Shown here one piece after another: positions 1 to 64,000 of a stretch of 64,000 nucleotides of DNA. The stretch is taken from contig JAQGDQ010002367.1 in the NCBI GenBank assembly GCA_030141605.1, forward strand, positions 930,001 to 994,000, given 5' to 3'. Within the stretch, counting starts at the first letter, position 1. The number at the start of each line of letters is the position of its first letter. Under the pieces are notes generated by a model. It did no database searches. It saw only the letters and a list, made by a program, of their open reading frames with translations, and was not told the DNA's origin. Origin of the DNA: Tubiluchus corallicola. Taxonomy: Eukaryota; Animalia; Priapulida. A program made the translations under genes and the position numbers.

Positions 1-860
1 AAAGAGAATGGCTGTTTTAGAATAATATATTTAAAAGAAATTACATCATTTACCTTTGGATGAGTTATTGTTATATGATAATAACTTCAAAGAAGTGATA
101 TTGAAAAATCCTTCCAACTTCATTCACCAGTACATTTCGGTTATTGATTAACCCGAGAAATTGAAAAACGCATTGCCAAAAGCTCCTCAACAAAAGTAGC
201 ATCTGCATTAGAAATTTTATGCTTCTTGATCATTCTCAGTAGGCATGCAGAATGCAGCCTGACGGTTTCATTGAATTAGTTCTATGTTAGCTTCGTGTCA
301 AACCGGAATTATAATATTTAATGAATAATACATGAAAAATAACGTATCAGCCCCTAGGAATCAACATGTTTATTGAGCGTATACTATTGTTTCGAATATC
401 ATGGCCATTTTCAGTACTATAAATCGAGCCAAAAAAGGAATAATTAGTATATCGACAATACTAATATATAAAAGTTCAAAATGACATTACAAATTCACTA
501 GATTGGAATTTAAATTGTCAAAATAAACTTGGATGTAAATAGAAGAAATTGTAATAAAAATATAAAAAATGTTTGTCTTATATATGAGATTCAAAAAAGA
601 TCATAACACGGTAATGTTAATTCGTAATGACATTTTGTGCCTTTATATTTTAGTATCCTACTAAAATCTGTCGTTGTACTAATTATTTCTTTTTTGGTTT
701 TATTTATAGTATTGAAAATGGCCATTATAGCTGAAACGATCATCTACGCTCAATAAACATGTTAATGATTAATAGATTTCTACTAGGTGTGTTCATCTAG
801 AAGCCAACTGTTAATTACATAACCATTAATCGTTAAATAATTATCATATCATTGTTTTAG

Positions 861-1039
861 GTTACAGAGGCTGGGACTGCACTGATTCTAGTCACGCTTT
901 AACAGACGGTCAGCTCATAGCTAATACGTTACTACTTACATTGAGTAATTTGTTTTTCATACCAGCTGTGATACTAGCCATCTACAGGAAGTACTACACT
1001 GAAGCACTGGTTTACTTTGTCACCATGTTTTTCTCAACG
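861..1039 (+). CDS. TMEM8: TMEM8/PGAP6-family membrane protein, internal exon (end of EGF-like domain plus first TM helices); upstream exons lie outside the window
   Basis: ttttag|GT acceptor and ACG|gtaaga donor; encodes GYRGWDCTD...[14 protein letters not shown]...[13 protein letters not shown], matching the TMEM8 GW.CTD / LTLSNL.F.P signature. Confidence 0.92.
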
Positions 1040-2378
1040 GTAAGAACTAAGAATTTCATAATGCATGAAACATTCATAATACATTCATGTATTTCTCGAA
1101 GTTTCTGTAATAATACTAATTAGATTGACATAGTATTTTAGTTCAATTTAAGAATTGTATTATAGTTTACTATAATTACTATATATTATATGTATAGAGT
1201 TTCCTTTTTTGTTACTTGGAAATTCATACTTATTTTTAATTTGACAAAAGAAATGTTAGTTCAGTAGTTTTGTTTGTTTGTTTTTCATTCTATATTTATA
1301 GCTCGCAGTCTATATGTAATCATTATAAAAATGATTATGTCGACATTATAGTACTTATAGTATGTCTTAAACGCCCTTGCATTTTTGTTAAACTTTGCGA
1401 CAACGTAAATCACTTTTAAGAGCACATTGTCATAGTTAGACTAATTCCTCTATTGTACATACTGTTTTATTATGATGATTTATGTGTCAAGTAATGTTTA
1501 AAGCACAAGAAAACACTCTTCGTAGATAAAGTTTTAAAAAATTCGCTTTGAAATTTTATATTACTTACATGCTGCCTTACTGCATAAACAGCTTGCATTA
1601 GCAGTAACACGTATAAAACTTGTGTATTTAAACTCCCACAGTGACCTTTAAGCGTAGTCATTTGATGGTAAGTCATTTGGAATAAGTTCAGATAATATTG
1701 CGTAAAGTTTTAAAAAATAATCGGAGCATTCGTAGCACATTCTTCACTAACTAAGAAAAGGTTTTATAACTTAACTTTAATATAATTACTTTATATTTTT
1801 AATAAGATCAATAATGTGTTTTTTGCTGAGTGAGAATTATTAAGAATTTTCTTTTCTAATTATGTAAGTCTTTCAAATAGGTAAGCATCATGCAAAGTAA
1901 TATAACTTTGTGTGGGAAGTTTTTTGGGACATACTTTAAAATAACCTTTTTCCCCGTTAACTAATATTATATAAGTAAATAAATGCAGTTCACGTCAATG
2001 CTAGTATAGTTTTTCACTTTCTCTTCCCAACCGACAATGCATCAAAAATTTAGCTGTTTGTTAAAATTGATTTTTTTAACAATTGTTATGTTTTGGGTTA
2101 CGTAAAAGCAGGACATTGTGGTTTGTTCAAAAAACATTATTGACTGAAGTTTCTATAATAAACTTTAAATTCACATTATAATTCATGTTAATAAACTAAA
2201 ACGTCCTGTTTTTATGCGAGCTGTTAACCAGCAATAAATACCAGATTTTTTCAGCAGGTTATGTTTTTTATATAATTGTACAAAGTTACAGTAAATGCTT
2301 AAATGCACTATGACTAACTAATTTAATAATTAATATCTGACCTTCTTTAAACTTAGATGATTTATGTCTGTTTTTCAG

Positions 2379-2639
2379 TTCTACCATGCTTGTGACGAAG
2401 ATGTGTATTACTACTGCCTCATGCGATACACTGTCTTACAGTTCTGTGATTTCTATGCTTCAATCATGTCATTCTGGGTAACTCTAATTGCCATGGCCAA
2501 ACTCAACTGGACATTGCGGTCACTTTGTCACATGTTAGCGGCTATATGCATTGCCCTAGGTGTAGCGTATGACCGCACAGGTCTGTGGGTGTTTGTGGTA
2601 CCGGCTGGTGCTGGATTAGGAATTATGTTGACATCGTGG
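2379..2639 (+). CDS. TMEM8: TMEM8/PGAP6-family internal exon (CREST SxxxH and D motifs)
   Basis: tttcag|TTC...TGG|gtaagt, 87 codons, phase 0; FYHACD...LQFCDF...SFWVTLIAMA. Confidence 0.93.
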
Positions 2640-2971
2640 GTAAGTAAAACTGATTTTGCAGGATCAAATGTCATAGAATCATAAGACCGGTGACATAAAG
2701 TCACTTTTTATCTTTGTTTAAAAATATGTGAATTAATCTCACCATTTTTTGTAATAACAGTTATTGATTCTCTCAGTAGCTATTCATTTTATTTATAAAT
2801 GAAAAATAGTTTTCTTTCTCATGTTTTGAGAAATTCACAGTCATTACACCTGCTTTTATAAAATGGTTTATTGCTTCAATAGCTTCAGTTGTACTTGTTG
2901 TCTAGTTGTATTTTAATCACCATTTTAAGCAGGTGTTATTTCATTGTGACGTAGGTGTCCATTGGTCTGCA

Positions 2972-5665
2972 CATAGGTTAGTTAGGTCTTGTCTAGCCAT
3001 CACTCGGCATTCAGGTTACTTAGGCTTTGTCCAGCCATCAGTCTGTAGTTAGATCAGTTAGGCCTTGTTCAACTGTCAGTCGGCAGCTAGATCAGTTAGA
3101 CCTTGTCCACTCAGCAGTCAGGGTTCTTAGGCTTTGTCCAGCCATCAGTCGGCAGTTAGATCAGTTAGGCCTTGTCCAGCTATCAGTCGGCAGTTAGATC
3201 AGTTAGGCCTTGTTCAACAATCAGTCGGTAGCTAGATCAGTTAGGCTTTGTCCAGCCATCAGTCGGCAATTAGTTCAGTTAGGCCATGTCCACCCACCAC
3301 TCGGCATTCAGGTTACTTAGGCTTTGTCCAATCATCAATCTGCAGTTAGATCAGTTAGGCCTTGTTCAACAATCATTCGGCAGGTAGATCAGTTAGGCCT
3401 TGCCCAGCCATCAGTCAGCAGTTAGATCAGTTAGGCCTTGTTCAACAATCAGTCGGCAGCTAGATCAGTTAGGCTTTGTCCAGCCATCAGTCGGCAGTTA
3501 GTTCAGTTAGGCCATGTCCACCCACCACTCGGCATTCAGGTTACTTAGGCTTTGTCCAATCATCAATCTGCAGTTAGATCAGTTAGGCCTTGTTCAACAA
3601 TCATTCGGCAGGTAGATCAGTTAGGCCTTGCCCAGCCATCAGTCAGCAGTTAGATCAGTTAGGCCTTGTTCAACAATCAGTCGGTAGCTAGATCAGTTAG
3701 GCCTTGTGCAGCCGTCAGTCGGCAGCTAGGTCAGTTAGGCTTCGTCCAGCTATCAGTCGGCAGCTAGATCACTTAGGCCTTGTTCAACAATCAGTCAGCA
3801 GCTAGGTCAGTTAGGCTTTGTCCAGCCATCACTCAGCAGTTAGATCAGTTAGGCTTTGTCCAGCCATCAGTCGGCAGTTAGATCAGTTAGGCCTTGTTCA
3901 ACAATCTGTCAGCAGCTAGGTCAGTTAGGCTTTGTCCAGCCATCACTCAGCAGTTAGATCAGTTAGGCTTTGTCCAGCTATCAGTCGGCAGTTAGATCAG
4001 TTAGGCCTTGTTCAACAATCTGTCAGCAGCTAGATCAGTTAGGCTTTGTCCAGTCGGCAGCTAGATCAGTTAAGCCTTGTCCAACCATCACTCAGCAGTT
4101 AGATCAGTTAGGCTTTGTCCAGCCATCAGTCGGCAGCTAGATCAGTTGGCCTTGTCCAGCCCAGTCAGCAGTTAGATCAGTTAGGCCTTGTTCAACAATC
4201 TGTCAGCAGCTAGATCAGTTAGGCTTTGTCCAGTCATCAGTCGGCAGCTAGATCAGTTAGGCCTTGTCCAGCCATCAGTCGGCAGCTAGATCAGTTAGGC
4301 CTTGTCCAGCCATCAGTCGGCAGTTAGATCAGTTAGGCCTTGTCCAGCCATCAGTCGGCAGTTAGATCAGTTAGGCCTTGTCCAGCCATCAGTCAGCAGT
4401 TAGATCAGTTAGGCCTTGTTCAACAATCAGTCGGTAGCTAGATCAGTTAGGCTTTGTCCAGCCATCAGTCGACAATTAGTTCAGTTAGGCCATGTCCACC
4501 CACCACTCGGCATTCAGGTTACTTAGGCTTTGTCCAATCATCAATCTGCAGTTAGATCAGTTAGGCCTTGTTCAACACTCATTCGGCAGGTAGATCAGTT
4601 AGGCCTTGCCCAGCCATCAGTCAGCAGTTAGATCAGTTAGGCCTTGTTCAACAATCAGTCGGCAGCTAGATCAGTTAGGCTTTGTCCAGCCATCAGTCGG
4701 CAGTTAGTTCAGTTAGGCCATGTCCACCCACCACTCGGCATTCAGGTTACTTAGGCTTTGTCCAATCATCAATCTGCAGTTAGATCAGTTAGGCCTTGTT
4801 CAACAATCATTCGGCAGGTAGATCAGTTAGGCCTTGCCCAGCCATCAGTCAGCAGTTAGATCAGTTAGGCCTTGTTCAACAATCAGTCGGTAGCTAGATC
4901 AGTTAGGCCTTGTGCAGCCGTCAGTCGGCAGCTAGGTCAGTTAGGCTTTGTCCAGCTATCAGTCGGCAGCTAGATCACTTAGGCCTTGTTCAACAATCAG
5001 TCAGCAGCTAGGTCAGTTAGGCTTTGTCCAGCCATCACTCAGCAGTTAGATCAGTTAGGCTTTGTCCAGCCATCAGTCGGCAGTTAGATCAGTTAGGCCT
5101 TGTTCAACAATCTGTCAGCAGCTAGGTCAGTTAGGCTTTGTCCAGCCATCACTCAGCAGTTAGATCAGTTAGGCTTTGTCCAGCTATCAGTCGGCAGTTA
5201 GATCAGTTAGGCCTTGTTCAACAATCTGTCAGCAGCTAGATCAGTTAGGCTTTGTCCAGTCGGCAGCTAGATCAGTTAAGCCTTGTCCAACCATCACTCA
5301 GCAGTTAGATCAGTTAGGCTTTGTCCAGCCATCAGTCGGCAGCTAGATCAGTTGGCCTTGTCCAGTCAGCAGTTAGATCAGTTAGGCCTTGTTCAACAAT
5401 CTGTCAGCAGCTAGATCAGTTAGGCTTTGTCCAGCCATCAGTCGGCAGCTAGATCAGTTAGGCCTTGTCCAGCCATCAGTCGGCAGCTAGATCAGTTAGG
5501 CCTTGTCCAGCCATCAGTCGGCAGTTAGGTCAGTTAGGCTTTGTCCAGCCATCAGTCGGCAGTTAGATCAGTTAGGCCTTGTCCAGCCATCAGTCAGCAG
5601 TTAGGTCAGTTAGGCTTTGTCCAGCCATCAGTCGGCAGTTAGATCAGTTAGGCCTTTTCCAGCTA
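2972..5665. repeat. 38-bp minisatellite array (about 70 units) in a TMEM8 intron, with higher-order repeats
   Basis: Consensus AGTTAGATCAGTTAGGCCTTGTCCAGCCATCAGTCGGC; diagnostic variant AGGCCATGTCCACCCACCAC recurs at 3281, 3509, 4487 and 4715. Confidence 0.97.
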
Positions 5666-6643
5666 GTCATTTATTATCATAGTGACTAGGGTGTCACTTA
5701 AGTGCAGTGAATCGCACTTGTCTACAAGTTAGACCATAATGTTCTCCTAATGGATAATTACGTTAGTCATTCTCGTCAATCATGCACCAGAAAAACCATC
5801 TGGAAAGTTCCCTAATTCTTATTATAGGCACTTATGCAGCTAATGAAATGAGAGAAATTCTTTACTTTATTAGACAAAGTTAGACATTATATAGGGCAAA
5901 ACCCATTTTTTAAAAAAATAACGATCTTGACATTAACTATACTAAATGAATTGACAATTGAAATCATCATCCCTGGCTTAGAAGGACTTCACTTGAAATA
6001 GAACTTCACTTGACTTCACTTGACTATCAGCTAAGACTGGCTTGTCACTTTTAATGCACAAAGTTTTGACAAAGCTTTTGTTGTCTTCTTACCATCACAA
6101 TAAGTACTTGCTTACTTTAAATATGAGTCTATTATCTCTTTCTTGAACTGCTTCTATCCATTGTTTGATTTTGCCTTGTGTTTTGATCCTAGATGGCAGA
6201 AGTATTTTTCAAAAGTAAGAACACACTGAAGGAAGTTAGGCAATGTATCGTGCTCAAAAACGTCTAATAGTCAGGTCTGATTTGGGTCAAGCCTCAATCA
6301 AAGTCAAGTGTTACATTAAACTTCTTTTTTATATGCTACTTTAGTGGAAGGTGCTCTAAGAATCTCTCATCATTTTTGCGATGCATATGACCATTCATCC
6401 CCACAAATGACAAATTATTAAAAATCTTTGTTACTTTGCAAGAAACAATATTTCTTTTTTAACTGCGGGCTTTGAATATGTAAAGTAGATTCTGCATCTG
6501 TATGTATGTGGCATATGTATATGTATTATACTGAACACTGAAGAGCCTGAGTAATTACAGTAAATATATATATATATATACTCCTCTTATTGGCTACACA
6601 ATTTACTAAGATTTTTCATCAGTATATTGTGATGTTTTTACAG

Positions 6644-6934
6644 GGATTCAAGTGCTATAGGCAAAAGGCGTGCTATCCTAACCGATGTCAGTATTTGTTA
6701 CTTCTACCCGGTGTGGCACTAGCTGGTACTGGACTAATCATCTTCGCTTTTGTGGAGACTGAGAATAACTATCAGTATGTTCATAGCGCTTGGCACATTC
6801 TCATGGCCACCTGCATTCTCTTCATGCTTCCTGAGAACGATAAAAAGACGGTTGCTAGCAATCAATCGTCTGCCGAGGAGTTGACCGCCGACATCTCCAA
6901 TACGGACATGGCTAGTTTACTAGAGGATAAATGA
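6644..6934 (+). CDS. TMEM8: TMEM8/PGAP6-family last coding exon (HxxWH motif), ending at a leaky-context TGA
   Basis: ttacag|GGA acceptor, phase 0; CYP...LLPG...ETENNYQYVHSAWHILMA...LP; TGA at 6932-6934. Confidence 0.92.
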   Translation, partial: GFKCYRQKACYPNRCQYLLLLPGVALAGTGLIIFAFVETENNYQYVHSAWHILMATCILFMLPENDKKTVASNQSSAEELTADISNTDMASLLEDK

Positions 6935-7105
6935 CAATTAGTTGAATATAGGCCCCTTAGACATAGTCACAGTTCAGCGCTGACAATGGTTGCTGGTACA
7001 AGTCAATCAGACATGGCTGATACGAACCGAAACAGTGCTGACACTGATGTTGTAAGCTTGACCATTTCTCTTCCCATTGACAATAATGTAGTGGGAGAGT
7101 CTTAG
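6935..7105 (+). other. Candidate stop-codon readthrough extension of TMEM8 (56 sense codons, then TAG)
   Basis: TGA-CAA-TTA context; open in-frame QLVEYRPLRHSHSSALTMVAGTSQSDMADTNRNSADTDVVSLTISLPIDNNVVGES*; 14-bp stem 6943-6956/7162-7175. Confidence 0.7.
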
Positions 7106-7430
7106 TCAGTAGTCAAGGCTATTTCAATAACCAGCTTAATACAAGAGGTAAGATCTTGTTTGGGGCCTATATTCACAATTAGGAATGTAAATTTAGGAAA
7201 TAAATTCAATTATGTGAATAATCAGTCTGTAGTAAAGAATCAGTTGTAATAGCTGAGATATTTTTATCAGAGGTGTTATGCAATCATGTGTTTTTGCATA
7301 TGCAATTTTACTATTGTTGTGGTGGCAGACTGGCTTACACAGTCATGTGTTAATTAGCAATTTAAAAAAACATAAATTTTATCATTAATTCAAAAGTCAA
7401 GTAACAAGTTGAATGCTAGTGATTTTAATG

Positions 7431-7592
7431 GTGCCTTTAGATGTAGCGACTTCTTTCGCAATCTCTCTGAGAGTAAAGTTGCAACATGTGAAAGATTTGG
7501 CAACTTGTTGCAACATGTGAACGGCTTGGCAACTTCTCACAGAGGGAAGTTGTGCAACAAGCTGCGAGAGAAGTCTCTACCTCTGAACACGC
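7431..7592. mobile_element. Small palindromic MITE-like element in the presumed TMEM8 3' UTR
   Basis: Imperfect inverted repeat TTAGATGTAGCGACTTCTTTCGCA vs reverse complement TCAGAGGTAGAGACTTCTCTCGCA; internal GTTGCAACATGTGAA duplicated. Confidence 0.55.
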
Positions 7593-8997
7593 TATAAACT
7601 TTACTGTTTTCACACACAGTTTTTTTTAGTGTTAACTGAGCTTATAAAAATAATTCCTCAGAGAATTGCAGCACTTGTAAAATTCTACGGAACGTTTAGT
7701 TGGTTTTGTTTTTTTGTTTTTTTTTGTTGGCAGTGTAAGCTTACTAACATTAGTATTCAGAACTTCACTTGCTCCTTTTAAGAATAAATCTTGTATATAC
7801 AATTTACTGTATATATTGTACATAAAAACATTCAAACATTTTAACTGCGATCATACTCATGATTACGTTTTATGCCAAAGAAGCGAAAAATATGCTAAAC
7901 CGTCTTGCCCACTGCCAAATTATTTAAATTGTTGTGTTCAGATAGTACACATGCTGTCAACTTTGCAATTTTGCCAAATTTTATTGTAAGTTTAATAAAC
8001 CTGTAGCCAAATTAGAAATCACAAATCATAATTTTTCCAGTCCAGTGGTACATTTTAAAGAGAAATAATATGGATATGATGAAGCTTCCATATCTTTCTA
8101 ATGTATAAAAACACTGCCAGTCAAAATTGTGAACTAGTCATCCTTACAAAGGTCTAATGATAGTGCTGGAAAACTTACCTTAAGTTTTTTATTAATCAAT
8201 CAGAGTATCAAATTAGATGTGGGCATGCATGCATGATAAGTATGCATATTTGTTGAGTAGTTATTAATGAATAATGAATAGGTGATGCTTATGATTCAGA
8301 TAAGTTTATACAATTCAATTAGACACGCTTTTTTGTGCAAGAACTCATTAAGGTCTTAGTGTATTCTTGAACTTATTTTGCAGATTCTTTTACATCTAAT
8401 GCTATATGTATAACAAAGAGATTATACTTAAAATTTGAAATCATTGTAGACATACTTTATTTAACATTATACAGTCATTTATACCTAGCATTTGTGGTGC
8501 TATTTCAGAAAAATCATTTTGCTGTTTTTTTTCATAATTTTTTTCTACCACAGTTTATAACCCATATAGAAAACACTTCCTTGCAGCAACATGAAGTTAG
8601 ATTATATGTTGTGCGTGTGGATTTTCACACTCAGATTTTTAGACTTTTCTATGTCATGCAGCTAAGGATGTAGCTTTTATTAAAAGTTACTGACATTAAA
8701 TAATCTAATGATTTTCTGTTCTGATTGCACTGCCTGTTACGAAATCACTGTTTTGCTTTGTTATTTAAAAATAGCTTTTTTTAAGATGAATGAGTCAAAA
8801 CGTACGTTCCTTGGGATGTTTCTCATTTTATTTTGACTAGCCCTCTAGTCAGTGCAATTCCCACTTTAAAAATGTGTTTTTTGTTTTTATATCTGAGATG
8901 AATTCATGTCTTGAAAGCTTCCTGTGGACAACTTTGCACAGTTAATTTACAGTTATCAAAACATTGTCATCTTTTTTCATCACTATTGTCAATATTG

Positions 8998-9023
8998 TCA
9001 TCATCATCATCATCATCATCATC
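8998..9023. repeat. (TCA)n microsatellite
   Basis: Direct reading of tcatcatca... run. Confidence 0.9.
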
Positions 9024-12000
9024 AATGAAACTGCTACCAAAGATTTGTGTATTAGGTCTCTTAACTGAGTTTTGGCTTCAAAGAAAACTTTGTACACGAG
9101 AGAGCTAATTGTAGTCAAGTATATTTGTTATATTTTAGGCAATCGTTTCGTTTAGATATTTTTTACTTTAACACTATTTAGTTAATAAATGAAGATTATT
9201 TATGTTACCCCTACATACCTTTCTTTATTTTGTACTATTATTGATTTTGTGTCAATTACAGCAAGTACACGTCACTTATTTGCATTAAACTATTTAAGTT
9301 TATAAGTTTAATATCAGTTTTTGCTTTTACAAGCTCCTCCTTCTTAGCCTTACTACTGTTATGCACAGGAAAAGATGCAGCCCTTGTTTGCTACATTGTT
9401 GCTCACATGTGATCATGCACATGCAAATTAGTGTTGTCTTTTTGGAGTGCTTTATAATATAATAACAGTCTTGTATTAATGAATACGTACATTCCAATGT
9501 ATTGTTTGTCTTCTACAGTCTACATTTTATTACTTGCTGAAATTAAGACCTATCAGTTATATTAGTGTGTCTGACACTTTTGTTGTGACATTTTTGTTTC
9601 CACAACTCATCGTATTGTATTTTTTGTTATTCTTCCCTGATTCGTTACTTCACAACCACCGTACACACAAAACAGAATCAGAAATTTTCTATATACTGCT
9701 AACAAAATTATAAAAATTTAATGGAATTTCAACTAGTCTGGCATGAAAAAATGAGATCATTTTACATAGGTTAGTTACATTGTGATTAATAACTTTGTGA
9801 ACTCAACAAATGAGATCTGTTTGTGTAATAGGCCTATATGTTTAGCTCAATTATAATAATAGGTTGCACGTTTATGAATTCTTTTAAACTAATTATTATA
9901 CATTATAATACTTTGATGCACAATCGTTTTTTCATTATGGTAATAACTTGTGTAAAAGTGTGAAAGACTGAATGTTTGTATATACATGTAAGTGCAATAC
10001 ATGAACTTAAAAAGTAAAGAACTTTTGTTTACTTAATAAGTTAGTCAGTTAAAATGGGCAGTGACTGTCCATGTCATGATTGTGTTTAAGCTTTGAATGC
10101 ATTATAGTCTTTCATGGTATACATACATGTATTAATTTATAGTAGTCAACTGTAACTATTTTCGAATGGTTAAATTACGTTGTTTCAATATAAAATGTTT
10201 TTGTGCAATATAAAAGGGCGTTCGAATCCCATGTGCAGAATACCTTTTTTCATCGTAAAGAATAGGTATCATTGAACGTTTAGTTCTACTACTCGTGTTA
10301 TAGAAAATTTATTACCTATGGCTGTATCGTAACATTTTTTGAATGTCTGCGTGTTAATAAAGTAGTCTATATAAATTTGATAAATCATAACTTTTGATTA
10401 GTGCTACTTTACTATCTAAATCAGAGATCGTGAGCAGTATTTTCAAATGAATTTAACGTGAAAGAAGCTGTAACTCAGTAATTAATCATATTAATTACAG
10501 ATTCTTTCATCATTAAAAGAATATAATAAAAAGGGTGTGGCGAGGAAGTCGTGAAAAGCTCACTTCTGATACCTTTCTAATGTCAAACATAGAACGTTAC
10601 GCTGTCCAACAGCGCTTTGTAATGTCCCCCATCATTATTGCACATGGGAGCACAGTCAGGTAACATAACTCCCTAGGCCTTGGTCTCTAAACATATTCAA
10701 AGATTTCAATTAGAGTGATACGTACTAAGCACATTTAATACCTAGTTCACACGGTTTTTTCAAAAGATTGACATTCAAAGCACTGATTATGTGTACACGA
10801 TCAGTTTTCACTGATAATTACGTATACTTTCAAATAACTATTTGTCGAAGGGGTGTTCTTTAACTTTTTATCATTTCCGAAATAGCGTCAAAAGACCAAA
10901 ACAGCTTGTATGAAAACGAGCTTTGTTTTAGCTTATGCTTGCAAAGCGAAATCAAAGAAAAAAGACTTCAGCAAAGAAACGAAACAAGAAATTAGCATCA
11001 AATTTTGGGAACTAAAAGCAAAAGCACAAACGAATTTTAATTATATTGGGATAACACAAAGTAATTACTGGACAAATTTCACCTCTAAATAAAGCGAAAG
11101 GAATAGATTGTCAAGGCACCATAGCGTGCAAGTTAGTCGCCGAAGTACAACAGGTCTATAAAATGTACACTCACGAAAATTTCGGCACTCACGCACTTAC
11201 AAAATGTAATTTATGCAGTAGCTTTTTGTTAATAATTCATTGTTTTTTTGTGACATTGCACTTTACACAACCGTTATCAAAGGGCTCTTTTAGCCGAGTC
11301 ACCAGCCCGCATTAATGTTACCTGTTCATTCCGAAAATTTATGACGGACACTGACGAAAATCAAGACCAGTTTGATTAAAATTTTACTGTCATTCTTGGT
11401 GTCCACGCGGCCACTTCAACCCTGACAAACTCGAGAATGACTGTTTTGAATGACCGTGAAGACGGCCTATTAATACTCTGGGTCTACCATACTTTATAAA
11501 GCAACCTATATCTGAAATAATTATGAGAGAGAGAGAGCTCTCCTGAGACTTTTTTAAATATAAAAACGTATAAATAACGACCTGTTATTACCCACCCGAC
11601 TGATATGTGGGTAGGGTGTTTAGCCGCGTTTGTGTGTTTGACTATCTGTCCACAAAATGAGCTCAATGAAACAGATGAAGCGTTAAAGCTGGAACAGAGA
11701 TAGATCTAAAGTGGTCAAATATTCGGCTCGCAAGTCAAACAATTTCAAAATAAAAAAAATTTCTATTTCATGCGAAGACGTGGGTCAATGAATCCATTTT
11801 AGTTTTTACATGAAGGGTTGAATGCCTTCGGTTTAGACAAATAACAAAGCAGAATAAACACTGTCTTTTTCTTCCCTTTATTAAAAGAGGAAAGGAAACA
11901 CAGTTTATATACTATTTTTATTTATTTTTAGTCACGTCTGAAACCTCATTGTAAGACACTAGACTCATTTAAGTGGTAATTAAAAAAAGTTGTATACTAA

Positions 12001-12679
12001 AGTCAGCAAGTCATAAATTTTTTAACAGCTTTTAATCTTAGGAAACAATTATGAGTCTGATAATATATTGCAACGCTATTTTTTAGATTGTTACTTGAAA
12101 TAGTATACTAGGAAACTGTACCGAAGGCTGTTTTACTTTTGCAATTTGTTTGCGACAACAATGATGTCACAATGACAATGGTGATACCGTGATGGTGACG
12201 ACGATGACAGCGATTAGCCCATTTATAATAATAAGTTTATTACAACTAAACACTGTCTTACATAAAAACTGTAAAATATAAAGAAATTAATATACTTTTA
12301 ATAACCTATTTAAAAAACGCACAATAATAAACAGTGAATGTGACGCAGTCAATGAGCTAAAGAAAAAAGTTTAAATAAATAAATAAACTCTGATTTGCAT
12401 TCTGGTAAGGGTAAATGATAATAATATTTTCACGTAATCACTGTAGGCAAATAATATATCTGTGAGTGCAGTGATGTGGCAATCGACCATGGATTATTAT
12501 ATTATTTGGATTTTGAACTGATAAGAACAACCTTTGCAATATTTTTCGCGGCAGGCAAATAAAGGCTGAAGATTAGCCAACATTAGAACATAATTTAATT
12601 ACATCTGCCACTGCTAACTACTATAATGGCATCATTTTGGTTTTCGTAGCTAAAAAATCACACGCGCTGAAATTTATAA

Positions 12680-12840
12680 AGTCTCCGCCATCGATGCTGT
12701 TACCCCCGCATGTTTTTGGGGGTTTTATTTATATAGGTCCGCCCCGGATTGCTGCCGCCGTCTTCGCAATATTTTCTATAGTTGAAGCCACTCGCTCTAC
12801 CGATACACGCACACGCATATCGATCGTCAGTTTGCCAGGT
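12680..12840 (+). promoter_or_regulatory. Putative core promoter (likely of the FBXL2/20 gene)
   Basis: Locally CpG-richer island with GC box CCGCCC (~12739), DRE-like ATATCGATC and Inr-like TCAGTT (12827-12832); assignment to the FBXL gene is inference. Confidence 0.4.
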
Positions 12841-13322
12841 TTTGAGATTATCAGCTGGGCAGCAGCTTCCTTGATTCTTATCACAACTCTTGGAACTGGC
12901 TTCATTCTCGCGTGTGTCAAACGAAGTTCACTGGGGTTTCTTTGTTCTTAACTGTCAACTGAGCACTTTGTGAAGTATTGACGCATTTGGTTCTTTGCGA
13001 GTTAGAGTTTTGTCAGTGAGTTTACACTTCAACCGCGTGATGTTTCGCTGATGCTTGTTACAGCTTGAGATTTTTGAACCTTTCTACATCTGCGAAAGCT
13101 ATGACCAGGACGTGAATTTATTCTGTGAACGGTTAATACTTCAAAGAAATCGTAATTGTATATTAATTACTACTTTCTTATTCGAAAATTGTGTCGAAGG
13201 CCCGTCGAAGCCAAAGATAACTGGCTTTTTTTCGAAGCTCACTATGGCATCGTCAGCAGCAGTTAGTGTGTTGGCCAATCAACGTTTAGAACATCACCAC
13301 AGCTGCAGCTGTTTAGTACAGT

Positions 13323-13442
13323 ATGGCGGATAGCAGACTACAAATTCTGAAGGACAGGACTTATAGAAATGAAATACTTTCTTTATTAAAAGACGTAAAA
13401 CATCGCATGGTTGTGATGGGACAAGTTATGATGCAAGTTGGG
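13323..13442 (+). CDS. Candidate first coding exon of FBXL2/20 (MADSRLQ...MMQVG)
   Basis: Strong Kozak agtATGG; GGG|GTAAGT perfect phase-0 donor compatible with phase-0 exons at 35472 and 36834; no homology support. Confidence 0.4.
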
Positions 13443-14077
13443 GTAAGTGCAGCAATACTATCTACGCCTTATTATCACCATCGAGTCAACGGTTCCTTGC
13501 ACTTGTAAGTGAGCAGGTTTCTATGATAACTGGCGTTTTTACTAAATTGCAAACATGACACATCATAACACAGTGTAACTTGATAAAACACACATATCAG
13601 TTGTCATGTGGTATGTGACAAAAGTTGACGAGAATGTCAGAATACAAAACACTTTTGGAATCTTACTGCCCTTTGGGGTACTAGTACTAGTAGTTTGTGG
13701 ATAAAACGCCAGAGAAATTCGCAGACACGTTCGAGTTACGTTCATGAACTGAATCGTGGACTCAAAAAATTGGAGATGGCTTGCCGTAGATTAACTAGGT
13801 ACTCATGTAGCTACATAATAATAATATTTATAGTGTACACGCACATGTGGTAATGTTGCAATCTGTCTGTTTCGTTTGAATTCATGAGTTGGGAATTATC
13901 AGGGGCAATTGATCATAAATTCAAGATCCCTTTTTCGACACGTCAAGCATAAACATTTTTCTGAACTATTTGCTTGAAATGTATAACATGATAGTGCAAA
14001 TGGGTTTTTAGAGGATGTGGTGCAGCAATATTATGGAGACAAATGTGAATAATTTGCAGCAAATTGCTGGGTCTTTG

Positions 14078-14763
14078 TTGGGTGCATGGTAAGTTTGGTG
14101 CTAGTAAGTTTGGTACAGGTAATTTTGATACAAGGAACTTTTGGTACCTGGAAAATTTGGTACTAGGAATTTTTGGTACATGATAATTTTGGTACTTGGA
14201 AAATTTGTTACAGAGAATGTACGGTACTGGTAAATATGGTACTAACGAAGTTTTGTCAGGTAATGGTACAAGGTAAATAATGGCACAGAACAAGTTTCAT
14301 ACTACGAAAATTTGGTACTAGAAAAATTCAGTACAGAAAAAGTTTGGTACAAGGAAAGTTTGGTACTATAAAAGTACGTTTTATTATAACCTACTCAAAC
14401 AAGTTGCAGAGGCTCATTGTTGCATTTTTTATTTGTTTTTGTTCGCTTCCTCTTTGTTTGTTTGTCTGTTGTTTCTTGTTTATCACTGTTGTTGTTGTTT
14501 GTCTGTTTCTTGCTCACTCTTTTGTTGCGATAACTACCACCACCACCATCATCAACATTATTGCTGTCATCATATCACCATTGTTACTTTTGCCATTTTG
14601 TTGCTGTTGTTATTGTTGCTTTGTTATTGCCGATGTCATTGTTGTTGTTGCCATTGTTTTTGTTACTGATGCTGTTGTTATTCTTCTTGTATGTTAGTTC
14701 TTGCTTGCTGCTTTTGTTGTCCTCATCATGGTTGTCATCATCATTATCATCACCACCACCACC

Positions 14764-14795
<32 letters not shown>

Positions 14796-14856
14796 GGTCA
14801 TCATCATCGTCTTTGTTGTTGTCATTGTTACATTTGTAATTTTGTTGCTGTTGTAA

Positions 14857-14887
<31 letters not shown>

Positions 14888-15622
14888 TGTTATTGTTGTT
14901 GCTGCTGTTAATATTGTTAGCAGTGAAGATCATAATTATCATCGTCATCATCACTGTTACTGTTGTTGCCGTTGTGCCAATAAATAACGATGGATGATCA
15001 CAGTAAGTAATAGCAATAATATTGATGATGACAACGTTGATGCTAGTGATGATGATAACAATGATGATTATGGCAAAGATGGGTTGCATGGTGAGTTGGA
15101 GGCCTTTCATTTTTTGCTGAAAGAAATCTCAAATATACCTGCATGGATGGGATAATCATGGATAAAATTCTAGCTCTGCCATGCACCATTAATTACAGTA
15201 TAATGTTTTATGAACTTTTTAATAAACCAGACTTTCCTAGTACCATATTTCCTCCCTAATGAATAAACTTCTTTATTTTATAGTTGAAACAATTAGTTTG
15301 TAATGAGACGCAGAAATGCTCTGTTTTTCGTTAAGTACCATATTTTCCTAGTACCAAAACTTCCTTGTACCCATATTTCCTAATACTAAACAATCTTGGT
15401 ATCATATTTTCCTCGTATCAAACATTCCCACTACCACAATTTCCTAATACCAAAACTTCCTTACACCCTAAGATGATAGCACCAAATTTACATGTAACAA
15501 AATTAGCACGTATAAAAAATTCCTAGCACAGAATTTTCTGGGTACCAAAATTTCCTCGTACCCAAAATCACCTATACCAAATTTACATGTACTAAACTTT
15601 CTTGGACCAAACTTTCCTAAAT
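14078..15622. mobile_element. Foldback-like element: long inverted arms made of ~16-17-bp subrepeats around a microsatellite-rich core
   Basis: Left arm 14078-14370 (TTTGGTACAAGGAAA-like units) is colinear with the reverse complement of right arm 15230-15622. Confidence 0.75.
14480..15075. repeat. Compound trinucleotide microsatellite (GTT/GCT/CAC/CAT/GAT)n
   Basis: Direct reading; explains the low-complexity ORFs in several frames. Confidence 0.93.
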
Positions 15623-18600
15623 TTCTTTATTGTTCACTTAGTCACTGTCATACATGATCTCATACACGATCATCAATCGCTGCTACTTTCTAAAAAATTC
15701 GAGTAGCAGGTTTCCAAATAAATTATCCTGTTAACTTATAATTTAATGTTCTTTTACAGACGTTTGATTTAATTTACAGGAATAGGCCTTGCAACTTAAA
15801 ATAAGAGTAAACTAAGCATATCTTTTGGTTTGTGAATTTTTTGGGCAGTTACATTAAAAATCATTAAATCATAATTGACTGTTGTCGTCAAAGCTTTCCG
15901 TTTCTGACCGAATGCCAGAAACTTTTGTCTTTAAATTCGCACCTGTATGCTTTTGTGATTTTAATTTCAAGCTCGTGTGAAGTTCTGTTTTACGATGTAG
16001 AACAATCAGTAACAATCAGAATCACTAAACTACAATGGAATTAATTCTAGTATCCTAAATTCAATATTTAAGAATGACTTCAGCATTTCATAGAGTTAAT
16101 TTACTCAAACCAGGGTAGCTACTAATGAGTTTAACCGCCTAGTGTTAAAATTTCAAAAATTTGGTTATTGCAGTTTCAGTCTGCCGTTAATATTCTTCAA
16201 ATAAGATGATAAATAGGTAATTAATTACCAACGGAGCATTCCAAGTTCTACATTACTTACGAAATTAATCTTAGTTGGTTAGAAACTGCTCAAGCTATCT
16301 ATCGTACGTAAACAAACACTTGGTTGGTAAACTGTGGAATTGGCTTCTTTAGTACGAGGACTGGTTGGAGTTGCGGTTTAATGTCCTTAATTCAAATTTA
16401 GCCTCAATACAACAGACATTTCCTTTCTTTTCATCAATTTAGCCCTAAAAAAATCAGTGATTATAATTTGATTGTGTCGTTAGCCTGGTGTCCTGACGCG
16501 AAATTACTTTATTCACATAACTTGCATCATACATGTCTATCAAATAAAGCAGACTGACTGTGATATAAGTTCCTAAATAGTGACTGTGAGACTTCAGAGC
16601 AATTTCATGGACTTCTTGAAATGAACAAGTCTCAGGAGAGCCACTCACTTACATACATTTGTTTAAATCCATAATAAACAAACATATTTATATTATCTTA
16701 CGCTGTACCTTACACGGCCTGGTAAAGTTAGCAAGTGAAAGTGCTGCTAACAACTGGGCGCCAAGGATATCATCGGATTTTGCTTGTTGGGATGCTAACG
16801 ACATAATAGAGTGGCGCTACTTAGCTGCATGTAAATGGCTGCTGTGGAACCAATTGAAATTTTATTACAGGATTCATTGATTGCTGATGCTGTTAGATCG
16901 TGGAGGACAAACAGAAATTTCTTGACATTTTAACCTCTGTGATTTCTATTGGTTTAATTACTATATTAGTCAACAAAGTAAATTTGATCTCATATGCATT
17001 TATAATAATATAAGTTTAAAAATATTACCTTCTGCGTTGGAATATACTGACTAGTGTTGTTCATTGATTAACCAGGACTATGTCATTATGTAGCAAAAAG
17101 TAAAGATTCTTAAAGCTGTTTAATCAGTTGCATTAATGCAAACCATTACTAACTGAATTACTGTATTTAACAATAATGAATGAATTCAGATCCGAATCCG
17201 CGAGCATGACCGTGTTTATCACTTGACGATGCCTGGTTTAATGTATACTAAAAGCTGCATCATGTGTGACTGATTAGTGAGTATGGTGCTCGTGACTAAT
17301 TATCACTTGATTATGCCTGGTCCAGTTCTCTTTACTCATGTGTGACTGAGCAGTTTGCCGTAATTTTCCATTTTCTGAACTTCCTATTCCAGGTCACACC
17401 TGCAAGGCTTTCGTGAGTGTAGGTACTTTAGTTTTCGAATCATTCAATGTCATGAACTTATGAGTCGATGCCTAGAATTCCACACCTAACAAAAATGATG
17501 GAAACAAAATATGAAAAAAATCAGTAATTTTTTGAAAAAATTTGAAAATTTTACATTATATAGGAACTATGAAGCCAAGCTGGCAAAGTTGTTATGCGTT
17601 TGTTTAAAGTTAAACGTGGAATAGGTCTTCCTGCTCCAGTCTTGCAGTATGGCTATGCAATATAGATTAATATTGAGAAACAGGGTCCTCAATTGTTTAG
17701 GAAAAGAACTTAATTCTTAGCTTCCGTTTGCTTTCGTTCAATAATCTGATAGCTATATCACCCTATAAACGATATCATGTACTATTATGTCGTGCATGGC
17801 CCATAGAAATGAATATTATTTCCAGACATTTAATTTTTAAGGTAGGTTTGTATTGCAGACTTTGCAGGTTGATATATTAGCGTCTTTTACATCTTATAAG
17901 CGGCGAATACATTAAGGAAAAGAATTCTCTCGTTTTTGCACAACTTGTTATTGCTGTTTCGTTTTCGTATTCGAGTTCCTCTAAACATAGTATTACGTTT
18001 ATCAGAGGGGGGGACAGAGGCATTCCTTACCGCATAACAGAGCACTTGCCAATTATCTGAAAACAAATTTGAGCAACTAATATTGTCGATTGGTTGTTGT
18101 GCATGTGAGTAAACGTAATGTTTAATGTTGTGAGAGTCTGAGCATAGATAGCTCGATATGTTTTTCCCGTCTTATCAGCTATCAGTAATGCGCGGCAGCA
18201 TTGCTTGGGCCTTGCACTTTGTACTTAACCAATGAGCATTGAGTGTGTATGACTGCAAAAACATTACATAATTGCGTGAACTGCCTGTATTGTTTTGAGC
18301 ACGTGGTCGGTGCATTAAACTGTATTTGACTTGACTATGACGTCGCTAAAAACAAAGAGAAATTTGGTTTTTCGTTGTCACGAACAGAATTCATTATGCA
18401 TGGATTTTGGCGCAGCCCGTCAGGCATGCTTATGGCGTACTCTCTTTCTGAAGTACCGGACTATGTCAGTCTGTATAAGGACTATAAGCCGTCATGTAGT
18501 GATAAACCTACTTGAGAAAAGCCTGCATTGATAAATTTATGTCAACTTTCAATAAAAAAGACATTAAATGAAGCAATATAAATCGGTGTAGTCTATTAAG

Positions 18601-21600
18601 TTTATAGACTGCCGCTAGCCCTCGGGCAATTATTTGCCTACAGTTTGTGTTTAACTCCACTACGTCTTTACGTTTTCAGCGCTTGCTATTATCATTCACT
18701 AACTAAAAACTTTTGTGTTTAAAATTTTATGTCCGAACGTTTTATAACTTTGCACGAACGAAAGTTCGTTTCATAATTTATACCACGCTTACGAGCAGTC
18801 TGATTTATGAAATAATGAAACTGATACTCAGTATTGTGTAATTTGTATTCCATGATTTACTTCTATTATAAACGTATAAATACTCGAAATCACAAATAGC
18901 ATACATATTATTTAACTTAGTTTAGTAAATTTAGAGCTCTACATTTTCTTAGAGCTGTATTTATTACGTAAAAGCGAGTTATATTAATCGATTTTTTATA
19001 TTTAACATTTTTATTTAATACAAAACATACATTACAAATTACAATCGATTTTGATTTACAAGCACAGTATCAGATTTAGACTGTGTGAAAAGGTTTAAGC
19101 GTACTATGGACTGTTTTTGAACAGTTTGTTTCTAATTTAAATTAAAAATGTTTGATGAATGTTGATCTATTTATTAACCACTAATAGAGCAATTCTTGGA
19201 CATATACAATGGAGGATGTAAAATTTTCTTTCGCCATTTGAAGCAGAACTTCAAACCAAACTCTCCCCTAACAATCTATTAGTCTGCGTATCCATATAGC
19301 ACAAAAATTATAGGTTTACTTTCATGTTTTGTGACGGAGACTCATGGTCGAAAGTAACAAATCGGTTCATTAACATCACTACCAAGCGGCTGCTGGCGTC
19401 GCTGTTTAACTGGCTATTGTGTTGCTCTTTTTCCACTAGTAAAATGTGCTTTCTTTATTGTGGGGTATGCTCACAAAAGATCTGTGACCAGGTGGGTTTC
19501 CTGCTTGGGAGCATTTGCCATATTCCCGGTCGCGAACTGCTTGATTCAGCGCCAGCTGCGTTGCTGTATCAAATACATGACATTGACCCGTGGGCCCACC
19601 AGGCAAACTCAATCGCTCTGTGTATTTTTTCGCAATGGTACATGTATATTGCATGTGCGTCATTATGTACGTAGTATACCCATCACTGATATAAAAATAT
19701 AACATATACAATTATACATAGTTAGTCAATGGCTATTTCCTAGTTACAGTCACGAGTTTCCCTGCAAGCAGACACCAATGAAAAAAACAGATGATTACTG
19801 GGTGGGATGTGATACACTGCCAAGCAGTGTTCCAGCGAAATGTCTATTTTTAGGAAAAACTAGGTTCGGGGACCTGTTTTTAGAAAGCTCAAGTGAATAT
19901 ACTGCATTTTCTCTGTGTTTGCAGACATTACCTTTCTTTGTAATTTGCTAAAATTCTCTAAAAGTAAGAGCGTCCTAGTCTAAAAAATTGCTAGTGTCCA
20001 TAAAATAACTTTCATTGCCAAATTTAATGCTCGACTTAGGACAGGTTGTTGGGCAAAAGTAAGACAAAAATTAGAAGTTACATTAATACACTGTGAGTCT
20101 GTAACGTTCTTTGGCTCTGATCCGTTTGCTGGTTAAAGATCGTGTCTCTTGACGACATTTCATTGCAAAAAAGTTCACGCTTCCATACAGGGTGGCGGAA
20201 CCGACAAACTCATTCTAGCAGTTATTAGTCCTTTTATAAATAGATAAACGCTAAGACATCACATAGCCAATTTTGGATTTATACATTGATGTTAATTAAG
20301 TTAGTGAATGAACACCGTTAGGTTACGTTTAAACAGTGTAGGTAGTTTTTTACAATTCTAGTGATGTTGTACTTATAAAACAGGTGGCTATGGTTGGTTA
20401 TAACTAAGGTTATCGACAATTCGATAGATTAAAAGGTGTGTTATAGTATATGTTATTTATGCGGCTAGCTGTTGCGCTCTACCACAGCAAGCACATGAGT
20501 CATCAGTATGTTTATCTGTAGTCTTGTGTGAAAAAACCGCGCAGTCCTAATTATTTGTTTTAGATAGATAGCTGTCTTGTTTTAGATAGGGCAATAGCTG
20601 GAATTACCGCTGATGTTCAAAAATGCCAATGACATCTAGGCCTTTTTTTCTTATGTGTCGTGATTAGTGAAGTGCCTCTATAACGCTTTAGCTTTCCTAA
20701 CCATGCGTTTAGTGTTTATCGGGTGGATCATCCCGGTGTTCGCTCTCGTGCACAGCTGATCGATATTGTAATCCACTTTCACTGAATGGGGTGCAGTGTC
20801 CTCTAGCTCGCGGGACCTGGTATATCTAGAGCAGTGAACAGTGACGATAGCATGGACAAGTACCTCCTGGCAAAACCCTTTCGCTCATACATGTATGAAT
20901 ATTAGCGACAATTTTGCATTGATTTCCGCATTTGGTGATACGCTGTATAAGCTGTCTAGTTTATGAAATTATTGAAAGTCTTTGGTACGGTTTATCACGT
21001 AAGTGTAACCTATTTATAAACTGGTGTTGAAAAAGAGAGCATTGGTCATTAATTAAGGCAACTTAATAAATTGTAATTTATATCGAACTTTAGTTTATAA
21101 AGGCAACTTGGTTAGAATCAATACAAAAAGAGTTCGTCTGGAAACAAGTTTATAGAAAAAGGTACGACTATATTACTTATCTTGGTTTTGATTCGAAATA
21201 CATGTGAAAAGGCGCTAGAGTGTAAGTAAGTTTTATACCATTTTTGTATACGTAGAACTTAAGCAAGTTTTATACCAGTTTTGTATAAATGCAAACGAAT
21301 AATTAATCTGATTCTAAATCGCTATATAGGACGAAGTCATTACGAGACTTGTGAATGAGTGATCGAGTTCTGAGGTGATCATTAGCACTTGTGCTGAATA
21401 AAAGTTGTATCAATCGTTTTTATCCAGCTATCAAATGCAGCATCGGTATGCCATGGTGTTTGAGCGTTTTGTGAGCCGAGCGAGTGTATTCTTTATTCAA
21501 AAAAGCAAAAGTCGTTTCTCACCGCTTAGTAAATTGCAAAATATCTAAAGAATTGAACATTTTTATTAATTAATTAGAGAAAACATCTCTGATTAGAAGA

Positions 21601-24600
21601 TACTTTATCTTAAAAAAGACTGAAATTGTTTTCATTGGCGTTTTCCCATAGTGATGATAGTTGTAGAGGTAACTGGATACAAAATCAATGACTTGTAGGG
21701 CCAAACTTATTTCGATTGCCATAATGTTAGCGGTTGGTTTGAGCCTAGAAAGATTATCGTGATTAAATACTTCTTCTTATGTGGTTGATGTACAGCTTAT
21801 GTGTGTAATAATTTGTCCCGAGTTTGCGCCGCAGTCGGGTGTGAGAGATTCCGTTATTTGCATTCGCCTTGCGCTAATTTTTTTTCAGTCTTTGAATAGT
21901 TGATGCAATGAGGCATTCATGTACGTGGTGAATTGGTTGAAGTTTTTACAAACTCTGAATACGTAGACGAAGTTGCGAAACCTGCTTCTGCTTTATTTGA
22001 CAGCGAAGTTTAACATTATTTAGTCCTTGTACAGCTATAACTTCTGAAGCTCCTAAGTTGCGAATACAAATAATCCAAGGTTAGATTATACAAAACCCAG
22101 CTAAAATTACATGGCATTTATTTGTTTGCAATTTTCAGAGTTTATATTAACGTATAGCAAGTTGTTAACCTAAATTCAGAGTGTTTAAGCTGGCTTAGAT
22201 GTTGTGTGTAATGAAAATGACACCAAAGCAAACGGTTCACTTCCTGTTGGCATTTCCTTTTCCTAATGGCACTGTTTGTTCTGTATGCGGACGTTTTCAA
22301 CTCGCTTGCATTCGTCAAACAAAACCAGTCACCAAAACTCTGTTGATTTTTCTTATTTTGCTATCAGACGCATTGATTTTGCAGAGTTCACGAGACGGTT
22401 TCATTAGACATTCCGAAAAAATTCTTTGCTTTTAGAAACCTTATTGACGTCTTGTATAGCCAGCGGGGTAGAAGGATTTTGTGCGATTAACTCTCGCCTG
22501 ATGCCGTATCTCTGTGCTTGGCTTCATTTCGATAACGAACTTTTTCGAATCTAGCGTAGAGGATGTGAACGCCTATAGGTAAAGCTGACCTGTCAACTTT
22601 CATCAGGCTAGAAATAGCACCAAAGTGGATCTTCTGTCAAATTGGAACTACAAAATATTACTTTTGCATTCTCATTTAAATTGTAGGGTAGTGCTGCTTT
22701 AATCTGTGTATATGCATAGACGAGTATTGTGTACGACTGTATATTAAACCTAGGCTTTATGTAACACGGTTATGTTGCCACATTGGCTTTTGGTGCTCTT
22801 TTCCTTTGTATATGCGTAATGGTAGATTCATAAGTGTTCATATTCTCACCAAATAGAAAAGGTTTTTGGTTTGACCCATATTAATTATCAAGGTTAATTA
22901 AGATAAGCCTTATCTTGGTACAGTTTCCGGTACTGGCGTAGCCTTGCTTGCTTTGTCATCAGGGAGACGCGAGCTGTTGCAGTTATTTTGCTGTTATCAC
23001 TTGTTAACGCACTTATCTACATCTGTGTGCTATTCATAGCATTTATTTCCTTCGCAAGTTTTGTTATTTGAACCCATTTTTCTTTTTGTTATTTCCTATT
23101 AATGAAAGTTTTTGCTTGAGTCGGATTCAGCGAGCCGTGCAAACTGTTTTTACTTTCAGCTTTTGCACCAACAACTTTCAGCTTTTGCACCAACAAAGTA
23201 CAAGTAATTTCTCCTTTCAAATTAACTGTGAATAAATTTGGCAAAAAGGTGTTACTATAAGTTTACCTTTTTGATGGAACTTAATTTCTGTGACATATCA
23301 GACTATTAAGAAATTGACATGAGACCCTTTTGTGCGTTCAGACTTTATGGCTAACCGTGTAAAGTTACAATTGTACATTTTATTTGCATACACTGTGTCA
23401 ACTGTGACTAAACGCAGCTTTTGGTCGTTCACATTTGTAATTGCTATGATAACTGGTTAGCTAACTTTAGTGTAACTGTTGTAACGTTGCTTAAAGGTTT
23501 TCAAACCACAATTATGATAAACGCTTGAATTAAAACAAGATTAACTGTGGGTTTATCTGATTGTCTTGTTTGCACTGTACTCAAGTTTGGTTGTTTAAAG
23601 TTTCCGGTTCTATTTACAAGTTTTTCCAAGCTTGATTGCTGCCCGAAAGTTTAGCAAACTCGTCACAGTTCAAAAACCTGCTTGTACACCTGTGTAAAAC
23701 CTGTCTATTGTTTCAATGTGAAATTTCAGACACTGTAGAGGCACACAGCGGCAACAAGTAACTATCTGTGTCAGCAGGTGTCACTGACACTGACTTATCC
23801 CCTACTCCAATTTACCCCAATCGCCCCAGGCGACTAAGTTCTTTTTGTTTGGCTTTGTTTTGTTATTTTCAGGTTCAAAGGCGGGAGTTTTCGGTTTGAG
23901 GGAAAGGTGTGACATCTCGAAATAAATTATATGTTCAAATTTTTTTTGAGATACGAGAAATAATTGTTTATTTCGGAATGGCATACTAATATCTTGTGCG
24001 GGTGAGATATCCTTTACTGTAGATATGTCAGTTTTGAGCTCATAGTCTTTAAACATCTTAATTTCTGTTTAGTCATTTTGAGAAGTCAATTCTTGTCCAG
24101 CAGTTTCTGCAACTGTGCTAGTGCGCCGTCTAAAGGTCATTTCACGTTCTTGTTTTGAGTTTACCGTACTGTCGTCGGTTTGCTTTCAGTTAAGTTTCTC
24201 CAAAATTTTAGTTGATAGTGATTCAGATCATTCGCGTAAATTGTTTGACACGTGGGTTTTGAGCTTAGCGAAAACGTGAAAGGCGGGCTTAGAGAGAGAT
24301 GTTGAAAAAAGCGACCTCAATTTCAACGCGGCTTAATTAATTGAACAATACACATCTGAGAAAGTTAATTAATTATTGACTTTGAGCATTACGAAAAGAT
24401 TCAATACGTCTTTTGTGAGTTGAGAGTTTCATTAGCTGCTTTACCAAGCCAGCACTTCACGTAAGAATCGTTTTCCTGGTTTCTTTTCACTTTTTCTTGC
24501 TAAACTTGAGATGACCTGGCATCAGTTAATTGTTATCACTTGCTTTTGTTGAAATGAAGCCCCTCTGTAGCGGCAGCGGAACTCATGCAGAATCTGCGCT

Positions 24601-25378
24601 TCTATTTGCCGTCGAAAGGTCAATTAGGATAGCTTGTTGTTGCTATGGCAACGAAGTTCGCGTTACCGTGGAAATAGATGAGATGTGGCATGGTCTGCAG
24701 GTGTATGTATGTTGTGTAGCAGCAATGAGCTATGGCGTCTTATAATGATTTCTGAAAGATTTATGTGAGTGTTGTTGTCAGAATACAGGCTTGTCGAGTT
24801 CTTATAATTTCCGGGCAAAGTGCCAAAATTCATGTTTTCAGGAGGCAACTTATCTGGTAGCCATCACTTGAGAGAGAAGGGTTGTACCATGTTATTAGTT
24901 GTAAAGTTTAGCAGCTTTCTGAATTCTGACTTAATGAATGAAAAGTAAACTAACCTTATTTTAAACTCTTATTGTATATAATGCTTTTGTACAGTATGAA
25001 GATTAACAAGTTTAGAACTTGTGTAAATTCTCGGGCTTTACCAAAATGTTGCCATAGTTTTACTACATCAGTATTGGCGGGAGCATAGTGGCGTAAAGTT
25101 TCCTATTTTACAGGTGATGATAACTTCAAATATTTCTGTTAGTTTATCTGAAGCCATTTTATATGACATGTTGGGTGACATAATTGGACAAATTGGCTTC
25201 TCATTTTCTTAAGTGCCTTAGTTGCTAGAGGAGAATGGAAGCTTGATCAAAGTCAGCCATGGCTATAATTTGTAAACTCATTACAGAAGGCCTAGGCAAG
25301 AGCATCAATCAGGCAAGTGTAGAAGTGCATGCTTATAGACCCGGTCCCCTGGTGGTTTGATATGGAGTGTTGCTGATA

Positions 25379-25462
25379 ATGTGGACAGCTACAATGAAGA
25401 GCAGAGTGTTCCAGGAGGTAGTGTTGCTTAGTTACACCCAGACGTATCCTTATTTTCTCAAG
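25379..25462 (+). CDS. Candidate alternative first coding exon of FBXL2/20 (MWTATMKSRVFQEVVLLSYTQTYPYFLK)
   Basis: ATG-initiated 28 codons ending in AAG|GTAAGC phase-0 donor; weak resemblance of TMKSRVFQE to the vertebrate FBXL20 N-terminus TKSRFE (from recall). Confidence 0.35.
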
Positions 25463-26817
25463 GTAAGCGTAGAGTTTATAATGTTCATTTGTGTGGACAC
25501 GTTTTTTGGTGGTGGTATTTCATATTTTCGGTTTCTTCAATTTGTTTGCAACATATTAATGCATAACACCCTTGCGAACAACAAATATTGAACAGCTCTT
25601 TACTTGACTACAAGAAAGTTGCAATTGATTGTGGATTGTTTTACTAGAAAGACAAATGCGCCAACAGAACACCTTTTGCTGGCAGCAAAAATGATTTTAC
25701 GTTTGTCAGCGTGATGTGAACGGCTAAACTTTTAATCCAGAAGATTTGATAATATGTGCCATTCTTTCTCTTCACATTATTTCGCATTATTTCTCTTGTC
25801 CAACTGACACAACGTGGGAAAACAAAAATGAAATGATTGAAATCACCACTTTGTCCGCTTGTCAATCCTCATTATGCTGACCTTTGCCCTTTGAATTTGC
25901 TCTTTCTTACATTATCCAACTGAGACGTTATGTACTTTTGCTGTACACTGTTTGTCAGCTCACATTTACCATTCTATTTTTTGCTTTTTGATTTTGCATT
26001 TTCTTACGTTAAATGTCCATCTAGAATTTGAGCTTACGCTTTAATCGATGTCTCCTTGCCAGAATCAGAGGTTCTCAGCTATGCAAACACTTTTCATAAC
26101 TGAGAACCTCTTTGGACAAAATTATTTAAACCTGTCATTTAATAGGCCTAACTAATTAATTCGTTAATAATTAACGAATAATACTGAATTCAAAGACGTA
26201 GTTGCTTCTTCTATACTAGGAATAATTATAATTGAGGTTTAATCCGATGCTCAGGATGTGACTTTACTTTGTGAAGCGTGTTGCCTTTAATGTCGCGTAA
26301 ACAGTCACTCATACGAGTCATACGTGAGATCACTCATACGTATGTAAGTCTGAATTAAAAATCGTAATGGCGTTCAACGTTAAATGGCTGTGTGTATCGT
26401 AAAATTACGTTCAGGGTAACAATTGCAGTATTTTGAACCTTGAACTAATCTCGATCCGAGAACCTGTTATACGACAATTTCTTGATCAATCAATTTTCTC
26501 CCTTTATATTGCTGAATTTTGTCAATTATTGCGCCACATGTCACAACACCGCTATTTCGCCTTCGTGGAGTGCTTTTTCGAAGCATTCATATTGCTGTAA
26601 AAAGCTTTGTGCGTGCATGGTATAGCTATTATTTCATTAAATTATTTTGCTTGTCATGAATTTCTTCGATTGAAATGGTTAGTTGGGTAATTGCAGATAG
26701 AGAACCTTGCAGCGTGTCTACAACTTGACATGTGTTGTTATTGGCACCAGTCTTTATGCTAACAAAGCTCTTTGTTTGCCCAATATTCATAGCATTTAAT
26801 AAACGCTGCTTTCCGCA

Positions 26818-26908
26818 GGCAGAGAAGTGTACATAACATAACACGTACAGTGTTTTCTGCTGGCAGAGAAGTGTACATAACATAACACGTACAGTGTTTT
26901 CTGCTGGC
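26818..26908. repeat. Perfect 44-bp tandem duplication
   Basis: GGCAGAGAAGTGTACATAACATAACACGTACAGTGTTTTCTGCT x2. Confidence 0.9.
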
Positions 26909-28283
26909 TGCATAGATCTGCGTGTACCAGGTGGTTTAAGGAACATAATACTTGTACGTGCATTGGAAAAACTTTAGAATAAAGACAAAATGCAGCTATA
27001 TTTACGGCGTGTATCTTTGTTAGCTTAGCAGATCTATTAACCTGGCGCCTGGCGGTGAACAGGTGATATGTCAACCAATATCTGGAGAGTTAATCATCTT
27101 TCCGTTTCCATGACCTACTCCTATTACGCCATTGCGTGATTACTGATCACTCCGGTGAATTGCAGACTATTTTCATGTTAAATTGCCCAGCGCACGCGTG
27201 GCACGGAGGTCAGCAAGAGTTTTTAATCGTTTCTTGTGTACTTCAGATATTGCGGAACCTACTGAGGAAATAAAGAATATTTGGTATTATTTTGCAAAAA
27301 ATATGATATCAAATGTAAATGTTTATTTGACCAAATTTCGAGACTATTTCCCAATTTCCAGATATGAATAATGATGAAAAATTTAGATTTATCTTAGGAA
27401 ATGATGATACGGAAGCGTTGGATTTAATTTGGTACTTTGTCAGAGATTGTTTTAGAATCAGGGCAAACGGAGCAAAATAGTATTAAAAATGACCACACGT
27501 CCGATTATTGTTATGTTATTTTAACATTTAATTGTTATTTGTGTCATTTGGGTATATTATACTTCAAATTATCGTGTTGTAATTTATGTGATCTGTTTTA
27601 TTATCGTTAAGATTTTGTAAGTAATGTATTGTATAATGATTGTAATGAATGCTAATTGTTAACCCAATAAATTAAATTAAATTAAATATATTAAGTATTT
27701 ATTCATGGGTAGCATAAATCTATCGTTTTACTTAATTCAGTAAACTCTATAGAGCAGTTACGCTCCACTATGTCCAAAGCTCTGTAAACACTGTATTAAA
27801 CTATGATTCAATACTTGCTTTTAAAATAATAATGCTGCGTAGCTATAAAACTGGGCGTTCTTGATGCAAATATCTGCTAATGACACGTTATTCCTCGTAA
27901 AGTTGTACCATATCACCATATTCAGTACTGCTAACATCAACAGTTGCATTTAATATTTAGCGTTGCTATAATTTAACAATTATTTTATACTTATGCAAGT
28001 TGGTATGTGAACACCCCGGCAAGTGCAGTCATACATTTATTAGTTATTACAAATTGGTTGCGTCTCCAAACTCATTTTCCCCAAAACATTCACTGCCCGA
28101 TCGAGCAAGCAGTAACTGACTGCTAATTTGATGATTTCACTAACATGTCATATGCTCATTTTTTGCTGCGGCTGCGAACAGGTAGATCAGTGATTAAATA
28201 TGTGATCTGACCTAAACGAGAGAGTGCTTCACATCGATAGGATCTGGTTGAATAGGATCTGGAAAATATTCAAATTAGTACTG

Positions 28284-28911
28284 AGTGTAACAGACCATAG
28301 TATACCCCAGTTTAGACTATAACCGGGTGTTTAAAGCGGCCTAGACTAGATTATACCCCGTGTATATTATACCCCCGCCTAGGCCAATTAATACCGCGGC
28401 GCAAATCGTACCCCCATGATATAAGCAGTGTAGAGTGATATACACAAGAATTATTTAATTTTTCAACATTTTATTGGGGTTTAACCTATGTCAAGTAAGT
28501 TAGTTAAGAAAGCTAACTGACTTAAATTTTGAAATAAGAGCGCAACTCTGAACACACACAGATCTTCAACCAGGAAAACTATAGTCAGTAAAAATATTAA
28601 ACGCCACAAAGATCAAAGATTACCACCACATCTCAGTAGTGTTCATACATTAAAATAAAAGCACATTTCCAAAACAACGTAATGTAATTGTAACATAATG
28701 GCAATTACTGTTCATCATTCATAAAAGTCATAACGTCCTGAAATTTCAACTTCTAAGACTAGCAAGTCCTTGCTACAATATAAATGTACATTTTTTTTCA
28801 CCCCAGGTATAGTTTGACCCAGGACAGTTTATACCCCGGGGTATATTTTGCCCGGGGCAAAACTATACCCGTGTTTAATCTGGGCAGGGGTTAATTTGCC
28901 CTGCTACACTG
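28284..28911. mobile_element. Non-autonomous DNA transposon (MITE) with TATACCCC subterminal repeats
   Basis: Ends AGTGTAACAG... / ...CTGCTACACT; multiple TATACCCC / GGGGTATA motifs near both ends. Confidence 0.6.
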
Positions 28912-31900
28912 GAATATCGGAAGTTCAGAACAACTGTGCTGTAGTTAATGCAAAATCGCTTCTTGCCTCTTCTGCTTTTTTACTTTTCTTTGTCTGATAC
29001 AGCAGAACAAAGGAATATGTGCTACTCTGAAAGAAATTTGTTGAATATTCACCAGTCCTCATTAAACGTTTATATTTGCGCTTGAGTAACGTTGCTGACT
29101 ATTCTTGTTAAGTTTGAGTGCATAATTTTGTGATTGCACGAACGCTGCCTATACCATTAATATTACCGGATCGATTCAATGTATCATGGTTAATTTGTAA
29201 GGGCAATGGCCGCGGGAAATCACAACACAGTCGATCTTTGCATCAAGAACGTTTGATTTTAGTCATCTATTTACATAAGAACGCGATTTCCATTTGAATA
29301 ATTCTCGTTCGTGATCTTTGTTCATATTTTTCTAAATCTTCCGGGTTTTAAGACGCTGTAAATCGCGTGGACTTGGCAGGCGCAAAGAGTGACTGTCAGA
29401 AACAGAGTTCCGTTTTAATAATTTATAAAATGCGTGAAAATGCGTAAATTTAATTCATGTTCTAGTAGTGACTGTATTTAGCTTTCTCAGTTCCTGAGTG
29501 ACTCATTGCTTATCATGTTTTCTTTGTTTGCCTGTTATTGTCATTTGTAAAAAAACTTGCTCAATTGCCAGACGGGATAGACCGTCATTAGCGGTCGCCC
29601 AATCTAGTGCACAAATAACAAAAACTCACCAACGTTCACATTTGATCACTTCCGCTTGCCAGTGCGTTACCCCCAGTCCACATCCGGTCATTCGCAGTTA
29701 ATTACTTTTACGCTCCCGTATTTGCGCTTGTAGAAATGAAAAATGATATTGATGGAATAATTATTGTTGATAGTTACATAAGGTGTTTAGTCTGATTCTG
29801 ATACAACTATAGACCTTATATAGCTTCTTACGTGACACCGGATGCCTGTTATTACGAGGGAGAAAGTGAAGGGGACGAATGAGAGATGTGAGAGATAATA
29901 AAAATAGGAGGAGACGAGCAGGTGACTTCCAAAGTCATGAAATATTATTACATATGAATAAATATGCCTGTTTTATTGCTATTTTATTCCTACGAGCCCA
30001 CTAGAAAGTGCTCCCAATACCTTATGTCTTGGGTCCTAATCGCCGACAGTTTTGTCAGACTACTGGCTTTGTTGCTGTTTCTCGTGGTTTTACCCTGAAC
30101 ATTATTGACTGCAAAACGGTTTTTTGTAAATAGCTTTTCTATCGGGTGTCTTATATGTGGAATTCCTTACCAGAAAGTTATTTAATTGGTAACTAAAGCT
30201 TCACCGACTTTTCTGGACCTGTATTCATTTTTCATTTTTCGACTTTTCTATTGTAACCCTTTCGTCTTTTGTTTTTCTTTTTTCAGAGGTGGCCTTGGCG
30301 AAATGCTGGGTATCGCCATGCTAAGGTCTCCAGAGACTGATCTGTCATTAATAAGCATTATTAGTTAATTTACCGTATTTTTGTGCATTTGTACACAGGC
30401 TGTATGATTGTTTATGTTCAGTGTGTAGTGTTAAATAAACTTAAAACTTGAGACTGAGTACTAACTGGTGTTGTTGGGGCGATTTTCATTTTAAAAAATA
30501 GAGTGACGCCGCTGACTAATAAGTGTAAAAATCCTCTGTTGGGACTTCCGGGCATTATTGCTAGTGTCTAAGAATATAATCGCGTGTCAGTGTAGTAGTT
30601 TTTGACACTGCTGCATTGATACTCTAACAAAGTGACTGTTATAATTACTTAAAACCTCTGACTTATACAATAGATCTGCGTCGTATTATTATCGCATCAC
30701 GTATCATTTCATCTTTATTGTCGCGGATTCATCGATTACAGTCATTCTCTTCATGTGATTCATCGTATAATTTCGGGGTTTTTAAATGCGTGATACATCT
30801 ACTCAGTAAACCACGTCACCCGAACATGCGGCAACCTTGAGACTTACACATTGAAGCAGTTCATCGCTGATAATGACGTAATTACTACTTGCATTTATAA
30901 CAATAAAGCTCAACAAACGTTTTATTATCTTAATATGAGGGCAATAATTGTGGTTGCTAATACATAATTGGGTGCCATCATAACCATTAATTTTAAGTCA
31001 TTTAATGTATCTTTTCTAGAGAGAAATTAACCCACTAAATTTGATTGTATACGCGTATCATCAGTTTTATCATGATGTAAAAACCGATGTTTTACACATG
31101 TGGGCAGTTTGGTAAACAAAAATATTGTAACGACAAAAACAGAGATTAGCGGGCAACACTGCACAGTATAGAACATAATGATAGAGGAATTATAATTTAT
31201 AATTAGCCTTTCTGCTTAAGCAATGGTAACCTCTGTGTCCTCTTTTTTGATTTTATATTTTTACGCCAGGTTCCAGTAACTAGCGAAATATCAATCGAAA
31301 TAGAATATCAAAAATGATACATGCTTGTGTACTTCAGTTTTGCTGCATTCAATTGATAGTAGTAGAGCTTATTTTGAGTAATTTAATGTGAAGATATTTT
31401 GGGGGTGTATTTAACGAATGGTTTCACATTCCAGCAGCTTGAATGCATTTAAGTCGTGTAGCACTCCAAGCTGTATTGCTGCTTAAGCGTGTAAGTACCT
31501 TAACCTGGGTTATTGACAACGCTCTGTGTGTAACCTTGTCTTTTTAACACATTTTGTGTTTAATGTAATTTAGTTTAGTAAAAACTTGTTTTAGCGGTTT
31601 GTGGTTTCTTTCACTCATGCAGATGTGTGTACGTTTGATAATTGATATAATTGTTTAACATGGTAAGTTGTTGTGCATATGAGTACATATCACTATTGAA
31701 TATATATGATTTGATTGCTTTGATTTGCTGCTTTCATAACTGCATTTTTACTAAAACTCTCCCACAATGGGTCCACGCATTCACGCACCCTTTTCTGACG
31801 TTTATTGGTTTTGTGTAATTTTGCAATAAAACACTAAGAATAACAGGTCAATGAGGTCAATTTCATTTTGATATTAAAAGTACAGTGATTCAACTATAAT

Positions 31901-33119
31901 GTTAACACAACCGGCATTTGTGCGTGTTTGAAGTTGTAACTGAAAGTTCATCCACATATCATCTGTCTGCTACCTACGCACAAAGCCCGTTCTGTGCTCT
32001 TATCAGAATGTAACCGCTACAAAATACGCATTTTGACTGCTCTAATATGTTTATTGATTTAATCATAGTTATCTAAAACATTTTGTATATACAATGTAAA
32101 CAGTTATTGGGCAATCTGTTCCGAACACAGACCATAATAGTATCAGGTTATCGACATTTACGTTTGAATCATGATGTCATACGTGTAGCACAGTTCGGTA
32201 TTCATGCGTTTCTTTATCACGCTTGTTTTCTTATGTTTTTTGTAAATTTACCCTCTTATCTTGGAGTCATTGGTAGCATATCAGTCAAAGTACTTTTTCT
32301 TATGTTTGTGTACGAGAATGCGAGCAATGTTTAACTGGAGAACTAGGAAGTGGTTGTTATTTTGTGATCATTGTAGATATAGACATAGACGTAGACATAT
32401 ATATAGACAAAGAGGTGTTTATTCATCTCTTCTAATGCACATTTACATAAAATACACAGCTGATTAATCATATAAAATTTACGCGAAAATATACATCAAG
32501 AAGCGATTAAGTGGGTGCAAGAGAAAGGTTAGCAAAAGACCATCAGGTCGTCGACTCAGCTACCCTTCTTAAATTAATAAAATAGAAACTTTATGTGCTG
32601 AAAAATTACTAGAAAGAAAATTACAAATTAGGTTTAAGAAAAAAAACAGTGATAAAGTTAAAGAAAAAAAGATACAATAAATAGAATAACATATATACAA
32701 TATTGCATATTTAATTTTATTTAGTGATGTTTCTGGTGTGTGTTAGTAAATGACTAGGCAGATATAAATTTTATAAACAATCAACTTTGAACATTTACAG
32801 GTGTATCTACGCCTTATTTAGATATGTAAATAAATATATACATATTTATCATAATCTACATACACAGTCTACATACATATAAAAATCCAAGTTAATATAT
32901 GTAGGCCTACAGCTTTTATCTCAGCAACACAGTACTCTCTTGTCTAGCTCTCCTGTACCAAACACCTGCTATGTGATGTAAATCACTTATTTAGTCACTG
33001 CTAACAAATTAAATAATTGTTTATTAATAAAAGCCCAGTTATTAAGATTCTTATTTTTCTCACGAGCAAACTATAATCAATGTCAATTTATACGGGTACT
33101 CTCACAGCATTATAAAAAG

Positions 33120-33620
33120 AAATAACTTTTATTAAAACTTTTAAGATATAAAATGTTAAAAAGCATGTCATAAATGTTTCGACTGTAGCCTGCAGGCATC
33201 GTCAGACTATACAAACAAACAAGAGTTATATAGATTGGGCCTACTGTACGGAAATTCACTAATTACGTATTTGCGAGGAAGCCAAAGATGTAATAAATTA
33301 AGTAAAAGTATGCAATAAAATGCAGTAATGCAGTAAAAAGTATAGCTAGGTGTTTGTAAACAAAGTTAAGAAATTACTTTGCACATTAAGAGGTTTATTA
33401 GGGACATAGATAAACTTTCTTTCATTAATATAAGTCCCATTTATTTGCAGTTTTGGCCACAATTCTGAAATTATTAAAATTAGCTTTATGGCCAGATGCA
33501 CAGCCACATATAAGGTCATGAATACTAGATAGAGAAGGGTTGCCAGTTCTAGACGAAATACCCAGATAAATGTGTTAAAAGCAAATCTGTTCACATGTGA
33601 GAAGCACTACAAAAAGCCTG
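33120..33620 (-). mobile_element. Penelope-like retroelement 3' fragment (GIY-YIG C-terminus plus pLTR with decayed hammerhead core)
   Basis: Frameshifted minus-strand translation LGISSRTG..SSIHD...H...NNFRIV...DL..ESL...PLNVQ...LF; downstream CTGACGA-stem-CGAAAC. Confidence 0.7.
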
Positions 33621-35471
33621 CAATTTTTTCTTCTAAAAACCTTCTAATAACATTGTTATAATTAAACCTGATTTTATCTATAACAGACTCTGAAATATTT
33701 AAACCAAAACAAAGACAGCAAGTGGTGATACAATAATAGTTGCGAAATAATACGGTTTAAGTTTAATATTGCCTGCACTATATTAATCAACTGCTAACAC
33801 TCATATAAAGAAATTGAATGTAGTTATAGTAACGCCAGTCATTTGATGACGTTTTTGTGAGAAACGCATAACTTCAAAATCACTAAAAGTGCTATTTGAA
33901 TATTAAAAACTAACAGTGCTTTGAACAGATGCCTATCGTTTCTGTAGTTTGAAAGTATTAGCAAAGTGAAAAAATCGTTAAGCAGCTGGCATTTCCTGTT
34001 GCGCAGCGAAGTGGCTTGCCTGGCTTCCGAGAATTCTTTTGTGATTTTCAGCAGTGGCGTCCTCTACCGGGAATTTGCTATAACTACTAATAGAAACCCT
34101 GGCTGGTTATTGCAATGAAGCCTTTTATTAGCTTGCTTCCAGTTATTAACCAATACGCAGCATTGCCATCTAATAACCGTTATTTTATCACTCATTGAAG
34201 TTTACTGCCTGGCTTCTTCAACAAATGGCTCACTTTAATCAAAGCCACAATCCAGTTTGGTTAATTACGATACCTAATTAACAGTTACTGTGATTTATGC
34301 GTTTTCCTTGGAAAGTGTGTGGGACGAACATATAAATCTGATGGGAAGGAGTAGGCGTATGTGTGCTAATGTCACAATGATGGTAATGTTATTATCCGAT
34401 TAAAGCAGTGATCAGCTCGCGTCTTTACTGCAAATAATCGTCACATGTTAAACTAAACAAATAAGTTTACATGAACTGTGGGTAAGACTAGCACTAGACA
34501 AAACTTGGCATTGGCTGAATGTCAATCGCGCTATAGCTTATCAGGAGTTCCGTTTCTCATCAATAGATGTCGTAACAATACCTCTAATATACTATCACTT
34601 GCATTGTTAAATCGTTGGTGTTGTTTCTACTAAAGTTATTATGAGCAGAATTAACAGAAGCTGGTGCATCTTTAATAAGCAGAGATATTTATTAACTCTG
34701 GCATTTTACAATAATTGCCATCGTAGTGCTAATTTGTAGACTATAATTTACGAAATAAACAATTATATACGCTAATAACCAGCCTTTAATTTTGTATAGA
34801 ACTAATTTAAAATATGAAATTCCTGTGCACAATAATTTTATTTTAATCGGAATCATGCTTTGAAGAACGGTTGTGTTATTTTTCCATAGTTCAGGTCGAC
34901 GAATGCATAATTTGTACATTATTAGGAGCTAAGGCATTATCCAAACAGCAATAATAAACTGTACTTGTGTACGGGTTAAGAAGTGTTTCCACAGTACTTT
35001 GTACGTTGAACTTGTTGCCATGTAACAATAATGTGCGTGTTGTATAAACTATATTTAGATTTTCTCATGTGTGTCGCAATTATTAACACATTGTTTATCT
35101 TATAAACTTCGTTTATTTACATTTAATTGGCCGGTCGCCCAGAGTTTAACGTATTTACCGTTAATATCGGTTGATAGAGTTTATATATGCGTAGATAACC
35201 CTACTAACTATGTATCGACAATTTACAAACCTCTGATTATTTCGAACCTCACGTTTTTTTATGACGTTAATTGTTAGAAACTGTTGTTTTGATTTCACAC
35301 CGTGTCACATTTCATACGATATATGTGGCAAGATCTATGTATTTAAACAGACAGTTCTGTGACGTCGTCTTTTTATGCCATTAAACAACTTTTTGAATTA
35401 ATCGATATTTTACCATTGATAATAATATAAGCGGTTCTTTCTTCTATCTTTTTTATATCATTTTTTTGTAG

Positions 35472-35621
35472 ATTTCTACCGGGGATGAACTGGTTCCCTC
35501 CTTAGCCACGGCTTCCCCCCTGTGCAGCAGTAATGGGCACATTCCGATGTACGTGAAATCTGGCAAGAGCAGCGGCAAATTGTACATCAGTGGCATCTCC
35601 CATCCATACTACAAACAAAAG
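35472..35621 (+). CDS. FBXL20: FBXL2/FBXL20 N-terminal exon (open across 50 codons; internal ATG at 35547)
   Basis: Long polypyrimidine tract + gtag| acceptor, AAG|GTAAGT donor, phase 0 into the F-box exon; peptide not recognisably conserved. Confidence 0.65.
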
Positions 35622-36833
35622 GTAAGTCATGTGGAACAGTATTAAAGGAAAACAGGATGATTTCTGAAGTATGGTAAGAAGTATGTATTTTAACACGTAT
35701 GATAATGCCAAAACGCTTCTGATAATTAAATAATAGAACATTAATTAATGGCGGGCAAGCCCAGCTAGTGATGACATCACAACTGAACATAATTTTAAAC
35801 AGTGCAAACATTCCATGAACTTGTCAAATGTGGTTGTTATGGCAAAAAATGTAGTACAGTGCTACTGTACTATGTTTGGAGTGATATCCGAAAACTTGCA
35901 AAATTTTAAGTTTAAAATTCATATTTCAAATTTACCGTGAGCTATCGAGCATGTGTAATACGTCGCAACCGAACATCTCCAACTGAGAGGTACAGCACCT
36001 ATTTTTTGTGTAACACCTCCGAGACGTAAATGCTACTGCTCGTCTAACTAGCGAATGGTGAAGTGCATGTAACAGCGAAGAACCAGCTGCGCGAACACAA
36101 AATTATGTTTTTGTGGTAATTATTTTTTTCGCGTAACTCATTCCTGAAAAAATAGTTTGCTTCCTTTCAATATTTTACTGTTTACATTATTTTGACTTTG
36201 GGTCCGATTTTCCTTTAATTAAGCAACTTGATCATGCAAATTGTCCTGCTAGAGGGCAGTAGGTAACTACTACTTTTAAAGCAGCTGTTTTTTTTTTAAT
36301 ACATACTGCTATAACTATTTTGGTATCACAGTGACTGTGATATCTTCACAATAATTTTTGGTAAATACTAATTTATGATGTAATATGAGTAAATTGTAGA
36401 GTCACACAGTAAATGGGAAAGTTGCATACACATGTAATCAAACTCAAACTGCTAGTACGTATCAACAATAAAATCAGCAATTAAACAAACTAAATAAGAA
36501 CTCAATTTATAATTATTGTTTTTTTATTCTCATAACACATTTCTATGCAACAGAATGTTTTGGATGCCAGTAGACTTGTAGTTTAAAATCAGTGGTTGCT
36601 TAAGTTTAGGATCCCGTATCGTTTATCTACTAGAGTAATTAACTTGATGGAATTTCATCCCTAGTGATTTGCCTTTGTGCATTATGCAAAAGACATGTCG
36701 TGACCGTTTACCCTAGATTTCCATGATGATTTCTCTCTCTCTCTCTTACTCCCAGCCTTCTCACATATTCACGGATGCATTCAGGGGGGCTAAAATTGGA
36801 AAGAAACTAGCTTAACCTCGTTACTTGTTTCAG

Positions 36834-36919
36834 GTTAATGTGAGGGCAGAAACACAAAGAGCCTTGGCACTAGATGAGGCCTTAATAAATCATTTGTTGC
36901 CAAAAGAGCTTCTACTACG
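36834..36919 (+). CDS. FBXL20: FBXL2/FBXL20 exon, start of F-box
   Basis: DEALINHLLPKELLLR; cag| ... CG|gtaagt. Confidence 0.95.
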
Positions 36920-37417
36920 GTAAGTACACTGGAATGTAACTAACCAGCTAGCGGATGTAGATATCCTAGTTTAGTATGACTGGGTATTATCAAATATTTG
37001 ATTGTGTACATTTTAAATTTCCGTTCATAATGTTGTATAAATACTGACTTGAGAAAGAATTAACAAAGATGGTTCAACTGTAGTCATATTAATTTTGAAA
37101 ATGTGTTACTCTAGAAGGACCACTTATAGGATTTTTGCAAGTCCATACACATTTACATCAGCGTCAGCTAATTAAATGTTTTATTATGCTTAAGCATTTA
37201 TGTAATAGTTGCTGGATAGTACAATGGTAATTCTTAGATGCTGAACAGGTTCGTAGTTTCAGTTTCTAGCTTCATTGAACATTTTCATGATGCATCTTAT
37301 TTTGAAAATCATTAAATTATTAATAGGTCATCCAAATTTGTTGATTTTTTTTTGTAATGGTTTATTAGTTAAAAAAAGACAAAGTTAGACAAACTTTTTA
37401 ATTTTGCTTTGTTGCAG

Positions 37418-37472
37418 GATATTTTCATATCTAGATGTTGTAGCTCTGTGCAGATGTGCCCAAGTGTCGAAG
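37418..37472 (+). CDS. FBXL20: FBXL2/FBXL20 exon, F-box
   Basis: IFSYLDVVALCRCAQVSK; phases 2 to 0 consistent. Confidence 0.95.
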
Positions 37473-37982
37473 GTATAAAAACACTAACTATTTTTGCTTT
37501 TCCTTTTTGCGATTTGTATTTCTTCTTAATCTGTTGCAAATGTGCCAAGACACTTATTTATATGTAGCAAAATCACCTGAAAGAGTTTGTATTTAGCCTT
37601 GACTTATGGTGAGCATATTATGTGTTGTTTTTTAAGCGAATTTGAGCTCCTCGAGTGTTTTTAGTTCATTTTTAAATTTTCTTGATAATCATTTCAAGAC
37701 TTGTCTAAGCTCCACATTTGCAGTAACAGGAAGTACCAAATTTTGTTGGGTTGACCAGTGACTTTGACCCAGTGGTCATTTACAACTCCAGAAACTGTCA
37801 TCAGTTGCACTACCAGATTTAAAAAATGATATTCCCAAAAACATCGGGGAAAGTAACTTGCAGGCAGACCTGAAAAATAGATTTTCCTCGATCATATAGT
37901 AAACGTTCTGGATTCTCTGTAGTGTACAACTATTTTGCATGTTTTGCTAAGACAAAAGTAAGTTTTCTATTGTATATTTCAG

Positions 37983-38152
37983 TACTGGAACTTATTGGCA
38001 CTGGATGGCAGTAATTGGATGCATGTTGACCTGTTTGAGTTTCAACGAGACATAGAGGGCGATGTCGTTCGAAATCTCGCAAAGAGATGTGGAGGATTTC
38101 TCAAGTCTTTAAGCTTACATGGTTGTCAAAGCGTTGATGATGGTGCTATGAT
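37983..38152 (+). CDS. FBXL20: FBXL2/FBXL20 exon, F-box end and first LRR
   Basis: YWNLLALDGSNWMHVDLFEFQRDIEGDVVRNLAKRCGGFLKSLSLHGCQSV. Confidence 0.96.
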
Positions 38153-39370
38153 GTAAGTTACAATGGATTTGCTTGGCACAGTTTAAGTGTATTAAATAGC
38201 TTGTAATAATAAAACTTCGAATATTTTCCTACCGATTCTACCAACTGAAAGACGCCATGCTTTTATCAAGTTGTACGGGAAATGTGACCCTGCATTCTGA
38301 AACCAGACTTACGCAGACAGTTAGTTATAGATATCTTTGCATGTGCGGTGGCATAATCAGCCACAAAATTTACAAAATTTTACATTGTAAAATGAAGGAG
38401 CTAACGGAATTTATTAATAATGTACTCACTGTTGTTTTTATTTATTTAAGTGGATGAAAGTAGATATATACATGTAGATGATGCATAAGTTGATGTAGAT
38501 TAAATGTAGATGGGAAAAAAGTAGATGTTTCACACTGATTGGAATCTGATAAATTATAGATGAGTTAATTATTAATTAATGGATTTTGGTCATTAGATTA
38601 AACACGGGAAAAACTGGCATTCACTGCCGAAGAATTAAACTTATGTGTTATCTAACTGAATGCTGACCTGTGTGCACCCTTGTGCAAATGGTCACAGATT
38701 AGGACAGTGGTCATTCACGGCAAGGGTCACAGTCACGATGTGGACAAATACACGTTCAGGGAGCAACAATTCTTATAGCCAAGCTAGGAAATAACGTTCT
38801 ATTGATTTTGTGCTTGAAGCAAATGCCATTGTATCCAACTAGGAAACAATTTTCTTGTAAAGAGTTTTGCAAATGAAAAACCTACTGGAAAAAGCTGGAT
38901 CTAGAAATGTTCAGGATAAAATTAGGAGAACGAGCATTCCGAGCAAACTGTTGAAGTTTAAAACTCCTTCCATAGACAAAGAGTCATAATGTGTGTAGTA
39001 GAAAAATTCGTTAAGTAAATCAAACTAGACTAGAATGACAATGCAGTTTTACAATTTTTTGTCTGGTGGACTAAAAGGGAAGTATGTTTTGCATCAACTT
39101 AGATGAGACTGTAGCCATTTTATAAAGATGAACATCAGAAGTTAGGTGTTTTTGTGGTTGATACATGGAGGTGATAAGCCACCCTGTTTTTTGACAGGTT
39201 TAAGCAATTTCTGTAAGATATTTCTGTATAATGTTGAGACCTAGCTTCTTCACATTAAAGGTGATACTCAGTTTAAAGTGGAATTAAGCAAGATGCTGTG
39301 AGAAGAACCACAAAAAAGGATAAACAAATTAGTACTTTTCAGCAACTAATTGTGACTATGTTTGTTTCAG

Positions 39371-39439
39371 CACATTTGCTCAACAATGTAACAACATTGA
39401 GGAGCTTGATATTATCAACTGTAAACAAATCACCAATAG
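39371..39439 (+). CDS. FBXL20: FBXL2/FBXL20 LRR exon, followed by a GC-AG intron
   Basis: TFAQQCNNIEELDIINCKQITN; donor AG|GCAAGT. Confidence 0.9.
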
Positions 39440-39862
39440 GCAAGTAAAGCTATTTTGTTCAATTAAATCAAATTGTCATTAGATGATTTTTATGCATCAG
39501 CATTAGCTGTTTTGTAGAAATAAGAGAGCTAGTAGACAAATCATTGAGTGTAAGATTTAGTGTGTAATATCAATATACAATAGTGTGTAATAGAATTTCG
39601 TATTTCATCAACACTATATGAAAGCAGGCTATGTGCACATGTGAAATTTTTGCTGTTCTAAACTGGATTCTCATTTGCTTTTGATGAAGCTGTACTAAAA
39701 AGATTTATTAAAACGAAAGTAATTGTAGAGAGTGCTGCATTTTTATGACTTGCTGCTCTCTAGACTGTTTTCTGAATCCAAAGTGTAAAACTTTTTGCTC
39801 TGTAAATCATTCATTATTAATTCTGAAATTGTTCTCTATAAAGCTGATTAATAATCTTGCAG

Positions 39863-39958
39863 AACGTGTGAGAATCTAGGGACTCACTGCTGCAAGTTAC
39901 GAGTGCTAAAGATGGACTCCTGTGTACAGATAAATGATATATCATTACAAGCTCTTAG
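39863..39958 (+). CDS. FBXL20: FBXL2/FBXL20 LRR exon
   Basis: TCENLGTHCCKLRVLKMDSCVQINDISLQAL; phase 2/2. Confidence 0.93.
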
Positions 39959-40469
39959 GTAAAAACATACAATTAGTAGTTGGATAGTTGTAACCCACTA
40001 TTATGCTTAGCCAAGCTGTAAAAATAAACGAGTTTACTGATATCTGAAGATGCGTGTTGTATTAAAGGCATTAACAGCTTGTAAGGGAAATAACTTGCTT
40101 GGATGTTTTTAACATTTATGAATATATATGCAACATTTGATATCTGAGCCAGATTGTTATAACTGTTACAGTTTGTACTTAGTGACCGAAGTTAACCAAC
40201 ACCATATTTGTTCTCTGTTTGGAAAACGCTTCTGGGTAGCTTCATCTGTCTCACTGCTTCCGGCTATTTACCTGTGGGGAAGGATGTATACGAATCCAAA
40301 CATGACACTAAGGCCTTGCAAAGCATTCTAGGGATATGCTTTTTAAAGTGTACTTTTTGTCGAAATCAGCAAATTTCACTATCTATTTATATATATGTGA
40401 CAAAATAAATTGTTCCTGTGTCAGTCCAAACTACAGTTAACCTTCATTTGTTTATATTCATAATGGCCT

Positions 40470-40585
40470 TGAATGAAACAGGAGGTATTAGTTTTAACGT
40501 TTTTGGTATGACCCGACCATGGAATCGAAACCATAAGTTCCTGATAGAAAGTGAGAGCTTTACCACCTTGGCTACACTGCTGAGT
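40470..40585 (-). mobile_element. tRNA-derived SINE head (intronic, antisense)
   Basis: Minus strand has A-box TAGCCAAGGTGG and B-box GGTTTCGATTCC followed by GGTCGGGTCATACCAAAAAC SINE body-like sequence; no intact cloverleaf seen. Confidence 0.65.
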
Positions 40586-40714
40586 CATGGTTGCCATATT
40601 AAGTTGTCTCTTCTGTTCTGTTTGCACTCCCATTCATCATTTGTGATCAAAAAGATGTTTGTATCATCTCTTTTTTCTCATTAGCTTAACCTAAATGACA
40701 TTTGTATTTTCCAG

Positions 40715-40838
40715 TCAAGGATGTCCATACTTAGAACTCATAAACATATCATGGACGAGCATCTCTGATACCGGTTTGGAGGTTCTCTGCCGAGGCTGTC
40801 CTAAGCTGAAAGCTCTCATACTTAAAGGATGCCATTCT
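40715..40838 (+). CDS. FBXL20: FBXL2/FBXL20 LRR exon
   Basis: QGCPYLELINISWTSISDTGLEVLCRGCPKLKALILKGCHS; TCT|gtaaga. Confidence 0.95.
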
Positions 40839-40855
40839 GTAAGATTTTCATTATA

Positions 40856-41350
40856 CAGTGGCCGCCGCTTATTGTGGACACCTCGGGCCAGCAGTGTATG
40901 TCCATATTAAGCGGCTGTCCATATTAAGCGAAGTGACCCATGAAGACCCTTCCCCTTCATTAAAAAAGGCAAAAAACTGTCTGTATCTACTCGTCTCCTG
41001 TTTTATTGAAAAAAAGAAATCAGACGAGTTTGTTTGGCAGGAAACTTTTCTCTCAACCTTGAACGGAAGGAAGTTATCACAGTTTCGAAGCTCTCAAGGC
41101 CACGGCAAACGGCGAACTGACTGATGCAATGACTCACACAGGCAGCAGAGCGGGAAGCTCTTTTCAATCATGCGCGCAGGCCGTGGTTGGCACGGCTTGT
41201 CACGTGCCAAGAATGTTCGCTGTCCATATTAAGTGGCGGTTGTCCATATTAACCGGCGGATTTTATTAGGGGAAAATTCCGTCCCTCGCGAGTTGTCCAC
41301 AATAACCGGCTGTCCACAATAACCGTGTCCATAATAAGCGGCGGCCACTG
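40856..41350. mobile_element. Tc1/mariner (pogo/Tigger-like) MITE, 495 bp
   Basis: 26-bp TIR CAGTGGCCGCCGCTTATTRTGGACAC with one mismatch; TA target duplication on both sides; subterminal TGTCCATATTAA/TGTCCACAATAA repeats. Confidence 0.93.
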
Positions 41351-41429
41351 TACTATCAATAAGTGCATCAGATGTTTCGTGTAACAGAGACATGCAAGTC
41401 TCACCTTTGAGGATTATTAAGTTTTGAAT

Positions 41430-41988
41430 TAAGGATGTACCGTATTCGGATTCCTATATCTGGTAATTTTAGTGGATCCGGATCCAATAGAAATTTTAGT
41501 CAGATTTTTCACTATTTGTATTTCTATTTTGCTATGTGTAAAACTACCGAATGTGAAAAAATTGGAACGGGTAAGAAGAAATATATATAATAGTTTAATT
41601 ACCTAAATAATTTATTAAAATCTTTGGAAGTTTACGAAAGTACTGCTTAGGTTTTATGCCACCTTCTTGTAACCTTAATGCTGCCATTCCTTGAAGCAAG
41701 TAGCACACAAAGGTAGTGCTATTGCTGGAAAAGTTTAGTCTGCTAACAATTTAGAGCCATCTACTTCCAGAAAAGCATTGGTTGGCATTTTTAGTTTAAA
41801 CCGAGTGTGTATCAAGTGTTGAAAATTACAGTACATCAACGTTTGCAGTGCTTCCACTTAAAATTACTTATTGACTCTGAAAATGGACAGGCGATGCAAG
41901 CATGTGAGCAGAATGTCAAATAAATGAAATATTGTTTTCAATCCGGATCCGATCCGGAACCCACAAATGTGGATCCGGTGTGTCCTTG
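41430..41988. mobile_element. hAT-type MITE
   Basis: Perfect 8-bp TSD TTTTGAAT (41422-41429 and 41989-41996); imperfect TIR TAAGGATGTACCG / CGGTGTGTCCTTG; subterminal ATCCGG repeats. Confidence 0.85.
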
Positions 41989-42038
41989 TTTTGAATGACA
42001 TAAAAATGATTGATTTTTCAGTCTTAATTTTCTTTTAG

Positions 42039-42131
42039 ATTAGTGACATGGGTCTACAGTCAGTTGGGTATTACGGACATGATCTAAGGCATTTAAACCT
42101 TAAAAACTGCTTCAAACCTTCTTTGAGTACG
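42039..42131 (+). CDS. FBXL20: FBXL2/FBXL20 LRR exon
   Basis: ISDMGLQSVGYYGHDLRHLNLKNCFKPSLST; ttag| ... ACG|gtgagt. Confidence 0.9.
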
Positions 42132-42462
42132 GTGAGTATCTTCTTAAAAGATAAGAAAATAAGTGTGTGAGCTTATGAAAAGCCACTAGATCTAAGGACT
42201 ATTGAGAAAATGTTGATTTTGCAGTGAAAACAAAAATGATGTAATGTGTAGTTTAAATTGAAATTTTTTGTAGTATTTAATACTATTTGATAATATGATA
42301 TTGCTTAGATTGCAGTACTAGTACTATTAATGCTTTTAAAGAACAGGATCAGTAAATTTCACATGGAGTTGAAAAACTCTTCATGAAAAATGGCTAAAGT
42401 TTACAATTTTCCACACACAAGAAATTGGTTCGTGAAGCAGATTAGGATTAGGATTAAGGTCG

Positions 42463-43365
42463 GTAATAGTAATAGTAAATTTATTTAGCTTCATGAACTT
42501 AATACACTAGTTAAGATGTTAGTGCATATCATACAGATTAATATGAGCAGAGGTGATGAAAGACCATGCAGTCGCCCAGCTAGTCACCCCTATTTAGGTG
42601 TTGGTAATATTAACATTGTGCTAGTGGCAAATAATCAAAATCATAATTACATTAATTCAATAAAAATACAAGCATGTCTATATACATACACTACTTACAC
42701 ACATACTTGTACATGCATACACTGAGAATGAGATTAGATAATAGAATGATAATAATAAGAATAATGAGAAAAATAATACAGTCTTGAAGAAAATTTATGG
42801 GAGGTAGATTAACGATATTAAAGGAACTAAAATGGAAAATGAAATGCCAAAATTATAAACTGAAGACCATAGTGATAGAGCTAATTTGGAATACTTAAAT
42901 AATGTTAAAGATTTTGAGTAAATTGAATAGTTATATAAAGAAAATGGTGTTTTAAAATTGTTAAGTTATTAAGTATATGACTGAAGTAATTCATTTCTAT
43001 ATTTTAACATTAGTGTTTTAATGGTTGTAGAAGTTTATACCTGGGCTTTAGGGAGTTCCATAAAATAGCTCCACGATGTTGTATTGTGCAGAAACCTTGA
43101 TTGAATCTGCCCTGATATAAGTTACTATTTGCTGAGGCCCTAGTATTGTAATTTTGAACATCAGATATTTCCGTAAAATAGTTGCTATATAGATAGGATA
43201 ATATTCCCAAGTGGCAGCTTGAATTTGGCCTTTTCTAATTTATAGATTTATATCCATTAGTTTCAGTAACCCTAGAGCAAATATATATGAGGGGGTACCC
43301 CATTGCCTGTAATTAGTAAAACTCATTAGCTTAATTATTTTGTTTTGTGCAATAATAAACGGTAT
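42463..43365 (-). mobile_element. 5'-truncated CR1/L2-group LINE remnant
   Basis: Minus-strand ORF2 tail YFTEISDVQNYNTR...RGAILWNSL; 3' end AATAAATTTACTATTACTATTAC microsatellite tail. Confidence 0.75.
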
Positions 43366-44174
43366 AAAGCGCGGTCTCATTAGCTTTATTTAGTAGACAG
43401 TATTGAAGATAAGTGTTAATTAGAGCATAATAGGTTAGTTTTTCAGTTTCAGTATCCTTAGTTTCGATGTGTTACTGAGTTTGTATGCAATATTTTTTGC
43501 TTGCGTGACCAAGATATTTTACTGAGTTAACTTGTGCTATTTGATTATTATTTAAATTAATTTTGAAATCTATATTAACATTTCTTTTAGTAACGATCAT
43601 GTTTTTGGTTTTCTTATAATTTACAGAGTTTATTTGCATGCATTCAGGTATCTATTTTTACCAATTCTTCTGTTGTTTGAAGTCTGTGGGATTAAGGTTA
43701 CGGTTACGTTAAGTTAGAGTATTTAAATCGGTTGGCGAATTGTAACTGGAAGATATATATTATCTACAACTAATCTCACAACGTACAGCCATTTTAGTGG
43801 TGAACTGAAAAGCTAAAGCAGTTTTGTTAGTGCATAAATCACTGGCATATTAAAAATATATATTGTTTTCAGAATAAGCTTGTTTATAATCATTTTTCTG
43901 AACTATTGACACATACTGAAGTTGTGGGTCTCTGGTGTGTATTATTCAGCTTTTTAAATTTTCTTCTATTGTCGTGACCCTTTCAAACAAGTAAATTGTA
44001 CAGATGCTTTTGAGCATACTTCAGATTTTACTGATTTTCCCTTTTAACAGTTTATATCATTATTGCACAGTTAAATTACATCTTGATGTTTAAACATGTG
44101 AAAGTCTTATGTGTAAGCAAAATGTACGGTTTGCTTTGTATTTCTTCTATATAATCATTTTGGATGTTATACAG

Positions 44175-44366
44175 AGATTTGGGGATCGAGGTATTCGTTA
44201 TATCGCAGAAGGCTGTCCAAAGCTAGAATTCTTGTGTATATCTGGTTGCTTCAATCTATCTGACTTGTCGCTAATCTCAATTAGTCAAGGTTGTCCAAAA
44301 CTAAAGACCTTAGAAGTTGCCAACTGCTCACAGTTTTCTGATATGGGCTTCCAAGCTTTGGCAAAG
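44175..44366 (+). CDS. FBXL20: FBXL2/FBXL20 LRR exon
   Basis: RFGDRGIRYIAEGCPKLEFLCISGC...LEVANCSQFSDMGFQALAK; 64 codons, phase 0/0. Confidence 0.95.
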
Positions 44367-44558
44367 GTAAAGAGTATTTCTTCAAATTGAAGTTGGTTGA
44401 AATTGGAATTAGCAACCTGAAAATTGTTTCTCATTTAAATGATTGTACCCTGCCAACTTTACACTGAAGCTGACCTGGGCGATATCAGAGAAATTATGAA
44501 AACTTTTGTCTAGTAATTGGCAGACATATAAACTGATATTTAGCATTAGACTTTCAAC

Positions 44559-44839
44559 CAGGGCTGGATTACCCTATAGGCTAATATAGATTGCAGCCTA
44601 GGTACCCCTACAGCATTGGGGGCCCAAAACTTGAGGAGCCCCGCTAAATGACTTTCAAATATAATCTTTTTTTTTGAAAAATAAGTATAATATTTTAATA
44701 TTTTGCATTGCTGAATGATTCATTTAACATAAAATAAAGAGAGTGCCCAGGGAGTCCAAAAAACTGGTTATAAAAAACTGGCCCTTATTTGAGATAAAGG
44801 GTCACTGTTGGGACCCAAAAAGGTCATAATCTGGCCCTG
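44559..44839. mobile_element. hAT-like MITE (CAGGGCCGGATTA TIR family)
   Basis: CAGGGCTGGATTA ... TAATCTGGCCCTG; near-TSD CTTTCAAC/CCTTCAAT; GGCCC subrepeats. Confidence 0.8.
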
Positions 44840-45482
44840 CCTTCAATGTATATCAAAGTGTAGTGTAAAGAAACAAATCTCAGCTACATGTATATTGTTC
44901 ACAAGGTAACAGAACTTGAAGCTGAATCATCACAGTATTATAATCAAACAGTATTAAGAAAGTTAATTAAATCCATTCAGTCTACATTAACCACTGTAGT
45001 AATTTTGAAACCTCCCCTACGCAATTTATAAGTATACACCTCGATAACTATTTCAGATAAAATCAGTGAGTCACTGCCAATATGCAATTACATTGGTACA
45101 GTGGTAGTCACACATTGAATAACATGGGTATGTCGTCTTCAGTCACTCAAATGTAACTTGAGTGGAATTTCTCACTCACCAACCTGGCCAAAGTGCACAC
45201 ATCTTGTTGAGTTTATACTTCCTACATGTCATTACAAGAATAGCAGATCGAACTGATTATAGATACCATTTAGTCATATACACGTCTTTCAGTAGAAGAT
45301 TTAGGGGAACAGACGTAATTGTGTTTAGTGTTGTTTCAGACACAAGTGACTGATTTAACAAGTATATTAATTTCCGAGACGTGACAATTTATCAGTTACC
45401 AAGAAGTTTAGCATGATTAGAGTAAATCTGTGTCATTCAGAATCACGATAGGTGTTAACATCGCTAACAAATGTTCTTTCAG

Positions 45483-45584
45483 AACTGCCACGAGTTACGA
45501 CGTATGGATCTGGAAGAATGTACACTCATTACTGATGCTGCTTTGCTGCATTTAGCAGCCGGGTGTCCAAAGCTAGAACGTTTG
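45483..45584 (+). CDS. FBXL20: FBXL2/FBXL20 LRR exon
   Basis: NCHELRRMDLEECTLITDAALLHLAAGCPKLERL. Confidence 0.96.
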
Positions 45585-46332
45585 GTAAGTGTGAAATACT
45601 GAGCTGGTTGCTTTTTCCTGGTCTTGTAATTGTGAATCCTGTGCATCCCTAACATAGTTAAGAACTTTAGGCAGTAATATTATGTATGGACAAGTAGAGT
45701 TGTGCATATACCAAAACTGCTTCTAATTCATAACCAGGGTTTCTAGTCGGGATTTTTTTCTGACAGAATTCATGGGGATTCGGTTCTGTCTTAGATATTA
45801 CAGTGTTAATTTTAGTTTTGTGAAGGTGTCCTAATTGCTTTACCTTTCATTAAATTTTTTTTGACTTTTAATTTTCACGAAAAACTGAAATGGTAACTTC
45901 TGGGCCAAATTTCTTTCTTAGTTACAGAACTTTGAAGTTCATTTGTAATTCTTTATTTTTGAGCTAACTCGAATCTTGTAGTGTATGTAAAAATTTTGGA
46001 AAGAAACTTGCAATATCTTTTGCACACACACCTGTGCTTTTTTTGGTATTCACAGATGCACAGGTTCTTTCGACTAGAATTTGACCACAGTTAAACCCAG
46101 ATGTTTAATTGGCATTCACCAAGAAAATATGTCAGTTATTTATCGTATTATTAGTATGGTAAATTATTTAAATTTATAGATATCAATAATCTATTAATTT
46201 AGTAGAAGCCTTGCTGGACATCGATACCTATTGATTCTATTTTTACTTTTTTCTGTGTGTACGTGATTTAAACTTTCTGCACTGTTTTCCACGAAAATTG
46301 TTTGCTTTACTTAACAAGTTCTTATCTTTTAG

Positions 46333-46545
46333 GGTTTCTCGCATTGTGAGCTAATCACTGATGAAGGAATCGGTTACCTAGCACAAGGAGACTGTGGAGC
46401 AGATCATTTATTTGTTCTCGAACTGGACGGTTGCCCTTTAATTAGCGATTCAGCTTTGGACAAATTACATCGCTGCAAGATGCTGCAACGTGTTGAGTTG
46501 TATGATAGTCAAATGGTCACAAAAACCGGCATTAGTAGGCTGAAG
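46333..46545 (+). CDS. FBXL20: FBXL2/FBXL20 LRR exon
   Basis: GFSHCELITDEGIGYL...LELDGCPLISDSAL...VELYDSQMVTKTGISRLK. Confidence 0.96.
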
Positions 46546-46606
46546 GTAAATAATTCAGATTAGGTGACCCAAGCTCTTATAATATAAGGGGCCATCCACA
46601 TGTAAC

Positions 46607-47347
46607 TAGAGGCCAGAGCTGCGCTGTTTCAGCTGAGCTCCAGCCAGTTTATTTCTACAGCCGACCTAGCCAATAAGAAACCCAACTTTAGTTATTCCAG
46701 CCGCTAAGTGATGTGAGTCGAGCTAACCAATAATTTTGCCGACTGCGAAGATTTTCACTCTTGCCAATAAGCTACTGGCACAATTGATGTAAGTGGCTTA
46801 TGATCATGATGAAATATGGCAAATGCATCGCAGATTCGAAATATTGGCAAACACATTGCCAGATGTGCGTGTACTGGCAGAGATACAAAACTTTAGAAAT
46901 TTTTGAATGAGTAAACAGTCAATTCAAAATTAATGCACAATCAATATGCAAATAAGCAACGTTAGTCACGCGTATGGGATCATTTTGGTATTGGTTCGTC
47001 GGTAATCAAGATAAGCCTTGCCAAGGGTTGGATTTAAATTATATTTGCAATAAATCCATTGCTGTTTTATAATAATAAAAAAATGATCTCTGATGCATTA
47101 TTTGAATTTGTACATCAGCTTCTTGCTGTGTATAAACAACACGAATTATTTAAAAAATTAGTCTCGTTAATTTAACAGTTAACTAACAATTTGTCATTTG
47201 TTTCGTTAACAAAAATTTGCAGCTTCAGCTGACTTAGCTGATTTTTTGTCTAAGCCAACTCAGCTGAAGTCAGTCAACTTCAACTGACTCCTAGCCGATT
47301 TACTGTGTCAGCTGATGTAATAGCAACTGACTCAGTTTTAGCCTCTA
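46607..47347. mobile_element. Old hAT-like non-autonomous element
   Basis: TAGAGGCCAGAGCTG ... CAGTTTTAGCCTCTA inverted ends; near-TSD CATGTAAC/CATATAAT; CAGCTGA subrepeats at both ends. Confidence 0.7.
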
Positions 47348-47941
47348 CATATAATGATATCGAGTTTTCGACCAATTTCGAGGGCCTGCCTTGCATTATA
47401 ATGGAGTTATCATATGCCCTACCACTTATAATGATATGGTATCACACCGATGTAGATTTTTGTATATTTTATTCTTTCCTCTCCCAAGGACAGGTAACAA
47501 CATCACTTGTGTTAATCAATGGCAAACCATCAGTGGATTCTACTGGTATCGAAGGTGAAGGCGGTGGCAGCCCAACTCGCTGAATTCATTCTCAATGACT
47601 GCAGATTCGTCCTCATCGCGGCCGATGTAGCATTGTCTGCTACTGGCACGCATGTTTCATAAAAGCCTGAAGTTGAAAAAAGCAAGATGACGATATCTTA
47701 ACTAAATCACCTACCAACCTTGTGCTCTAGTGGCATTATCACATCTCCTGCCATGTACCATATATTTGACATCGTTAACCCTAACTTGTTAAAAGTATTC
47801 ATAAGTTTTTTAATTTGTCATTTCATATTTTGCATTTTTATGTTTATTTACATTTTGTATTGCTTTAGTACACTCGATCTGAATGTAAAGGAGCCTATGG
47901 CTCATTCTAGCTATCGAGTTTAAATAAAGATCTTATCTTAT

Positions 47942-48122
47942 CAGTCAAACCTTTTTATACTGCCTACTTAGGGACAGCAAAAAAACATTAAGCAAGTTCG
48001 GCATTATGAGTTGCATTAACACACGTGTCTATACAAATACATATATTTTTTACCAAAAATTTGAGCATTAAGCTGAGTAAGCGAGGCTAGCATGATAAGG
48101 GCATTATAACGAGGTTTGACTG
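47942..48122. mobile_element. Short Tc1/mariner-type MITE
   Basis: CAGTCAAACCTTTTTATACTGCC vs reverse complement CAGTCAAACCTCGTTATAATGCC; TA on the right; left flank is a LINE-like tail AATAAAGATCTTATCTTAT. Confidence 0.7.
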
Positions 48123-48587
48123 TAGTTTGATGCTATCTTGCAAAGATTACCGCATCCCCCCCCCCTTTTGTAGAAAGTTCACATCAAATTTTACTAGCTG
48201 AGAGTTTTCGTTTGTTGAATAAGCAAATTCAGACTTCATTATTAATGAGATATTGGCAGTAATAAAGTTCCTAAATCTATGCACCCCTAAATCACACTCT
48301 TGTTTCATTAAAGTTTCAATAGTACCTTTGATGCATTTCATTGAAATCGATAGTGCAATCTTACGAAGAAAAGCTATTATGTTTACCACTTATTTTAGAA
48401 TAACTTCACAACCAGTTTTTTCTTTTTTTCGTAGGACTACACTATTGAATAGACAAACTCAGATTTCATTATAATTGAGATATCGGAAATGATAAAGTTC
48501 TTGAAAGTCCTTTTGCTTCACCTGAAAATTTGACTGGATGTAACAAAATCCAATCTTTTAGAGGAGTGAAATACATTTTTTTTTCAG

Positions 48588-48698
48588 GTGCACCTACCAA
48601 ATCTCAAGGTACATGCATATTTTGCACCGACAACGCCAACGAGTCCTACACCACACGCCACACCTCGCCGTTACAATTTGTGCTGCTGTATAATGTGA
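48588..48698 (+). CDS. FBXL20: FBXL2/FBXL20 last exon with CaaX box
   Basis: VHLPNLKVHAYFAPTTP...RRYNLCCCIM*; HLPN.KVHAYFAP.TP is the FBXL2/20 signature. Confidence 0.96.
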   Translation: MHLPNLKVHAYFAPTTPTSPTPHATPRRYNLCCCIM

Positions 48699-51600
48699 TA
48701 ATACGCCATCATCATGTTTGACAATGCAAACGTCACAGTGATAACTGACATGAATACCTGCTTTTTTCTCTGCTGGTTCTTAGAAATCTGAAATGGCCGT
48801 GTAAGCTGTATGAATTGCAGTTATGAAACTCCAGAAAAAGTCGTACTTAGGAATGTGACATTAACAAGATCTTTAACTCTAACTAGTGGGCTAATTAGGA
48901 GCTCGTTAGTGTGGTCCGTCTCGCAAGGCCTCACTGTTTTAATGATCTCATTAATTCAAACTTGATGACGTTTTGCGAAAAGCATTTCCTAAGCAGGTCA
49001 CTTAATAAATTAATGATGTTATTTTAACGAGACCTTTGTGTGTGGATGGAGCCAGAGGCATTTTTGAGTGGTTTCATTTGATATTCTATAAGATATTCAG
49101 ATATATTAATGTGTCAAAAATTGTAACTGTTAGGATATGTTTGTTTAACAATTGTTGGTTAGTTGATTGGCAGAATTTTTTTAAGTGAAATACCATATAT
49201 TTCTATATTCTTCGTGAATAATTAGATGATGGTAGTATTATATGTTGAGACAGCTTCCACTAATTTTTCTAAAACATTTAGTAATTGTTTTTCGTGATGT
49301 TAGTTAACTGTCTACACTTACAATGATTTACTATTAGGCACAAAGTAATCTCACTGGCAGTAAATACTGAACAGTGAGACAATTAAACCAGTAAATTGTG
49401 CATATATTTCGCTGATTAGGAGAAAAAATGTCCCAATTTGTTTCTTTAAAAATTGTAGTGTATTTCCTATTTGACTATGTTTTGTACATGCATTATAATT
49501 TCCTATAACGTATTAGCAGCTCATTGTCACAAAACATAGTTTGCAATAATGATCCTTAATGCGGAATTGATTTCGCAATTAAGGGCAAGATTTTCTGTGG
49601 CAACTGCTAAACTGTACTACTTCCGTGTTTAAATTATTTAAAACGTACTGGCTATTCACAAAGTGAATATTACAAAGTGATAACTAGCTATTCACTGGTT
49701 CATGTAAATTCCAGCAGAGCCCAAGCAGTATAATTATGCAGCCACAATTTCAACATGTAAAAATTGTATGTAGCTAAATTTTAGTATGAATATTTATTAC
49801 TATTTATAATAGTTGTTCTAATTGAACAATCATAGAATTTGTGATATTTTGTATTGTACATTCCACATTTAGCTTGATGTTGTTTGTGTGTTTGCTGTCT
49901 GTGATTTTGTAAGTATAGTTAAATTAACAGAATCACACTGAGTAGAACTATATAACAGAGAAAGACAGTCTTTTGATAAAAACATTATATATTGCTTGCT
50001 TTAATATGTTTCAAATTTGATTAAGTTAGCATCCTGCACATCCCATTTAATGCAGTGGCAATGCATTGTGTTATAAATTAATTTTAACATATGTCCAGGC
50101 TCTGTGTCTCATTTCTGAACTGATTGCATAACTTTTTATTGCATCAAAACAAAATTGCCACTAGCAAAGTTGTAAAAATACATTATAATTTATAAATGTA
50201 GATTTGTTTATTGTTCTTAGTACATTATTGACTTGTTTTTGTCAGTTTTCTCATTAACACCAGTGGTGTAATATCTTTTGTTCTGTAAGCTGTTTTATAA
50301 ATCATATTATAGCAATTAAATATTACTCTGTCGTAAAATGTACAGTAACATACAATTTTTGATCTAGTCTACGGATATGGATGTACAAGTTCAAGAGAAG
50401 GAACGTATGTATGCACAAGGTTATATGAATTGACCGATGCATTCTCACTGTATTACGAATTCGTATAATTAGTTGATAGTTCGTTTATAACTATTATTAT
50501 AATGTGCTCGGAATGTATTATGCCATTTTTTGCAACTTTCAAGTATTGTATGTATGAATTTTAAAAATGGTGCCACAGAATAAACTGAAGTGCAGTTTGC
50601 TAGTCAAGTTGATAAATTAATTTACCATTATTGTGTGATAACCTTAATTAAAGTTAAGGTTTGGTGAGTGTTGCTTTTAATGGTGTTTTGTACCTGTATA
50701 GAACTTTCGTGTACTCTCTATGTATTATTGATATAACCAGATTTTTTACCTACATTTTCTAGGTTTGTGCAGTAAGACATTCTTGTGTGGTGTCATTTTA
50801 TTCATTTGTATTTTAACCTGTGACAGATGTGCACTATAAGAAATTTACAATAAATTGATTTGAATTTGAAAACAGTTTTGAATTTTTGGTGATTAAAATA
50901 CAATTGTTTCCATCAACTCAGTTCGAACTGGATAAATTTTGTAGAGGGGTAACCGTTACATATCTACCATAATCAATGAGCAACACTATTATTCCCTCAA
51001 AATTAGGAGTAGGTTTGTGAATTCAGATGCTTTGCCATCATTTTATGGGGAAGCAAAATTGCAAGATACAAATCATGCTTGTAATTTTTTTATAAAAGCA
51101 GATTGTGCGACAATGGCAAGAACTCATCAAAACAAACGACCCAGTTGAGGAGAAAAACTGAGAAAAAAGAAAAAGTGCAACAAGAAAAAAGAAGTCACCA
51201 AGGAAATTTTTGTGATTTTACGTCAAAAAACATGGGACTCAAGATTTAGGCATGAAAGAGATGGACTAAAAAAGTGAACAAAAGACAGTGAAAAAGAATG
51301 GACTACAATGCAAAGCACTAGCACATAATAAAAGAATTTTGAAAAATTTTGATCCAGCCTAAAACGTGTGCAGTGGTAAGAACAAAGGCGTTGTTTCCAT
51401 TTTGATGATTGTTAACAAACTTTAACAAAATTTTCCGCGGACAAGGCAAGGTCCACTCTTTGCGGGTGTGCACAGAAGGTGCAAAATATAATGGTAAGTC
51501 ATAACAATGAGAAAATTGGCCTGCCATCAGTTTGCTGCATTGGAATGACAGGAACATGTCTATGTGTATTAAATTATTATTACTACTGACTTTCTTTCCA

Positions 51601-53490
51601 AAGTATCTGAGATAACAGGGAAGACATGATGTGGGGACATAGAAAGAGTTCCACATAAAAGCGACTTGGCAAAATATGCTCGAAAGGTGTGGCATAACAG
51701 CGGGATTTCATGCAAGTCAATAGCAAACTGACAAGATCTAGCAGCTTATCTCCACGGAAGAAAACTACTTTCGAATTAGAATGGCACTTAGTAGAGTGCA
51801 GACCTGTGCCAATGGCGGAGGGGTGACCTATCCATGAAGTTAACGAAAATCAGTTAAATAGTTTTTGTTTAAAGGAAAACTGGACCCAATCCTAAACTGT
51901 ATGTCAAAACAATCTATTCTTTAAATATTAGGGAACATACTATTTTTTAAAGAACGCCTTGCGTGAAAGAATTATTTAATTGTCAGAAATGCTTTGGCAT
52001 TATACATTTTACCATACTTCAAAATGTGGTAGGATATGAAAAATTGTCTTGTTTTGCTTTAATACTAACATAAACAAACAGTAGATATTGTAGAGCACTT
52101 GAATAGAATAAATCTGATACAAACAGCAAAATATACAATGTAGTCATATTGAAACAATTTGCTTCACACATTTACTTAGCTATCACACTGCATATACTTA
52201 CATGCAGACCACCAAAATAAGAGGCTACCACAATCAGAAAATAAAATGTGTTCAGGTAAGTACTATTGCATATTGTGCACTATTACCTACTAAAAATCTG
52301 AATACATAATTGGCCAATGCAGGATGGCTTTTGAACCTGCTTCAATTTGATAAAACTTGCAGTTGCAAGCAAATTTCTTAGATCATTATAAAAAGCACAT
52401 AAAATTGTAGTGAAGGTATGCCGGCACGCAATTCTTTTCTTAACAAATGTGCAAGCAAAAAAACAAACGCCTAATACTAGAGCTACATAACAGAAGTACT
52501 TCCATTATTATAAGACTTACAGTTAAATAAACCGAAAAATCTATGCTAAAAAGTTTTCAACTTGTCAATTTGTTTAAGAAAACAATAACAAACGTAATCT
52601 ATATAACACGTAAAAAATCACATGCAGCAAGAAAAGATTGTAGACTACACAACAATTAAAAAAATTGTTTTGATTTCATCAATAAAAATGAATCAATTAG
52701 AGTTGTCATACATATAATTTTATAATTCATCCTGTTTTTAATGTTGGACTCTTTCAAGCAAAGTTTAAAAAGTAGTTTCAAGAGAAAAATCCTTAAAATA
52801 ATGGGAAACTCAACAAACTTTGAACTGAACAAGTTCATATCACAAAGCAAAGCTGCTTTACAAACACTAAGGAAATTATATTTCTAAACAAAATAAGACC
52901 AAGTTAACCCCTATTTGTAAACAAAAATAAGACCAAGTTAAGCCCGTAACAGCTTTATTTATAACTAGCTCTTTTCGACATAGCTGCAGAGATATTTCTT
53001 ATGTTAAAGTATTAAAATGAAATTTTTTACAGGTTCTTAACCACAAGATCTACTTTACCCATCTGATGGTATGCGGTTAGAGAGAATTTTGCGGCTTTCT
53101 AACAATGTATGACACAATAAATTTCGTTGACACTGAGGCTTTCTATAGCTGTCCAAACTAGAACCTTACACATGTTTAGAGCCTGCTGTCGCAGCTGCAA
53201 ATGACTTAATGACTTGTAGCTATGGCAGTAAATTAAAAAATAAGTTACAGATGTAGTAGTAACATTTGTTTTTTCTTTTGAAGCTATTTGGGCAAATTGC
53301 ATGAGAAAGCAGCAGTTCACTAAGCATCGAAATAACATAAAATTAATATCTAGTAAGGAATGTAAAAGCTGTGCTATTAATAATTGCAAATTACAAAATA
53401 TAATACGATTTATACACAAACCATGGAATCATAGCAAATAATTGCAATTATTAACTCAGTAATAACAGAAAAAGCAGTGTTCATAACTGG

Positions 53491-53608
53491 CTACTGATTT
53501 GGCCCTAACCCTTGGTTTTCTTTCTCAACATCTTGCTTCCCTTTTGAATTAGTAGAGCTCTCTGATGGCAGTGCTATTTGTTTTAAAAGTTTTCTTGGCT
53601 TAGGTTTC
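53491..53608 (-). CDS. Spo12-like small protein, exon 2
   Basis: ttttgctttgcag|G acceptor, phase 2 matches exon 1 (AT|G); encodes MKPKPRKLLKQIALP...VEKENQGLGPNQ*. Confidence 0.75.
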
Positions 53609-54294
53609 CTGCAAAGCAAAAAGTACAAGACTGAATAGGCCCACAGAATTTAGTTCACCATTAATATACAAAGCCCGACCAAAATTAACGTAGAACCCTA
53701 AGTACAATCCATAGTTTTTCTTCTTTCGACCAGATAATCAGATGTGGTATCAAACAATTAATAATTGTGGGGTTATTCTGACAATTTTAATCATATTTTC
53801 TTTTGAGCTTAAAATCATAAGCTTTATTGCAGTCATTTTCTGGTCATTGCTCTGTCAAAGAATGGTAAAATAAATGTTTGTGGGTGCATATCAGCAGCAG
53901 CATAGCATTTTTTAAATTTTTAATTCTATGTTCTTATGTTGGCCTAAAGGACATAACAGTACTTTATCACTATAAAAAGTATTGTTTTGAAGAAGTGCTA
54001 AACAACAATTACAAAGCCACAATAAATCATTGGAAGGTTTGTGAAAACAGCAGGAGTTACTGGAAACTAAATGTTACGAAGGAGACTTTCTTTTTAAATG
54101 TGAACGAGTAGTGCTCCACCTTACACAATTACACCTAATACTGCTGGTACCACCAGTATGCATCATTATTCATTACATATATGACTAACAAGATGCATTT
54201 GCCCAGAACAGTGCATGTTTTTTATGAACCAACACTGACTGTCTGTCTTTTTATTATAATGGACAATGTTTTTAAAAGGCAAAATAAAGAATAT

Positions 54295-54720
54295 ACTACT
54301 ACTACTACTACTAAAAGCAAAGAAACAAGCCCTGCCATTGGGTGCTATTTTTGAGCACTTGTCTTAAGTCGTAATTTGAAATTGAAACATTCAAGACTAA
54401 TTTACTCTAAACTGGGGAAAATTACTATTTACCTTTCAAACTTAATAACTCAGCTGGCTACATCGCTTTGACACTGAGCCCGCAATTTGCTTTTGAAAAC
54501 ACTAGCATTTGAGGCACTAATTACATCGTTCAGCAAGGTATTCCAGCAGGGAATAGCTCCTTTGGTGAAAAAATGACCTTTTATATTAGTATGATAGAAA
54601 CGCTGGAAAAGTTGTATCGAATATCCACGTAAATCATATTGACGATGAGTCGGGAAGAAGAGGTCTTACTCAAGATGGTCAACTCGTTCAAAAATTTTTA
54701 AACAATGAATGAGATTTATA
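54295..54720 (-). mobile_element. CR1-like LINE 3' fragment
   Basis: Minus-strand YDLRGYS..LF...KGHFFTKGAIPCWNTL..DVISA.NASVFKSKL; (TAG)n tail at 54295-54312. Confidence 0.7.
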
Positions 54721-54749
54721 GTTTTATGGTGATGTACTGTGGTGACCAG

Positions 54750-57700
54750 ACAACTGATACATACTCAAGCTTTGGCCGAACCAGTTTTTTATACAGTGTT
54801 GGTTATACCAATATCCAGGAAAAAGGCTGTTGATATTTGTGCTAAACGTAATACTTTGATGTGCCCTGCAGTTTAACTTCTACAGAAATTGCTAGTTGAA
54901 TTGCTTGTGATATTTGTAAAAATAGTGGCATAAAGTTTGTGCACTTATGTTCTTACAAAGATTTGGTGAAGTATAAAAAATATAAAATTGATTTTGTTTG
55001 TGCTATTTGTGTTCCTGGTAGAAAGTCATCTAACAAGGAGCCGGATTCACAGGATACAAGTGACATCGTTCAATCTTGCGAAAATAAACTTGACCATTTG
55101 ATTTCTGTTCTCTTTGAAAATTTTAGCTGTATAGCAGACATTTCTTCTAATAGTTCTAGTGGCAGCAGTAGTTACTCTAGTGGCAATGGCAATCTTATTT
55201 CATCAAGTAATGCTAAGAACTTTTATAAAAATTGTTGTGTTTATAGTTTAGACAGAATTGTAGTTGTAAATAAAGTTGATGACCTTTGTGCCTTTAAAAA
55301 CAGTGCTGCTATAATAAAAGAATTGAAGAAGATTCCTTACATCTCCCAAAAAGTTGAATTGGCACATAGCTTAGCTGGTGGAGGTATTGCCCTTTATACT
55401 CATTAGGGTGAATCTGCTTCAGATATCATCAGTCACTGGCCTCGAGGTCAAGTGTATGGTAGTTCAGTTGTAGTCCGTCTGCCAAAGCGTGCTGATCCTA
55501 ACGCAAAATCTAATGTTTGTTACATTAAAAATGTACCTAGAGACAATTACTGGGATAATAATTGTGCAGCAGCTAAAAAAATCTTAATTTTCATCGGAAA
55601 AAGTTTCATGAGCGAAATCTTCCCCAGAACAAATTTAAATTGTTGGAAGCAGAAGTATGTTTTACTTACGCAATTGACATTGCTCTCCTGTTTTTGAGGA
55701 TTCTTGAGAAATTTGATATTCTTCAAAATTGTTTTTTGATGTAAAGCATATCTGCCAAAGAAATTTTGATGATAGTTTCAAAAGAAATGTTGAGGAAAAG
55801 CTAGCTTCAAAAGATGTTTGTCCAGCAAGGTCTGGAATTCATTGTTCTTTTGCACTAAAGGAGTATATAATGCAATTAGCCACTTGAAGGCAAGTAAATC
55901 ACCTGGTCCTGATGAATATCCTCCTGGGTTATTTATACACTGTGGGAGCAATTTGAAGCACATATTATTGAAGAGTTTTAAGTCATGGACCAATAGAATT
56001 CTACAGACAGCTTGGACTTGTGCAAATGTTAAGTTCATCAGGAAACAAGGCAAGGATGACTATTATGTACCCTCTTTTTATTGTCGTATTAACTTGACAT
56101 CATTCATTTGTAAAATTATGGTAAGATTAGTACTTTTTAAATTAAATACGGCAATTGATACATATAATATAATAATACTGATACACAACAAGATGGTTTT
56201 AGGAAGTTCTGTTCTATAATTCACCCTGTTTACGACTTTGTACAAACTATATGTGATGGCTTTAATAATGCTAATCAAACAGTAGCTTGTTTCTTGGATT
56301 TGGAGAAAGATTATGACCGTGTATGGCGAGATGGACTTCCTATCAAGATATATAATGTTCGCATTGCTGGCAGATTACAGTATGGATTAAAGGTTTCTTA
56401 TCAAACAGACATGCTAGACATCTGATTAATGGCTATCAAGGGCCAGTATTGCTTCTTCTAAGGGATTACCAAAAGTGAGTGTTATTTCAGCATCTTTATT
56501 CAACATTTTCATAGCTGAAATATGTTCAAGTCTGTACAGGAAAATCATTGCAAGCATGCAGATGATGGTACTTTATGGCACACTGATTCAGGTGTCATCA
56601 GTCTAGCTTCATTAGTTTGTTCTGATGTGGAACATATTATTAACTGGCGTTCTTTATGGCATATGTCACTTAATTTAAGTAAAACTGAAGTTACTGTGTT
56701 TAGTAGAGTTCCTAATATACTACCTAGTAATTCTCCTTTTTGTGTTTATAATGTGTTGTTAGAGCAAAATCAATTTCCAAAGCTACTTGGCATAACCCTA
56801 GATAAGAAATTAACCTTTCATCCCCCACACTGTCAAACTATGAATGAAAGCTAGCAAAGTTCCTTCAGTCGTTAGAGAAATAAGAGGTATTGTTAATATT
56901 TCAACTTTGTATAAATAAATGCCTTGTTTGTTCATTGATGAAATATGGTGTCATATAGTTAAACGCAAGGCTTTGTCTTTATGTCTTGATCTCCCTTCGA
57001 CTGCTGGTGTTGAAGTATTGGAGGTTGTTAGTAGTGTACCTCTGTTACAGAGCTTGCAAAAATTGAATCAAAACCACTATCTAATCCTCTGAAACAACAA
57101 CTAGAAGATTTTAAAGCAGTTGGTTTGGGTAATATCAGATTTGTTTCTCTTAAGGCAAAAGCTGCTTCTTTGGCATGGGAGGTGGAGAAGAACTGGAATG
57201 CTATTATTTCTCAAGTGGTTCCGGCAGTTGATTTCGATCTAAATGACAATTTTACAGATATTCCTGTGGCTAAACCTAACTATTGGAATGTACTAGGATC
57301 CTCAAACAATAGGTCAGAGAAGCACAAGAACTTCTTGGGAAAGCCTTTGTTATAAATTCTTTATGCAGTCTTTCAGATAATGCTGTTTTAGCATTTACAG
57401 ATGGTTCTTGTACAGACAATCCTGAACAATGTGGAACAGGAGCAGTAATTTATTCAAATATTCACAATTAATCTTTGTAGCTACAGATACTAAAAATGTT
57501 ACAGTTTTTTCAGATAGTAAATCTTCAGTAGCATTGTATCTTTAGGATGATCTTGTAACTGTTACGAAGATCTACATGACAGCATAAAAATTATGTTAAA
57601 TTTCATTATAGTATTGATATTCATGTTAACTTCTTTGTATAGATTCTTGGACATCGTAATATTATTAGAAATGATCTTACTGATTCCTTCACTAAAAGGG

Positions 57701-58340
57701 CTGCCCATGATGCTCAATTTGTGGTCATAAATTCCTGTATTTACAGTTTGCAAGATGTCAGGAATGCAAGCCGGTAACTTTACTACGTAAATGGTAGTTT
57801 CGACGGAATCACTAGCTTCAAATGGTAGATTCTTCTATAATTTGTGTTCACCAGTGGTTTTCAATAGAAGACTTGATTTTCAAAGTCACAGTTTTCCAAA
57901 CTTACGCAAGAGCTACCCTAAACTTAATTATTATTTTCATACAATTGGAAGTGTCGATTCTCCACCATGCGAGTGCGGTTCAATGAAATCTACAGAGCGC
58001 ATTTTTGTCTGTGTGTGTGTTTCATGCTAATCAAAGGGATGTGCTGCTATACAATATTTCCCGACATACTGGCTATCTAATTTCAAGCTAGTTGATATAT
58101 TGTCAAGTGAAGTCACTGATCAAGATGATGTTGATATTGAGGCCATAATAAAAGATCTTTGTTCTTTTATAGATAGCACTGAACATGTAAACAAGAAGAC
58201 ATTATTATATTGCGTCAGTGTTGGAGTCATAGCCCCGTATTCTCTTTATTTCAGCTTTTAGAAAGAAATTTTTCATTGTGATAAACAGCTCATATTGTGG
58301 TGATTAAAGCATTTATGTGAACATTTTGTCGATAAACATT
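54750..58340 (+). mobile_element. Degenerate non-LTR retrotransposon (I-group-like): Cys-rich ORF1 remnant, RT, RNase H and C-terminal Cys motif, many stops and frameshifts
   Basis: KSPGPD, RINLTSFICKIM, FLDLEKDYDRVWRDGL, HADDGTLW, NLSKTE, LGITLDKKLTF (55818-56854); RNase H AFTDGSC (57391), VFSDSKSSV; SPPCECG (~57960). Confidence 0.88.
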
Positions 58341-58395
58341 GGTGTGGAGACTATAACTTTAAATGACATTATTTATTATTAAGTAATATTCTTAC

Positions 58396-58586
58396 ATTTG
58401 AGCTCCCATTAGTCTTGCTGTGCAAGGTGAGAAAATGTTATCAGTTGGACTTGTAAATTTTTCGCTCAGCTGCCTTCTTTTTACAGCGGCTGGCGTTGCC
58501 GATGCTGTTCCGCAATTTTGTGATGATGCCAAGTTATGGGCCTGGCTGACATCATTCAAAGAACCTGCGTCTTCTTTGGTTGACAT
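58396..58586 (-). CDS. Spo12-like small protein, exon 1
   Basis: aaaATGT start; KRRQLSEKFTSPTDNIFSPCTARL resembles the Spo12 essential motif (F.SPTD...SPC..KL, from recall); AT|GTAAG donor. Confidence 0.75.
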
Positions 58587-59979
58587 TTTCGAATAACACA
58601 AGCGAAGGTACACATTCAAATACGAGTTCGCTCAGTACGTCACTGTGACTTTGCACACTGCGAAAATTTAAAATTCCCTCCTGCTAATCCTATGATAGCT
58701 GGCTTCAACAATATGCATTATCTTTGTAACTGTAGTGCAAAATGAGAAGAGGCCAGTCACCAGTGTGATTTCTTGATTTTAATCGATCTGATAAACGTCC
58801 GTCAGACAAACCAAAGACAGCCTGCATAATTTATCAAGGCTTAACAAAACTCTTTAATAATCGAGGCCAAATTTAACAGGAACACAAGAGTTTTAGCAGT
58901 GATGAAACTATGCATCTGCAGACCATGCAGTTTGCCATATTAGTGAAGACCTTATTGTGAAGAAGTCACCAAGCGAACCGAAGTAGTGCATAATAACTAG
59001 AAACTTTCTCCTGCATGAAATCAGAAATAAAGAAATTAGCTTAATATTTAAAGTTATAACAGTTTTATAACTGAGACTTTAATGGATCTCCTCTGTAAGG
59101 AAATGACTATTGATGAAATATTGTAAGTTGACCTGAATGCTTAACATATGGCGAACTGATTCAATTATGATTAAATTTTATCTACTCCGTGCAAAAGCAT
59201 TTCTCCATTATCTTTCAAAGTACTTTTACCTTACTGTAAGAGAGAAAGTTGACAATAAATGATCAATGATAAGCTTAGGCCTAGGGCGAGGTTTAATTTA
59301 GTTATAATCGTTTTATTTAACATAAGATATAACGTGTGCAAAAGATATAAAAAAACTATTATTGGCTAATTATGAAAATTATTAAAGGTTTCATTTCGCT
59401 TCTCTCTCTCATTTCATAGGAGCTATGTCAGTTAGCTTTTGATCAAACTGTTTTCTTTTTTTCACATTTTTAAACACTTTGATTTATGGATTCTGTCAGC
59501 TGGACATCTCTATATAGGAGTACGACTTGTTAGCAACGATGCCGTAAAATAATATTCTCTTATCTGAAATTCTGTTAACTTATATCTCAGGTAAATGTTT
59601 ACTTTATATTTTTCTTTGAATTGGTTATTGAACCAGTGTACACTTATATAAATTACATGATGAAATTGTTTTTCAATCGAAAATATAATTAATACTAAAC
59701 TCCTATGCTACATTACCATATCTATTTATTTGCCCTTTTATTTTTGTATTGTTTTTGTTGTTGTATACATCAGTGGTTTGCATTTTTTGCATAATATTAA
59801 ATATTTCGCAACATATGATTTTGATTTGCATGTAAATGGTAATGATGATATTCTTGGATTTTTATAATTATAATATTAGCTTAACACTATTGCATTTATA
59901 TTTTGTTACGATTTTGTATGAATTTTTGTTTTACGCACTTTTAATACGTTCATAAGATGCATGTTTTCTTGTTATTGAG

Positions 59980-60341
59980 TATACCGAGTTATTACTAGAA
60001 CTCCTCAAATTCGAGTTACATGCAAATTATGCTATTTTTAGCATGCTAGTACAATTTATTTCTTTTTTTGCTCATTTAGAATGTGAAATTTCGTTTTTGG
60101 CGTTTTTCTTTTATGTTATATAGATATAAACAAGTGCACAATTCAATATTTCATTATTTTTGATTAGTTATCGTCTGCACTACATGCAAAATATTTATAA
60201 CAGAACTGAGTTGGGGTGGCTGATACGATAACGCACGTTCTTCGCCACCCCTTCCCATTTGATTGGCTATTATAATTATGCCACTAAGCTTTAATCGATG
60301 TTGTATGTGGGAAAAACAATAAATGATTTGATTTGATTTGG
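59980..60341 (+). mobile_element. L2/CR1-type LINE 3' UTR remnant
   Basis: 3' hairpin GGGTGGC...GCCACCC, then AATAAA and (TGATT)n tail. Confidence 0.5.
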
Positions 60342-60869
60342 ATCAATGGTTTTAGTGTTGGGAATGGCTTCATTCAGCCGCCTTCAGAATTGGCCAGATA
60401 TATAACAATATGTCTCCTAACCCTCCTCACAATACATCAAAGGCACTGGGCACCCTATAGTTAAAAGCAAAATTACAACAGATATCAACACAGCCTAGCC
60501 GTGTCATGATAACCCACATACTAGCATGTGAACACACATTGGCAATTGCCAACCATCCCCTAATTATGATTAAATGATAAAATGTTACTAACTGCCAGCA
60601 TAACTGGTCATAGAAAATGAAATACTACCAGTGGTCAGTTGCATTCAAGCTACACAGTTGCCTATTTAGACAGTTTACACTCTTATGCCAGGAAACGTTG
60701 TGACACTCATCATTACAATTTGCCGAAAATCAGGACCATCATTGTATCCACAACCTGAAACTACAGCACTAGCAGTGAAGTTTTACGTCTTCCTTATATG
60801 CAAGGAAGTATTGAACAATTAGTCAAGATGCCTACATCAGCTCTGACTAATACTCTGTGGTTCTTGTGC

Positions 60870-61172
60870 CAGGGCCGAATTATCCTATATGCTGGTATAT
60901 CGGACTCCAAGCTTTGGTAGAATTTGGTAAAAAATCTGTTTATTCACTACAGCTGTGCTGAAATTGTGTGCTAATTTGGTTTTCAAGAAATAGTAAAATG
61001 TCGTGTTTCTCAGAGATTAGTTTTATTGACAAACTGATGTTTACTTCATTGCAATAAATTTACTTCAAACTATGAAAAATGTTGCAAGTTAAATGGTCTC
61101 CCCACCCAAAGAGGCTTCATAGTTTCATTAGCTTAAGCCCCAAGGGCCCCAATAGTTCATAATCCGGCCCTG
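60870..61172. mobile_element. hAT-like MITE, same TIR family as 44559-44839
   Basis: CAGGGCCGAATTAT ... ATAATCCGGCCCTG; no clear TSD. Confidence 0.7.
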
Positions 61173-61952
61173 GTTATCATTCAATATAAAGTTGATTGTT
61201 GTGCGAGTTGCCTTTTGTCGTGCTGATACTCATTTCTAATATTATAGCAAAAGGGATATCAAATCTTGCTGAAACATACAGAACCAGAACCACTGCATGT
61301 GAGCTGCTTGCTTACATGTACACACATGGAGGACATCAAATTTTGATGCTCTTGATAGTTAAAGACATTAAAAGAGAAAAATGTTATAGTTCATAACATT
61401 GCAAATGCATCAATGGTTAAACTACGACTTCATCTCATACAACAGTTGCATTTTTCTGATTCTTTTAATGTGAATGTTTCATTAGTTGTTCTGTCTCAAG
61501 ATCGCATAAAAACATTAAAGTCGCAAAATGTATGCTCATGTATCATTTTAATATACAGCTAACAATTTACAAGTGCCCACAAATATATCAGTCACACTAA
61601 TGACAGATAATGCTATTAAGAAATAACATTCATATAACAAATTTCATAGAACAGAATTAATCATTTAGATTTTAGAATGTTACAATAATGAGCCCAATAT
61701 AACTTTTACAGTGAGGCTGTATAATTGCACATGAATGTGATTATGCTATTAAGACAAGCACATTAATTCGCTGTTGTGAACCAAAATTTACAGTCCATAT
61801 CCAGCAAATTATTATTATGACTTTCGAAAAATCTGGTACCAATATGTACAAGATGTTTTTGTACCCTTTTACCACTAATTAATCATTATTTACAAAAAGA
61901 AATGAATACTTCTCAAAATCAAATTTAGACAAAATATAAATTATTTCATTTA

Positions 61953-62636
61953 CTACATAAGATCCGGGAACAAGTCTGAAAAAGACTCTTGCCAAGCTTC
62001 TTCATCAGTAGCTGGGGATGCTGCACTTACAGGTGAGCCAAGATCACTTTCACCTGTGCTATACCCAGATTCCGAAGACGTGTTGGGCGACTTGCCATGT
62101 ATTCCAGGCGTGTTTAAAGGTGAACACGAAGACAACATATTATCCCATATGCTGGGATTGTAGTGCGTATTAACCTTTAATGGAGTGTTAATATCGGTTG
62201 ATAGTTCACTACGAATTCCTTCAATACCGGTACAGGATACATTAGAAAATCCACCAGATTGCAGAAAAGAATCAAACTCACTAAGATCAAGATCCATTAA
62301 TTCTGAAAAATCATCAGTTGATGGCAAAGTATTGCCAAGTTCTGTGTATTCTGTAAGAGAATTTCCTCTATAAAGTACATCGACTTCTGAAGAAGTGTCT
62401 TTGTTAGCACTATAATTATCATTAGTGCAACTGATATCCTGATCGACAATGGAAACACTTTCCGCTTCTGTTTTTACTTCTTCTTCATGATCAATTGAAG
62501 TGAGCTCATCGGCATTTTCAGCCTTGTAGTAAATGTGGTCGAATCTTATGAATTCATTGATGGCGTCCACATTCTTTGGTGTGCTCCCCACCATTTTATG
62601 ATTGGATTTAAAACGCTTGTCTTCAACTTTGGCATT
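61953..62636 (-). CDS. XBP1: XBP1 last exon, spliced (XBP1s) frame: acidic transactivation domain
   Basis: tttcag|AAT acceptor; INEFIRFDHIYYK, SESGYSTGES, WQESFSDLFPDLM* are XBP1s signatures; in frame with the upstream exon only after removal of the 23-nt intron. Confidence 0.96.
   Translation of the reverse strand, partial: NAKVEDKRFKSNHKMVGSTPKNVDAINEFIRFDHIYYKAENADELTSIDHEEEVKTEAESVSIVDQDISCTNDNYSANKDTSSEVDVLYRGNSLTEYTELGNTLPSTDDFSELMDLDLSEFDSFLQSGGFSNVSCTGIEGIRSELSTDINTPLKVNTHYNPSIWDNMLSSCSPLNTPGIHGKSPNTSSESGYSTGESDLGSPVSAASPATDEEAWQESFSDLFPDLM
62546..62636 (-). CDS. XBP1: XBP1 unspliced (XBP1u) frame C-terminus, arrest-peptide-like
   Basis: Overlapping frame reads MPKLKTSVLNPIIKWWGAHQRMWTPSMNS* (TAA 62546-62548). 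Confidence 0.85.
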
Positions 62637-62951
62637 CTGAAATAAAAATGATTTATAAATATCTTGCTAAATTGAAACACTCAACGTAACAGTAAAAGTA
62701 GAATCTTAAAATCCAGATACAAAAACTTTGCCGTCACGCACACTTCTACATGTGTATTTGTGCACAAGAAATTTATTAAAAATAGCTAAGACAACAGCTG
62801 ACATTCAACAAGTCCTTCAGTTTTCTTAAAAATTTAAACAGCCTGACTCCTGACAAATTTAAACTGATCATACAGTATGTCAAAAATGAACGCAATACGG
62901 ATTTTACAAATATATCTTTTACAGTTTTAAGAGATAAAATCGCCAACAAAC

Positions 62952-63256
62952 CTGCTCTGACTGTTCAACTTCATCATCCGTTTCAGACGAAAGTCCGTCA
63001 ACGATGAAGGATAAGAGATCTCGCTCAGTACAATCAGGAACAGAAACGTTACTGAAAATGCCATCCAATGAGAGACTGCACGAGCCTGCTCCTGCTGCAG
63101 AGGAAGCATTTTGAATACTGCGGATTCAACTGACTCGTCCTTTCTCTCACTGGGGACATCATCTACACCCAAACGCTTCTTCAGTATTGCGTTTTCACCA
63201 CGCAGCAACTTAACTTCGTCTGTAAGTGCTTTGTTGTCAGACTGTAATGATCGATT
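62952..63256 (-). CDS. XBP1: XBP1 exon: end of leucine zipper, IRE1 splice region, HR2; basic-region exons lie beyond the window end
   Basis: acag|AAT ... CAG|gtttgt; NRSLQSDNKALTDEVKLLRGENAILKKRLG...ESAVFKMLPLQQEQ. Confidence 0.95.
63098..63120 (-). other. 23-nt unconventional IRE1-excised intron of XBP1
   Basis: CCG^CAGTATTCAAAATGCTTCCTCTG^CAGC; two hairpins with 7-nt CNG^CNGN loops (TTGAAT/ATTCAA and TCCT/AGGA stems). Confidence 0.95.
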
Positions 63257-64000
63257 CTGTAAAAATAAATTAAAGAGAGTTTATAGATAAAAGAAAAAAC
63301 CTAAAAATTGCAAAAAATACAGTAAACTATATATAACTCCAACTGGTATAACAGAATTCTTGCGCATCTCGAACAGATACTCGTGGAACAAATTTTTTTC
63401 CTTTAACAAGCAACTCGAAATCTCTAACTGAAACCGAAATCCCGGTCCAATTCTTAAGAATCTGATTGAAATTGCCTCGCTTATCTCGAACAGCCTCCCA
63501 AGCAAGAAGTCCTACGCAAAAGTGTGCACCACATTATGCTAGTTTCAGCAAAAATGCTAAAATTTCTTGTATTACCTTAGCAGAGCATTGCAAACACCAC
63601 GGCTCAACGAACGTGGTTTAATGTAGATCACAATATTGTTATTGCAAAATTGTTAAAACCATGCTACTCAGACTACAATAAAGGTGGGTCAGTCATTTTA
63701 TTTTTGGTTTGTGTTAGGTATTTGATTAAAGGCTTAGTTTGTCACTTTCGCAGGCTGTAGTGTTACTAGTGTATTGTCCGACACTGATGAATGACTCAGT
63801 CTTGTTTTCTTACGAACATCGTCTTACTCGTACTTTCGCATAACTCAAACAAATTTTCCGGTCCCGAGGTGTTTAAGTTAAACGTAGCTTACTGTAGTGA
63901 TCAGTTTAGCTCTTTTAAATTCAACTTTTGTGATGTTTTGACCAATTTACTCCGAGTCAATTGTCAGATGTGATAATGTCATAACGAAAAAATCAGCTAA

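Follow-up and report, generated by a model that had tools for sequence, protein, structure and literature searches.

Two classes of readthrough signals bear on the locus described here, the CARYYA hexamer directly behind the stop codon and a long-range stem beginning a few nucleotides further downstream. The stem type is represented by kelch, where the UGA codon is followed by an 8-nt spacer and a 14-bp stem closing a loop of 268 nt (Firth 2011, PMC3159437), and by VEEV, whose stem is described in the same report as lying behind a spacer of 8–9 nt (PMC3159437). Placing the hexamer CAA-UUA before the VEEV stem resulted in 10.1% readthrough in cells (PMC3159437), and for Drosophila dfr, moving the stem by 3 nt is reported to lower readthrough (PMC13170385). 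According to the survey of Jungreis 2016, structures predicted by RNAz follow 9–10% of insect readthrough candidates vs. less than 1% of other stop codons, and abundant readthrough is reported there only for the Pancrustacea (PMC5100048). The same survey already contains a candidate from the TMEM8 family, namely AGAP002672 of Anopheles gambiae, which appears in row 76 of Supplemental Data S1, a high-scoring preliminary list, with TAG-C and 101 codons, an empty RNAz column and an "ambiguous" fly orthologue (PMC5100048). Because CG13654, the fly orthologue of AGAP002672, belongs to the TMEM8 family, the suggestion of the initial annotation that no readthrough had been described for TMEM8/PGAP6 had to be given up: readthrough has been predicted in print for a mosquito member, so it is not new to the family. 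A literature search combining readthrough with TMEM8, PGAP6 or CG13654 yielded no dedicated study.

The window analyzed here, a stretch of 64,000 nucleotides from the priapulid Tubiluchus corallicola, contains the 3'-terminal part of a TMEM8/PGAP6-family gene, at whose UGA stop codon programmed readthrough, adding 57 residues to the protein, is probable from the features of the sequence. Three exons of the gene are visible, and the upstream exons coding for the N-terminal part lie outside the window:

861..1039, plus strand: coding exon of the TMEM8/PGAP6-family gene, with AG/GT ends and a match to PF12036 at E 7.9e-12.
2379..2639, plus strand: coding exon which finishes the CREST motif SxxxH and holds the conserved Asp, matching PF12036 at E 1e-23.
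6644..6931, plus strand: coding part of the last exon, comprising the HxxxH motif and the tail at the C-terminus, recognized by its reading frame and PF12036.

The assignment to TMEM8/PGAP6 and the CREST family, already made in the initial annotation, was confirmed by all three visible exons exceeding the Pfam cut-off for PF12036 (DUF3522). The last exon starts at 6644 in phase 0 after exon 2379–2639, behind a T-rich AG acceptor, and the three-exon translation contains the H3-S-D catalytic residues, with SxxxH at position 59, Asp at 84 and HxxxH at 194. PF12036 and the three His, the Ser and the Asp are common to this gene and to mammalian PGAP6/TMEM8A and TMEM8B, which are described as CREST hydrolases (PMC5147002, PMC13562381), whereas the gene product here is a putative enzyme with candidate GPI-phospholipase A2 activity whose N-terminal exons lie beyond the window. 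The nearest proteins to the three-exon product are TMEM8/PGAP6 proteins of chelicerates, myriapods, bivalves and crustaceans, with long 8A/8B-like proteins, a type set apart from myomaker by a large N-terminal ectodomain containing an EGF-like domain, as best matches, and exon 2379–2639 reaches at most 69% identity to chelicerate TMEM8. In a protein tree of 36 rows, for which 33 rows of the larger set had been omitted for speed, the Tubiluchus protein fell into a polytomy. The AU test marginally rejected that it belongs to the main insect-crustacean clade of TMEM8 proteins (p 0.04), while a second arthropod paralogue group (p 0.30) and the molluscs (p 0.11) were not rejected as partners.

A 38-bp satellite of 71.5 copies (2980–5663) is located in the last TMEM8 intron. 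Elsewhere in the window, we observed a gene at 61953–63280 on the minus strand which we take from its motifs to be XBP1-like. It contains two CNGCAG loops at 63123 and 63100, 23 nt apart, which are predicted to fold like the twin hairpin of an IRE1-spliced 23-nt intron, its last exon ends with the tight stop TAG-TAA, and a search with it returned one relative at 77%. An exon at 44094–44390 on the plus strand presumably codes for leucine-rich repeats of the FBXL type, and broken open reading frames at 54900–57355 on the plus strand presumably derive from a non-LTR retrotransposon. MITE-like inverted repeats are present at 363–763 and 40854–41352, with arms of 19 and 20 bp, respectively.

The features around the end of the TMEM8/PGAP6 gene are the following:

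6905..6922, plus strand: D-x-x-x-L-L motif of the acidic dileucine type with a putative role in sorting, separated from the stop by 3 residues.
6932..6934, plus strand: TGA, the first stop codon, which follows AAA and is also present in the contigs of runs X3 and X5.
6935..6942, plus strand: 8-nt spacer with the CARYYA hexamer (6935–6940), equal to the left copy of an 8-nt direct repeat.
6935..7102, plus strand: candidate readthrough extension of 56 codons, recognized by its frame and by 4 of 5 listed changes being synonymous.
6943..6956, plus strand: 5' arm of the 14-bp long-range stem, an inverted repeat with predicted pairing.
7103..7105, plus strand: second stop codon TAG; indels of the X5 contigs begin behind 7107.
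7162..7175, plus strand: 3' arm of the stem, an inverted repeat 205 nt from the 5' arm.
7176..7183, plus strand: right copy of the direct repeat of 8 nt, matching 6935–6942 at 7 of 8 positions.
7199..7204, plus strand: first AATAAA to follow the stop, a putative poly(A) signal located beyond the 3' arm.

The sequence AAA-TGA-CAATTA at 6929–6940 and the following 56 sense codons up to the TAG were exactly as claimed from the first inspection of the sequence. The frame of the last exon ends with LLEDK before the TGA, and the two other frames are closed. With 50 residues from the HSxWH motif to the TGA, the tail is close to the median of 234 homologues (55.5 residues), and the TGA is in register with their C-terminal ends. 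An assembly error at the TGA was ruled out by a contig from run X3 (study P2) covering 6855–7057 with no difference; the comparisons with X3 and X5 were made with contigs instead of raw reads, and the window may itself derive from runs X1 and X2. The end of the gene was not covered by contigs of run X2, nor the stop codon by those of run X6. The chance of a CARYYA hexamer is about 0.002, and an open frame of 56 or more codons follows 3.6% of the starts in the window and 6.6% of those in the UTR downstream, and was present in 2.9% of shuffled sequences. Taken alone, hexamer and open frame are weak evidence, and their recurrence by chance is expected in a genome-scale scan. The coding-like composition ascribed to the extension was found for overall GC content (43.5% vs. 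45.8% in the tail and 31% in the next 168 nt) but not for third-position GC, which was UTR-like (0.34 vs. 0.56 in the tail). Its likeness to the Ser/Thr/Asp-rich tail was borne out by a combined fraction of these residues of 0.34 vs. 0.38. No Pfam family matched the extension (6935–7102). An origin of the extension by duplication of the tail received no support (shuffle P 0.27) and was dismissed.

A perfect 14-bp inverted repeat links 6943–6956 with 7162–7175, the 5' arm beginning 8 nt after the TGA; stems of the kelch and alphavirus type consist of about 12 or more bp starting 7–9 nt after the stop codon. Pairing probabilities of 0.91–1.0 were predicted for 13 of the 14 pairs in four folds of 246–551 nt, and the predicted cost of forcing the 5' arm open was 12.9 kcal/mol. 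When arms had to begin between +5 and +16 of a given point, 13 bp were reached in none of 5000 dinucleotide shuffles and 14 bp at only 3 of 9932 sampled positions of the window (satellite and stop locus left out). The local fold of 6925–7125 was unremarkable (z −1.67), because the 3' arm lies outside this span. Part of the 3' arm may also pair with 7208–7220 in a local hairpin at 7170–7220 (−11.5 kcal/mol), which could compete with the long-range stem, and a third CAATTA is present at 7207. A contig from run X6, which we guess to be derived from RNA (depth 48, 16 differences), covers only the 3' UTR at 7173–7336 and no coding sequence, and shows a loose end resembling its own start.

In comparison with the described systems, the locus resembles kelch in its UGA codon, the 8-nt spacer and a 14-bp stem over a long loop, which spans 205 nt in Tubiluchus. 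It differs in the context of the stop codon, which is UGA-AUG in kelch and CARYYA in Tubiluchus, and in the position of the 3' arm, located past the second stop in untranslated sequence; moreover, the kelch system is backed by 12 species and the Tubiluchus cassette by one diverged contig. The CAA-UUA hexamer is identical to that of the tobamovirus stop-CARYYA type, and the stem at an 8–9-nt spacer recalls those of the alphaviruses VEEV and Sindbis (PMC3159437). As presented by Firth et al., stems occur mostly in cassettes without CAR-YYA and the two signals were combined in a reporter, whereas the Tubiluchus gene has both (PMC3159437). A plant-virus-like context at +4 to +9 together with a distance-sensitive stem is likewise described for Drosophila dfr/vvl, but there the stop codon is UAG and the stem a compact local hairpin (+9 to +59) with experimental proof, whereas the Tubiluchus stem is long-range and predicted (PMC13170385). 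With mosquito AGAP002672, the Tubiluchus gene shares family membership and predicted readthrough. Since the tail of the dipteran proteins comprises about 26 residues after HSxWH vs. 50 in the Tubiluchus protein, the two gains of readthrough would probably be independent.

Signs of selection on the extension came from a contig of run X5, which originates from another study and covers 6675–7069 at a depth of 6.2 with 18 differences and no gap. This contig retains the TGA context, and there is no listed change between 6905 and 6966. Based on the 15 listed of the 18 differences, all 10 changes in the coding sequence and 4 of the 5 changes in the extension are synonymous, corresponding to a pS of 0.18 vs. 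a pN of 0.013 over 6935–7034 (Fisher P 0.008). A type-matched placement test of the synonymous bias gave a P of 0.021, and P values over all tests ranged from 0.008 to 0.03, for a signal consisting of five changes in one low-depth contig. The second stop lies near a contig end and may be conserved. In the worst case, with the three remaining differences all non-synonymous and in the extension, P would be 0.08; these differences presumably lie near the contig ends. A second X5 contig (7087–7221, depth 3.2) carries insertions behind 7107 and 7150, with four listed substitutions in 7106–7161 and one in 7162–7221. The X5 substitution at 7166 in the 3' arm changes a G-C to a G-U pair and shifts the duplex from −31.5 to −30.2 kcal/mol, and 27 of the 28 arm positions are free of listed changes, with no compensatory double change in the one relative compared. 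A preserved frame, indels only after the TAG and preserved pairing are the pattern predicted by readthrough, as seen in this one low-depth comparison.

With respect to the conservation among orthologues that had been proposed as a check, X5 keeps the stop context with mostly synonymous changes, and the signal is absent from the distant loci sampled. None of 79 related loci (28–64% identity) contains a stop-CARYYA, their longest arm measures 10 bp and their longest extension 50 codons; many of these loci are duplicates or apparently run into an intron, so that in some cases the true stop is probably not the first one in frame, and the set comprises insect-like loci and no close relative. A HMMER protein search gave 287 matches, of which the best 150 all ended at or before query residue 112, and the extension had no meaningful match. 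A word-based search with the read-through exon gave none among 681 candidates, and an exact 24-nt scan of metagenome contigs gave no match. As far as sampled, the cassette appears to be limited to its lineage, and deep conservation is either absent or unsampled.

The case for readthrough is made by the stem and the X5 contig, both of which are absent from the initial annotation. Its interpretation as programmed readthrough is supported by the stem at the 8-nt spacer and the synonymous bias in X5, but the hexamer-only mechanism it offered is incomplete, because the signal would consist of the hexamer plus the long-range stem. By analogy with known cassettes, the ribosome would most likely stall at the UGA while its mRNA channel holds CAAUUA and the stem is positioned at the channel entrance, the release factor would sometimes lose to a near-cognate tRNA, and translation would continue to the UAG, lengthening the C-terminal tail by 57 residues. 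Extrapolating from the viral reporter with the identical hexamer and a stem, readthrough would occur at a rate between a few percent and about 10%.

Mouse PGAP6 is reported to have a cytosolic C-terminal tail (PMC5147002). Of 120 full-length homologues, 11 carry a D-x-x-x-L-L motif at a distance of 1–7 residues from their end, and those of them that are named come from arthropods. One arthropod TMEM8 paralogue group carries such a dileucine-type C-terminus (P0006, P0017, P0019, P0041, P0043, P0055, P0057, P0058, P0060, P0064 and P0066), which may possibly act as a sorting signal. The extension contains no hydrophobic or transmembrane stretch (maximum KD19 0.69), and a YxxL motif at 6947–6958 is encoded by the 5' arm. 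Readthrough would therefore yield a longer cytosolic tail in which the dileucine-type signal is moved off the end and a YxxL motif is added. Our best guess is that the extension alters trafficking rather than catalysis, a step which is weak because such short motifs are common by chance.

The stem arms are flanked by the 8-nt direct repeat in the manner of a target-site duplication, a match with a P of about 0.001 for random local 8-mers, and none of the 18 other listed inverted repeats in the window exceeds a 4/8 flanking match; the 14-bp arms would also qualify as the terminal inverted repeats of a MITE/TIR element. Part of the direct repeat is equally readable as a bulged extension of the stem, AATT being palindromic. 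An old 233-bp terminal-inverted-repeat element (6943–7175) might thus lie behind the stop codon by coincidence, with hexamer and open frame due to chance or to a non-selected leak. While such an element would explain the stem, the higher GC content and the direct repeat, and hexamer and open frame do recur by chance in a large scan, we regard a mere coincidence as unlikely. The 64-kb window contains no second copy of the arm or the interior, although old diverged copies elsewhere in the genome are possible, and 6943–7175 appears to be single-copy in the X3 and X5 contigs, whereas 7440–7600 is present at hundreds or thousands of copies. Moreover, the GC content drops at the TAG (from 44% to 34%) and not only at the end of the element, indels avoid the frame, changes are mostly synonymous, and the window-based null for the stem already contains transposon-type repeats. 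We know of no transposon terminus that fits the arm ends. The highly repeated sequence at 7440–7600 is interspersed, has an internal tandem unit of 29 nt and lies in the probable 3' region of the gene. An origin by insertion and a present function are compatible, so both may hold for the cassette. It is conceivable, if rather doubtful, that a terminal-inverted-repeat element landed behind an already leaky stop and built the whole cassette in one step, in which case the target-site duplication would have become the spacer, the terminal repeats the stem and the interior the selected 56-codon extension. A literature search for a transposon origin of readthrough stems found nothing relevant.

Coding of the extension without readthrough would also account for the synonymous bias if an in-frame intron removed the TGA in an alternative transcript, and 20 frame-keeping GT..AG pairs span the stop. 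Their candidate donors (GTCTGC, GTTGAC, GTTTAC, GTTGCT), however, do not have the GTAAG form seen at the real donors of the gene, the candidate acceptors lack the T-rich tracts of its real acceptors, and neither the hexamer nor the position of the stem would be explained, which makes such an intron very improbable. We attach equally little probability to A-to-I editing of the UGA into a Trp codon. A long duplex is predicted with the stop at its base and with the A of the UGA paired at a probability of 0.5, but ADAR favours a 5' G neighbour least of all contexts, the firm helix starts 8 nt downstream of the stop, as fits a readthrough stimulator, and the hexamer is again left unexplained. That the TGA codes for selenocysteine, or is a nonsense allele which recently shortened an ancestrally longer protein, is hardly credible. 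An in-frame UGA with structure downstream would be in line with these readings, and 12 of 234 homologue tails extend 100 or more residues from the HSxWH motif, but an Rfam search of 6600–12000 gave no SECIS match at E values up to 5, and neither of two SECIS pattern hits from a manual scan formed a helix. A recent nonsense allele is unlikely because the 50-residue tail matches the homologues in length and in the register of its dileucine motif and because the TGA is kept in both X3 and X5, the latter at a pS of about 0.2.

If readthrough at this UGA is real, a cellular gene would carry both classes of signal, the CARYYA hexamer and the long-range stem, in one compact cassette. If the transposon-born reading is true, programmed readthrough would have a transposon origin in an invertebrate that probably does not belong to the insect-crustacean group, and the flanking direct repeat makes such an origin of the stem testable in a few related genomes. 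For the TMEM8 family, real readthrough in Tubiluchus would mean that it arose twice on the C-terminal tail, in mosquito and in Tubiluchus, pointing to an unstudied regulatory role of this tail.

Follow-up and report, generated by a model that had tools for sequence, protein, structure and literature searches.

Whether the last coding exon of a TMEM8/PGAP6 gene ends in an ordinary stop codon, or in one that some ribosomes pass, is the question raised by this locus. The window, i.e., the whole 64-kb stretch of DNA that was analysed, carries a TGA at the end of that exon, followed by an open frame and by two distant, complementary arms. The UGA-CAA-UUA sequence, taken together with the 14-bp stem that the arms can form, probably constitutes a programmed readthrough cassette of TMEM8/PGAP6.

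The TMEM8/PGAP6 Gene and Its C-Terminal Tail

The window contains only the last three coding exons of the gene (Table 1), the remaining 5' exons being located outside it. All three exons were matched by PF12036 in a Pfam profile search. The best homologues are invertebrate TMEM8A/B proteins, with at most 69% identity among the matches listed. The homologue search yielded 434 candidates, 290 of which were found at E 1e-15, and the figures rest on 120 of these 290. TMEM8/PGAP6 proteins are part of the CREST superfamily, characterized by the PF12036 membrane domain with a His3-Ser-Asp site. They combine seven membrane helices with a large extracellular domain, and it is this N-terminal domain that sets TMEM8A/B apart from myomaker (PMC13562381). 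PGAP6 itself is a GPI-specific phospholipase A2 (PMC13562381; PMC5147002). The superfamily site can be recognized by eye in the translations, as STFYHACD and HSAWH. Given this membrane topology of the family, the C-terminal tail is presumably cytosolic.

The tail of ORF1 carries a dileucine-like motif, DMASLL (DxxxLL), three residues ahead of the TGA (motif scan), and resembles by eye the C-terminal ends of one group of arthropod homologues. A pattern count over the matches listed identified a [ST]D[LFM]xxL[LIV] ending in 14 of the 102 homologues with the last HxxWH motif. This resemblance to homologue ends, with DMASLL only three residues before the stop, suggests that the protein normally ends at the TGA rather than being cut short there by a premature stop. 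In a tree of 44 TMEM8 proteins, the window protein is placed without support; it joins neither the clade of crustaceans nor that of three insects, and one long-branch damselfly row is its weak neighbour. The last intron of the gene consists mostly of a long degenerate tandem array (2950-5650), with units that measure ~30 nt by eye.

Table 1. Coordinates of the features at the TMEM8/PGAP6 locus, in positions of the window.
Feature	Position	Strand	Basis or remark
Third-from-last coding exon, TMEM8/PGAP6	861..1039	+	PF12036, E 7.5e-12; tblastn with homologues; GT/AG borders
Penultimate coding exon, TMEM8/PGAP6	2379..2639	+	PF12036, E 8e-25; GT/AG borders
Last coding exon of ORF1	6644..6931	+	PF12036; last membrane helices and tail
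First stop, TGA 6932-6934, then CAA-TTA hexamer (leaky context)	6932..6940	+	Sequence
In-frame second ORF	6935..7105	+	56 codons and TAG 7103-7105; Ser/Thr/Asp-rich
Stem, 5' arm	6943..6956	+	14 nt, 8 nt after the stop; also codes part of VEYRPL
Loop between the arms	6957..7161	+	205 nt; second stop inside; predicted to fold
Donor-like AG/GTAAGA, candidate intron start 7148	7146..7153	+	AGGTAAG, one of five sites on the + strand
Stem, 3' arm	7162..7175	+	14 nt, 57 nt past the second stop
First AATAAA after the stop	7199..7204	+	24 nt beyond the 3' arm (motif scan)
Acceptor-like poly-T and CAG, candidate intron end	7710..7733	+	One of 12 such sites on the + strand

The Leaky Stop and the Extension Frame

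The sequence-only reading had called the stop leaky, and this is supported by the hexamer directly after the UGA: CAAUUA is a readthrough stimulator of the tobamovirus type (PMC13517186; PMC3159437). The CAATTA at 6935-6940 corresponds to the tobamovirus-type CARYYA signal, with UGA instead of UAG as the stop; CARYYA occurs at 135 of the 53,800 background positions.

The extension has an exon-like GC content of 43.5%, compared to 29.8% downstream. Its third-position GC of 0.34, on the other hand, counts against a coding extension, as it reaches 0.49-0.52 in the exons. A frame open for 56 codons was found in 39 of 1076 background windows. One YxxL motif, YRPL, was identified in the extension by motif scan. 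No meaningful homologue of the extension was found among 1.84 billion representatives; in flies, the extensions made by readthrough are typically conserved over short evolutionary distances only (bioRxiv 10.64898/2026.07.13.738141, as far as available). The tail and the extension together retrieved a single protein at E up to 0.001, which was rejected as a low-complexity match (4489 aa, nine matching stretches). A splice acceptor at TAG 6939-6941 was rejected by eye as well, having no pyrimidine tract and yielding only 13 codons.

Past the second stop, the frame is open for 47 further codons (7106-7249). In X5, a diverged sample described below, insertions of +1 and +2 restore this frame, and no stop is present in the covered part. 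The open frame 7106-7249 is probably due to chance, the alternative being double readthrough.

Anatomy, Folding and Rarity of the Long-Range Stem

The sequence-only reading had also described a perfect 14-bp stem, starting 8 nt after the leaky stop of TMEM8, enclosing about 200 nt with a second stop and reaching with its 3' arm beyond the coding sequence. This anatomy was recovered throughout (Table 1). The arms are 100% complementary, and the TAG lies inside the 205-nt loop that separates them. The stem had been said to continue on both sides. Both extensions do exist, but they are marginal, with pair probabilities of 0.23-0.38 for AGACA/TGTTT and ~0.35 for AATT/AATT; the outward AATT/AATT pairing competes with another outer register.

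The proposed folding of 6930-7185 gave -83.7 kcal/mol (z -5.05), a value equalled by 0 of 200 shuffles. In folding windows of up to 1 kb, 13 of the 14 pairs have a probability of at least 0.90, and the outermost U-A pair has one of ~0.6. The 205-nt loop on its own folds modestly (z -2.43, equalled by one of 200 shuffles). Because the first AATAAA is located past the 3' arm, an unspliced mRNA would contain both arms. The donor-like and acceptor-like sites on either side of the 3' arm count against the readthrough reading.

Seven perfect inverted repeats of at least 12 bp, with loops of up to 300 nt, are present in the 64-kb window, and this stem is the longest among them. A perfect stem of at least 14 bp, at a spacing of 4-15 nt and with a partner within 400 nt, was obtained in one of 3000 dinucleotide shuffles; the same features were found at one of 4750 window positions, by position the TMEM8 site. 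The joint chance of hexamer and stem amounts to ~8e-7 per stop, or ~0.02 for an assumed 25,000 genes, under criteria chosen post hoc, with the site already seen. The stem feature is real and far beyond chance. Moreover, the arms are not an assembly error, since a sequencing run from another study (X3) has identical letters across both of them. A degenerate pattern of the stop and the 5' arm had no match in metagenome contigs. The Rfam scan returned three weak matches, none of them relevant.

Comparison with Other Samples and Distant TMEM8 Loci

Six sequencing runs (X1-X6) were compared, none of which is on record as RNA. X1 and X2 are a possible source of the window, and X5 is another sample with the same species label. 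X5 differs from the window by 18 letters in 6675-7069, and by seven letters and three inserted ones in 7087-7221. Of its 25 substitutions, 20 are known by position; 7070-7086 is uncovered, and the two contigs have depths of 6.2 and 3.2. About 21% of the synonymous sites of the CDS are changed. All 10 listed changes in the CDS are synonymous, so that 10 of 48 synonymous sites differ and 0 of 174 non-synonymous ones. In the extension, four of the five listed changes are synonymous (4 of 22 synonymous versus 1 of 79 non-synonymous sites; Fisher p 0.008). Two more changes, probably situated in 7030-7069, have no listed position; if both were non-synonymous, p would become 0.049. A frame test that fixes the types of change gives P 0.02 for frame 0, compared to 0.53 and 1.0 for the other frames; the value for frame 0 weakens to 0.13 if both unlisted changes are non-synonymous. 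At the synonymous rate of the CDS, ~21 changes per 101 nt would be expected in a neutral extension, compared to the five that are listed. In this one diverged sample, the in-frame ORF thus appears weakly to show conservation of the coding type (p 0.008-0.13).

The stop itself is kept in X5. Its contig covers the TGA far from the contig ends, and no change is listed in 6932-6956. At the second stop, which is too near the end of a contig, no change could have been listed; both insertions are located 3' of it. One change is listed in the 3' arm, C7166T, which turns a G-C pair into G-U and keeps the pairing; it comes from the contig of depth 3.2 and is possibly an error. The X5 version of the region still folds the stem. 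In this one diverged comparison, no two-sided compensatory change was found in the arms, and the 3' arm is conserved no better than its flank (1 of 14 versus 4 of 38 changes, p 1.0).

Among 97 candidate stretches screened, 25 are TMEM8 relatives, all too distant for covariation. Five of these 25 probably end at introns and not at true stops (tails of 0-12 residues). Neither the hexamer nor a perfect stem of more than 8 bp was found at any of the 25 loci. Four near-identical, insect-like loci (L006-L009) have a G-U-rich 13-bp stem 8 nt past a TGA-G stop. In L006-L011, this stem follows the TGA at 1816 (1570 in L009), with a partner ~230 nt off. It was rejected as compatible with chance, as 67 of 2375 background positions reach 13 and the second ORF has seven codons; L010 and L011 break one of its pairs.

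Relation to Known Readthrough Systems

In alphaviruses and Drosophila kelch, readthrough stems of 10-14 bp start 8-12 nt past the stop and enclose loops of 101-268 nt (PMC3159437, as far as available). The geometric likeness that had been proposed holds, as the 8-nt spacer, the 14-bp stem and the 205-nt loop all lie within the published ranges. The locus thus has the stop, stem, spacer and loop of a long-loop stem cassette of the alphavirus/kelch type.

Drosophila kelch is, like the window locus, a cellular gene with a UGA, an 8-nt spacer, a 14-bp stem and a loop of 200-270 nt (268 nt in kelch). In kelch, however, the stop is UGA-AUG and the second ORF has 788 codons (PMC5100048), compared to UGA-CAA-UUA and 56 codons here, and the window 3' arm is situated beyond the second stop, unlike that of kelch. 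The kelch stem has conservation in 12 species and truncation reporters behind it (bioRxiv 10.1101/2020.06.22.165522), the window stem one comparison. The nsP3/nsP4 junction of VEEV and SINV shares UGA-C, a spacer of 8-12 nt, a basal stem of 10-12 bp and a long foldable loop with the window. It differs in being viral and in having both arms in coding sequence, and compensatory mutants have proven its function. Arm mutants and compensatory rescue demonstrated a roughly tenfold increase in readthrough due to the VEEV stem, and placing CAA-UUA ahead of it in a reporter increased readthrough from 7.6% to 10.1% (PMC3159437). UGA-CAA-UUA with a stem, an engineered construct in VEEV, is natural in the window. 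Tobamovirus and benyvirus sites have the same CAA-UUA directly after the stop, and in benyvirus a stem follows as well, with a spacer of 9 nt (PMC3159437). Unlike the window, these sites mostly use UAG, and a stem is either lacking or takes the form of a local hairpin.

Within the TMEM8 family, AGAP002672 of Anopheles gambiae, the orthologue of Drosophila CG13654, is a readthrough candidate (Jungreis et al. 2016, Supplemental Data S1, PMC5100048). CG13654 is a PF12036 protein. Mosquito and window genes have in common the family, a predicted readthrough extension and a stop followed by C. In AGAP002672, the context is TAG-C and the extension has 101 codons, no RNAz structure is given, and the fly orthologue is classified as 'ambiguous' (PMC5100048). 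From the last HxxWH to the stop, ~26 residues are found in dipteran proteins and ~50 in the window protein; therefore, the two stops are probably not at the same place. In the available part of the literature, readthrough of TMEM8, PGAP6 or TMEM8A is reported only for the AGAP002672 candidate, and related supplements may list more. Judging from titles, the listed part of the CG13654 literature contains no readthrough paper, and the available part of PMC5868278 mentions TMEM86B only.

Alternative Explanations

Readthrough might be driven by UGA-CAA-UUA alone, with the stem being incidental or serving another role in the 3' UTR, such as stability or localisation. CAA-UUA works without structure in pomoviruses and at tobamovirus-like sites (PMC3159437), readthrough persists through the gain and loss of structures, and no RNAz structure is given for the Anopheles orthologue (PMC5100048). 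The 3' arm, being no more conserved than its flank, also agrees with this explanation. It is nevertheless unlikely, as no other stem of this class in the 64 kb is as strong, the spacing of 8 nt is that of known stimulators, and the single change in the arms keeps the pairing. A different explanation takes 7148-7733 as an intron of the 3' UTR, which would remove the 3' arm. The stem would then be an exon-intron duplex of the pre-mRNA, modulating the donor or serving A-to-I editing. The edited base would be either A6950, which stands in a UAG context, or the A of the stop codon, where UGA would become UGI and be read as Trp. The donor-like site that had been pointed out at ~7148 is indeed present, as AG/GTAAG at 7146-7152. 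An acceptor-like site follows 586 nt away, with an AATAAA (7783) 50 nt after it, X5 still has a donor-like sequence there (GTGAGA), the two candidate splice sites enclose a multi-copy repeat, and the second stop is located 42 nt upstream of the donor-like site. Against this, the donor-like site is not within the firm stem, and X6, a run whose RNA nature is a guess, has contigs on part of the candidate intron (7173-7336) and on 7920-8066. X6 was given little weight because none of its contigs covers the coding exon and a loose end at 7336 looks odd. The stop is unlikely to be edited, since its A is outside the firm duplex (best pairing 0.32), and the 5' G is a poor context for ADAR. The hexamer and the 8-nt spacing would be left without explanation, and a role of the stem in splicing or editing is accordingly doubtful. 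As a separate observation, the loose end of the X6 contig after 7336 resembles 7180-7190, as if a 157-nt tandem duplication were present in X6.

That the stop is not read through at all, with the arms due to chance or left as terminal inverted repeats by an old small DNA transposon and the open frame incidental, is very unlikely. An 8-nt direct repeat (6934-6941 and 7175-7182) surrounds the arms like a target-site duplication, frames as long as the extension are open in the background at the frequency given above, and the criteria were chosen post hoc. However, the left repeat is 2 nt off its arm, and the right one is mostly explained by the outward pairing. Each source run has one contig on 6860-7450 at 80% likeness, whereas the repeat at 7460-7600 draws many, and no close copy of an arm is present elsewhere in the 64-kb window. 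Neither of the marks of a MITE, a multi-copy family and an abutting target-site duplication, was found at 6860-7450. The synonymous excess in the extension favours translation. The 7460-7600 element is in itself a multi-copy interspersed repeat of the TMEM8 3' region, with internal palindromes and many contigs per run. It is most improbable that the UGA encodes selenocysteine, in which case the stem would be a Sec redefinition element and a SECIS would be located further 3'. Stems close behind a Sec UGA are known, as in SEPN1 with its 6-nt spacer (PMC3159437), and a loose SECIS grammar is matched twice, at 8157 and 9025. These matches are, however, short, unfolded patterns, the Rfam scan of 6500-9000 found no SECIS even with E values of up to 10 admitted, and homologue tails show by eye no conserved Cys at the corresponding place.

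Proposed Mechanism

In the preferred explanation, programmed readthrough, the stem likely stimulates readthrough of the stop codon, and the protein made by a minority of ribosomes would be 57 residues longer at its C-terminus. The mRNA entry channel takes up 11-12 nt after the A-site codon, and spacers of at least 8 nt are read as placing the structure so that termination is delayed (PMC13517186, as far as available). With the UGA in the A site, ~11-12 downstream bases would occupy the channel, and the first few pairs of the stem would be opened inside the ribosome, leaving the GC-rich stretch GGCCCC/GGGGCC to meet its leading edge and delay termination. Meanwhile, the hexamer would weaken decoding by the release factor, and a near-cognate tRNA would sometimes win and insert a residue at the UGA. 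Near-cognate tRNAs insert Trp, Cys or Arg at this codon. The 3' arm, located beyond the second stop, would be free of coding constraint.

Motifs of the YRPL type (YxxL) and the DMASLL type (DxxxLL) are sorting signals. It is speculative that, in the extended protein, a shift of DMASLL by 57 residues inward and the gain of YRPL alter the sorting of the enzyme. Less plausibly, an optional 3' UTR intron at 7148-7733 carrying the 3' arm could act as a splicing switch of readthrough. Intron-retaining mRNAs would form the stem and give the extended enzyme, and spliced mRNAs would lose it.

Other Features of the Window

A Pfam scan of 65 ORFs in the window left 63 without a match. On the - strand, 62930-63280 and 61956-62666 form what we take to be an XBP1-like bZIP gene, for which Pfam gives bZIP only at E 0.21; a search with the XBP1-like exon had no match. 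A 23-nt stretch at ~63120-63098, between CCG/CAG and CTG/CAG motifs, resembles an IRE1-cleaved intron, and a second ORF of 237 codons lies downstream of it. Exons matching a leucine-rich repeat (PF12799; 44094-44387, +) and Spo12 (PF05032; 58395-58631, -) were also identified. Broken ORFs at 54900-56854 (+) look by eye like a decayed non-LTR retrotransposon and have no Pfam match at E 0.001.

Significance of the Cassette

Well-documented examples of readthrough stimulated by structure come from viruses and flies. Abundant readthrough is regarded as restricted to insects and crustaceans (PMC5100048, as far as available). The window TMEM8 groups with neither insect nor crustacean proteins in the tree, in a placement without support. 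Recoding of this kind is known, and for the mosquito TMEM8 it has been predicted before. The probable cassette departs modestly from known cases, in that CAA-UUA and a long-loop stem occur together naturally and in that one arm is located past the second stop. The window nonetheless offers an unusually clean natural cassette, a CAA-UUA hexamer with a perfect long-loop stem, short enough to be directly testable by reporter. The structure screens in fly and mosquito used 100-nt windows (PMC5100048). Screens of this type would miss such cases, because the 3' arm is ~230 nt away from the first stop.

Since a second lineage has a predicted extension, the comparison suggests that the TMEM8 tail is a repeated target of readthrough. 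If the splicing switch were true, readthrough would have arisen repeatedly in TMEM8/PGAP6, with the mosquito and this lineage gaining their extensions independently, and these extensions would tune the sorting of a GPI-shedding enzyme.
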